Source: Octopus vulgaris
Taxonomy: Eukaryota
Assembly: GCA_951406725.2 (NCBI GenBank)
Contig: OX597824.1
Span: 8,122,001-8,186,000 of the forward strand
DNA length: 64,000 nt
Reading direction: 5' to 3'
Of this stretch, positions 1 to 64,000 are shown one piece after another. Numbering within the stretch: the stretch's first letter is position 1; each line of letters starts with the position of its first letter. The translations under genes were made by a program, and so were the position numbers. The notes below the pieces were generated by a model. It saw only the letters and a list, made by a program, of their open reading frames with translations. It made no database searches and had not been told where the DNA came from.

Positions 1-1798
1 TCCCAAATCAATGGTGGAATACACAAAAACAACAACTCTTTTTTTTCGAGAGAGAGAAAATTAAAAAGCAATGAATATTTATTAAGGTAATCAATAATCA
101 ATAATTTTAAATAATTTGCATTTGATGCCATCACCTATCATCAATAAAATTGCATAATGCTAGAACTACTCTCAAACCTAACCCAGCGTTGACATGCTGA
201 TGCCTTGGCTCAAACGGAGATCAATATTAATTGCAAATGATTTCTGTTGCTTAATTTTGTTCGTTAATATCAAGATCCTCAATCCAGTTGCTTAAGAATA
301 ACTGGGAACTGTTGCTACTAAGTGTAAGCAAAACCTAACAAGAGACTCCAGGCATGTGCAAGGAATAAAATTTTATATCAAATTACTATTCGGATCAATA
401 CTGATTTCCTTAATTCTTAAAAAATCTAAACAAATAAAGAAATATTGATACCAGGCAAAAAATACAGCCTTCTTTAAAAAAAAAATGACTCAAATGAATT
501 AATAACAGCAATCACAAATAAATACATAAATGAGCAACTCAAATGCCAATAAAATCAATATTAACAGATTGGTTTGGGTTTGGGTGTGAGAGAGAAAAGT
601 TATTTAAGAATGTGTGAAAGTGCATTACATCAAATATCCTGCAAATGCAATAAGCAGCTTTATGGAAGTTCTCCAAAATAATGGAATGAACTTTTAAAGC
701 AGACAGCAGTCATATCCGAAATGAGATTTCCTAATTGTTGACAGTGGTAAATGGCTTCCAGGAGGTGTTTCCTTCTGGAAAGCAGAATGGTTCCATTATT
801 GAAATGTCCAATGTTAGAATTCTTAATAGCTTGGATTCAAAGCCAGATGGGAGAGGAAAAGAGGGAGAGAGAGGAAGAGTGAGATAATGTGGAAGATGCA
901 AGAAGTGTAGTTCAGATGTGAGCATGTGTTTTGGTAGAGAAAGCAGGTATAGCTATGTGAAATTCGTTTCACAACCAGACGGTTCATGTACAGCTTTCAG
1001 TAAGTGACTGCTATTATTGCTCTAGGTCAGCCAATTCTTTGTTTATATAATCCAAACAGACAAACACACACACTGCTGTCTTCTCTTGTCAGTAGAGACC
1101 AAATAAGCATTAAAACACATAACATCTGAAGGAGGCCCCAAACAAATACATTCCATATTCACCCAGTATGTTTGGAATGATTATAAACAATGGTCCAGAA
1201 AAAAACGTTTTCCATTTCTTCTATCTGTTTTGCTATGTTAACAGGTCTTACCAATTTTTATACAACCCCAATACAGATTATTCTCTATAGCTAGGGGCAT
1301 TGCCCTATATTAACTGTCAACAGCATTTCTACTTGTCTAAAGCATCATTTTCTGAAACAAATGAAACCACCCATTGCAAGATAATCCAAGAGAATTAGGA
1401 AATTTTAATCCCTTGTCTGTGTGTGTGTTCTTTGATCATCATCATCATCATCATTGTTTAATGTCCGTTTTCCATGCTAGCATGGGTTGGACAGTTTGAC
1501 TGGGGTCTGGGAAGCCAGGAGGCTGCACCAGGCTCCAGTCTGATCTGGTAGTGTTTCTGAAGCTGGATGCCCTTCCTAACACCAACCACTCTGTGAGTGT
1601 AGTGGGTGCTTTTTACGTGCCAGGGGAGGCTGGCAACGGCCACGATTGGTTGGTGCTTTTTACGTGCCACCGGCACAGAAGCCAGTCAAGGCAATATTTT
1701 TCATTTATATTTCTATAAACATCAGTTTCATCGTCCCATCTCACCACAACCACCACCACTTCATCTGTTCTTGCAACCAAGCACAAGACAGCTGCTCA

Positions 1799-1969
<171 letters not shown>

Positions 1970-3042
1970 CTACAAAAATAAAAGACAAAAAAAAAAAGGG
2001 CCATTATTAACCAAAACAAAAACAAAAACAATCTAAACCCAAGATAAACCAGAAGCATTAAAGACGGTCTTTTTTGGTAAATAAAATAGTTTAGAATACA
2101 TTATAATTCTGCAAATTTATTTTATGAAAATTAATAGCAAGCTCACTTGCCATGCAGTGTTGGGGGAAATATTTATAGAATTGGGTGTTTTTTGCAAAGG
2201 TTTACTTGAATACGACTAACGATAATTAATCAGATTAATCTAATTCTCTCAAACATATAACATGAAACCTTGTTTAATTTCAATCCTTAGATATTTTGAA
2301 AACATGGAAACTATAGAATCACGCAACTAACCCCAATCCCTTAAAATTACTGGCATTCTGCCAAAATTTGAAACCCTTATAATTACTATAATATCAAGAC
2401 AATTCATTATCAAGTTAGAAAGGGTCGGCACAGATGGTGATGTACTGAGCCCTAATTAATTCCATTGAAAAGACAAAGGTAGATTGACAGTGATAGAGAT
2501 GACTGCAAATGACCAGATCCCAAAGCCTTCACTCAATACATGGTACAAAGCATAGTACCAACACTAATTAAGAGAAAGAGAGAGAGTAACAGGAAAATAA
2601 GTAAGTATATGCTTCTTTCAGCATGAGAAGAATAAAAACAGTTTTATGTAAATACAAATGTTTAGCAGCAGTTATAATCGACAGATTTATCTCCCCTTGC
2701 GCCAATCTCCACATTAAGAGATCAATGAAATAAATGCTACAACTGACTGTCATATATATATATATATATATATCATCATCATTTAACGTCCATTTTCCAG
2801 GCTGGCATGGGTTGGACGACATGATGATGATAACAATGTAAATCCTACAGCATAAACTGAAAAGTAACTAGAGAAATTAGAAAATTACTATTTTTAAATC
2901 TCATAAACGTGAGATATTCAGCAACAGTACTTTGTAGTAAGGACTGTTTGCCAACATAACATGGCAGTCCTGGTTTAGGACTAATGTTGCTGTAATTTAG
3001 CCCCTGGAGACATCGTCTCCAGCTGGCTATATGACATGATCT

Positions 3043-3245
3043 CTGGCAGAAACATTAGCACACCGGGCGAAATGCTTAGAGGTATTTTGTCTGTCGTTTG
3101 CCGAAGTCGACTTTGCCTTTCATCCTCTTGGGGTCAATTAAATAAGTACCAGTTACACACTGGGGTCGATGTAATCGACTTAATCCCTTTGTCTGTCCTT
3201 GTTTGTCCCCTCTATGTTTAGTCCCTTTTGGGTAGTAAAGAAATG
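3043..3245 (+). mobile_element. SINE family B (Nin/Deu-domain-like), 5' truncated, with a 15-bp TSD
   Basis: Core gcctttcatcct...ggggtc.at.aa.taagtaccag. TSD tatatgacatgatct at 3028-3042 and 3246-3260. Confidence 0.88.
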
Positions 3246-3566
3246 TATATGACATGATCTGGTTATACAACACAGATATTGTTTTGAGCTGAGTGGGGGG
3301 CGCTAGATTCCTTAGATTCCCTTGTTTGAAAATATAAGGACACAGATTGTGTTATGTAGCTGTTGAGACAGCAAACCACAAAACATGGTTGGAATTCCTT
3401 CCAGAACATATATGATAATGCTTTCAGTTTGACGATTTTATTTTACTGTCAATTCAAAATTAGAGAAAAACTAACAAAATAACACAGCAGAGGAAATCGA
3501 GAGAAAAAAAAAAGAACCACTTTTAAGTGACCCAAGCTCTTCAGCGTGATCTACATTACAAAATTA

Positions 3567-4210
<644 letters not shown>

Positions 4211-5241
4211 AGTATACATATTTATATTTATGTATGTAGCATGTGTGTTTGTCCTCCCCACCATCACTTGAGAACCAATATTGGTGTTTACGTCCCTGTA
4301 GCTTAGTGGTTTGGCAAAAAGAGACCAATAGAATAAGTAAAAGGCTTACAAAGAATAAGTCCAGGAGTTGATTTGTCTGACTAAAGGCGTTGCTCCAGCC
4401 TGGCCGCAATCAGTTCTCCCTGGACTCTTGAGACAACCTGACCAAAGCAGCCTTTAGTTTCTTCATTAAAATCCAATGGTCTTATTTTAAAATTAAAATA
4501 TTTGGTAATAATTTTACGTAAAACTCCTGTTAATTTATTTCACTTTTGGATTTGGTTTGCAAGATTCTTTATGTGAATTCGTATGTTGAAGCATATTTTA
4601 TTGTCTGGGGAGAGTCATTTTCTTTTAGTGCCTTATAATGTAACACACTCACTGGGTAAAGTTTCCACTCATTTACTTCTTTATTTTCCTAAGATTTTCA
4701 TTGCGTCTTGCAACCTTTTAAATAGTCATCAACTCACCTTTTAATTTATTTGACTAAATAGGCACAAGTTTGGTTGCATGGCAAAGAAGCTCACTTTACA
4801 ACCATATACTCTTAAGTTCAGTCCCACTGCACAGTAGCCTTGGGCAAGAATCTTTACCTGGGCTGTACCATAACTTGTGAGCAAATTTGGTAGACAGAAT
4901 GTGAAAACCCATTGTGTGTGTGCGTGCATGCATGCGTTTATTTGGTTGGCTGCACAGACAGACAGACATAGTGTCCACCATCGGTGTTGGTTATATTTCT
5001 AACTCTGTAACTTAGTGCCATGAAAACGAGACTAATAAACTAAGTCACGATCATAAAACAAGTACTGGAGTCGATTCATTTGACTAAAAAAATTCTTCAA
5101 GGCAGTGCCCCAGCATGGCCAGTCTAATGAATGGAACCAGTCTAAGATGAAAGAAAAGATGAAAGATGGAATATTTGAAGCTGGAGAACAACTGATTCTT
5201 TGAAGAGTTCAGCAGGCAGTAAACTCTGCCAAAAAGGATAC

Positions 5242-5329
5242 GTACTCCATTCACACCAGTTATTTTAAAATCATCTAATAATTGCACAGCTTTCTCTCTA
5301 TTGCTATCATTCTGATCACTGTCTCGGAC
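5242..5329 (-). CDS. SRPK: SRPK exon: VRDSDQNDSNREKAVQLLDDFKITGVNGV
   Basis: Acceptor ttctctttcag and donor gtatcc; 88 nt, phase 0 to 1. VQLLDDFK motif. Confidence 0.96.
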
Positions 5330-5419
5330 CTGAAAGAGAAGAAGAAGAAGAAAATGGTTTAAGTCAAGCAAACTTTAACAAAGAATACAAATTCAACTAT
5401 GACATGCGTTATTTTACAA

Positions 5420-5469
<50 letters not shown>

Positions 5470-5940
5470 GTGTTTAGTTCACAAAATATCCCATACTCTG
5501 GGATATTCTAGTACCGGGCAGAATCCATAGACACTGACCCTCCCCCTCCAGACTAAATCAATAGTTGTATGGTTAAAAAGCTCACTTTGTAAACCAAGTG
5601 GTTTCAGGTTCAGTCCCACTGTCCAGCAATCTGGGCATAAGTCTCATACTATGGCCCCAGGTTAAGCAATATCTTTTGAGTGGAATTAGTAGACGCAATC
5701 CGTGTGGAAGCCTGTCATTTGGATGTAGATACAAGTACACGTGCGTGCGAGTGTGTGTGTGTGTGTGTGTGTGTCACCACCATGGCTTGATAACCAATGT
5801 TGGTTTGTTTATTTCCCCATAATTTAGTGCTTTGGGGAAAGAATCTGATAGAATAACTTTAATAAAAAAACTGGGGTTGATCTGTTTTGATTAAAAACCT
5901 TCAAAGGGGCGCCCCAGCAATGACTGCAATAAGTAAAACA

Positions 5941-6172
5941 GGGCGGCAAGCTGGCAGAATTGTTAGCATGCCAGGCGAAATGCTTGGCAGTATTTCGTCT
6001 GCCTTTATGCTCTGAGTTCAAATTCTGCTGAGGTCAACTTTGCCTTTCATCCTTTCAGGGTCGATTAAATAAGTACCAGTTACGCACTGGGGTCGATGCA
6101 ATCAATTTAATCCCTTTGTCTGTCCCTGTTTGTCCCCCCTATGTTTAGCCCCTTGTGGGCAATAAAGAAATA
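5941..6172 (+). mobile_element. SINE family B copy
   Basis: Head ggcggcaagctggcagaa, B-box gagttcaaatt, same core. Confidence 0.88.
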
Positions 6173-6666
6173 AACAAGTAAAAGATAAGATAAATATTAG
6201 TTTGATCAGAGCAGACAAACAATTACAACAACAACTTAAAGTAAACAAATGAAATGAAGAAGAAGAATTAAGCTTAAATGACATCTGACATTCAATTAGG
6301 ACAAAATTAAATAGAAGAAGCCAAACGTGATTGGCAAGACTTTGTCCTAAAACGTGTTTCAGTAAATATAATTTTAAACTCACATGATTTGAAGAATACC
6401 AAGGAGTACAGAGATTGCCAAGATGGTACAGTGTGTGGGTGTTTTAAATGAAAACCTGTTCCTAAAACACACAAATGCTGTAACCACAAGCTTTTAAATA
6501 TAGACATGGCAACCTGTTTCGTGGCAGAAGGTTAACATTAAGGCCATCCCAGAAAGATTCTTTTCAGAGTTTCATTCAGGACAAAGAAAAACAAGGAGAA
6601 AAAATTTCTTTTTACATAACCACATTCCAGAGTGTCACAGAATGGATGAAGAAAATTTATAACTTA

Positions 6667-7021
6667 CTAGCAGTATCGCCCGGCGTTGCTCGGGTTTGTA
6701 AGGGAAATAACTATATAAGCATTTTTAGAGATGTAAAGTATAATAGCCATCTCAATATGGCTAACCACAAAGGGGGGTGTTACTGTAGCTTTTAAATAAT
6801 AAATTTTTAGAGAGTTACTTCCCTTATATATGCCAAAAATGCATTAAAAATGGGAAAAAATGATGGTAAATTTTTTTTTAAATCGTAGACGCACACTAAT
6901 ACCCAGAAGGGCTCGATATGAATCACGACTATAAGATACCCGCTTTTGGTTACACTGCACTGCAAAATGTGGAAGTAGTTAGGAATCTAACAGCACACAA
7001 CCTTACTTTTATATATAAAGA
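6667..7021 (-). mobile_element. Non-autonomous Helitron
   Basis: Minus strand begins TCTTTATATATAAAAG and ends with a cccgagcaacgccggg hairpin then CTAG. Sits between A and T with no TSD. Confidence 0.85.
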
Positions 7022-7084
7022 TTTACACAGTTCAAGATTGAGAGAGAGAGAGAGAAGTGATTACATACTGTTCTATATTTTTTA

Positions 7085-7348
7085 GACGAGGAATTATGTA
7101 CATTACTTACAATGGACAGACAGGTGTTCTCACCTCATTTGTTGTTTCCATAATGTTTCGGCTGATGTACCCTCCAGCCTTCATCAGGTGTTCTGGTGGA
7201 ATTTTGAACCCAACCCTTTATTTCACTAATGGGGTACTCTGTTCTCATTCCTAAGGTATTCTTTATTTTGCTGGTTTCATTTTTTGCTGCATATAGCGTA
7301 GTGGATAAGAGAGCGGGCTACTAACTCTCGGATTCTGAGATCAATCCC
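7085..7348 (-). mobile_element. Second copy of the hammerhead-bearing element (hammerhead 7148-7191) with an inverted tRNA-like head (7293-7345, +)
   Basis: Minus strand ACAC-CTGATGA-aGGCTG..CAGCC-GAAAC-att-atg. Shares the ttctcattcctaaggtatt segment with the 24-kb copy. Confidence 0.65.
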
Positions 7349-8000
7349 AGGCAGGGACTTGGGAAATAATATCTTCTACTATAGCCTCAGGCTGACTAAA
7401 AGCCTTGTGAGTGGATTTGGTAGATGGAAACTGAAAGCAGCCCATTGTGTGTATGTATATATATATATGTTTGTGTGTCTGTGTTTGTCCTCCCCACCAT
7501 CGCTTGACAACTGATGTAGGTGTGTTTACATTCTCATAACTTAATGGTTCGACAAAAGAGATCGACAGAATAAGTACTAGGCTTAGAAAGAATAAGCCCT
7601 GGAGTCGATTTGTTCGACTAAATGCGGTGCTGCAGCATGGCCACAGTCAAATGACTGAAACAAGTAAAAGAATAAAAGGATATATATATAGTGCTGAAAA
7701 GTTACCCGATTTAAGGGTCTCATGAAAGGCTTGGCTGGAGGCCTAACCTTCCCAGTTCTTTTGCAGGGCTTACAGAAACTGAAGGACTGTTGCAATAAGC
7801 GTGTGAGTCTGAGAGGGGAAGATGTCGAATAAAATCCTAATTGACTGATCCTTCTGTATTTTCTTTTACCCAAAGCCAGGAACTTGCATTTCATTTCTTT
7901 AAAAGATTGATTAGTTTTCCTTTTCTGTAAGCCAAATACTAGAACACTATTGCACAATACAGCCCTCACAGAATTTAACCAACTGGCCAGGACTGCCTGA

Positions 8001-8502
8001 CTAGCTCTCGTGCATGTGGCACATAAAAAGCACCAATTGAATGTAGCCGATGCCAGGAACCCCTGACTGGCTCTTGTGCTGGTGGCACGTAAAAAGCACC
8101 ATCCAAACGTGACCGATGCCAGTACTCCCTAATTGGCCTTCATGCCGGTGGCATGTAAAAAGCACTATCCACACGTGGCCAATGCCAGGATCGCCTGGCT
8201 GGCTCATGTGCCGGTGGAATGTAAAAAAACACCATCTGAACATGGCCAATGCCAGTACCCCCTGATTGGCACATAAAAAGCACTATCCAAACGTGATCGA
8301 TGCCAGACCCGCCTGATTGGTTCCTGTGCCGGTGGCACATAAAAGCACCCACTACACACTCAGAGTGGTTGGTGTTAGGAAGGGCATCCAGCTACAGAAA
8401 CATTGCCAGATCAAGGTTGGAGCCTGGTGCAGCCACCTGGTTCGCCAGACCTCAGTCAAACCTGTCAAACCCACGCCAGCATGATGTTAAACGATGATGA
8501 TG
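8001..8502 (+). mobile_element. Family C element: about 60-bp tandem units plus an RTE-like 3' end and (GAT)n tail
   Basis: Repeated gtgccggtggcacgtaaaaagcacc units, then ggaagggcatccagct...catg...gttaaacgatgatgatg. Confidence 0.85.
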
Positions 8503-8514
8503 TCCTACCAATCA

Positions 8515-8730
<216 letters not shown>

Positions 8731-9379
8731 TTATATTCAAGTAAGCGCCTTTGAAACGGCAGCACCAAATGTCATGCAGGTAGAACGTAGGAGGAAATAG
8801 GGAAGGAAGCTCTATAGGAGATTCCACCGCCCACCAAACCTGCCATTCTGTTACTCTTGAAATATACTAACCTTTATTTCAATTAACTTTTAGAATGAAG
8901 AATTTAGTAAAATATCTGTCGTAATTAAGACAGCAAGGTGATGGAATCGTTAGAGTATCAGAAAAATGGTTTTGTAGCATTTGTTGTGGTACTTTGTATT
9001 CGGAGTTCAAACCTTGGTTCCCTTTGGTTCCATAAAGTAAAGTATGGTTCAAGTACAAAGGTCAACAGAATCGACTAAGCTCCTCCTTCTTCTTCTCAAA
9101 ATTCTTGACTTTGTTCCTAAATCTAGTGTTTGGAATATAACATGCAATTATAATGGAAGACTTTTCTATTTTGATCTCTTTAAAACAGGAAATTTCTATC
9201 ATTGAACCAAAGGAGATCTCAGGCAAAATGCTATGCAGATGGACAAAACTAAGCGAAACCGATGTAGAAATCAATAATTATTATGTTAACTAAAGATGTT
9301 CTTTGAAACTGAAATGTCTACATAACAGGTTGGAATTGGGACTTTTATAGAAGAGTAGCACCAAGAACTCTGTAGTCAT

Positions 9380-9660
9380 CATTGTTATCATCATTGTTTA
9401 ACATCCACTTTCCATGCTAGCATGGGTTGGACTATTTGACTTGAGGACTGGCGAACCAGGAGGCTGCACCAGGCTCCAGTCTTGACCTGGCAGAGTTTCT
9501 ACAGCTCGATGCCCTTCCTAAAGCCAACCACTCCGAGAGTGTAGTGGGTGCTTTTTACGTGCTACCAGCACAGGGGGCCAGTCAGGCGGTACTGGCAACG
9601 ACCTCGCTCGAATCTTTTTACACATGCCACCGGCACAGGTGCCAGTAAGGCAATGCTGGT
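9380..9660 (-). mobile_element. Family C copy
   Basis: Reverse complement of the 8300-8500 region. Confidence 0.85.
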
Positions 9661-10141
9661 AAAATCCAAATTTTCTACCGAAATTTACAACCATAAATGA
9701 TGGAGCCACTTGCAGACCAAGATGACTCTGGGGGACCAAAACATTCTGTGTGAAATGTAACACGATTTGGAAAGACAGCAATGATTTTTTGAATGTTTAC
9801 ACTACATATTACGTCAACTTACATGCTGGAAAATATGGTCTTCTTCAACTTGGGCCATCGAGACAATCACGATATTATATTTAGTCAAGGGACCTATTTA
9901 CATCACACACTTTCAGTTTCATTGTGTCTCTCATAATGAAGCAATTTTTTCAGTGAAACAAACGATAAACAAATTTCTATAGACATGTTTCTAATTAATA
10001 CCAATAATTGTTAATAAGAAGAAACGCCACATTTCCAAGGCAAGGTCACTAGGTTACCTTCGAAGCACCTAAGGCAATCTTTAAATAAATCCCTGCCTAA
10101 TTCATAGCCAAGAATATACTATAATCTTATTTGTCATGGTT

Positions 10142-11483
10142 TGGTTTTAATTATCATAAGAATATAAATATGACCGATAAGCCAGTTGGTAATTATAAGT
10201 AATTTGTGGGAGTACAGAACATAATTAGAAACAGAAGTATCTGGAACTCTGAACTTGTGAATCAAATAATGCACAAGCCTTAGGGCAAAAAACACCATTA
10301 TTTGAATTCCTGGACTTAAAATAGATTCAATAGATTCAGTGAATGTGGCTTTCCATGTTAAATACCAAAATTTCTAAAAAAACATGAAAATTTGAATACA
10401 AAAATACATAGGCACAGGAGTGGCTGTGTGGTAAGTAGCTTGCTTACCAACCACATGGTCCCGGGTTCAGTCCCACTGTGTGGCACCTTGGGCAAGTGTC
10501 TTCTGCTATAGCCTCGGGCCGACCAAAGCCTTGTGAGTGGATTTGGTAGACGGAAACTGGAAGAAGCCCGTCACATATATGTATATATATGTATGTGTGT
10601 GTATATGTTTGTGTCTGTGTTTGTCCCGCCAGCATTGTTTGACAACCGATGCTGGTGTGTTTACGTCCCGGTAACTTAGCATTTCGGCAAAAGAGACCAA
10701 TAGAATAAGTACTAGGCTTACAAAGAAGAAGCTCTGGGGTCGATTTAAACTAAATACATGGCATTGGTGACCAAACTGGAGCAATGACAATGAACTTCAT
10801 ACCATGAACTCCCAGGGAGTATTGTAAGGAGGTTCAATTTCTGAAGGGCTGCTTAAACGGGGCCCCACTGACCTCCAACTATTTTTGCTGCATTTACCTC
10901 GCTCCTACACTTATTGATTAAACTATGATCAGCATCAGTGCTTAGCACATTTGCAGAAATAAGTTTGGGCATTCTAAATACCTTCAGGTACATTCAAATT
11001 GAGATAAAGAATTATAACAGGTACGTTTCAAGTGTGGTAGTGTAGTTATTTATATTTTGTCGTTTATGAAACTTATGTCTAGTATACACACACATGAACA
11101 CTAATATCAATCAGTAAGAATGAGTACGTAACACTGCACTAGTGGATAAATATTCTTTAGTCGTGGGTAAACAAAACTACCAATGGTTTCATGTAGAGAG
11201 GAATCTTAACAATTATCAAGCCTGCCACATGAGAACATGGGTACTCATCTCCATTTTGGCAGGCTTCATATCTGTACAGAGACTCCGCTTTACATAAAAC
11301 CATTGGTAGCCTTGTTAATATACAAACAAAGAATAAAGAGTATGTGTACACACACACAGTCCTATAGTCTGAAGATGATTATTAATGGTTTTAATTATCA
11401 TAAGAATATAAATATGACCGTTAAGCCAGTTAGTAAATATAAGTAATTTGTGGGAATACAAAGCATAATTAATAACAAAAGTA
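10142..11483 (+). repeat. 98-bp direct repeat pair (10142-10239 and 11386-11483)
   Basis: Both start tggttttaattatcataagaatataaatatgaccg and are collinear without gaps. Confidence 0.9.
10410..10745 (+). mobile_element. SINE family A copy
   Basis: Aligns to 3808-4210. Confidence 0.9.
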
Positions 11484-12658
11484 CTTGATTACTTTGTCAA
11501 GAGTGATCATGCATCAACATGCGTCTGCAGCCAAGGGCAAGACTTTCTGGTTTTTTTTTTGGTTTTTTTGTCAAGGAAGACTGGTGGTTGTCTGTGCATA
11601 TGTGTTTATCTTCCTTCTCCATACCACCACCATTTTAACCTGTTTATCCAGGGAAAAATCTGCTAGTTTAGGCTAAAACAGTTTGGCATCGGTGTTGCTG
11701 CAGGCGCTGATGCTAGAATACAAAGAGCTGGGGAAAATACCACAAAGCATCACGTCTGGCAATCTAAGAGTTGCACCAACCCCCAACTCTCCATAAAGGC
11801 CAAAAGACAGAGATGACCTCCAAGAGGTGGTGGAACAAATACCACAGGATATTCTCTCCGCTCCATTCACCACCTTTCTTTCCGCTGAAATTCCAGGTTT
11901 AATGTTTGGTGGGAAGAAGAGAGAGAGAGAGATTTCCTTTTAGCCTTCTCGGAATTGGTATATAGGATATATTGATCAAAGAGCATATTAATAACTGAAA
12001 GGAGACTAATGCTACTACATTTTCAACACTGTGCTACAGAATATATTCATTCACGTAACAGTGGCAGCAAAAAGGAAATAGAAAGAGAGGATTGTATAAC
12101 TCGTGGTGAAAGTCACTGGTGTGATGGAAAGGGGATACTTTATCAATGCTTGTGTTCATGTTGTACAGCCAAAGAAGGTTACAAACTTATGCAGCGCTGG
12201 AAAGCCACGAGGAAGCTATTCCCCCCTGGCAGTTAATTATAGTCTATGTAACTAGTATGTCTAGATATAATTTCACACCTACATTCATCAAAAGGTTAGA
12301 AGAAGATGAAGGGAGATGGTCTCAAAAGCATTTGAAAGTTATCCAATTTAGATGCAAAATGGGTTTGTTACCAGAAACACATTGGCCGAGTGTGCAGGAA
12401 AGGTGACAAGAAAATTTCAATGAAAATCAATACCCATTACTCTTTTCAACTTTCATTTTAGCTGCTGTAATTTGTTGCCAACGCAAGATTTTGGGAAGAT
12501 TTAAAAATTGTAACATTTTCAGAAAGTATAGAGCTATGGAACTACAGAAGTTATACATACTATTGGCAAAACTTTTTCTACAATTTTTTTTTTTTTTTTT
12601 AGAAAATGGCCAATGCTATAAATCGATAAAATATAGTAAGAAATGGCCAATCGATAAA

Positions 12659-13072
12659 TCATCATCATCATCGTTCAACGTCCGCTTTCCATGCTAGCAT
12701 GGGTTGGACGATTTTGACTGAGGGCTAGCAAACCAGATAGCTGCACCAGGCTTCAATCTTGATCTGGCAGAGTTTTTACGACTGGATGCCCTTCCTAACG
12801 CCAACCACTCCGAGAGTGTAGTGGGTGCTTTTTACGTGCCACCGGCACGAGGGCCAGTCAGGTGGTACTGGCAATGACCTCGCTCGAATCTTTTTGCACA
12901 TGCCACCGGCACAGGTGCCAGTAAGGCGATGCTGGTAACGATCACGTTTGAATGGTGCCTTTTTACATGCTACCAGCAAGGAAGCCAGTTAGCCACTCTG
13001 GCAACGATCATGCTCGGATGGTGCTCTTAGCACCCTACCAGCACGGGCACAAGTGCCAGTAAGGCGACACTG
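12659..13072 (-). mobile_element. Family C copy
   Basis: (CAT)n tail at left; closely matches 15600-15988 in reverse. Confidence 0.85.
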
Positions 13073-13410
13073 ATAGTAAGGCATAGTAAAAAGAAAACAA
13101 AAAGGAATAAAATTGAAATATTTATTTTAATGTGCATTTTCCCATGAGTTAGATATATTGCTGAAGAATTGCTTTACAGCCAGATGCGCCCTTTCTGCTC
13201 TAAACCCTTACTTGGTTTTAAGGTAAGGGATCTCTTGCCAAGCCAGTTGGAAACTTGTTAACAGGGGTAAATGATAACAATGTCACTGCTCAGTGATTTT
13301 TGGAGAAACAGAAATGTGAACACACACGACAAGCTTCTTTCAGTTTCCATTTACAATGTTGTGCAAGGAGGCTGACCTTGAAACTGTCATCAGAAACCAT
13401 ACACCCATTG

Positions 13411-13456
<46 letters not shown>

Positions 13457-13556
13457 AAATAAGAGAAATGTGTTTACTAGTGACTAGCATGCATAAAATA
13501 GTCAATAGACAACATATTTTTCATATAAAATTAATGTATATTTATACACATATAGT

Positions 13557-13772
13557 GTGACTCTAAACAGGACACCTTACATGATAAAAGGAACAGTCAA
13601 AGCCCAGAACACGCATAACAAATTTTATTTATTCATTGATGTTCGAAACCTAGGTACAAGTGGTAACTATTGAAAATGTTTTTATTTTTCATCCCCCTTT
13701 GAAATTACTCTTAACCATGGTTTGGGCTTTGACTGTTCCTTTTAGCATGTAAGGTGTCCTGTTTAGGGTCAC
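13557..13772. mobile_element. MITE with 50-bp terminal inverted repeats
   Basis: 13557-13606 is the reverse complement of 13723-13772 with 2 mismatches. Confidence 0.8.
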
Positions 13773-13804
13773 CTCTTGTGTGTGTATGTGTGTAATATAT
13801 ATCT

Positions 13805-14201
13805 CTTTTACTTGTTTCAGTCATTTGACTGCGGCCATGTTGGAGCACCGCCTTTAGTCGAGCAAATCGACCCCGGGACTTATTCTTTGTAAGCCTAGTA
13901 CTTATTCTATCGGTCTCTTTTGCCGAACCGCTAAGTCACGGGGACATAAACACACCAGCATCGGTTGTCAAGCAATGCTAGAGGGACAAACACAGACACA
14001 CAAACATATACATACACATACATATATATATATATACATATATACGACAGGCTTTCCGTCTCTACCAAATCCACTCACAAGGCATTGGTCGGCCCGAGGC
14101 TATAGCAGAAGACACTTGCCCAAGATGCCACGCAGTAGGACTGAACCCACAACCATGTGGTTGATAGGCAAGCTACTTACCACACAGCCACTCCTGCACC
14201 T
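13805..14201 (-). mobile_element. SINE family A copy
   Basis: Reverse complement of family A. Confidence 0.9.
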
Positions 14202-15137
14202 GTATATATATATATATATGATTCCGTTGAATTAGGTACTTAAATTGAGGTGTTTAATGAATTAAAGGAGCCGCTTGAAACGGCTGTAATGAATTGACAC
14301 CTGTACATTTTGTTACTAATTTATATTATATGTGTGTTTGCATGTATAGACACACACACACTCACTCACTCACACATACACTTATTTCAACAATAAGTTT
14401 TCATGTATTATAAGGAAGTTTTGAGCAAGGAGATCCTCTACACAGTGGTTTGGCCTGCTCAAAATAGTACCCAAATTTCCCTCATATCATCCAACCAACT
14501 TAAACCCTTTTGGTACCAACCTAGCTGAGACCTTATTAAGTCCTTCGATACAACCCTCCCTACCACATATTAACATGTTCGTATTTATATTATAACTTCC
14601 AGTCATACTTTTACAAAAGAATCATTTCATAAGTTATGTTCTTCAAACAATAATTTAAGATAGAAATAGATGTATTCATTATTTCACTAAAACTCTCTGA
14701 ATTCTTTTATTGTGAAAATTAAATGGAAACACAAAAGCAGTGAAGATTTCAATAGAAATACGCTAACAAAAGTGTTAACGGATTGAATAGGACACCCCAC
14801 ACCACCCCCACATACACTCATACACTGATAAACATATGACAAACTGACTGATACAAAGCAAATACAGTAACAGACCACTTATTTGGCTTCCAGAAATCTG
14901 GGAATACTGTACAATACGAAATACCCTGTATGAGCAAAAACAGACCCTGTTTTTAAAAACGGCTAAGTTGCTTATAGTGTGTTAAAAAAAGATTTCGTTT
15001 TAAAGTGGTTTCATAAAGATTAACCCTTTAATATTTAAACCATCTCTATCCAACCCAAATATTCCACCCGTTTTGTGTTCAAACTAACCAGATCTGACCT
15101 CCCACACCTATCCTACAATGTCATTCTAGAAATAAAG

Positions 15138-15988
15138 CATCATCATCATCATCATCATCGTTTAACGTCCGTTCTCCATGCTAGCATGGGTTGGACGGTT
15201 CGACCAGGGTCTGGGAAGCCAGGAGGCTGCACCAGGCTCCAGTCTGATCTGGCAGTGTTTCTACACCTGGATGCCCTTCCTAACGCCAACCACTCCGTGA
15301 GTGTAGTGGGTGCTTTTTATGTGCCACCAGCACAGGGGCCGGAGGAGGCTGGCAAACGGCCACATTCGGTTGGTGCTTTTACGTGTCACCGACACAGACG
15401 CCAGTCAGGCTGCACTGGCATCTGCCATGTTCGGATGGTGCTTGTGTCACCGGCACAGGTTGCAGGATTAACTGAAAGCAATGTGAATAAATAAGCACAA
15501 CAGTCGATAGATTCATCTGGATACTATAAAGGGTGAAACAAAGTCAGTTCTTTGTTTTCCATAGTTTAGTTCAGATTTTAAGTATATATTTAGAATGCCC
15601 ATGCTAGTAGGGTGCTAAGAGCACCATCTGAGCGTGATTGTTGCCAGAGCGGCTAACTAGCTTCCATGCCGGTGGCACGTAAAAAGCACCATTCGAGTGT
15701 GATCGTTACCAGCATTGCCTTACTGACACCTGTGCTGGTGGCATGTGTAATAAAATGCGAGCGAGGTCGTTGCCAGTACCGCACTGACTGGCCCCCGCAC
15801 TGGCGGCACGTAAAAAGCACCCACTACACTCTCGGAGTTGTTGGCATTAGGAAGGGCATCCAGCTGCAGAAACTCTGCCAGATCAAGATTGGAGCCTGGT
15901 GCAGCCATCTGGTTTGCCAGTCCTCAGTCAAAATCGTCCAACCCATGCTAGCATGGAAAGCGGACATTAAACAATGGTGATGATGATG
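15138..15988. mobile_element. Inverted pair of family C copies (15138-15460 -, 15600-15988 +)
   Basis: Tails point outward and the shared core is reverse-complementary. Confidence 0.85.
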
Positions 15989-17097
15989 TCTCCAGAAAAT
16001 CCAAGGCTTACTAGAGAATCGGTCCAATATCGTATTAAGAAGAAAGACATCTGATGTTTTTCTTTTCTTTTTTTTTCTTTTTGTTTTTTTCCACCTGGCT
16101 GTAATTAATTGTAAAACAAATCTTTTACCAAGATCTTAGTGCCGAAACAAAGTATGGTCAGTCCCGTTTTCTTAACGACTACTGATTACCAAAATAGTCA
16201 TAAAGCTTCCGTTTCAAAACAATTCCACTCAAATTAGTAACATACTGAAGCTAATGTGATGCGATGCAGTTAATATAAGCACAAACATATTTTTCCTGAA
16301 TTGTTTCTGTCAGAGTTAATCTCGTTAGCGACTTAATAAGCAAAGTTATTAGTCTGAATATCTCTCTCTCTCTCTCTGTCCTTCAAAATATCAATACAGC
16401 CTAATTTAGTGTTACACCTGTGTCTCGATAAGAGGTTTTGGTGAAATGCTATCAGTTTAAATTAGCTACCTGGAGGACAGGGCTTCAAACACAAAACGAG
16501 AAAAATGGTTTTGGAAATATGTGAATATTATAATAACAGAAACAGAAGGGGGGGGGGGGGGGGGGAAATCTATATTTACAGCGAATTTCAGCTCTCATTC
16601 ACAACCGTGTCTTACACGTATACAAATTGGTTTTGTACACATATTATATGTTAATTTAATTTTCCTTCTTCCAAAGGTGGAGAAATAGCTATAAGGAGGC
16701 AAGACTGATTAAACCTTTCACTGACGCAGAGCCAGTACGTATAGCAACACGTTTCATATACTGCTAATATGACATCGTTGTTATGGCTCTAAACGAATAT
16801 AGGACAGCACTTGTACAAATTAGCTCGGCTTGCAAGGGACATGACACAAATAAGTGACTGGCAGTTTTTTGTTAGTCACAATAGCGTTTGAGAAGTTGGC
16901 CAAGTGATGAAGTCCCTGTGAGACACGGACTAAATCATAAAGTACAATGAGGAGTCAGCTACGCTTTTAAGTACTGGGAAAATTTAACCAAGTCAGGAAA
17001 TACTGGGAGAAGTCAGCCAGCTACAGCACAAATAATAGTATAATATATATGTGTGTGTGTGTATACACATATGCATATATATATATATACTCTCTCT

Positions 17098-17494
17098 TTT
17101 ACTCTTTTACTTGTTTCAGTCATTTGACTGCAGCCATGCTGGAGCACCGCCTTTAGTCAAGCAAATAAACCCCGGGACTTATTCTTTGTAAGCCCAGTAC
17201 TTATTCTATCGGTCTCTTTTGCCGAACCGCTAAGTCACGGGGACATAAACACACCAGCATCGGTTGTCAAGCAATGCTAGGGGGACAAACACACATACAC
17301 AAACACATATATATATATATATATACATATATACGACAGGCTTCTTTCAGTTTCCGTCTACCAAATCCACTCACAAGGCATTGGTCGGCCCGGGGCTATA
17401 GCAGAAGACACTTGCCCAAGATGCCACGCAGTGGGACTGAACCCGGAACCATGTGGTTGGTTAGCAAGCTACTTACCACACAGCCACTCCTGCG
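17098..17494 (-). mobile_element. SINE family A copy
   Basis: Near-identical to 13805-14201. Confidence 0.9.
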
Positions 17495-17507
17495 TATATA
17501 TATATAT

Positions 17508-17548
<41 letters not shown>

Positions 17549-18175
17549 TATATGCATATATATATACACACACACATACATCATCATCATCGTTTAACGT
17601 CCGTTTTCCATGCTAGCATGGGTTGGGAAATGTGTAACCAATTTTATTGCATATAAAATTTTAGCAACAAAATCTTACGTGGGCCCCGTAAGGGTCATAC
17701 AGACCCCAGTTGAGAACCCCCATTGGCCTACATCATCCTGATCAAGTATCTTCAGAGTATTGCAGACATTAAATCCTACATGATGATGATAATGACACGT
17801 TGAAAGACCAGACAATACCAAATATTCTAAAAGTAATTACAAATGATAATTTATTCAATCTGAATAATTAAAGAGAAACAGCTGTACTGATGTAGATTTG
17901 TGATGTTAGAGGAGGATGCTTTGTCAGTGGGAAAGACTCGTGAATTGATAAGAGAAGGAAACAGCAGCAGAGACAAACCATCATGTTCACCATATTTCAT
18001 GTCAGAATTTCCATGCTTGCATGGGTGAGATGGAATTTGTGGTGGGAGGTTTGCAACAGCCAGATACCCTTCCTGTCACAAACACTTTGTTTTCAAGCGA
18101 GGCAATATTTCTATCAGGAACAAACATGTTTGCATGGAAGATTGGTAACAAACGACACTGCTTGTGTGATGATGC

Positions 18176-18530
18176 TTATTGCCTCCGTCTTAGCAAAGGC
18201 AGAGGTATTGTTTTCAGTTGTGTTTGTTTGTCAGTGGACAAGACATCTCAAGAAACACTGGATGAATTCGGATGAAACTTTCAGGAATGTTTGGCCTTGT
18301 GATTTTGGGGTCAATCAAGTACTGGACAAGGATCCTGGATTAATTTTCCTTTTTTTTTTTTCTTTTTCTTTTTTTAAACTTAATTTTTGAGAGTGGTTGG
18401 GTTCATTCTCGTTTGTGAGAGCAGTCAAGTTTATTTCAGATATTCTCATTTTAAAAATTATCTCTGGCTAATCTTTGAGACGACATTGGTGTTGCCTTGG
18501 CAGAGGTTAAAGCTCTCTGAAAGCTCGTTT
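18176..18530 (+). mobile_element. Helentron-associated (HINE/DINE-1-like) non-autonomous element
   Basis: 5' ttattgcctccg...ggcagagg stem, GTTT microsatellite, and a 3' ccttggcagagg subterminal inverted repeat. Confidence 0.6.
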
Positions 18531-19809
18531 ACAACTATCATATAATGACAAAACAAGGAGACACACCCAGACATACAAATATGTATACGACAGGCTTCTT
18601 TCAGTTTCTGTCTATCAGTTTATAAGGATTTGGTTGGCTTAAGGCTATACTGGAAGACACTTGCCCAAGGTGCCATACAGAGGGTCTGAGCCCCCAGAAT
18701 GGTGAGAACGTTAGGCTGAAGATGAGATAAGTTCAAAAAGAATGCAATGTTTATCAATCAGATCAGCCTGGAAAAACAATGACGAACAGGTCCAAAATAG
18801 AACTTTACACAAACCTCGTTGTCTTCCAAGTTTAATAATCATAATCTCTAATTAATTAAAAAGCAAAATATGTAATTGTGAACCGGAGAAATATCTCGAA
18901 AGAGTGAGTAGCTGGAAATGAGCTGTGTACAATCAGATCAGCGGTATACTAAATGAAACGGTTATGTCGTCAGAAAGGTCAATATTTCATGTGTGTTTGT
19001 GCAAACTCAGCCAGCCATGTATAATTAATCCTCTCCATTAATATCAATTTACCATTTGACTTTTCTCTTCCTGTTGTTGTTGGGTGAATATGCAACGTCT
19101 GCTTGCTTAACCCTTCCGATACCAACGTGCCCAGAGACCACTTTGGTTCCATGACACAAACTTCCTGTTTCAGAGTGACCTCTAATTAATACCTTTGGCC
19201 AAAATTTCACATTAATTTGCTTCAAACACCAGCTTAATAATGACAAACTTGTTTTACTAAATCAATAGAAACAAAGGCAGAGAATCTCAACAGGAAAATG
19301 GTAACAAACGCTTAAAAGCTTAATCTGTTTTTAGATCTGTCTTAGCTATCGTATCATCCTGGGTCATTGTCCTAAGTCATTAATTCTACCATTGACTCAC
19401 AGTACTTCAAACTGAAAGGGAGCAGATTCTATGTCATAGCGAGCTCCTGGCTAGTATCTAAACTGGCCATAACCAGCCCAAATATTCTACGTGTTTTATG
19501 TTCAAACATAAAAAGTGGCCAAGTGGGGTTGGGAAGAGACAGAAACAGAGATGATGAAGAATCTGAGTGGATCCTCAACTCATAAGGTGAGTAGATATGA
19601 GTGAGGATTGCAGACACTGGTTTCAGAATGGTTTCTGATTTAGACCCTGAGTTTGGAAAACAAGAAAATATGTTGACTTGACCATAATAATATAATCATA
19701 GTAAGAATTAAAAGCAGGCCTTACTTTTTTTCCTTCTAATCAGAAATTTGTCTGTATAGACATTCACTATTCTAAGTCTAAATACAAAACATCATGAATC
19801 AGAGTGGTA

Positions 19810-20201
19810 CTCTTTACTCTTTTACTTGTTTCAGTCATTTGACTGCGACCATGCTGGAGCACCACTTTTAGTCGAGCAAATCGACCACAGGACTTATTCT
19901 TTGTAAGCCTAGTACTTATTCTATCGGTCTCTTTTGCCAAACCGCTAAGTGACGGGGACGTAAACACACCAGCATCGGTTGTCAAGCGATGTTGGGGGGA
20001 CAAACACAGACACACAAACAAATACATACTAGCCACTACACACATTTTTTCTCTTCTTGTTTTTTTTTTGTATCCCTTTCTGTAGAAGAGCGTAGGCTCG
20101 AAACATAAAAGACTTCTATTCCTGAGCATTATACTAATACATCTGTTTGTTTTGTACACCACCTGTCTTCGTCTTTTGTTTTTTTCATAAACTCTCCCTA
20201 T

Positions 20202-20238
<37 letters not shown>

Positions 20239-20405
20239 CATATACAACAGGCTTCTTTCAGTTTCTGTCTACCAAATCCATTCACAAGGCTTTGGCCGGC
20301 CCGAGGCTATAGTAGAAGACACTTGCCCAAGGTGCCATGAAGTGGGAATGAACCCTGAACCATGTGGTTGGTAAGCAAGCTACTTACCACACTGCCACTC
20401 CTGTA
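19810..20405 (-). mobile_element. SINE family A copy, interrupted at its microsatellite
   Basis: 3' half at 19810-20030 and 5' half at about 20240-20405. Confidence 0.85.
20040..20200 (+). mobile_element. Penelope-like fragment with a degenerate hammerhead (20076-20111), inserted in a SINE microsatellite
   Basis: CTTT-CTGTAGA-aGAGC(gtag)GCTC-GAAAC-ATA-AAAG. It splits the family A SINE at 19810-20405. Confidence 0.5.
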
Positions 20406-22359
20406 CCTACATTTTTTTTTCCTTTTCCTGAATACTGATTTGTGCCATCTTAACCATCAATCTCATCATTTCCATCACTGAAATCATTATTTTGGTCCAC
20501 TTCTTCCATTCACTCAACTTCACAAGTCTTGTCCCTACTTAATCCCTACACAGGGTTCATACTCCCAAAATACTCCCATTGTTCGAAGTACTGATGCCTC
20601 CTCAGTCCATCATGAAGCAATTACAATCATCGTCCTCATCTCCCTCAAATACACTTTCCATGTGTAAAAGATTCCTAGAAACATATAAACCAAACAGTAT
20701 CATTCAATCATTTCCTCCTCATAATATTTTCTGTCCACCTCTCAGCTAAGAATATACACATGAACACCCTCCCTTGTAACTCGTTATAATTCGTTAGTGT
20801 TCAAGATAACAACCATCAACTGACAAAACTGCTCACCACTGCAGCCGACCAATATTTATCTAAGTTGCTGTACTAAATGAAGTTATTCATTCTGCAACAC
20901 ACACACTTTAAACACAATACACAGTGGGTGTATTTATAAAGTTAGGCTGTAATTTTCCACTCTGAATAACTCTGCAAACCACAACACACTTGCTGATGGT
21001 GTTGATGTAAAGTAGAGAAAGTTGGGAAATAAAAAAAGGCTAAAAAAGAAAAAGAGACTGGCCTTTCGTTGAATGTACAAAGTTACAAGTTATCACAAAA
21101 CCATTTGAGGATGTTGTCCTTTTTGTTTAGCTTCACCTCAGCCCTGACTGAGTAAACCCCAGGCATCATGTCTGCCTGGTGTGTGTATGTGAACACACGC
21201 ACACACACATACATACATACATATATAGATAGATAGATAGGTAGGTACACATAATACATAAGTATCATCTTTATCATTGCTCGTTTTACATGTGTGTGTG
21301 TGTGTGTGTATGTTTATGTGCCTATCTCCCACCATCGCTTAACAACCAATGCAGGTGTGTTTACACCCCCATAACTTAGCGATTCGGCAAAATAGACTGA
21401 TAGAATAAGTACTAGGCTTACAACGAATAAGCCCTGGGGTCGATTTGTTCAACCAAAGGTGGTGCTCCAGCATGGTCGCAGTCAAATGACTGAAACAAAT
21501 AAAAGAATGTATTGGGGCCATTTTGTTCAACACGTGCACACGTGTGCATGCATATGACTGCATTTCCCAAGGTGCCCCCCTTCCATTCTGAAGAGAGTAA
21601 TATGCGATCTGATTGCAATTTCTAGTAGAAGCTGGAGTAACCCACATAGAGCTGTTAAATCATAATATATAAGTGAGAGCCAATTCTGCTGACCAGAAGT
21701 TAAAGGTGTCAAGTCATTATATAACAAAAGACTCCGTTAATAGTGTGAGTCAACTCTGGCGACATGAAAGGCTTCTTCAGGTCGTTACATGTGTCTTGGA
21801 TAAACTATGGAAAAACAAATCTATTATTGATTTCATATCTGCAGTCTATAGACTGTGAACTTCAGACACACGTCATGAAGTTCACAGCTTTGACAAACCC
21901 CATTATGACAAACTGCTCCAAAACTGATCTTTGTAATCTACAAGACCCAAGACTGAAAAGAAAATCTTTTTTTAAATAATGACATTATTTTACATGGACT
22001 GGCTCCTGTACAGGTGGCACGTAAAAAATACCATTTGAGTGTGGCCATTGCCAGTACCGCCGCCTGACTGACCCTCGTGCCAGTGGGCACGTAAAAGCAC
22101 CCACTACACTCTCAGAGTGGTTGGCATTAGGAAGGGCATCCAGCTGTAGAAACTCTGCCAGATCAGATTGGAGCCTGGTGCAGCCATCTGGTTCGCCAGC
22201 CCTCAGTCAAATCGTCCAACCCATGCTAGCATGGAAAGCGGACATTAAATGATATTTTACATGTCAATCTTACTAAATTTACAGTTTATATTCAACTAAA
22301 CAAATGCCAAAATTAAACAAATAAAAATTGTCCACATTGGGTAGAAATAATTTCTTAAG

Positions 22360-23040
22360 GCATGGGTGTGGCTGCACAATTAAGAAGCTTGCCTCTTGAC
22401 CATGTTGTCTAGGGTTTAGCCCCACTGTGCAACCTTGAGCAAGTTTTTTTCTTCTATAGCCCCAAGCCGACCAAAGCCTCATGAGTGGATCTGATTAACA
22501 GAAACTGAAAAAAGCCCATTGCATATGTATGTGACTGTGTTTGCATTACATTTGTCCCCCACCACAGCTTGACAAGTGGTGTTGGTTTATTTACATCCCT
22601 CTAACTAAGCAATTTGGCAAAAGAAACCGATGGAATAAGTGCCACACAGGCACAGGAATGGCTGTGTGGTAAGTAGATTGCCTACTAACCACATGGTCCC
22701 AGGTTCAGTCCCACTGCGTTGCACCTTGGGCAAGTGTCTTATACTATGGCCTCAGGCCAACCAAAGCCTTGTGAGTGGATTTGGTAGACAGAAACTGAAA
22801 GAAGCCCATCGTGTATATGTATGTGTGTGTGTGTGTGATGTGTTTGTCCCCCACCATCGCTTAACAAACAATGTTGGTGTGTTTACGTCCCCATAACTTA
22901 GTGGTTCAGCAAAAGAGACCAACAGAATAAGTACTAGGCTTACAAAGAATAAGTCCTGGGGTCGACTTGTTCGACTAAAGGCGGTGCTCCAGCATGGCCA
23001 CAGTCAAATGACTGAAATGAGTAAAAGGATAAAAGAATAC
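22360..23040 (+). mobile_element. Two tandem SINE family A copies
   Basis: Heads near 22360 and 22648. Confidence 0.85.
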
Positions 23041-24063
23041 ACTCTATAAAAAAAAAAAAGAAAGAAATAGTACTGAGGTCAATCTGTTCAACTGAGCCCC
23101 AGCTTGGCCACAGTCCAATTACTGAAACAAGATATAAAACCCCTAATTTTATAAAATCATACAGTCAACAGATTACTGAAGAACACTGAAGAATACCGTC
23201 TTAGAAGAGGCACCATACATACGGTAAGAAGTGTACAATATATCTAAGGAAGCTTCTGTCTTTGAAATGATTAATAAGACTCGTAAGTCTCAAGTCTATT
23301 TTAGCAAACTGCAGTTTCATTCCAGCCACTCAGTCTGCACAGAAATATACTTTGAATGGCACTGGCCATGATATATGGCACCATTGTATATTAAGAGTGC
23401 TGCAACACTTACATCTGGGTGTGGTGGAGTCAGGAATAATGTATTTTCAGCTTTGACATTCCAAAATTTCCATAATGGTCATTATTAACGAATTATCATA
23501 CAAAGATTTTGCTTTGCCAGTCTCTACAAAGTAAGCACCGTACAGAAATGGATGGGCAAAATGTCAGAAAACAAAGTTTGTATCCCAGTTTGGATTTTCT
23601 AATTAAAGCCACTTTAATTACGTAATTACGAAAGTTATAAATCAGCCTCCGTGCTTCTCCAAAAGAGCAATTCTGAACACTTGTCGTTAACAGAGTATAT
23701 TCTGAAATTGATATGGAAGCTCACTTCTCAATTGTGTGGTCTTTGGTTCAGTCCCACAGCACAGCACCTCAGGCAAGTGTCTTCCACTACAGCCTTCAGC
23801 TAACCAAAGCCTTGTAAGAGGATCTGACAGAGTGAAAGTGTAGGAAACTTGTTGTGTGTGTGTGTGTCTCACCACTATATGATAATTGGTGTTGGTTTGT
23901 TTACATTCCTTAACCCAACAATTCGACGAAAAGACACTGATAAAATAAGTAGCAGGCTTTAAAAAAACAGGGTGTGGCTGGAATTAATTTGTTCGTCTAA
24001 ACAAGGAGGTCACCAAAGTGGTGGTCGATGGGAATAATCAAGGAGTCGATAAATGCACATCTT

Positions 24064-24293
24064 AATTATTTACACTTGACGGATATTTGTCCTCATCTTA
24101 TTTGTTGTTAACACAACATTTTGGCTGATATACCCTCCAGCCTTCATCAGGTGTATTGGAGAAATTTTAAACCTGGGTTCTCATTCCTAAGGTATTTTTC
24201 ATGGTTATTATTATTATTATTGTTGTTCAGGTCACTGCTTGGAATTGAACTCAGAATCTTGGGGTTAGCAGCCTGCGCTCTTAACCACTAGAC
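24064..24293 (-). mobile_element. tRNA-headed non-autonomous element with a degenerate hammerhead (24111-24154)
   Basis: Minus strand: tRNA-like head (tagtggttaag...ctGCTaa...gagttcaattcc), (TAA)n linker, then ACAC-CTGATGA-aGGCTG..CAGCC-aAAAt-GTT-GTGT. Homologous copy at 7085-7348. Confidence 0.7.
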
Positions 24294-24650
24294 TAATTTA
24301 TTTATTTTCTTGCATATGCCTGGGGGCCGATGGTCTAAAAAGTTTGGGGACCCCTGGTGTAATCCCTTCAAGACAGCACCCCAACATGGCTGCCATCCAA
24401 AGCACTCAAAAAATTAAAAGATAAAAATATAAAAGATATTTACAAAAGGTGGCAGAGTCTAGCTTACGTGGTAGGATAACCGTCCTCTCACACACACAAA
24501 GTAAACAGATTATCCATCGGCCATGACAACGAGCATTCCAGTAGTTTGAACAACAGAACTACTTACGCAGTGAATTACGTAAGTAGCCGGCTAATTAAAC
24601 AGACATTTTGCACTTCCGACGTGGACAAGGCTGAGTCAGCATGACATAGG

Positions 24651-24713
<63 letters not shown>

Positions 24714-24862
24714 TGAAAGTGAGATATGGCTGGTGTCTGAATTGCAGTCCATCAGACAAGCTTCCATCAGTGCAATTTCACCTAAATGGCTCAAGTTGAC
24801 TGTTGAATCAAACCCTAGACCCCATTGTAAAATGGACCCCATAACCATTTAGGGATAACACC

Positions 24863-24899
<37 letters not shown>

Positions 24900-25631
24900 A
24901 ACAGTAATATTTTTTCCTTTGTTTTTTTCGTCTCTATTTAAATGGTTTTCATATCAATGGACTCCAACGACAGTCAGCAGGGGAGTTTTTAAATTTAAAC
25001 ATTTACAAATGAAATGCTATAACAAATATTTATATATATATATGACTGGCTTCCATTCAACTAAAAAGTACAAGTATTTATTTCCAAGTTAAACAGATTG
25101 TGCTTTATCTCAAGGGAAAAAAGGAAAAACAACAACAAGTACCGACAATAAACAAAAGCTGCCACTTTCAATGGAAACATTAAATCTACAGGTAAAATAT
25201 CACTAAGTTTCAGAACAAAATTACAAACCATCTCAACCCGTATCCTATCCAGCCCACCAGATCTGACTTCTTGTACCTACCCTACAACGCCATTCTAAAA
25301 ATAAACATTCACATTATTGAAATATTAAAGCAATGAAATAATTAAGGATTAACTGAAGACAATGTGAATGGATAAGACTAATATTTGCAGGATAATCACA
25401 GTGCAAAAGGATTAAACTTGGAAAAATTTCAATTGTAAATTTATGTCTCTGCAACATTCACTCTTTGTAAGTTTCAAAAATTTACATTTGCATATATGGG
25501 GTCCACAGATGATTAGATAGCTCTCAGGGGCTCCATAAGCAAAATAAGGTTGGGAACCCTTGAGTTAAACAAACAAACAAATTGGGTTTTTTTTTTTTTT
25601 ATTATTATCATAGAAAACATTGATTTACTTA

Positions 25632-25796
<165 letters not shown>

Positions 25797-26146
25797 CTAT
25801 TCCTAAGACTTACTCTATGACATCAGTTTCTCTTGCCAAAAATAACCATTAATTCTTTGTAATTCAATTAATAATAAACATGTTGGGTCTAGAGTGCCTG
25901 GGGTGGTAAAGAGATGGGGACATGGGAGGGGCTGGAAATTGAACCTATTGATGTAGGATATTGCAATGCAAATTCTTGATGGTATGCAATCTGCTTAGTA
26001 AGTGATAGTAACTAGTTTGCAACTAGTGACAGCAGCTTTATTTTGAGTTTGAGTAAAAGTCAACAAGTAAAAGTTGGTCACTAAACAGCTGGGGAAACTT
26101 TGTGATAAAAAAAAAGGGTATAAAGAAAACAAGAGGTCATTAGTCA

Positions 26147-26348
26147 GAGAGGGAGGAGGGGAGAGAGGAGGAGGAGGGGAGAGAGAGAGGGAGAAGAGTA
26201 GAGAGAAGTGTAGAGAGAGAGGGAGGGATAAGTGTAGAGAGAGGGGGAGGGAGAAGAGTAGAGTGAGGGAGATGGAGTAGAGAGAGGGGGAGGGAGAAGA
26301 GTAGAGAGAGAGAGAGAGAGAGAGAGGGAGGGAGAAGAGTAGAGAGAG
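26147..26348 (+). repeat. Purine-rich gagagagggagggagaagagta minisatellite
   Basis: Imperfect tandem units of about 24 bp, almost all A/G. Confidence 0.85.
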
Positions 26349-26923
26349 GTTGTAATAGACTATATATAAACAGGAGTGATGTAATTACTTTCTCTAAAAT
26401 GATTGTCAGCGATCAAAACTAATTAATATGAAAACAAGGTACTTTTGAAATAATTTGAATGGCTAATTAAATGTGGAGGGGAAAGAAAAAGCGTTCATCA
26501 AGGATCAATTCTCAACCTTCCAGGCCACAATAAAGGTGTTCATCATTAATCAAACATAGGAATTCATGTCTACAGGTAACCTAGTTCTTCTCATGGCTGA
26601 ATCAGTCAAATAATTTAAAGCACAGGGTCTAAGAGTTAGCACAGCAAAGACCAAAGTCTTCTTAACCTTTTCGGATTTAAACTGGCCCCCATCCAACCTG
26701 CCACACCTACCTCACAATGCCGTTCTCAAAATAAACAATAAATTACTGAAATCTTAAAAGTTACAAGATAATGCATAATTAATTCAAAACAACGTGAATA
26801 ATTTATTCACAGTGTTTTAAGCATCGCATTCGAGAGAGTAATCTCAATACGAAAGGGTTAATTGGTAGGGAAAAATGCAGAACTCCACAACCATCTTGAA
26901 AGATGGTGACAATATACAGAGAA

Positions 26924-27154
26924 GGCGGTGACCTGGCAGAGACGTTAGCACGCCGGGCGAAATGCTTAGCGGTATTTCATCTGCCACTACATTCTGAGTT
27001 GAAATATCGCCGAGGTTGACTTTGCCTTTCATCCTTTCGGGGTCGATTAAATATGTACCAGTTACGCACTGGGGTCGATATAATCGACTTAATCTGTTTG
27101 TCTGTCCTTGTTTGTCCTCTCAGTGTTTAGCCCCTTGTGGGTAGTAAAGAAATA
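26924..27154 (+). mobile_element. SINE family B copy with a TSD
   Basis: Flanked by ggt(g/c)acaatatacagaga on both sides. Confidence 0.88.
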
Positions 27155-27169
27155 GGTCACAATATACAG

Positions 27170-27845
27170 AGATGGTGCCGGTAAGTAATTCTATACTATA
27201 AGCTAAATATAAACAAGAGATGCAGCGGGCTCACAGAGAAGAAGGGCTTCAAATGTAGCAGATGTACAGAGTAATTAGCAATAAATCAGAGGGTTCACAG
27301 AAGTAGTGGGTACTTCCTGTTAGGTAAGTGACCGAGGAAAAAGTTCATTGCTTTTATTGGCAGGGAAGAAATGGTTTCTCGAAATAAAAGAGATTGTATA
27401 ATGTTGTGTGGACAAAGGGCAGTATTGCATGGTAGTGAAACACGGGCAGAGGAAAAGCAAACGAAGGGATGCTTGATAAAACAAACAGGCTGTGTTGGAC
27501 AAGTAATGTTGGTGTACTTGAATGCCAGAGTACGAATGAGCTGAGGGGGAATAGAGAGGGATTCAGATGAAATATGTCTGTGCCGTTGCAGACATGTGGT
27601 GTCTATGAAGAATGACATTTGGGTGAAGAAATAACAAGTGATTCAAGTTGAAGGAACATAAGAGAAGAAGACCAAGATAGATATAGGGAGCAAGTGGAGA
27701 AAGCTGGTTTCATGGTTGCTCTATCTCAACAAGATGACAAGGGACAGAAACATGTGGTGAAGAAGATACACTAGGCTGGGAGAAGAACCATCTGACTCAT
27801 GCAAGCAGGGGAACATAGGCAGATGACGACGTCGATGATGATGAT
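27170..27845 (+). mobile_element. Decayed RTE-clade LINE 3' fragment
   Basis: Remnant RLY...AVLHGSET motif near 27390-27445 and a (GAT)n tail. Frames are broken. Confidence 0.6.
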
Positions 27846-29896
27846 GGCAGATACAATACTATAATGCCAGATCACACATCAGATAAGCTGTTGGATTACA
27901 TCAAATAGGGATCTTAATAGGATTTGTGAAAATCACCCTTTCTTTCTTTGCTATCATTTCAAACATTATCAGCTCATGCCTTGGTGCGTCTGTCTGTCAG
28001 TGCACATACACATGTGTGCACGTACATGTGTGTATAGACACACACACACACACACACCAAATCCACTGCCTGGCTCGATATATATTTTATTCCTTCCAAT
28101 ATTCTTTGATTTGATTTTATTAAGGGCACAGAAAGGGATGCATTACATAGCTAGAGGATATGTAGAACATAAATGTGACAACCAGTGGTCGAAGATCTAT
28201 ATGAAGACAACTTTATAGAGAAACTATAAAAGGACCACCAAACACCAGTTTGAGGATTTATCTTCCAAAGCAACCAAGGACCTGTCTAGACGTTCTTTGA
28301 AGGCAAGGGGCTCATTTCACCAACAACTTTCTCAAACTGTTTCATGCAGTCTACAAAAACTCGAGTTTGCTTTTGATTTAACCTTTTAGCATTGAAACCA
28401 GTCATATGTGACCCCAAATACTCTACCAGTTTTATGTTCAAACTGACCAGATCTGGGGCCCTTACACCTCCGCTCCAATGTCATTTTAAAAAATAAACAA
28501 TCACAAACTCAAAATTTCAAAGCTATGAGATAATGCGGGATTCATTCAAAAGAAACTGAAATAAATAAGCAGGATATTTGACAGAGTAATCTGAATGCAG
28601 AGGGGACAAGACAAGTTTCTGAAGGGAACTGATTATCATCATCATCATTTAACGTCCGTTTTCCGTGCTAGCTCGGGTTGGACGGTTTGACCAGGGTCTG
28701 GTAAGCCAGGAGGCTGCATCAGGTTCTAGTCTGATTTGGCAGTGTTTCTACAGCTGGATGCCCTTCCAACCACACCATGAGTGTAGTGGGTGTTTTTTAC
28801 ATGCCACCGGCACAGGGGCCAGAGCAGGCAGAGTTCACTGTTGGGTTACCTTAGAACTGAACAGCAAGCGTCTGCACTTGAGTCCAATAACAACATAAAG
28901 AGCAGCCAGAAGAGGTAACACAGTGCAGGATCCAAGGGTCTCATAAAGATACTCCTTATATTTAATATCAGCATATCTTCATTTAAACACAAAATACTTT
29001 TTATTTTGTTATACTCAAAATTTTTTTTACAATATTTTAAGTGAAACTTTATTTTTTTAATCTTTTTCTAATGTTATTGTTAGTAACGGAGTTTGTATTT
29101 CATTGCCTTCTAAACCTTTTTCTCACAATACATCTAATTTTTTTTCAATAATAAAGATCTGCAAAACATGCTAAACTTGTTTGGATGAGAAGAAAAGGTG
29201 GCGAGCTGGCAGAATCATTAACACACTGGGCAAAATGCTTAGTGATATTGCGCCTGTCACTACGATCTGAGTTCAAATTCCACCGAGGTTGACTTTGCCT
29301 TTCATCCTTTCGGGGTCGATAAATTAAATACCAATTATGTACTGGGGTCGATCTAATCAACTTATCCCCCTCCCCCAAATTTCAGGCCACGTACCTATAA
29401 TAGAAAGGATTTTTACAGGTCATGGCAAATCGTTTAAGTGAGAGAATATCACATCATCCACTTTCCACTGCTTGCATGGATCAGACGAAATTACAGGAAG
29501 GAGATTTTCTAAAGCCAGGTAATAACATGAATTTAAATTTCACCATTTTCACTATTTCAACATACCTTCCGTCCTATGTACTCACAACAGAGTAGAAACT
29601 TGTCAAAGAATAGATTACAACAAGAGATAAATCATCCAAAGGTGCCAAGCTTGTTTATTAACTACTAACGCATGAGTATATGTTACCTAGATCCTATCAG
29701 ATCAAATCCATGTTAGACATGTTAAGGGCCAAGAGGAATTATTAAATCATTGATGCTTTGATTAACACAGCAATTAAAACTGAACTGTAGTTCTTAGTTA
29801 CGACCACTTCAAGAACAACTGTCCAGTTTTTCTGCCCATTAAGGCCCCATGGAATGCCAAAGTCCTTTCTAACCAGAGTAGTGATTGGTCAGTTAC

Positions 29897-30000
29897 CTTT
29901 TACGTAATCGCGAGGATCTTCTTGTTCATCATCATCTGACCCAAGGATTTCTTCTTCATCTTCATACACAGGGTCACAAGACTTGTGTGTATCAGCAGAC
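29897..30000 (-). CDS. SRPK: SRPK exon: SADTHKSCDPVYEDEEEILGSDDDEQEDPRDYVK
   Basis: Acceptor ttctgtgttaaag and donor gtaact; 104 nt, phase 2 to 1. EEEILGSDDDEQEDP is conserved in SRPK1/2. Confidence 0.96.
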
Positions 30001-31879
30001 CTTTAACACAGAAAAGAAATGGGGGGGAAACATGTAGTATTTAATAAAGAAGTGATGACATTCAAAAGCAAATACGTAGAACGAAATTGGTTTATTAGAT
30101 CAGGCTTAACTAATCCTCGCTAACGAGCTTTAGGGGAGTAAAACTTAAAACACTTTGAAGGTTACATCAAGACATATAAAAATATCATCTCCAACACAAT
30201 TATTAAAAAGTTCCAGTCTCAAATGAAAAACAATAAAAATGCAAAAAAAAAAATAATAAATTATTAACAATTAAAAATTTTCTGCAGCTTTTCACCGAAA
30301 ACCTGGAAATATTGAACAATTAAACAAATGAGCAAAAGCAATATTGTGTGTGACATGAAATTTTCTTCCCATTCTTCAGAGCGCAATAAAGCCCTAAAAA
30401 GCAATCTTAAGCCAACTAATTAAAAATTCAAGGATAATGGCAGAGCCATTTTAACTAAAAATCAGGCAACATTTTTACTATTGAAAAATATTAGACATCA
30501 AAGAACTAAAGCTTCTTTGCTAGAATTAACAAGAAAATCTCCCTCAAATCACGTTGGCATCTGGAAAGGAAAATGGATTAAAAAAGGAAAAGGGATTAAA
30601 CAAAGGAATTAAAAAAAGGAAAAGGATGAGCATATTGGGTGTTGTAGTGCTAAATATACAATGTCAGGATTGTTGTCACAATGATTAGGGGTCTGTTCAA
30701 TCAAGGATGGCCTGGAGCTAATCAGCATAATAGAAAGAGCAAGGAATTCACTAAGGGTTTGTTAATTAAACAACACACCTGAAGAATCAAAACAGAACAC
30801 TGAACCCCTGCAGAAATTAATGCAAACAGAGGAAGAACACAAAGTCCAAAATTGGAACATCTGTATATTCTTTGACTGGTTTCAGTCATTAGACTGGGGG
30901 CCACACTAAGGTACTGCTTTCAAGGGCTTTAGTCAATCATATCGACCCATTCCTACCCTCACCCCAGTTTTTATTAGTTGAATGACTAAGTTGAACTCTC
31001 TGACACACACACACACACATAATGGGCTTCTACACAATCTGTCTGCTAAATTCCACTCAAAAAGGTACTGACCAACTCAAGACTACAGCAGAGCAGAAGA
31101 TGCTTGCTGAACGGCCACAGCAATGGGGTCATAGAGGAAAGCCATGTGGCCACAGCAGAGCAAACAACTTGACCATTTTATCTAAGAATTCTTTTGTCTT
31201 TCACAAGTTTTAGTCATTGGACTGTGGTCATGCTGGGGCACTACCTGGAAGGGTTTGGTCAAGCAGATCACACCCTGTATCTATTTTCTAAGTCAACTAA
31301 TTATTCTGTCAGTTTCTTTTACCAAGCTGCTAAATTATAGGAACATAACAAACCAGCACAGGTTGCCAAGCAGCAGAGAGTCCTCCCCAAACACACAGAT
31401 ACACACATACATATTCATCATCATCATTTATCAGCCATGTTCAATACCGATATGGGTCAAACAATATATTGCTTGAAAGGCAATGCATAGCAGTATTTCG
31501 TCTGTCTTTACGTTCTGAGTTCAAATTCCACTAAGGCCAACTTTGCCTTTCATCCTTTCAGGGTCGATAAATTAAGTACCAGTTGCGTACTGGAGTTGAT
31601 CTAATTGACTGGCCCCCTCCCCAAAAACTTCAGGCCTTGTGCCTAGGGTAGAAAAGAATATACTGTTTGGTGTGTGTGTGTGTGTGTAGGCCAAGATTCC
31701 AGTTTCCATGTACCAAACTTGCTCATAAGACACTGGTCAGACCAAGACTATAGTAGAAGACACTCACCCAAATTGCCATGCAATGGGAATGAACCCTAGG
31801 CCACATGGTTGCAAAGTGAGTTTCTAAACCAGGCAAATCAAATGAAATACACTGCTGGATTTGCACTTGGAGTGAAAAA

Positions 31880-32160
31880 AGAAAACTCAAACAATAACTT
31901 AGAAACAGCTGTAAAGACATCGCCTGCTTGTCTCCACCAATATAAGGGAAAGACAACTGCGCTTTGCAGGATACTGCTGGCCAGCTAAACAAGAGCTGGC
32001 TACTGGCATACTGTGATGGATGCCAAAACACGGCCATGCTGGAGCTGGTCATTTGAACACACCATACATAGATAACTCATCAGAGATGCTGAGTGTCTAC
32101 CTGAAGACTTCTCTCAAGTGATGCAGGACTGAGGGGGATGGAATGTGCGGAGTAAAAATG
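31880..32160 (+). mobile_element. Decayed RTE-like LINE ORF C-terminal fragment
   Basis: Translates to IRERQLRFAGYCW..KQELA..WMPKHG..PYID, typical of RTE-group C-termini. Confidence 0.6.
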
Positions 32161-32843
32161 GCTAGAGAAGACATTTACTCAAAATGCCATACAGTAAAAT
32201 TGAACCAGAGACCACATAGTTAGACAGAGAGAGAGAGAGAGAGAGATACAGACAGACAGACAGGCTAAGACTTCCCAGTTATGCCAACCAAATTAACAAT
32301 AAGTAGTTAGAAATGACAGTCTAAAACTAAATACAATTTTCTACATCAAGAATCCGAAACAAAATTCACCAAGCCATCCAAAATACATCAATCATATAAT
32401 CTAGAATGCATCAATCTAGATTAAGTCAACTTTCAGACATTTCATGCTCCATTATTCTTTTTATTCCCCCGCAAACAAAAGTATTGCGATAAATAAGCAG
32501 CTTTGCACAAATAGTCTGAACGCCGGGTTTAAAACTAAACTAGGTGAGAATTTAAGGTATCAGGTAGAACTGCAAGGAAATATCAAAATGTTTGCAGGGC
32601 CCAATGAGGGGGAGGAAGAGGGGGTTGACTTAATCCAAAATAAAATGTAAATAATATTTTTATAACAACAAAATATAAACTGTCACATCAAAGCTTTTGT
32701 ACGAGATTAACGAGGTCTCTTCACATTCCCATGAATGCAAGTTCTTTCACAGTGTGTGGCTCTTTGGGCCAACGCCTTGTGAGCTTAATTGCGTTTAATT
32801 GCTAGAAAGAAACTGTATGTATGGAACCTTGATACATACATCT

Positions 32844-33150
32844 CACATGGCTCAGCAGTTAGTGCACTGGGCGCACAATCATGAGGTAGTGAGTTCGATT
32901 CCCAGACCAGGCAATGTGCTGTGTTGTGTTCTTGAGCAAGACACTTTATCTGACGTTACTCCAGTTCATTCGGCTGTAGAAATGGGTTGCGACACCATTA
33001 GTGCCAAGCTGTATCAGCCTTGGCCTTTCCTTTGGATAACAGTGGTGTGGAGAGGAGAAGTTGGTATGCATGGGTGATTTCTGGTCTTCCATAAACAAGC
33101 TTGCCTGGACTTGTGCCTCAGAGGGGTACATTCTAGGTGCAATCCCAACG
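32844..33150 (+). mobile_element. Fourth tRNA-derived SINE family; partial relative at 36389-36530
   Basis: A box tggctcagcagttag, B box gagttcgattccc, core cttgagcaagacactt. Confidence 0.7.
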
Positions 33151-33423
33151 ATTGCGGCCCATTACACTTTTTGTGTTAAAAGGAAGATACCAGAAGCCCA
33201 GAATTCCCAGGACAGCACACTCATCATGAAGAGGAGATGATTGTACAGTTACTTGTCCTCAATATAAATCTATCGATTAGTATTTCAGTAATTCCGTCAT
33301 CATTAAAAGTAGCATCTGCTTATTAATTGGAGTTAAAAATCTTTTAGTATGAAATATCTAGAAATAGAATGCTTTTGAAAAGTGGAGAGCAAAAATGGAA
33401 ACTCTGAAATGAGGAACATTTAC

Positions 33424-33514
33424 ACGTGAACACAAAAACCCCATTTACTTGTGAGGAGTTCGCGTATTACTAGCGCTGAAATTACTGTCGACTCAACTCT
33501 TCTCTTTAAATGAT
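33424..33514 (-). CDS. Candidate internal exon: (Y)HLKRRVESTVISALVIRELLTSKWGFCVH(V)
   Basis: Very strong acceptor ttttcttctgcatctctctcttaccag. Only one frame is open. Donor GT|gtaaat gives phase 1 to 2; an alternative donor lies at 33448. Confidence 0.4.
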
Positions 33515-34508
33515 CTGGTAAGAGAGAGATGCAGAAGAAAATATGCTTTATTATTTATTCAAAGGTACTATTTCAAAAACCACTCATAGATTGCTTCACT
33601 TTTTATTTATTTTTTTTTTATCAATAGTCTATGAGGCAAGGAAAAAGAGAAGGGGTGAAGGAGGGGGAGAGAGAGAGAGACTAAGAATTAATAAAGTAGA
33701 CACAAGAATCATTCATAACTTGGTGAGAGCAAACCACTTTGATCTGTCTTTTCAGTTCCATTTTTAGAAATTACTTTCTTCTGCCTTAATAAATGATGTG
33801 AATCTGTCCAACAATTTATCACCAAACGAACAAGAAATATAGAGATGGGAGGGCAAAGAAGAGGAAACAGGAGCCAATATCTAAGCATATATAAATAGAT
33901 CATAGAAATTAATGCCAATGCCAAGACGGTAATGCAGAAGAAAACAAAAATACAGAAAGTAAAGGGGAAAAGAAAAAAAAAAAGAAAAATGTTAATTAGC
34001 CAAAAATTCAAGAAATAACGACCCTAATTCTTCTACAAAAAATATATTATTATGTAGCTTTATTAAGAAAGTGGTAACTGTGCCAGGCTATTGCTTCCCA
34101 TATTAATATCTTAAAGCAAATTATAGCTGTGTGTGTGTGTGTGTGTGTGTGTAAGATCAGAAAAGAAGAAGTTCGTTTAGTAACAACCTCCACAATGTAA
34201 TTTGGGAGGAGTGAGACATTTATTTTGGTCCACTTAAGGACTATCTTTGGGGCGGGAAGGAGAACAGAACAGACAAAACACCTCATCGAGTGAAAAATGT
34301 ATTTAAAATTGAATTTGGTGGTGGGGAGAACCCGAGATACAATTTATTTTCTCAAAATTATATTTCATGTAAAAACCACAAAAACCAACACCATTAATTT
34401 AACAAATATTCCTTTTTTTTAAAAAAAAAAAGGAAAAATCAAAGCTGAATTTATTTGCCAATAATGAATGCAAAAAGGAAAACCAACCAACAAACAAAAA
34501 AGACTAAC

Positions 34509-34518
34509 ATGATGTCAT
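34509..34518 (-). CDS. Candidate coding tip (MTS) of an alternative first exon
   Basis: ATG ACA TCA T|gttagt is phase 1 and fits the open frame of 33424-33514. A GC box (GGGCGG) lies near 34656. Confidence 0.25.
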
Positions 34519-36730
34519 AGATAATCCATACTAAGTGGTAAATATAACTTTGGTATGTCCTTCACTAAGTCCTTGTACTTGGTTGCTAACCCACACAGCA
34601 GCCAGATACAGCAATTCAATAACTGTTTATCAATGCAAGAATTGTTCATATTTCAGGGCGGGGGAGGCGAGGCAAAAAGAAAAAAATATTCCATGCTATA
34701 ATCTTCCAGCTCACTTTTCAATTAACAACAATTCTACATAAACAACACACAAACAAACACACATACACACTGGACATTTCAAAAAATCCATTACTGAGAA
34801 AATCTTTATTTCAAAATTCTCTTCCATAGCCAACTAGCCTTGGTGTGAAGCTAAAACCCCAGACCTCGATCTATAAAAACTGTTTTATATAATGCCAGAT
34901 ATCTGATCATCTCCTGCAAAAGCCATCTACAAAACTAAAGCTGCTTAGAAAAGCTAACACATAAATAGCCTCCAACTATTGACTAAACTCTCACCGTACA
35001 CTCTACACTTAGTACAATGACCCGACTCAAAGCCATCATCACTCAGTTTAAAATCCACTGCCTAGCACCATGGGCACCAGTAGCAGAGTCTTCAGGCCAG
35101 GAGCTTTGGAGAATACTTCCTTCCACTGTGAACCCCAACCCCTAATCTAGGAAGCCCTGAAGAGTCATGGTCACTGCCTTTCCTCCTGAATAAAAACTAC
35201 AATAAAACCCATTTGGTGCACTAACTTCTCCACACTTCTATTGGTACCACACTTCTCACAGTACCATGGTTTTGCTCCAATATTTCATTAGCATTTAAAC
35301 TAGCCAGATCTGGCTCACATATTCTCCCTGTTCTATGTTCAAACTGGCCATATTCAGCCTTTCACACCTACAAGCGAGGACTGGCTCCTGTGCAGGTGGC
35401 ACATAAAAAGCACCATTTGAGCGTGGCCGTTGCCAGTACCGCCTGACTGACCCTCATGCTAGTGGCACGTAAAAGCACCCACTACACTCTCAGAGTGGTT
35501 GATGTTAGGAAGGGCATCCAGCTGAAGAAACTGACAGATCAGACTGGAGCCTGGTGCAGCCATCTGGTTCGCCAGACCTCAGTCAAATCGTCCAACCCAT
35601 GCTAGCATAGAAAGCGGACGCTAAACGATGATGATTACAATGTCATACTAAAAACAAACAAGCACATCATTGAACTCCCAATGCAAAGAGATAATGCACT
35701 AGTAATTCCAAACAATACGAATAAATAACCTGAATACTAAAGGGTCACAGATGCACCACCCTCTAGTGAACCCCAGATCAGATCTCATCCAGCATTTCTA
35801 TGATTAAAAGCATTCCACTTATTACCAGGACAACATTATCTCCATGTGTTTATCTCTTTAAGACAACATGGAGCGACCTGAGAAATATCTGTTTTCTTTT
35901 TAACAGTTTCAGCAACCATGTAGAGGTTCTCTTGGCTCAAAATACACCATTACTTACTGAAATCATACAACTGATCAGATACAATTCTAAGACTTCGAAA
36001 CAAGCACAGATGTAGAACCTACTAAAATGGACAGCACAATGAAAATGTGAAAAAGATGTCCAATGATATGTAATAAACTGCAAGAGAAGCCAAACATTAT
36101 TAACACAGCAACAATTTGTAAGGGTCTGCTTGCCAAATTACTTCTTTCATCCATTTTTATCCACCTATCTACATGGCTTCTACTTTTTTTCCTCAAATTG
36201 TTTCTTTACCTATTTCTAACCATCATTAACCTATGATTATATTTAACTTAATTAACAACCATACAATCAACACAACACCTGGTATTATTATCCTCAGCAA
36301 CCCCAATGCATATATACAAAACTAAATATCCAATCATATGTACAACTCCTTTTAGAATACCTCAACAGTTATTGGTCTGCAAAGGTCCATAGTCTAGTGG
36401 TTAAGGTGTTAGATTATGATCATAAGACAGTGTGTTTGATTCCTGGATCAGGTTTGACATTGTCCTTGAGCAAGGCACTTCATTTTACGTTGCTCTGGTC
36501 TAATTTACTGAAATGCATACCAACAACCCTGTTCCCCTTTTGATGTTCCACTAACTCTGGTCCTCAACCATTTTTTATCTATGGAGCCCCTTTGATTACT
36601 ATTTTGTTCTGCTGGACCCTCAGAGCCATTCAGCGTTTAAAAGCTAGTTATATAGATACTTATTTCAAAATTCCTAATTTGGTTCCCACACATTCACTCA
36701 TATAGGTTTGCCAGAAACATGTTAAACTAA

Positions 36731-37169
36731 GGCGGCAAGCTGGCAGAAACGTTTAACACAGCAGGTGAAATGCTTAGCAGCACTTCGTCGGTTTTTATGT
36801 TCTGAGTTCAAATTCCACTCAGGTCGACTTTGCTTTCATCTTTTTGGGGGTCGATAAATTAAGTACCAGTTGCATACTGGGGTCGATCTAATTGACTAGC
36901 TCCTTCTCCAATATATTTTGGGCTTTGTGCCATGAGTAGAAAAGGTTATTAAAGGTGGTGAGCTGGCAGAAACGTTAGCACACCAGGTGAAATGTTTAGC
37001 GCCATTTTGTCTGCCTTTACGTTCTGAGTTCAAATTCCACTGAGGTTAACTTTGCCTTTCATCCTTTGAAGGTCAATAAATTAAGTACCAGTTGTATACT
37101 GGGGTCAATCTAATCGACTGGCCCCCTCCACCCCCACCAAATTTCAGACCTTGTGCCTATAGTAGAAAC
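36731..37169 (+). mobile_element. Head-to-tail dimer of SINE family B within one TSD
   Basis: Units at 36731-36946 and 36953-37169. TSD gaaaca(t/c)gttaaacta at 36714-36729 and 37170-37185. Confidence 0.85.
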
Positions 37170-37775
37170 GAAACACGTTAAACTACGTGAAACACCAGAG
37201 AAAGAAATCTAGCCATTTCTTGCAATAACTACATCCAAAACAACAGACCCTTAAAATACTCATGCATCCTAAAAAATTTTATAGGCCCTAATTAAGAAGC
37301 AACACCTAAAACAATGAACAAAAGCATGGCACATGTTACCAAATAACATGTGCTAGTGAGTGACAACTATGGTTTATATTCTTCATACTTTAATAATTAT
37401 CAGCAAAACATCTGCAACATATACATAATTTTATTTTTCAAACAATCTAGAGTAAAAGTAAGCCCCAATCCAACCAGCTGCTCACCCACTCCTTGTGTCT
37501 GCCATATTCAATTGCCATGAACTCTTTTATGTAAGAAAGATAACAAAATTAATCCTGAGGCTAAATATATAATCTCTTTAACTCCACTGTTGATATATAT
37601 ACATAGCTAACAAATTTTGAGAAATTAAGAATTTGCTTGAATAATCATTATTATGCTTGTGTCTGAAACATTACCAGGAAATTTTGATGGAAGGTTTTAG
37701 CTTAGATTCTTTTCAAACATGTTTCTATCATAGAATTAAGGACAGTCTTGGGCAGGTTGGTATGTATCAAAAGGT

Positions 37776-38004
37776 TTAACCCTTTCGTTACCGTATTTCT
37801 GTTGAGATGCTCTGTGTTTCCTTCAATTAATTTTAAATATAACAAAGAATTTAATAAAATAACTTGGTTATCATTAAGCTAGTGTTAGGAACGTAAATTG
37901 TGACTAAAGTTTGGTGGAAGATTTTAATTCAGAACTTATGAAAACAAGACATTATACCACAGAACCAGAGCCGGGTTTGGCCGGGTTAGTAACAAAAGGG
38001 TTAA
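37776..38004 (+). mobile_element. TTAA-flanked (piggyBac-like) MITE, family 1
   Basis: TTAA-CCCTTTCGTTAC...GTAACAAAAGGG-TTAA. Homologous copies at 63013-63240 (reverse) and 63912-64000. Confidence 0.85.
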
Positions 38005-38959
38005 AACCCTAATAAGCTGTGTGTGTGTGAGTGAGAGACAGACAGACAGAGCATGTTCATACATGTTCCATAATTTTACCAAACATAAAGGGATCTTAAC
38101 AAATTTATCTAAAGACTATAATTCAAAGGAACAATCCAAAAAAGATTAAAACACTATCTGAAAGCTATTTCTGCACTTGAAATATTTATTACGATGTATA
38201 TATTTTTTTTTTTTTCAAAAAATAACCCAAAATCAACAGCCAATTTGAGTAAATTCAGCTTCCATGCGAAATTCACAAATAATACTTGGTTCCTGAGAGG
38301 TTTTTCTTTTCTTTCTTTTCTTTTTTTTGTAATTTCAGTTTGATATGCTGCTACATACAAGATTAATATGAAATATTTTTATCTCTTGCTTAGAAACTAT
38401 TGGGAAAGAAACGTACTATCTCAAATGCCAGCCAACAAGAACAAACAGATAGAAATGAATATTTACAGGAAAGGATTTAAAATAATAATAATTATATATA
38501 AATATATGTATCTGGCAATTGCACATGCTAAAACCCATGCGAGAATGGAAAAACAAATTTGAAAAAATTGAAGAGTTCCGAGTGATAACAAAATAGGAAA
38601 AAATGGGAAAAAGAAAAACCAGAGAAGTGGCAACCAAGTTGGATCAACAGAAACCTGATTCCCATAGAACAGAGAATGACTTAACTAATTTAGAAGAAAT
38701 GTTGTTAGATATTTATTTCTTTATTGCCCACAGGCGGCTAAACATAGAGGGAACAAACAGGGATAAAGGGTTTAAGTCGATTGCATCGGCCCCAGTGCAT
38801 AACTGGTACTTATTTAATCGACCCCAAAAAGATGGAAGGAAAAGTCGACCTCAGCTGAATTTGAACTCAGAACCTAACGGCAGACAAAATACCACTAAGC
38901 ATTTCACCCAGTGTGCTAACAATTCTGCAACTCACCGCCCTGACTGTTGTTAAATATTA

Positions 38960-39135
38960 AGGTGCAAGAGTGGCTGTGTGGTAAGTAGTTTGCTTACCAA
39001 CCACATGGTTCCGGGTTCAGTCCCACTGCGTGTCACCTTGGGCAAGTGTCTTTTACTATAGCCTTGGGCTGACCAAAGCATTTAAGTGAATTTGGGAGAC
39101 AGAAACTGAAAGAAGCCTGTTGTGTGTGTGTGTGT

Positions 39136-39200
<65 letters not shown>

Positions 39201-39405
39201 TGTTTGTGTATCTGTGTTTGTCCCCCCAACATTGTTTGACAGCTGATGTTGGTGTGTTTACGTCCCTGTAACTCAGTGGTTTGGCAAAAGAGACCGACAG
39301 AATAAGTACTAGGCTTACAAAGAATAAGCCCTGTGGTCAATTTGTTCGACTAAAAGCAGTGCTCCAGTATGGCCACAGTCAAATGACTTGAAACATATAA
39401 AAGAA
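38960..39405 (+). mobile_element. SINE family A copy
   Basis: Head, body and tail as in 3808-4210. Confidence 0.9.
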
Positions 39406-39803
39406 TTCTAAATCAATGTCAATGCCCTTATACAGATATCTCAAAATAGCAGTTTCTCGTACAAAGCAAAAATAAGAGAGACATTAAGAGTGAGGGAGGA
39501 TGAAAGTCAAAATAATTAAAGGATTATCTTTTGAAGCATAATCAACAGTGATTAGAGATAAATGGAAATAACATGAGGAGGAGGAAGGGGTGAGGCTAAG
39601 CAAGGAAGAAACCTTGAAGTTATTTTCCAAAATTATTTCAATCTTAGTTTTAGGTTTATCAATAAGGAGTCCAATGTTATTTTGACGGGACTTTAAGGAG
39701 AGCAGGCAACATTCACTTACAGCATTCAACCAGTTGAATAAGCAGTTAAAGTCCCAATCGATACAAATTTTATAATACTGCACAATAAATTTAGACTGTA
39801 GGG

Positions 39804-40247
39804 TTAGACAACCAACTGGTACCCTGGTACCATATGTGTGTCTGTTTCTAAACAAAACTGCAATAAAACATCAAGTTCTTTTTTGGGAGCGAAGGGCTTT
39901 TGGATTACCAGAAGGATATTGTCTTGATGTGTATTTGAATGATCTGCAGCTGTTCCACATTCACAGACATCCTGGACTGCATCCAGAAAAGGGCCGCCTG
40001 ACTGACTGGCATGAAGCCACTCCATCATCTTCTGGTTCATAAGTGTGCTGTATCCTCTCTCTGCCTTTTCATCTACTACAACAATGGCCCCAGCTTCTCG
40101 GAGCCAGCTGGGCTCATCTTCCCGTCTCCACTCGGGCACTTCCTTCCCGCTCATCTTCCCGTCTCCTAGCAACCTAGTGGCATCCCGATATCCCAGTCCT
40201 TTCTCCACCGAAAGTTTAAGTCTATCTGGGATTCCTTCCTCGCTCAT
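39804..40247 (-). CDS. 147-aa non-repetitive ORF of unknown function (MSEEGIPDRLK...)
   Basis: Longest ATG-initiated ORF in the track that is not repeat-derived. Same strand as SRPK, GC-richer than its flanks, protein-like composition. No family recognised. Confidence 0.35.
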   Translation of the reverse strand: MSEEGIPDRLKLSVEKGLGYRDATRLLGDGKMSGKEVPEWRREDEPSWLREAGAIVVVDEKAERGYSTLMNQKMMEWLHASQSGGPFLDAVQDVCECGTAADHSNTHQDNILLVIQKPFAPKKELDVLLQFCLETDTHMVPGYQLVV

Positions 40248-40313
40248 GTCACCCCCACATGTGTTTCGACTTTACAAAGATTCGAGAGGAACATTAAACG
40301 GTGAAAATCTTAC

Positions 40314-40352
40314 TGGTCTGAGACGGCCAGAAACGGCCGTGGACACTGCTTC
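40314..40352 (-). CDS. Candidate 39-nt cassette exon (W)KQCPRPFLAVSD(Q), or first exon from the ATG at 40357
   Basis: CTCAC plus a long pyrimidine tract, first AG at 40354-40353, donor CCA|gtaaga. Phase 2 to 2, in frame. Confidence 0.45.
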
Positions 40353-42089
40353 CTCATCCAGATCCAGGAAGTAAAGAGAAGAACCAAAAGAACAGAAAAC
40401 AAAAAGTGAGCTAGAATTAAAGCACAACAATGCACTACTATCATCTTCGTACAATAAACTTCACCAAGGAAATCCAAAACAATTGAAGATTTACCTAATA
40501 TAATAATACCCCTAACAACTTAAGCATAGATAATCTTTAAACTGCTATAATAAAACCTGCTAATACCTTTGACTTATGTTAATAGGCTGGATATGGATAT
40601 ATTTTATAACAAGCCAATACCCAAGAGTCACAGCTACTTTCTTTTTTTTTTTGTCCTTTTAATTTTTTTTAACACAGAAAACAGAAATAATTAGTAATAC
40701 TGCATATGAAACTGTCAGAGCTTTAGTTACGCTAATCAAAGCTAACTTTAATTTTTATATTACATTAATTAATTCCTGGGACAAGTGGCTGATATACCAC
40801 GTGGTAATATATTAATCAACAAAGAGAGGAGGGAATTCTCGTTGCATTGGTAATGCACAGAGTCAGTGACACAAAAACACGATAAGCACCAGCAATGGTT
40901 CTTTGGATCGGAGACATTTTCAAGGAATGCAAATACACTCAGCCTGACAAGAATTCATTTGGAGGCTTTAGTCATAAAAACAAAACAAAAAAAGCACAGG
41001 GATGGCTGTGTGGTAAGAAGTTTGCTTCTCAACCACATGGTTCCCAAGTTCAGTCCCACTGTGTGACACCTTGGGCAAGCATCTTCAACTATAGAATCGG
41101 GCAAACCTTGTGATTGGATTTCGTAAATAGGAACTGAAAGAAGACCATTGCACACACGTTTCTTTGTGCCCATGTTTGTCTCCCATCATCCCTCGACAAC
41201 TGGTGTCGGTGTCTTTACATCCCCATAACTTAGCAGCTTGGCAAAAGAGGGCAATGAACTAAGTACCAGGCTAAGTACTGGGGCTGACTCATTCAACTAG
41301 AATTCCTCAAGGTAGTGCTCCAACATGGCCAGTTTCATAATGACCAAAAAAAGTAAAAGATACAACCATAAAGAAATAAAACCTTAATATAATTATTTCA
41401 AATTTTTGCCACAAGGGCAGCTTGAGGGAGGTGGGGATGAGTCAACTACACTGACCCCAGTGTTCAACTGGTACTTATTTTATTGACAGGCAAAGTCGAC
41501 CTCGGCAGGATTTGAACTCAGAACGGAGCGACAAGTAAAATACCACTAAGCATTTCCTCCAGCATGCTAATGATTCTGCCAGCTCACCACCAAAACTTTA
41601 TATAATAGTAACTAGTACTTTATTTTATTGACCTCAAAAGGACAAAAAGCAATGTTGAGCTCAGGCAGGATTTGAACTCAGAATTTAAAAAGCTACAAAA
41701 AATACCACAAAACTTTTTATCCAATGCTCTAATGTTTCCGCCAATCCACTGCCCTCGTTATAATTGCTTCTAATTTAGGCAAATAACAATATTTTTTTTA
41801 AGGAAGCGGATTGAATTAGTAGATTACATCGACCCCCCTCCCCAGGTCTAAACCAGTATTTCATTTTATAACAGAAAGAATTGGAACTGCAATCAACATC
41901 AACACTAATAACCATCAATAAATGACAGCAAAATATGATTTTAATATTTCTTCTAAGCTGCTTAACCAAACTTTAAAACTTAAAATTTATACACAAAATT
42001 GCAGATGGATTTAGTGGAACTGGTACAAACGTAATACTAACCTCAGACAAATTTAAAACAGAAAAAAAAATAAAAGAAAATTTGAATAC

Positions 42090-42190
42090 CTGAATTTATA
42101 ATTATAGGAACGACTCCGCTTATCTTTTTGTAGTAGCAATTTTCTTAGCTTTGCAAGTAAGATAACACGACCGTAATACACCATCGACAT
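42090..42190 (-). CDS. Candidate alternative first coding exon: MSMVYYGRVILLAKLRKLLLQKDKRSRSYNYKF(R)
   Basis: ATG-initiated open frame ending CAG|gtattc in phase 2, in frame with exon 29897-30000. Unique sequence with several CpGs. Confidence 0.45.
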
Positions 42191-43169
42191 GATAGTCCGA
42201 CAGACAAATGAGCACAAAGTGAAGAAGGGTGGTTATTAATGATAAACATCAAACTGATTTAAGATGGAAATATGAGGCTGAGATATTATGAAAAATTAGA
42301 TTAAGCTGACAAATCAGTGGCATTTTCATTCTAATACATTTTAAAATATGTGTGTGTGTGTGTGTGTACTTTAATGTATATCAGCGAAAATCATTGAGAA
42401 TATTAAATAGCAAACAGCCAAGCTGGCCACAAAGGATTAAGCTAATCTGAGAGACACATATAAAGAGAAAAGACGACTAAGATTAGTGATGATACACTGC
42501 ACAGTAGACTACCCAATGTCTGGTAAGGTGGAAAAAAAACAGTTGTTGAAATAATGACACATGAAATTCTAATTAGTTCCACATCAAACTGAACACTTCG
42601 GCATTCAGTACTCCATCTTAAAATAGGGGACCACGTTGAGCTTAGGAAGCATCTGTACATCTATAGGGATTAACCCTTTTGGCACCAACTCACCAAAAGC
42701 CACCCATCAAATTTTAATTCTAAAGTTTGCATATGGGATTAGAATTTTTTTTATTATTGTGGGTCAAAAGTTTCCAAAAGAGTGGATTCCTCTGAAGGCA
42801 CCCAAGGGGAAAATGGTGGTGCTAAACTAGGCAACGGGTTAGATCTGTCCCAGGGACATAGGCCACAACAGGATTTGAACTCAGAACACAAGGAGCTGAA
42901 GCAAATACCACAAAGCACCTGGTCTACCATCCTTGCAGTTCTACTAATCCACTGCCATGATTTTTTTTTTAATTATTATTACATCAACCGGGACTAGAAA
43001 GATTACTGAAACAGATCACTGATAAACAGTACTGAGAAGGTTAAAAACAGCTAACTTTGTAGACGGGAAGCCATAGACACATCAATAAAATCAAGTAACA
43101 CCTAGCTGTTCCTCTTTTGTAAATTTTTTATCAAAAGAAATTAAGCCTCATTAGGCAGGAAGACTATTA

Positions 43170-43890
43170 TGTGTCTTTAAAAAGGAAGGGAAAAAAAAAA
43201 CTGGGTCTGGAGAAAGGAGCAGAACCTATGACATCTGCAAATCTTCTGAGAATGGAGATGTTGCCTTTAATGTTCAGCTTATTATTGTTGCACGTCAACA
43301 CATGCAGGACAGACAATGAGCAAGGGGGGGGTGTCTCCAGAGGGTCCGGGTATGAAGGATTGGATATAGAGATTCATGCAAGGAAAGTAGAGATTGAACA
43401 AGTCAAGATTCTTTTCTACTCTAGGCATAATTTTTGTGGAGGGGGGGGGGGGTCAGCCGATTAGATTGATTCCAATATGAAACCGATACTTAATTTATTG
43501 ACCCTGAGAAGATGAATATCAAAGTCGGCCTTGGCGGAATTTGAACTCAGAATGTAAAGACAGTCGAAATACTGCTAAGCATTTTGCCCGGTGTGCTAAC
43601 GTTTCTGCCAGCTCGCCGCCTTGAACACACCAAGATTGACAAGAAGTGGAGAGGTAAATAGGTTAGGGGGTACCTAAGAGGTGAAGGCAAGAGAGCAACC
43701 GGGTCTGAGGAGCAGAGACCATTACAGTAGCAACAGAAAAGACAAAGAGGAGACAACAGACTGATGGGCCAGAGGTTAGCAGAACTGATATCAATGTTTA
43801 TAGTTGAAAGGTGTAAAGCCCCAGCAAAATAGGGCTGAGAAACAGGAAGTTTGAAGGGGACACAACAGGACAGTGGGTTCCAAACTATAA
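43170..43890 (-). mobile_element. Decayed CR1-like LINE 3' fragment interrupted by a family B SINE
   Basis: Minus-strand QPLAH...LCLFCCYCNGLCSS resembles the CR1-group ORF2 end. Confidence 0.5.
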
Positions 43891-45958
43891 ATTGTAACTA
43901 TTTCAGACACATTATTTCAACAAATGCCAGTTATTTCTTGGATTTCACATTTCCTGTTTCTTTACATCTGTTTCACACTAGCAACATGGATCGAACACTT
44001 AATCCAATCATCAATTTACGTTAGACAAATGACTTATGATTGAATATACACTGTAGATGTAGGCGTGGCTGAGTGGTTAAGCAGCTCACTTTGCAACCGG
44101 GTGGTTTTAGGTTCAGTACCCGTGTGCAGACCGTTGGGCGTCTTTTACTGTAGCCTCCTCTCCCACATCAACCAACACATGCCTTGTGTGTGAATTAGAG
44201 AGAAACTGTATGGAAGCCCATCGTGGGTGTGTGTATACATATCACTGTGTGTGTGTGTTTGTCCCATCATCACCACCACCACCACCTCAACAACCAGTGT
44301 TTGTTTGTTTATATCTCTGTAACTTAGTGGCTGAGCAAAAAGATACCAATATATTTAGTACCAAACTTTAAAAAAATAAAAGAGCACTGTCAATCCATCA
44401 GTGCTCCAGCATGACCACAATTAAAAAACTAAAACAAGTAGATGACAAGATAACAGATACAGACAAATCTCTCTCGACAAAAGGTCACAACACAACCTGA
44501 GGCAGAGTTTAAAACGCTCCACCTATTACCCATAGCCGAGATAGTAACCGCAAACAATTTAATACAGATTGCAAACATTTTACACTTAATAAAGATTTGT
44601 TTTCTTCAAAAGATGCACAGCAAAACAAAAATAGACTCAGAGCGAGAGAGAGAAAGAAAATCTATTTTAGGATGGAGTATTAAAGATTTAATCTTCCTAT
44701 TAGAGTTTAATAGGAAATTTTCCAAGTTACACTTGGCAGATAAAGCTCTGGTTGCTACTTAAACATGGTATTAAGCAGCTAACGGTTTGTTGTTGTTAGT
44801 TTTTACAAACTTACTGTACATAGGCAATGAACGATTTATTTAAATAAATCAATTTGTTAGAATGAAGAAGTCATTAATTACAAGCACACACACACACACA
44901 CATATACTACACATATATATATATCTATGCACAGACAAGTAAACACATATACATATGTGTATATATATATATATGTTTATATATATATAAGTATATATTC
45001 ATAAAGTACACATGATTTCATGTGCGAGTGTATGTATATATAAGTGCATATACATGTGTGTATGTGTATATACAAATATATACATTCCCCTATACATATA
45101 CACATGCAAGCATACAAAGGTTGATGACAAGGAGAGCATTAGGCTATAGAGTAGGTTTCAGTAAGTCTCATTCAACCCATGTCAAAGTGGAAAAAGCAGA
45201 AACACACACCTTACACACACACACACACACATAAAAGCCCCAATCAAATGACTTCAGAGTAAATGCGAGGCAGACGAGCAAAAGACAGTCTGGGAGAAGG
45301 AAGGTGTCAAAACTGAAACCTCCATCAGAGAGAGTCTAGTCTAGGCAATACATATGATGATGATGATGATGCAGAGGTGGAGGAGGAAACCTATTACAGG
45401 TCAAGAGAACTTCTATGAGAAAGCTACATATCTGATGTGTGATTGGAGCAAGGTTCCAACTAGACAGAAAATAGCATGGTGGTGGAATATTACTCTGGAG
45501 GTGATGGAACAGTTGCATGGTTAAGAAGTTTATCAACTATATGGTTCCAGGTTCAGTCCTGCTGTGCAGCCACCTTGGACATGTGTCTTCTACTATAGCA
45601 AGAAGTTGAGCAAAGCCTTAAGAGTCGAACTGGTAGACACAAACTGAAAGAGGCCTTTCTCTCTCTGTGCGTGTGTGTATATGTACATACATTTGTTCAC
45701 ATTTTCATTTCCCTGAAAATCAGGGGCTCCAAGCAAGAACACTGTTCTCATGTACAGTCCATAAATCCAGCTTTGTACCATCATGAAATATGAGATCCCT
45801 TACTTGAAAAACAGGTAAGAGTTAGCAACAAGAAAGGTAACCGGACATGAAACAATGCTTTGTTTATATATTCATCTACCTTTGCTAGAATGGAAAAACA
45901 GACATAAAAATCAAACAAAACCATAAAAGGTATAAAAACAATTTTTTTTTAATAAATA

Positions 45959-46119
45959 GGCGCAGGAGTGGCTGTGTGGTAAGTAGCTTTCTTACCAAAC
46001 ACATAGTTCCAGGTTCATTCCCACTGCGTGGCACCTTGAACAAGTGTCTTCTACTATAGCCTCGGGCCGACCAAAGCCTTGTGAGTGAATTTGGTAGACG
46101 GAAACTGAAAGAAGCCCGT

Positions 46120-46172
<53 letters not shown>

Positions 46173-46400
46173 ATGTGTGTGTGTTTGTGTGTCTGTGTTT
46201 GTCCCCCCAACATCGCTTGACAACCGATGCTGGTGTGTTTATGTCTCCCTAAGTTAGCTGTTCATCAAAAGAGATCGATAGAATAAGTACTAGGCTTACA
46301 AAGACTAAGTCCTGGGGCTAATTTGTACGACTAAAAGTGGTGCACCAGCATGGCCGCAGTCAAATGACTGAAACAAGTAAACGAGTAAAAGAGCAAAGAG
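45959..46400 (+). mobile_element. SINE family A copy; others at about 4770, 5565, 7375, 21290, 40995, 44060, 47765 and 62020-62282 (-)
   Basis: Head ggcgcaggagtggctgtgtggtaag, family body and tail. Confidence 0.9.
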
Positions 46401-48798
46401 TAGGCCTAGGAAGACAGAGAAATGGAGCGGTAAAGAACAATATCAAATAGACAGAAGAGAAGCTTGATACGTTAATACAACACTGAGAAGGACAGACCTG
46501 ACTGTGTAGTTAATAAGTTCATTTCAGAATCATGTGACTTAGGGCCCACTCCCAACGTGTGACTGCTGTCAGTGATAGCCACAAGTGGATCAATACCATC
46601 TGTGTGAAACGAGAGACAGCAACTGAAAGAAGTCTGTCATGAAGCAAACTGCCATTTCTAGTATACAGGATACCTAGAGACTCACTACTATGACATTGTC
46701 AAAGGTGCTAATTATAACAGGGGACTGGAGGTAGAGGGAGCTCCCTTTGTAAAATGACACTAGGCAAGAAAGACTATGCTGCAAGATGCATGAAATAAGG
46801 TAGCCATGTTATAACCATGGCAACGTTTTTTTTGTTTTGTTTTTGTCTTTTTAATGGAATTGACAGAGTAAAACAAGAAGCCCTTGTGTAAACAAATATA
46901 AATTATACAATGTACTTAAATGGATGTTAATCCATTATATTTAAGAGAGAACATTTTGAAATCCAACCGAATGTCTATAATCAACAAGTTGAATTATTTT
47001 AAATGAATACAAATGGTTCTCTGGAGGATGGAAACTAAAATGAAATCACTTTTAAAAGACCATGGTGGACATAGACAAATATCTCTGCACAGAAATTAAA
47101 TAGCTTTTTAACAGTTATTTTTATCTTTTACTTGTTTGAGTCACTGAATTGTGGCTTTGCTGGGGCACCACCTTGTCAGGTTTAAGTTGAACAAAATGTA
47201 CTCTAATGGTCTTTTTTGCCAACCTCTAAGCTACAGGGATTTAAACAAACCAACACCAGTTGTTAAATGGGAGCGGGGCAAAAACAAACATGCACACACG
47301 CAGACAGACAATGGGTTTCCACACAGTTTCCATTTGGCAAATTCACTAAGAAGGCAAATGGTCAGGATGAGGTTGTAACAGAAGACACTTGTCAAAGGTG
47401 CTACACAGTGGGACTGAACCTGAAACCACACGGTTGGCAAAGTGAGCTTCTTAACCACTGAGCTGTCAAGGATTAAATTTTTCACAACAAAAACACAACA
47501 CAGAAAAAAAAGCACCACCTACACACAGCTAAAAGAAGAAAAAAAAAGAAAAATTACACCTAAAAATCTTAAATGGTGTGGAATATAATTGCAGCATCTG
47601 TAATGAGTGCAGTGGAAGCCACTGCCATCACCAAAACCTTCAAAATTAGAAATATAGATATTTCTTGTAAGAAAAACAAGCAACAGAAAATAACTGAAAT
47701 ACAGCCATAAACACAAGCAATTGTCTGTTCCTAAAATTAGATTTATAAAACCAATATTTATATATAGGAGTGGCTGCGTGGTAAGAAGCTTGCTTCTCAT
47801 CTACGTGGTTCTGGGTTCAGTCCCACTGTGTGGCACCTTGGGCAAGTGTTTTCTACTATAGCCTTGGTCGACCCAAGGCTATAGCAGAAGTGAATTTGGT
47901 AGATGGAAACTGAAAGAAGCCTATCATATATGTGTGTATGTGTGTGTTTATTCCCACCCCCCACATTACTTGACAACCCGTATTGGTGTGTTTACGTCCC
48001 TGTAACCTAGCAGTTCAGCAAAAGAGACTGATAGAATAAGTACTTGGCTTCCAAAGAATAAGTCCAACTAAAGGCAGTGCTCCAGCATGGGTGAAATCAA
48101 ATGACCGAAACAAGCAAAAGAATAAAGTATACACACACACACGCTCATGAATATGTATGAGTGATGGCTATATTTCCCATTATCATCAGCTGAGACAATG
48201 ATGTCCGAGTCTAATTATTATGACACCTGCATCAATGACTCATCATAACTCAAGTCTTCTACACTCGATAGAATCACAGGCCACTGAATGAAGTAATCTC
48301 TCTCTCTCTCTCTCTCACACATGCACAAAATTCTTCTCCTCTTCATTGCATCATATTTTTTTTTTCTTAATGTGAACAATGAAGACATTTCAAAGTGATT
48401 ATTATTATTTAACGAAGTTAAACTGCTCATAAATTTATTTAATTATTTCAGTTCCTATCGTGCTTATTATATAATACCACGGAACGGTATCATTATTCAA
48501 GAGAATGAGTAAAAAGAAAAACTAAATGCCGTATTCCATAATGCTGTTACTTCTTGTAACAAAGCTGATAAATCAACTTATGTTAATAACAATGCTTAAC
48601 TGACATTTTTGGTAAATTAGCTAGAATAAGGAATGCACCAGATAATTTAAGAAAAAAATTTCCAGCATTTTTAAGCATAAATAATAATTCAGAAATAGAA
48701 ATTTAGTATTTCTGATTTTGATAATCAGTGAATAGACTTCACTGAAATTTAGATATATACATTACGAGTCGAGACAAATATCGTCAGCTGACCGGTGT

Positions 48799-48855
48799 CT
48801 GCTACTCTAGGCCGACGAAGGACAATCATCCTGAAACACGTGTCCCTAGATGCAG
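48799..48855 (+). ncRNA. Minimal type I hammerhead ribozyme-like fold (Penelope-like element type)
   Basis: TCTAGG-CCGACGA-AGGA(caatca)TCCT-GAAAC-ACGT-GTC-CCTAGA: stem I, core, stem II, palindromic stem III and a GUC cleavage triplet. One core deviation (U4C). Confidence 0.75.
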
Positions 48856-49525
48856 CCCAGGTAGCTGGGGGTATTTGTCTCCCCTTCGTAAATGTATATA
48901 AGGACACAGGAAAAATGTGTCAAAGCCATCAGGAGGCATCGATGCTTCCTAGGGCTAAACAGCAGTGGTGTACCCCCCTACTGTCACGTTCGTGTTAGAT
49001 TGACAATATACAACCATTCTAAATAATAATTATTTTACCATTTTGGAAACTTTCAATTAAAGACTATTCTTTGTTCATTCATTTTTACTGACATATTTTG
49101 ATGCTAGATAGATTATTTAAACATTGCTCTTCCAATTGCTTACCAGATGCTCTTCCAAGTTTTACCCGTTTTTCAAATAAGAGATCCCTTATTTTACATA
49201 ACTTCAAAAGTGCAAAGCAATCGGATGATTTGCTGACAGAGTGACAATATCACTTCATATGTCAGGCATTTTTCAGCTTGTGTCTACCAAATTCACTCAC
49301 AAGACATTAGCGAAACTGGGAACTAGAAGAGAATTTGCCCAAGATGCCATGTGCTGGTGCTAACTCGAGACTACCTGGTTTGGAAGCAAACCTCTGAAAC
49401 ATGCAACTACAGCTGCACCCTTTAGATCATCACCAGTATAAGTGCCTTGACCTTTAAAAAGTTTTATCAATGGAGAGAGAAAAAGAAAAAAAGCAACAGT
49501 AAAATGTGCATAGATGACTTTTGGT

Positions 49526-49753
49526 TTAACCCTTTAGTGTTTAAACTGGTCTCATCAGGCCAAAATTGTCTTCCTGTTTTATGCTCAAACCAGCCAGCTC
49601 TGACCTCTCACACCTACCCTACAAAGTCATTCTAAAAATAAACAGGGACATCATCAATATCCCAGAGTTACAAGATGCTGTACAATTAATTTAAAACAAT
49701 GTAATTAAACAGGCTTTACATTTGACAGAGTAATCTGAATGTTAAAGGGTTAA
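49526..49753 (+). mobile_element. TTAA MITE family 2; relatives near 15020-15135, 25230-25416, 26663-26860, 28378-28600, 35288-35746
   Basis: TTAACCCTTTAG...TAAAGGGTTAA with a shared acctctcacacctaccctacaa..tcattctaaaaataaac core. Confidence 0.75.
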
Positions 49754-50208
49754 GTCAGGTTTTGTCATGAAGCCCTTAAAACCCAAAGAGACAGAGAATG
49801 TGCAGCTGCCTGAAGATGACCTGAAACTGATGGAACCTAGAGAAGTGCTTTACCTCCTGCTTCACAAGATACATAGAAGAACCCTCAACTAGGTATGTCA
49901 ACATCATGAATGGCATATCAATATACTCCTACAAGATTCTCACAAACCAAAGGTTGGGTAACCATATTCAGAAAGGGCATCCAGCTGTTGAAATCCTGCC
50001 AAAACAGTCACAGAAGTCTGGTGCTGGCTTTAGCCTAGCCGGCTTTTATGAAACCGTCCCACCTATGCTAGCATGGAGGGAAGGCAGACGTTAAACAATG
50101 ATGAAGGTTATGTGTGTGCACATGGGTGTACTGAATAATGAAAATTCTGTAAAATGTCCAATCCCCAACCATCTGCCAGGCAAGTGTGTTAAGTTGCTCT
50201 AAGGTCAA

Positions 50209-50443
50209 GGCGGTGAGCTGGCGGGCAGAAACATTAACATGCCGGGCGAAATATGTAGCTGTATTTCGTCTGCCGTTATGTTCTGAGTTCAAATTCAGCC
50301 GAGGTCGACTTTGCCTTTCATCCTTTCGGGGTCGATTAAATAAGTACCAGTTACGCACTGGGGTCGATGTAATCGACTTAATCCGTTTGTCTGTCCTTGT
50401 TTGTCCCCTCTATGTTTAGCCCCTTGTGGGCAATAAAGAAATA
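50209..50443 (+). mobile_element. SINE family B copy; others at 29197, 31478, 61535 (+) and 38710, 41395, 43408, 60235 (-)
   Basis: Family head and core. TSD taagttg(c/t)tctaaggt. Confidence 0.88.
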
Positions 50444-50454
50444 AGTTGTTCTAA

Positions 50455-50500
<46 letters not shown>

Positions 50501-51355
50501 CAGGTTGTCACTGAAAATAGAAAGTATGCAATAACATTTATTATGTTCAAAGAACTTCTTTGAACATTTTTATTCAAAGAAACCGATACAAATGAAACGA
50601 TATCCAAACAGGCTATGTCTACCACAAGGTGGCTGTTAAAATTGCAGAAAACCAGACACGAAACTAAGTTTGAACTCAAAGCCTAGGGATCAAAACCATT
50701 GATTTCACAGGTTATTTGCACACGCACTAAAAAAAAAAAATTTAAAAAAAAAAAAAAAATATTTTGTTTTGGTGTCTCTTGTGAAAAATATACTAATGTA
50801 CAATGTGAAAACAAGTAATTGCCAAAGAATAATATTTGCTACCAGCAAGCTACTGACTACCAAGATAAAGAACTGAAGGAAAAAGTAGTGGGGGTGAGGT
50901 GGGGTGGAATCTATTTTGCCATATTTTAAGACTTCAAGATGGATTAAAAGTTGATTTTAAAAAGCTGAAATTCTAATTTCTTTATAGTCGCAGACAATAT
51001 CAGGAAAAAGGCAGCAGCCAACACATGGAAGTCATTATGCGAATACAATGAAGCTAGTGGTAACTAAACAGGTCTCACCAATCTTTTGTCTGTCTGTCTG
51101 TCTCATTAACAGCAAGAAGTTCAATACCACGACAAAGCTTGGTATGAATGCAAAACTGAGGAACTACTGAGTTTAAATCCAAGCTCTTTCTTACTAAAGA
51201 ACTAAACAGTCACAGGAGTCTTAGTTAAACTAGTAAAAATGTAGTTAAATGCAAACAATGTTTTCTGTTTGGTAGAATTAATTGCAACTTCTGAAGAATC
51301 TCTCAATTAGAATTGTTGACTACAAATACACATTCGATTGCCAATATGTTGGGGA

Positions 51356-51406
<51 letters not shown>

Positions 51407-51905
51407 CACGTTAAACGATGATATGATGATGTGTATATATCATCCTCACCAACTAACATCTATTTTCCTTGCTGTCATGAGTTAGACAGTCACACACACA
51501 CAAGCAAGTGTGTGCACTGTTTGAGTGGTTAAGAAGCTCACTTTGCAATAACAATGTCTCTGGTTCAATCCCACTGCATGGCATCTTGGGCAAATGTTAT
51601 CTCCTATGGATTCAAGTCACCCCTTCATTTTTGAGTTAAACTGAGACGACGGAAACTGTATAGAAGCCCATCAAGTAGACCGTGCCTGTAATTCAAAAGG
51701 TACAGCCTTATCTCTCACACACACACACACACAGTGTCATGCTGCTTCTGCCTTGAGAATTACATTAAAAGATACACATGTCAGGAATACTCAGCCACTT
51801 GTATGTTAATTCAACAAGCGGGTAATACAGTTGATTGAACAAGTGAAACCTCATCACCACCATCATCGAAACTGACGGAGGACCAGAACCATCAACATGC
51901 AAGAC

Positions 51906-51919
51906 CTACATATATATAT

Positions 51920-51953
<34 letters not shown>

Positions 51954-52062
51954 ACATGCATGCATACATACATACATACACACATATACATACACACACC
52001 CACACACACACACACATATATATATATATTTATAGGCATATACACACATACACAGACAGACA
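51906..52062. repeat. Compound TA/CA/TACA microsatellite, representative of dozens in the window
   Basis: Direct reading. Others include (TA)n at 52414-52475, (TAA)n at 55531-55575 and (GA)n at 50459-50496. Confidence 0.95.
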
Positions 52063-52411
52063 AATAGTGTGCACACAACTTGCAAGTACATTACATCATA
52101 CTTCCTTTCATTTGCAAAGAAATAAAATGCTCCATTTGAATAAGAGACACTTCAGCATATAACATAATTACCAAACTACTTAGACGACTGTAATTAATTA
52201 TTTTATAGAAATGAAAAGGTTCAAAAACAGACACACAGTTCAAAAGTATTAGCATAGAAATACATGGCAAAAATAAGTAAAGTGATTGGGTGAGTTTTTA
52301 TTGGCTGACATTAATGTGTTTTAATTAGGAAGCTCTTAATTATTTCCATTTCTTTCTTTCTTTGCCATTCATTCTGAAGAAAGCAGAAACCGATACTCAA
52401 GAATTTAGGTT

Positions 52412-52478
<67 letters not shown>

Positions 52479-52636
52479 GGAGTGGTCGTGTGGTAAGAAG
52501 CTTGCTTCCCAACCACATGGTTCCGGGTTCAGTCCCACTGCAATGCACCTTGGGCAAGTGTCTTCTTCTATAGCCTCAGGCCAACTAAAGCCTTGCGACT
52601 GGATTTGGTAGGCGGAAACTGAAAGCAGCCTGTCGT

Positions 52637-52676
<40 letters not shown>

Positions 52677-52685
52677 GATAGATAT

Positions 52686-52734
<49 letters not shown>

Positions 52735-52757
52735 AGAGAGAGAGAGAGAGAGATATG

Positions 52758-52795
<38 letters not shown>

Positions 52796-52890
52796 TCCGT
52801 AATAATGAAGGGTGAAATTAATTAATTTGGAATAATTATCAATTACACCAAGTAGTCTTCGGCATGTAAAAGCCTCATTTGAGGAAAATT

Positions 52891-52990
52891 TAAGTAATAC
52901 TAAGCAATAAAGGGTTTAGCAACTAGTTGTGGTAAGTGCGGTATGTGGTAAGGCAACTAGTTGCTAAACCCTTTATTGCTTAGTATTACT

Positions 52991-52992
<2 letters not shown>
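52891..52992. repeat. Perfect 39-bp inverted repeat with a 24-nt loop
   Basis: 52891-52929 versus 52954-52992. Confidence 0.95.
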
Positions 52993-53056
<64 letters not shown>

Positions 53057-53066
53057 TAGATAGATA

Positions 53067-53750
53067 TCATCATCATCATCTTTTAGCGTCCGTTCTCCAT
53101 GCTAGCATGGGTTGGACGGTTCAACTGGGGTCTGTGAAGCTGGAAGGCTTCATCAGGCCCAGTCAGATCTGGCAGTGTTTCTACGGCTGGATGCCCTTCC
53201 TAACGCCAACCACTCCGTGAGTGTAGTGGGTGCTTTTTACGTGCCACCCGCACAGGTGCCAGACAGAGCTGGCAAACGGCCACGAACGGATGGTGCTTTT
53301 ACGTGTCACCGGCACGGGGGCCAGGCGAGGCTGGCAACGGACACGAACAGATGATGCTTTTACGTGCCACCAACACGGGGGCCAGACAGAGCTGGCAAAC
53401 GGCCACGAAACGGATGGTGCTTTTACGTGTCACCGGCACGGGGGCCAGGCGAGGCTGGCAACAGACACGAACGGATGGTGCTTTTACATGCCACCACAAG
53501 GGGGCCAGACAGGGCTGGCAAACGGCCACGAACGGATGGTGCTTTTACATGTCACTGGCATGGGGGCCAGACAGAGCTGGCAAACGGCCACGAACGGATA
53601 GTGCTTTTACGTGTCACCGGCACGGGGGCCAGGCTGGCAACAAACACGAACGGATGGTGCTTTTACGTGCCACCGACACGGGGGCCAGACAGGGCTGGCA
53701 AACGGTCACAAACGGATGGTGCTTTTACGTGTCACCTGCACAGGGGCCCT
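53067..53750 (-). mobile_element. Family C copy with an expanded internal array; others at 1436, 21995, 28635, 35378
   Basis: 8 full units and 1 partial unit of about 56-63 bp at 53229-53745. Confidence 0.88.
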
Positions 53751-55527
53751 GATGTTGATCGACCTCAATTTGGTTCTGCTTTCTGATATTTGGTTTGATT
53801 TTGACTGTTCTCACTGGTCTTGCCGGGTTTTCTCACGCACAACATACTTCCAAAGGTCTCGGAAGTATGTATGTATATTTGTGTGCTTGTTCCACCACCA
53901 TTGCTTGACAACCGATGTCGGTGTGCTTTCGTCCCCATAACTCAGCAGTTCAGCAAAAGAGACCGATAGAATAAATATTCAGATTACAAAGAATAAGTCC
54001 TGGGGGTCGATTAGTTTGACCAAAGGCGGTGCTCCAGCATGGTCGCAGGCAAATGAAACAGGTAAAAGCGCCAAGAAGAATTTAGACTTTTAAAAGGATT
54101 AAAGTGATTAGGCAATAGCATTTAAAACGGTTTTCCTGAATTTACTGAAAGTCCCAGAGCTGCTGACACCGTTTCTCAAGACATGTGTATGTATGTGTCT
54201 GTCTGTGATTCCAAATATCTGCAAGATAGTTTGCTGCCATCTCTTTGTGAAGTCATTAGCAATCAGTTTAATCAACTTGTCTTAATGCTTGGAGGACAAA
54301 ACAATTGTTGATAATCAGATGAATCTATTTTATTGAAATATTAAAAGAAAAAAAGAAAAGAAAAGGGGAAAAAAGGAACAAAAAACAAAAACATGAAAAT
54401 CAAAATGGCTGAACACTGCATCCAAATATTCACTTTCTCAGCTTCTTCAGTTGTACAAAACCTGCAATAGTTACATCACAGCTAATTCTGCTAATATTAA
54501 TTATATTGGCTTCGTTAACAAACAAAATACATATATTAAAAAATATTTGGATTTAAAAAAATTCTTTTTTACAATTTGGTGCAAATTCATAAAAATATAA
54601 ATTCAAATTTCCTTTAGTAACTAAAATAAAAGAAAAACAATTAATCATAGCAGAGTAGCTGAGGAAAGATAAACAATATCAAAACATTTTCTTAAGCAAT
54701 TTCTGTTTTGCTAAGTCCCAAATCCATTTTGCCTGTTCCAATAACAATCCTGGTGTGCTATTCTCAAAGTTTATACAATGTGCTGTCATCACCAAGAAAC
54801 ATTTTGAAAACAGAAATGCTGTTTAAAATGCAGATAATTTTCTGCAGATAACAGCAGCGCTTACAAATATTTTCGAAAATAATTGTATTTTTCTCTTAAT
54901 ATTCGTCCACATAATTTTTTTTCCCCCTCTTTTTAGAAACCAAACAATCCTAGCCCCAACGCCATGAACTAGAATTCACAAAAGCTTGTACAATAATATG
55001 GAATATCAACATTTCCATGGTTTTAGCAAATATGGTAATGGCTTTCCACGTGCCTTCTAGCTTTTAAACACCAATAAAACTTGGAAATTACTTTGCTCTC
55101 CAAGCAATTCCTAATTTAATTCTTAAAGCATACAATATTCTTCTCAAAGAATAATTACAATAAACTTAGCATAAATAACATAGCTTTTTATTAAAAGTTA
55201 TCTGCTGCGTTATTTCCATCTTTTAAAACCATTTCTACCTAACAAAATATTTCGATGTACTTTTCCCCCATTGCTCATGTTGAAGCAATTTTTTCTTTCT
55301 TTTTTTAAAAAAAATATTTAATATATTTCAACATACTTTCCTGGTTCAAGTATCCTGTGTAAATTTAGATTTAAATTCAGTGTTTATGAACATACAAATG
55401 TAGAAAGAATTACATGGATTCAACACATTTTCTTTCATATTTAGACATTTTTCTAAACAACAAAATTAATTCTAAAAAAATATATTAGTCAACTAAAAAT
55501 AAACATTAACAAAATTCTGAATAATTT

Positions 55528-55578
<51 letters not shown>

Positions 55579-56013
55579 GAAGAAAAAAAAAAGAAATTTG
55601 AAAAGATACAAGAGACATGAAAACCAAAAGTGACCTTACTGTGATTTGAACATGTAAATAACAAACAAAATAAAACTGCATGGCATTTTGGCATTTAGAC
55701 CTGTACTACAATCTCATCACTTTAGACGTACACACACACACACACACACAGCTAACCATTCTCTTCTTTATGCCTAGATAGCAAAATAATGAACTAGGTT
55801 AATATTTCACTTTCACATTTGCAATAAATTTCATTTCTCCACATGACAACAACATATTACCACAAAACTGGGATCAAACCGCTTCATTTCCATCATATTC
55901 TCTCTCTCTCTGAATTTTTCTGGGCATTCTTTTTTTTTTGCAAGTGATTGCTTCTCACTTATTATAAACTAATCAACCATGACACATTATATACAAGAGA
56001 ACAAAGTGTACGT

Positions 56014-56176
56014 ACGCAAAACATCCAGAAGACGATACAAAAAACACGGACGGGTCATTCGAAACCTTTAATCTTCAGTACCCGAAATTGCGAGGATGAT
56101 CCGGTTCTTGACTGAAGATTAAAGGCTTCGAATGACCCATCCGTATTTTTTGTATCGTCTTCTGGATGTTTTGCGT
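56014..56176. repeat. 66-bp inverted repeat with a 31-nt loop
   Basis: 56014-56079 versus 56111-56176, 3 mismatches. Confidence 0.95.
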
Positions 56177-57318
56177 TCTTGTCCCATTTTGTATTTTTTG
56201 ATATATATATATATATATATATCCACTTTGGTAAACTAAATCAAGTTGAATAATGTGCTTTCCCTATCCTGGCTCAAAGCTCAAAGTAATGATTCCAATA
56301 ATGAAGGCTGGCAGACTAGTATTCTTCCTTCAGTTCCTTCGCTAAGACATTGGTCTATTTAAGAACTATTTTTAATGGCAGATTAAAAAATATAAATCCA
56401 CACATACAGATCATTCAAAATGTGAATGGATAATGAAGAAGAAGAAGAAAAATTTTAAAGACTAATTATAACTATTCTAATTCCGTAATTCATCAACATT
56501 TCTTCTTCTCTGACTAATTTTAGAGAACTATCTAACAAAAACTCTTTCATTAAGAAGATATATTCATTTATGAAGCTTATCAGCTATGTCCATTTATAGT
56601 AGTTCTTGCACTAATACCAACCAACTGGATTAATTTTCCAAAGAACTTCCTAATTTAAGTCTGCGGGAAAAAATATATAATAATAATATCCAGAATTTAA
56701 AACAAAAGCAGTAATTAAATAAAAGTAAAAATAAAAAAGAATTGAAAAACCCAGAACAAAATTTAATTGTTAATATAGAAATGAAGTTTTTTTAAAAAAA
56801 TAAGGATTTTGAAACTGTTTGTTAAATTTGACTAAACTTACTTATGAGAGATGCTAGACTAGGTTTTAGTTCATTGTTGTTCCTGCATGCTCCACAATGG
56901 ACAAAATACCAATGTAATTTAAAGCATAAGAAGCAGGCTGCATAAACTGTATTTGTAATAAAACAGCATGACCAGTTTAAATAGCAACAGAAAACAAGGA
57001 GAGAAAAAAAAAAAGGATATTTCATTCTCAGCCTGAAAATATGGGATCATTTGATTAGGTAACAACAATTAAGGGCAATTTAAATTCAGCCACAAAAACG
57101 TTGCTCACTTGCCAGCATTTTGTATTCAAAGGGCCACATATAAATAAATAAAACCTTCCATTATTGCTTTCATACAGAATATCTGAATATGTGAACAACA
57201 AAATTCCCACATGTCAACAAATTTCAGACATTAAAAAGTGTTTCGTAGGAATGGCGGAATATTTACTCAAGTTCCAGAACATAACAGAGTTACCTCCCTA
57301 GTTTTAATAAGTACTTAC

Positions 57319-57381
57319 CAATCAGTGCCACTAGAGGACTCTGTTCCACTGCTAGAATCATGATGCTTAGCTTGTTTTCTC
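57319..57381 (-). CDS. SRPK: Probable upstream SRPK N-terminal exon: RKQAKHHDSSSGTESSSGTD(W)
   Basis: Strong acceptor (ttctcgttgactctccag) and consensus donor (TG|gtaagt). 63 nt, phase 2 to 2, open, and joins exon 29897-30000 in frame. No homology check possible. Confidence 0.78.
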
Positions 57382-58303
57382 CTGGAGAGTCAACGAGAAA
57401 TTGATGCAGAAAGTTGAGATTATCTAAGTTACTAGAAGTGGTGTTAGGTATTCAATGAACAAATTTAGGAAAGAAGAGAAAAATAAGGAACCTTGCCAAA
57501 AAAGAGACAAAGAAAATAGGCAAAGCATTTAGCACATCAAATATTGAGCAAATATCTAATCCAAGAAAGCAACCAGAAGATTTAAGCAAAGATATATAAG
57601 AGCCAAAAAAGAAACAAAGAAAACGGGGAAGGAAAAAATTTGCCGAAAAATAATTCAATGTCGACAAGACAGCAACAATGAAGACTGAATTGACAAAAAG
57701 GAAAGCAAGGAATGGTTTAATGCACTGTTTACCATACTGTTCCAAATTTGGAAAAAGTCTAAACCAAACAATTTGCCAACAATGCTCGCCAGTTCACAGT
57801 ATTTGATGGTTACCAGATATATAACACGGCTCAGTAACTTGCCATATTCACACAGCTTCTATTTCAAGTAGACTTTTTTTCTTTTTATATATCAAACTTT
57901 CAATTCTAGCTTTATATAATTACATCACCAACATAATAACTCCAAGTGGCAACAATTAAAAAAAAAATTAAATAAATAAACAAACAATAAGCAAAATAAT
58001 GACATCAGAAGAAGGTTTGCACTGGAGAGTCAAGTTAAGTAGCAATGCAGCTAAGATGTTGATGTTGAATTATGGACACATGAAATTTAAATGAAGGTAC
58101 GCAGATTTAAGATACAATAGGTCAACAGTGATTGTTCTTAACGAACCAAGGTAATTAATTTTATAGTTAGATCCTTTAATTTTTAATTATTACCTAAACA
58201 GCTGATTTACTTAGATATTGAGCTAAAACACAACATAACTTATACAAAACACTTTAACACAGTAATAATAATTAACTGAGGAAATAATTAACTTACTTTA
58301 GAA

Positions 58304-58955
58304 CTAGCAGGACCCATGGAAAGTCCACGGAATGAAGAAAATTAAGAGAAGCTATTTAAGAAAGAAGAGATGATTTGCATTTTTGTTGTATATAAATCTT
58401 ATTGTTACCTGTGCAATAAATGATACAAAAGTATACAGTAACAATCTATACAATACATAAAACAAACATCATTCGTTAATATTTAATTCTACTGAAACTG
58501 CAAAATCAGCATATAATTGCATATTCCTTATCAAGCAATATTCTATCGTAATTACTTTACATTATATACAATTAATGCACACAAATGATATAAAGACTAT
58601 ACATAATGTTTTTATTTATATGATTAGAATTAATTCCATTGCAAATTTAAAAAAAAATCTACAGCTATTTTTCTAAGTTATTTCACTTCAAGTCACAATA
58701 TATTATATGATTTTAAAATTTCCCTGTGCTAAATACTTTCTTTCTCTCACTTCAACAAACTTTTTAAACATGTAATTCTCCTCTTCACGTTGTTAACATT
58801 TCTCCGTTCCCCTTCACCTCTTACTTCCACTAACCATGCTATCACGTGGTTAGTGGATGTGGCTCTCTGCTAGCTTACTCACTCTCACTCCACCTCCCCT
58901 CCTCTCCAACAAGTGTAACATGTAAACAAACAAACAAGCAACATTATAATATAGA
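58304..58955 (-). mobile_element. Older Helitron-like element
   Basis: Minus strand 5' TCTATATTATAA; 3' hairpin ccgtgga/tccatgg followed by CTAG and T. Confidence 0.55.
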
Positions 58956-61900
58956 CTTATGAACTCTAAATCTGTTAAAATTTTAGAAAAAATACACTAA
59001 CACAGTTCTCATATTAGGAATTGTGACATTAAAAAATAAAGGAAAATTACTGTACACACACACCCCTAGAAATTAAAGGCAGAAGTGAAGGTGTTTGCAA
59101 AACCTTAAATATCATGGACAGAGCGTCCTTTGTCCCTAAAACAGCAAAAAGAGGGAAAACAGTGCATCCTATGTTTATCTGAAAAATCCCAGATCCTCAA
59201 ACTGAAGATAACCAAAATCTTACTTCCCAGAAGTGAAAGGAGACCATTTCTATTGGAATATATTTAAATCCTGACAGGCTAGTCTCAACCAAATGCAATA
59301 CACTTGATCTCTAACCCTAACAAGCAGTTATCTGATAGTGTAGACAGCAACCACTCGTGCGCACAACACAACTTTACACCTGACTGTTCTTGACCAATGA
59401 GAATCAGTCTTAAGTACACAGCCTGAAAGTCTGTACATGAGGAGAAAATCAAACTAGTGGTGGAATGAATCACAACTATTTCCCAGGTAAATAAATGTAC
59501 ACTCACATAACCAAAATTATATGTATACATGTGTGATTGTGCGTATAAATACACACACGTGTACATAACATGTGCATGTATGATAGTGCACCAGAATGGT
59601 CTTAACTATAATGGCTAAAATGGAACTATATATGTATGCATGTATATTTGTATTAGTGTGTAAGTGTTAAGTTCTCCTTGTGTACAGCATCCAGATCCTC
59701 TAAGTGTACCAAGTCTTGGTGAGTGTAAAATGTATGTTAAGTACCAGCGGCTACCTACCCACCAGGATTTTACAGTGATATCTAAGAATCCACACAGTCA
59801 CATTTTGTAGTAGTCTACTAAAGATCACTGTGACCTAATTAATAAACAATGGGTTTTTTATCAAGGAGAGGTCAAAAGGAGGGGGGGAACCCCTACCAAA
59901 CCTTGTGCAGCATTTTAGGAATTGCAGCTTGCCTTTAAAAAGGCAGCTCATATTCCAAAAAGGAACCATTAACAGGAGTAGGTGGGAGCAAGCAGATATA
60001 TCCCCACTGTATACCAGAACTGCACAGAGGCCTGGAGCACTGAAAAAAGGATGAGCCACTGTTTTGAAAGCACAAATCTGAGGCATTAATTCACCTGTCT
60101 AATGAATCTCATACAGAACACTTCACCAACACACAGTGGTCCAAAGGAAAGGTCTTAGAACTGACAAAGCTAATGCAATGAACGAATTCCTCAACAGCTT
60201 ATGAAATAGAAATCATGTGGGTTGCAGAGCAACATTCTTTTCTACTCTAGGCACAAGGCCCGAAACTTTTGGGGAAGGGGCCAGTTGATTAGATCGACCC
60301 CAGTATGTAACTGGTACTTAATTTATCGACCCCGAAAGGATGAAAGGCAAAGTCGACCTTGGCGGAATTTGAACTCAGAACGTCACAGCTGACGAAATAC
60401 CGCTAAGAATTTCACCCGGCATGCTAACATTTCTGCCAGCTTGCTGCAACACTGCTCTACAAAATGCATGTAAATCACAGTCCAGCAGAACAATGTTACC
60501 ATCATAGTATGAAATGCATCATTTTCCCGAAGGCCAGTACAGTCGTTCCTGCCCAGGGCCTCTCCACATCTGCTTCCAAGCCCCCACACGACAGCTTTCT
60601 TCACTCGATAATCAACATTCAGAACTAACTTCTAGAAATTGTCGGAATAGCTATCACAGACAACGAGATACAGGTATCCAAAGGCCTAGGAAGAAATACA
60701 TCATCAATCACCATCAGAAATGCAATGAACCAATGAGTAACCTATTGGAAACCTATAACGAATGATGCTATCGTTGATAAATGCAGGATAAAATGAATGT
60801 ATGTGAGAGAGTGGGTGTGTGTTTGTAGTAAAGAGACAGACAGGTAGACAGCGATAAGGGGAGATTCTGAGAGTAAATATGTATTAATCACAGATTATTA
60901 TAATCATACAAAATTACGCCAGGTCATTAAGACTGTAGTTTACTTGTGTCTCTTCATTAGCACTGGACCCCAGACGAAGATTAATTAGCTCTTAATGACC
61001 TGGCAGTAAATGAACTTTATTCAGTTGAAACACTGAATATACAGACAACTGTTTTGTTTGCTTAGAAAACAAGGGAAAAAGAAAGAAACATAAAGAAAAA
61101 ATTTTACAAATTTGCAACAGACTGGCATTTATGTAACAAAAGTAAATAACTTCTTCCAAATGCATAGAATCGTTGTTCACCCCCATATTTAGCTGTGTGC
61201 TTCATAAGGCTGTGATCAAAGTTACTCCAAAACAAGATAATCCTGTTTTTATTTTAGTCATATATGTACAAAGTGTTGCTTCTCAATTTTTCTTTTAACT
61301 ATAACCCCTCATCCCACTCCCTTTTTTTAACTCCTCTTCCTCACAGCCCACCAGACGACAGTTGAACATCTTCACACCATTTTTAAAGCACCGACACACA
61401 ATATCAGGCCACAGTGAGTCAGATCTGAATACCAGTTTGGCAAAGGTGACTATTTACCACACTGCTATAAGCAAAGGGGGTAGGCATGGGTGGTATATAT
61501 TCTATCGCTTATTTACTTATTCACATTTCAAAAGTCTATGTTCTGAGTTCAAATTCTGCCAAGGTCGACATGCCTTTCATTCCTTTAGGGGTCAAATTAA
61601 ATACCAGTAAAAGACTGAGGTCAATGTGATCAACTAGTCCCCTCCCCCAAAATTTCAGGCCTTGTGCCTTTAGTAGAAAGGATTATTATTATTATTACTA
61701 CTACTGAGTGAGAGAATAGTGCATGCCATCAAAGTGACACTGGGTTAAAATATACAAAGCCCAGTATACCCATCATGACTACCTGCCCAATAAGGGTACA
61801 CCAGGTACATGCATCACAACCATATGTGCTGAACATGGTGATCTCATTTCAAGATTAAACAGAGCATCTAACAAGCAGTTTGTCAAAATATTGTATTTAA

Positions 61901-63012
61901 AAAAATATTTTTTTACGTTAGTCCCTAGTAGCTATATAAAATATTCCACCACCTTTCAAGGAGCAGTACTGCCCACATGAGAATCATTGGTTACAGAGTC
62001 AAATTAGTGATTCATGTCTTTTTTGCCAAACCACGAAGTTAAAGGAATGTAAACACACCAACATCGGATGTCAAGTGATGGGGAGGGACAAACACAGACA
62101 CACACACATATCCATATACAGGACAGGTTTCTTTCAGTTTCCGTCTACCAAACCTACTCACAAAGCCTTGGTTGGCCCGAGGCTATGGTAGAAGACATTT
62201 GCCCAAGGTGCAACACAGTGGGACTGAACCCGGAACCATGTGGTTGGTAAGCAAGCTTCTTACCACACAGCCATGCCTGCGGCTTATCTTTTTCTTTTTT
62301 TGACACTATAGGATGTCGAACCTGCCACAGATCCCAATAAATATTTTTCCAACTATGTATTAAAATGAAAGGACACCAGAATACACAGAAATTCCCTTCC
62401 TTAGTCACAATAAATTTAAAGACTCAAATATTAACGATTTCATAATCACAGAAACAAATGTTTAAATTATTAATTATAACTTGAAACCAGTAATTCTGGT
62501 GAATAGCTCAAAATACTTGAATACCTTTAAGTAGGAAAGCTTAATTAGCTGTTTGGAATATCTTTAAGTAGCAAACCTTAATCAGTTGTTGGAAATATGT
62601 CTTCCCTCAAGGAAAACCTATTTCAATCACTCAGATTCATTGTAATCATCATCATCACCATCATCATTATCAATAACTTAAAATCGTTTCCCAAGATAAT
62701 ATTTGAAAGGTTTTAATCAACTTTTGCAAAAGTAAGCTACAGACTCACTGACTGAAAATTCGGAAGGATAAGGAACACAGAAGTTAGACACCCTTTTAAT
62801 ACCAACCAAACACAAGACCAGTTCTTAGTCTGTGATTCAAACTTCCTGCTTTAAAACTATCAAAATTAAAAACTTCCATCAGAGTTTCATTTTAAAATAA
62901 GTGCCAACATCAGATTGATAATGACAAAATTAATTTACTAAATTCCTTATTATTTTCAAAATTAATTCCAACAAAAGCAGGATTTTTCAACAGAAATACA
63001 CCAAAAAAAGGG

Positions 63013-63240
63013 TTAACCCTTTCATTACCAACCTGGCTGAAACCGGCTCTGACTCTGAGTATGAATGTCTTGTTTTCATAAGTTTTGAATTAAAATCTTC
63101 CACCAAACCTTAGTCACAATTTATGTTCCTAACACTGGCTTAATGATAACCACGTTATTTTACTAAATTCTTTGTTATATTTAAAGTAATTGAAAGAAAC
63201 ACAGAGCATCTCAAAATATATTCAGTAACGAAAGGGTTAA
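63013..63240 (-). mobile_element. TTAA MITE family 1, reverse-orientation copy
   Basis: TTAACCCTTTCATTAC...GTAACGAAAGGGTTAA. Internal sequence is the reverse complement of 37776-38004. Confidence 0.85.
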
Positions 63241-63911
63241 GCTGCCACTGAGTTATTTGCTATTTTCCATTCAGATGAAAATAAATATTTATTTCATAAC
63301 TTAAATGGTTAAAGTGAGAAACAGACTCAAATTTTAAAATTTGACCTTCGATAAATTATCATTGAATATTTTCATTTAAAACTAAGCTCAAGTTTCATAC
63401 AACCGTCATCTGTGTTGCAGAAACATTGACTTCCATGTAGCATCAAGTCAATGGGAAAATAGGATTCACTTAATGGAACTCCCTTGTTACACTGAAATTT
63501 CCAGGAGTACAAGGAAAATGGAATCAATGCAAAAGTACATTCTGCATTATGGAACTCCTTGTTGTGGAAATAGTTCTAGGAACACATCACAGGGTGTGCT
63601 TACATCAGGTCATATAAGAAACCAGGACACAAGGTTCTGAGAGGAGTCAAAAAAATTAGCTTTGTTTCAAAATATACCAATCCTTCACATCGCAGAGGAG
63701 AGATCAGCACTAGAAAGGGCCTTAAAGTGAAAAAAAGCTGTTGCCTACTAACAATATTATTGTGTGGGAGGATCTGGCCTTGCTAAAACAAACAGCCACT
63801 ATACCTCCCACTTTCCATTTATTTCTTTTGATACCAACCCATGAGACCATCCTTGGTTCTATGAAGAACTTAGTAAAGTAACTGTCATTAAGTAGATGTG
63901 TGCAGTGTAGA

Positions 63912-64000
63912 TTAACCCTTTTGTTACCATATTTCTGTTGAGATGCTCTGGGTTTCTTTCAATTAATTTTAAATATAACAAATAATTTGGTGAAATAACT
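63912..64000 (+). mobile_element. TTAA MITE family 1, cut by the window end
   Basis: ttaacccttttgttaccatatttctgttgagatgctctg matches the start of the 37776 copy. Confidence 0.8.

What the first reader, a model, noticed from the sequence alone, without database searches (positions are those of the whole stretch)
33424..42190. Cluster of candidate alternative N-termini in the 27-kb SRPK intron, all rejoining the kinase frame
Seen: between exons 57319-57381 and 29897-30000, four non-repetitive islands carry donors that end in phase 2, which exon 29897-30000 requires. They are 42090-42190 (MSMVYY...), 40314-40357 (MRKQCPRP...), 39721-39725 (ML) and 34509-34518 plus 33424-33514 (MTSYHLKRR...). Established: SRPK N-termini are alternatively encoded in other animals and affect localisation. 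Inference: a multi-promoter cassette swapping short targeting peptides onto one kinase. Caveat: each phase match has a 1-in-3 chance and GTAA donors are common in AT-rich DNA.
Basis: partly seen in the sequence, partly recalled or inferred. Interest (0 to 1): 0.72.

Follow-up and report, generated by a model that had tools for sequence, protein, structure and literature searches.

The report
Octopus SRPK alternative first exons
Two of the four proposed hidden start exons in this octopus splicing-kinase gene match isoforms already predicted in public octopus annotations, and one of them lies in an old LINE retrotransposon read backwards; the gene likely uses many alternative promoters, as a fly SRPK gene does, and the other two candidates are probably chance.

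Summary
Partly right, and mostly already in databases. The window holds part of an Octopus SRPK gene on the minus strand. All four islands exist and end in phase 2, but 104 phase-2 sites in this intron score as well, so phase proves little. Island 42090-42190 (MSMVYY...) equals the head of RefSeq O. sinensis isoform X8 (34/34 aa) and O. bimaculoides X6 (32/34). Island 40314-40357 (MRKQC...) matches O. bimaculoides X4 (12/15). The ML and MTSY candidates appear in 0 of 32 Octopus SRPK proteins. Two corrections: (1) island 40314 is repetitive; it is the antisense 3' end of a decayed LINE, with 8 other copies at 70-77% identity. (2) Exon 57319-57381 is a skippable cassette. The canonical start and five more annotated heads lie 7-104 kb beyond the window. 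Alternative promoters giving differently localised N-termini are published for Drosophila Srpk79D, and this scan noted the same layout in an arthropod (e1-7595386). Promoters, expression and targeting of the islands were not shown here.

The parts
42090..42190 (-). Coding part of an alternative first exon (island 1), MSMVYYGRVILLAKLRKLLLQKDKRSRSYNYKF(R); net charge +9; phase-2 donor CAG|GTATTC; first in-frame ATG after an upstream stop
   Evidence: 34/34 aa to O. sinensis XP_036362905.1 (X8) and 32/34 to O. bimaculoides XP_014776642.1 (X6) and UniRef A0A0L8GZZ9. No other genomic copy of the exon found. Charge.
40314..40357 (-). Coding part of an alternative first exon (island 2), MRKQCPRPFLAVSD(Q); donor CCA|GTAAGA; the frame is open upstream to an ATG at 40444 (29 extra hydrophobic codons)
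   Evidence: 12/15 aa to O. bimaculoides XP_014776641.1. One contig of run X7 covers 40312-40498 at depth 2.6. Upstream ATG.
39932..40405 (+). Decayed, 5'-truncated LINE remnant lying antisense to SRPK: RT C-terminal region, ORF2-like stop at about 40302-40304, then a 3' UTR that holds island 2's ATG and donor on the opposite strand
   Evidence: 39 other matches among 40 scored; 8 other copies of 40224-40405 at 70-77%; copies L044, L046 and L054 hold both parts; 149 of 150 scored family hits. The related copy L067 has RT fragments that hit LINE-1 ORF2p in the PDB (E 3e-6) and an IYADD motif.
57319..57381 (-). 63-nt in-frame cassette exon (RKQAKHHDSSSGTESSSGTDW), included or skipped after the upstream first exons
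   Evidence: Isoform pairs with and without it. Contigs of X11 and X18 join it to 30000; a contig of X7 joins the canonical exon directly to 30000.
29897..30000 (-). First common exon (SADTHK...EEEILGSDDDEQEDPRDYVK); acceptor shared by all heads
   Evidence: covered by one long contig in each of the 7 runs laid.
39721..39725 (-). Proposed 'ML' exon: not supported, probably a chance ATG next to GTAAGT
   Evidence: 0 of 32 proteins; background counts.
33424..34518 (-). Proposed two-piece MTSYHLKRR exon pair (34509-34518 + 33424-33514): not supported as coding. The 33514 acceptor is a good polypyrimidine/CAG site.
   Evidence: 0 of 32 proteins. Contigs of X3 (33453-33603) and X11 (33285-33948) run unspliced across the proposed splice sites. 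Acceptor context.

Best explanation
This is a single Octopus SRPK gene whose annotated isoforms carry many unrelated short heads on one kinase, and two of those heads (42090-42190 and 40314-40357) are encoded in the 27-kb intron and are likely alternative first exons, transcribed from their own promoters and spliced straight to the acceptor at 30000. Shown: both heads start predicted RefSeq proteins of sister species, fit phase 2, and never carry the 63-nt cassette (4 of 4 proteins), as their position downstream of it requires. Shown: island 2's ATG, codons and donor lie in the antisense strand of a LINE 3' end. Inferred: both are minor, tissue-restricted starts. Inferred: island 1 is a mildly constrained basic head that replaces the basic canonical head (+9 against +12) and may change where the kinase sits, as in fly Srpk79D. 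Inferred: island 2 arose by exonisation before the split from O. bimaculoides (about 34 Myr, PMC10700109) and is under little protein-level constraint. The ML and MTSY candidates are probably chance.
For:: island 1 in three database proteins from two species (34/34, 32/34, 32/34) and island 2 in one (12/15), each joined exactly at SADTHK; heads mapped upstream of 57381 occur with and without the cassette, while the island heads occur only without it; six further annotated starts map at window-equivalent 71145, 79589/79540, 100878, 111626, 155989 and 168036; an X7 contig covers 40312-40498 and its alignment stops two bases past the donor, where GT is shared by intron and next exon, with 2 letters left unaligned; this is suggestive, not a bridged junction. 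LINE origin of island 2; the GTAAG/GTGAG donor motif is also present in copies L055 and L046, and the ATG in L045. Drosophila precedent.
Against: The isoforms are automatic predictions ('PREDICTED', XP_ accessions) and I could not see their read support or 5' UTRs, so the islands could be internal exons behind untranslated exons. Neither head appeared in the Argonauta, Sepia or Logan-derived cephalopod proteins retrieved, whereas the canonical head is 31-32/32 conserved in those that carry it. The islands together diverge more than the spacer (44/49 against 147/149, P = 0.011). Island 1's two changes are compatible with neutrality unless neutral divergence is near 0.1 per site (assumed rates). 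Island 1's hydrophobic moment (0.46) is no higher than the canonical head's (0.48). The contigs whose junctions were shown use 57319 to 30000 or the canonical exon to 30000.
Confidence: 0.72

Rival explanations
1. The two annotated islands are transcriptional or splicing noise: rare cryptic starts in a long, highly transcribed intron, picked up by automatic annotation, with no selected protein function.
For: Island 2 is LINE-derived, has 3 changes in 15 aa, and its ATG and donor motifs also occur in other copies of the repeat. Another annotated head (MFHM...) reads in different frames in the two species, so the annotation does include unconstrained heads. Neutrality cannot be rejected.
Against: Island 1 was annotated in two species about 34 Myr apart with ATG, frame and junction intact and 32/34 identity. 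It is also the first exon of a separate O. bimaculoides UniRef model (P0030).
Confidence: 0.2
2. One reading: four functional intronic promoters swap four targeting peptides onto the kinase.
For: All four fit phase 2. The 33514 acceptor is one of only 3 strong-acceptor, open-frame, phase-2-out exons in the intron. Two of the 17 members of the O. sinensis cluster could not be listed.
Against: 0 of 32 proteins carry ML or MTSY/HLKRR. 104 sites score as well as these donors. Contigs of X3 and X11 cross the 33514 acceptor unspliced and the X11 contig also crosses the 33424 donor, though these may be pre-mRNA or DNA. A two-residue head cannot be a targeting peptide.
Confidence: 0.05
3. The islands are internal exons reached from further upstream untranslated exons, so there is no promoter inside this intron.
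For: 5' UTRs were not visible. A pyrimidine-rich stretch and an AG lie just upstream of island 2's ATG.
Against: No retrieved protein joins an upstream head to either island. The X7 contig runs contiguously with the genome from the donor to 40498.
Confidence: 0.08

Closest known systems
Drosophila Srpk79D isoforms PB/PE and PC/PF (PMC2759580; abstract and passages read)
   Same: One SRPK gene, alternative promoters, non-overlapping N-terminal parts on the same kinase. In the fly, overexpressed PC/PF go to active zones and PB to spots in the cell body.
   Different: The fly has two starts with tested localisation. Octopus has at least eight annotated heads of 1-37 aa, none tested, plus a skippable cassette exon. 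No sequence relation to the fly heads was tested.
RefSeq predicted isoforms of Octopus SRPK: O. sinensis XP_036362905.1 (X8), O. bimaculoides XP_014776642.1 (X6) and XP_014776641.1 (X4)
   Same: The same exons, junction and peptides as islands 42190 and 40357.
   Different: They are automatic models. Their names say nothing about a LINE origin, and the only protein listed under O. vulgaris (CAI9729666.1) has the MMDTG head.
Exonisation of antisense retrotransposon fragments (general concept recalled; reviews seen only as a search listing)
   Same: A fixed intronic element, antisense to the host gene, supplies a splice donor and coding sequence of a minor isoform.
   Different: Here it is a LINE 3' end that forms a first coding exon, including the ATG, in a mollusc. 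The clade of the LINE was not determined.

Membership tests
SRPK kinases | Protein kinase domain split in two by a long spacer insert | tested here: met
   Pfam Pkinase in 2 stretches, E 5e-39; spacer of about 250 aa; RefSeq names; the feature is described in PMC10952393.
Alternative-promoter N-terminal isoforms (Srpk79D type) | Mutually exclusive, unrelated 5' coding exons joined in frame to one common exon | tested here: met
   Island 1 is not detectably related to the canonical head (shuffle P 0.31). The evidence is database predictions.
Alternative-promoter N-terminal isoforms (Srpk79D type) | Splice junction from each island to the common exon seen in RNA | tested here: inconclusive
   Only assembled contigs were available. 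One X7 contig ends at island 2's donor but does not bridge the junction.
Alternative-promoter N-terminal isoforms (Srpk79D type) | A separate transcription start for each first exon | not testable with these tools
   Contigs cannot show starts; no CAGE data or raw reads were offered.
Alternative-promoter N-terminal isoforms (Srpk79D type) | The heads direct different subcellular localisation | not testable with these tools
   Only charge and hydrophobic moment were computed.
LINE (non-LTR retrotransposon) remnant | Dispersed, decayed, multi-copy sequence | tested here: met
   most matches contain stops.
LINE (non-LTR retrotransposon) remnant | Homology to LINE ORF2 reverse transcriptase | tested here: met
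   Indirect chain: window remnant to L025/L061 at 74% nt; L025 peptide to L067 at 42%, E 8e-15; L067's upstream fragment to LINE-1 ORF2p at E 3e-6, with IYADD. Pfam found nothing in the fragments.
LINE (non-LTR retrotransposon) remnant | Target-site duplication, 3' tail, clade assignment | not tested
   The copies are about 25-30% diverged; not examined.
Exonised transposable element | Exon sequence and splice site lie within the element | tested here: met
   40314-40357 and the donor align inside the repeat in L044, L045, L046 and L054, and from 40349 in L055.

The most novel reading that the evidence does not exclude
Octopuses have built a private set of SRPK address tags. The antisense 3' end of a LINE gave the gene a promoter, start codon and donor in one step and has been kept for over 30 Myr, possibly with a 29-residue hydrophobic leader from ATG 40444. 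The basic 34-residue island-1 head, which holds an RSRS motif, sends the kinase to a distinct neuronal compartment such as the presynapse. This would be a convergent, expanded version of fly Srpk79D targeting.
Probability: 0.12. Interest if true: 0.55.

Novelty: new member of a known kind. Interest (0 to 1): 0.27.

Why it matters
Modest. The design (alternative promoters giving SRPK different heads) is published in Drosophila, and both real islands are already in RefSeq for sister species. What is added: two intronic first exons are pinned to this genome, two candidates are set aside, and one head is shown to be a LINE read backwards. If that isoform is translated and localised differently, it is a datable case of a transposon creating a kinase isoform in the octopus lineage, and the heads give a short list for testing whether SRPK's presynaptic role is targeted the same way in cephalopods.

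Tried and rejected
RNA search: no RNA holder listed on record. 20 of 23 rows hold the 3' UTR query, and the RNA label is only a guess for some. I laid 7 distinct runs from 5 studies (X7 twice), all assembled contigs. At 93% likeness the joint and loose-end tables were swamped by repeats and cut. At 99% the joint table had 2 rows, both between repeats, with no joint from any island to 30000 in X7, X11, X8 or X18, and no listed piece over 42090-42190 (piece and loose-end tables cut). Contigs drop rare variants, so this is not evidence of absence. The 34-aa island-1 peptide found 0 hits among 1.84 billion representatives; this says little, because isoforms collapse into SRPK clusters. A decapod-centred search returned 15 proteins, with neither island head outside Octopus. 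The 155-aa minus-strand frame at 39807-40271 was considered as a nested gene and rejected: it has no Pfam match and is the opposite strand of the LINE remnant. Duplication of the canonical head as the origin of island 1 was not supported. A mitochondrial-presequence reading of island 1 was considered; charge and moment do not separate it from the canonical head and no predictor was available. Paper searches 'SRPK'+'octopus' (4 papers), 'SRPK'+'cephalopod' (1) and a five-term octopus/long-read/novel-exon search (0) listed nothing on this gene by title or abstract start; I did not open those papers, and subscription journals and supplements were not searched. Two of 17 O. sinensis cluster members stayed hidden. 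No other cephalopod genome was available, so intron conservation against flanks was not tested.
Full report
Setting. The window is G000:C11:8122001-8186000. Its minus strand carries the 5' half of an SRPK gene; the spacer, C-lobe and last exon lie in the next 20 kb. A spacer-exon query returned 5 proteins, led by 'SRSF protein kinase 3 isoform X7 [Octopus sinensis]', so the organism is an Octopus close to O. sinensis. Pfam gives a kinase domain in two stretches.

Observation. All stated coordinates, peptides and phases check out. Phase alone is weak. The 27,318-nt intron has 104 phase-2 GT sites with an open upstream ATG and at least 4 of 7 consensus matches (79 in phase 0, 63 in phase 1). Of 16 GTAAG sites, 4 have an open ATG in phase 2. 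The 7-position consensus is recalled, not trained.

Database evidence. I collected 32 Octopus SRPK proteins: 16 O. sinensis (one shared with O. vulgaris) and 16 O. bimaculoides. Two more members of the O. sinensis cluster could not be listed. Three begin with island 42090-42190: XP_036362905.1 (34/34 aa), XP_014776642.1 and UniRef A0A0L8GZZ9 (32/34). One begins with island 40314-40357: XP_014776641.1, MRKQCPRSFQAISDQ (12/15). All four join SADTHK directly. None of the 32 has the ML or MTSY/HLKRR head. These are automatic predictions whose read support I could not see.

True extent of the system. The other annotated heads map beyond the window, in window-equivalent coordinates: MAVF...EISM 71145-71042, MFHM/MPFPSSK 79589/79540, MQPESFRNR 100878, MLACK 111626, MMDTG 155989, and the canonical MSSKIPRK at 168036 with its second exon ending at 164699. 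Two O. bimaculoides heads (MKPLVNIV..., MVFFLEAG...) did not map by exact motif. The EISM, MQPESFRNR, MMDTG and canonical heads occur both with and without the 63-nt exon 57319-57381, which is therefore a cassette; the two island heads occur only without it. RNA-like contigs agree: X11 and X18 join 57319 to 30000, and X7 joins 164699 directly to 30000.

Contig evidence on the islands. One X7 contig (189 nt, depth 2.6) covers 40312-40498. Its alignment stops two bases past island 2's donor, where GT is shared by the intron and the next exon, and 2 letters are left unaligned. This fits splicing but does not bridge the junction, and other intronic contigs of similar depth exist (8 listed for X11). 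Contigs of X3 (33453-33603) and X11 (33285-33948) pass unspliced through the proposed 33514 acceptor, and the X11 contig also through the 33424 donor. They may be pre-mRNA or DNA, so they count only weakly against that exon. The blanks are given under Tried and rejected.

Island 2 is a LINE read backwards. Window 40224-40405 matches 8 other places in G000 at 70-77%, and 39932-40156 matches a large decayed family (149 of 150 scored candidates). Copies L044, L046 and L054 hold both parts. On the + strand the remnant reads DILDCIQKRAA...HKCAVSSLCLFIYYNNG...LQRFERNIKR, stopping at about 40302-40304. It is 74% identical to L025/L061, whose peptide is 42% identical to an open frame in L067 (E 8e-15). 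L067's upstream fragment hits LINE-1 ORF2p structures (E 3e-6; Atlas neighbours 0.96-0.97, one cluster with RVT_1 on 12% of members), and an IYADD motif lies between the two fragments. Pfam scored none of the fragments, and L067 may be a related family rather than the same one. Island 2's ATG, codons and donor therefore lie in the antisense 3' UTR. GTAAG/GTGAG at the donor position recurs in L055 and L046, and the ATG in L045, so the signals probably came with the element. The + strand of 40295-40385 folds better than shuffles (z -2.6), which fits a LINE 3' stem-loop (recalled concept). Because O. bimaculoides has the same head, the insertion predates a split dated to about 34 Mya (PMC10700109, passages read). 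Island 1 and the 33330-34800 region gave no exon-overlapping repeat hits; that search skips very common words.

Constraint. Between O. sinensis and O. bimaculoides the canonical head is 32/32, the EISM head 35/35, MQPESFRNR 9/9 and the aligned spacer 147/149. Island 1 is 32/34 (P = 0.16 against the spacer) and island 2 is 12/15 (P = 0.006). With assumed neutral divergences of 0.03-0.10, island 1's two changes have P = 0.61-0.017 and island 2 looks neutral throughout; no neutral rate was measured. Neither head appeared in the Argonauta, Sepia or Logan-derived cephalopod proteins retrieved.

Mechanism. Shown: exon identity, phase, junctions in predicted proteins, cassette skipping, and LINE overlap. 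Inferred: intronic promoters, minor tissue-restricted use, and altered localisation. Island 1 is basic like the canonical head (+9 against +12; moments 0.46 and 0.48) but unrelated to it in sequence (P 0.31).

Comparison. Drosophila Srpk79D has two transcription starts whose N-termini carry targeting information (PMC2759580, abstract and passages). The SRPK review PMC10952393 (passages) describes the spacer and the neuronal role. Searches for SRPK with octopus or cephalopod listed no paper on this gene (listings only).

Verdict. A real but ordinary multi-start SRPK gene. Two of four islands are supported and already annotated in sister species, two are probably chance, and the one new detail is the LINE origin of a kinase N-terminus. 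Interest 0.27.

Noticed in passing
window 40444-40358 (-): The island-2 frame is open upstream to an ATG at 40444 with A at -3, which would add 29 hydrophobic residues (MIVVHCCALILAHFLFSVLLVLLFTSWIW). The X7 contig includes it. The hydrophobicity may simply reflect a T-rich tract. The O. bimaculoides isoform's rank number sits among longer isoforms (574-593 aa) although it is 555 aa, a faint hint of a longer open frame (numbering convention recalled).
   Followed up: partly
window 34509 (-): The donor CAT|GTTAGT spliced straight to 30000 would create AT|G and the protein MSADTHK, which three O. sinensis models encode (P0018). An X11 contig covers 34519-34895 (depth 6) and stops 10 nt short of the donor. 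An upstream exon ending in AT explains P0018 equally well (compare P0041).
   Followed up: partly
window 33424-33514 (-): Strong acceptor (17/20 pyrimidines, CAG). If included after the 57319 exon it would make an immediate TGA, so it could be a poison exon rather than a coding one. No splicing was seen in the contigs.
   Followed up: partly
L013 (G000:C11 about 8201520-8201590): One exon gives two annotated heads in different frames through donors 4 nt apart (MFHM..., MPFPSSK), and O. bimaculoides reads part of it in another frame: an apparently unconstrained first exon.
   Followed up: no
L003 5700-5880: Just past the SRPK 3' UTR the + strand appears to carry the last exon of a convergent neighbouring gene (an exon-like stretch with an acceptor-like boundary, seen by eye).
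   Followed up: no
P0030 and the O. bimaculoides RefSeq proteins: The UniRef model P0030 has 141 residues of repeat-like sequence inserted in the kinase N-lobe and lacks about 100 spacer residues, and the O. bimaculoides RefSeq isoforms are about 100 aa shorter than their O. sinensis counterparts. Probably assembly or annotation artefacts.
   Followed up: no
window 53229-53748 and 7986-8270: Intronic tandem arrays with periods of about 62 and 66 nt and related units.
   Followed up: no
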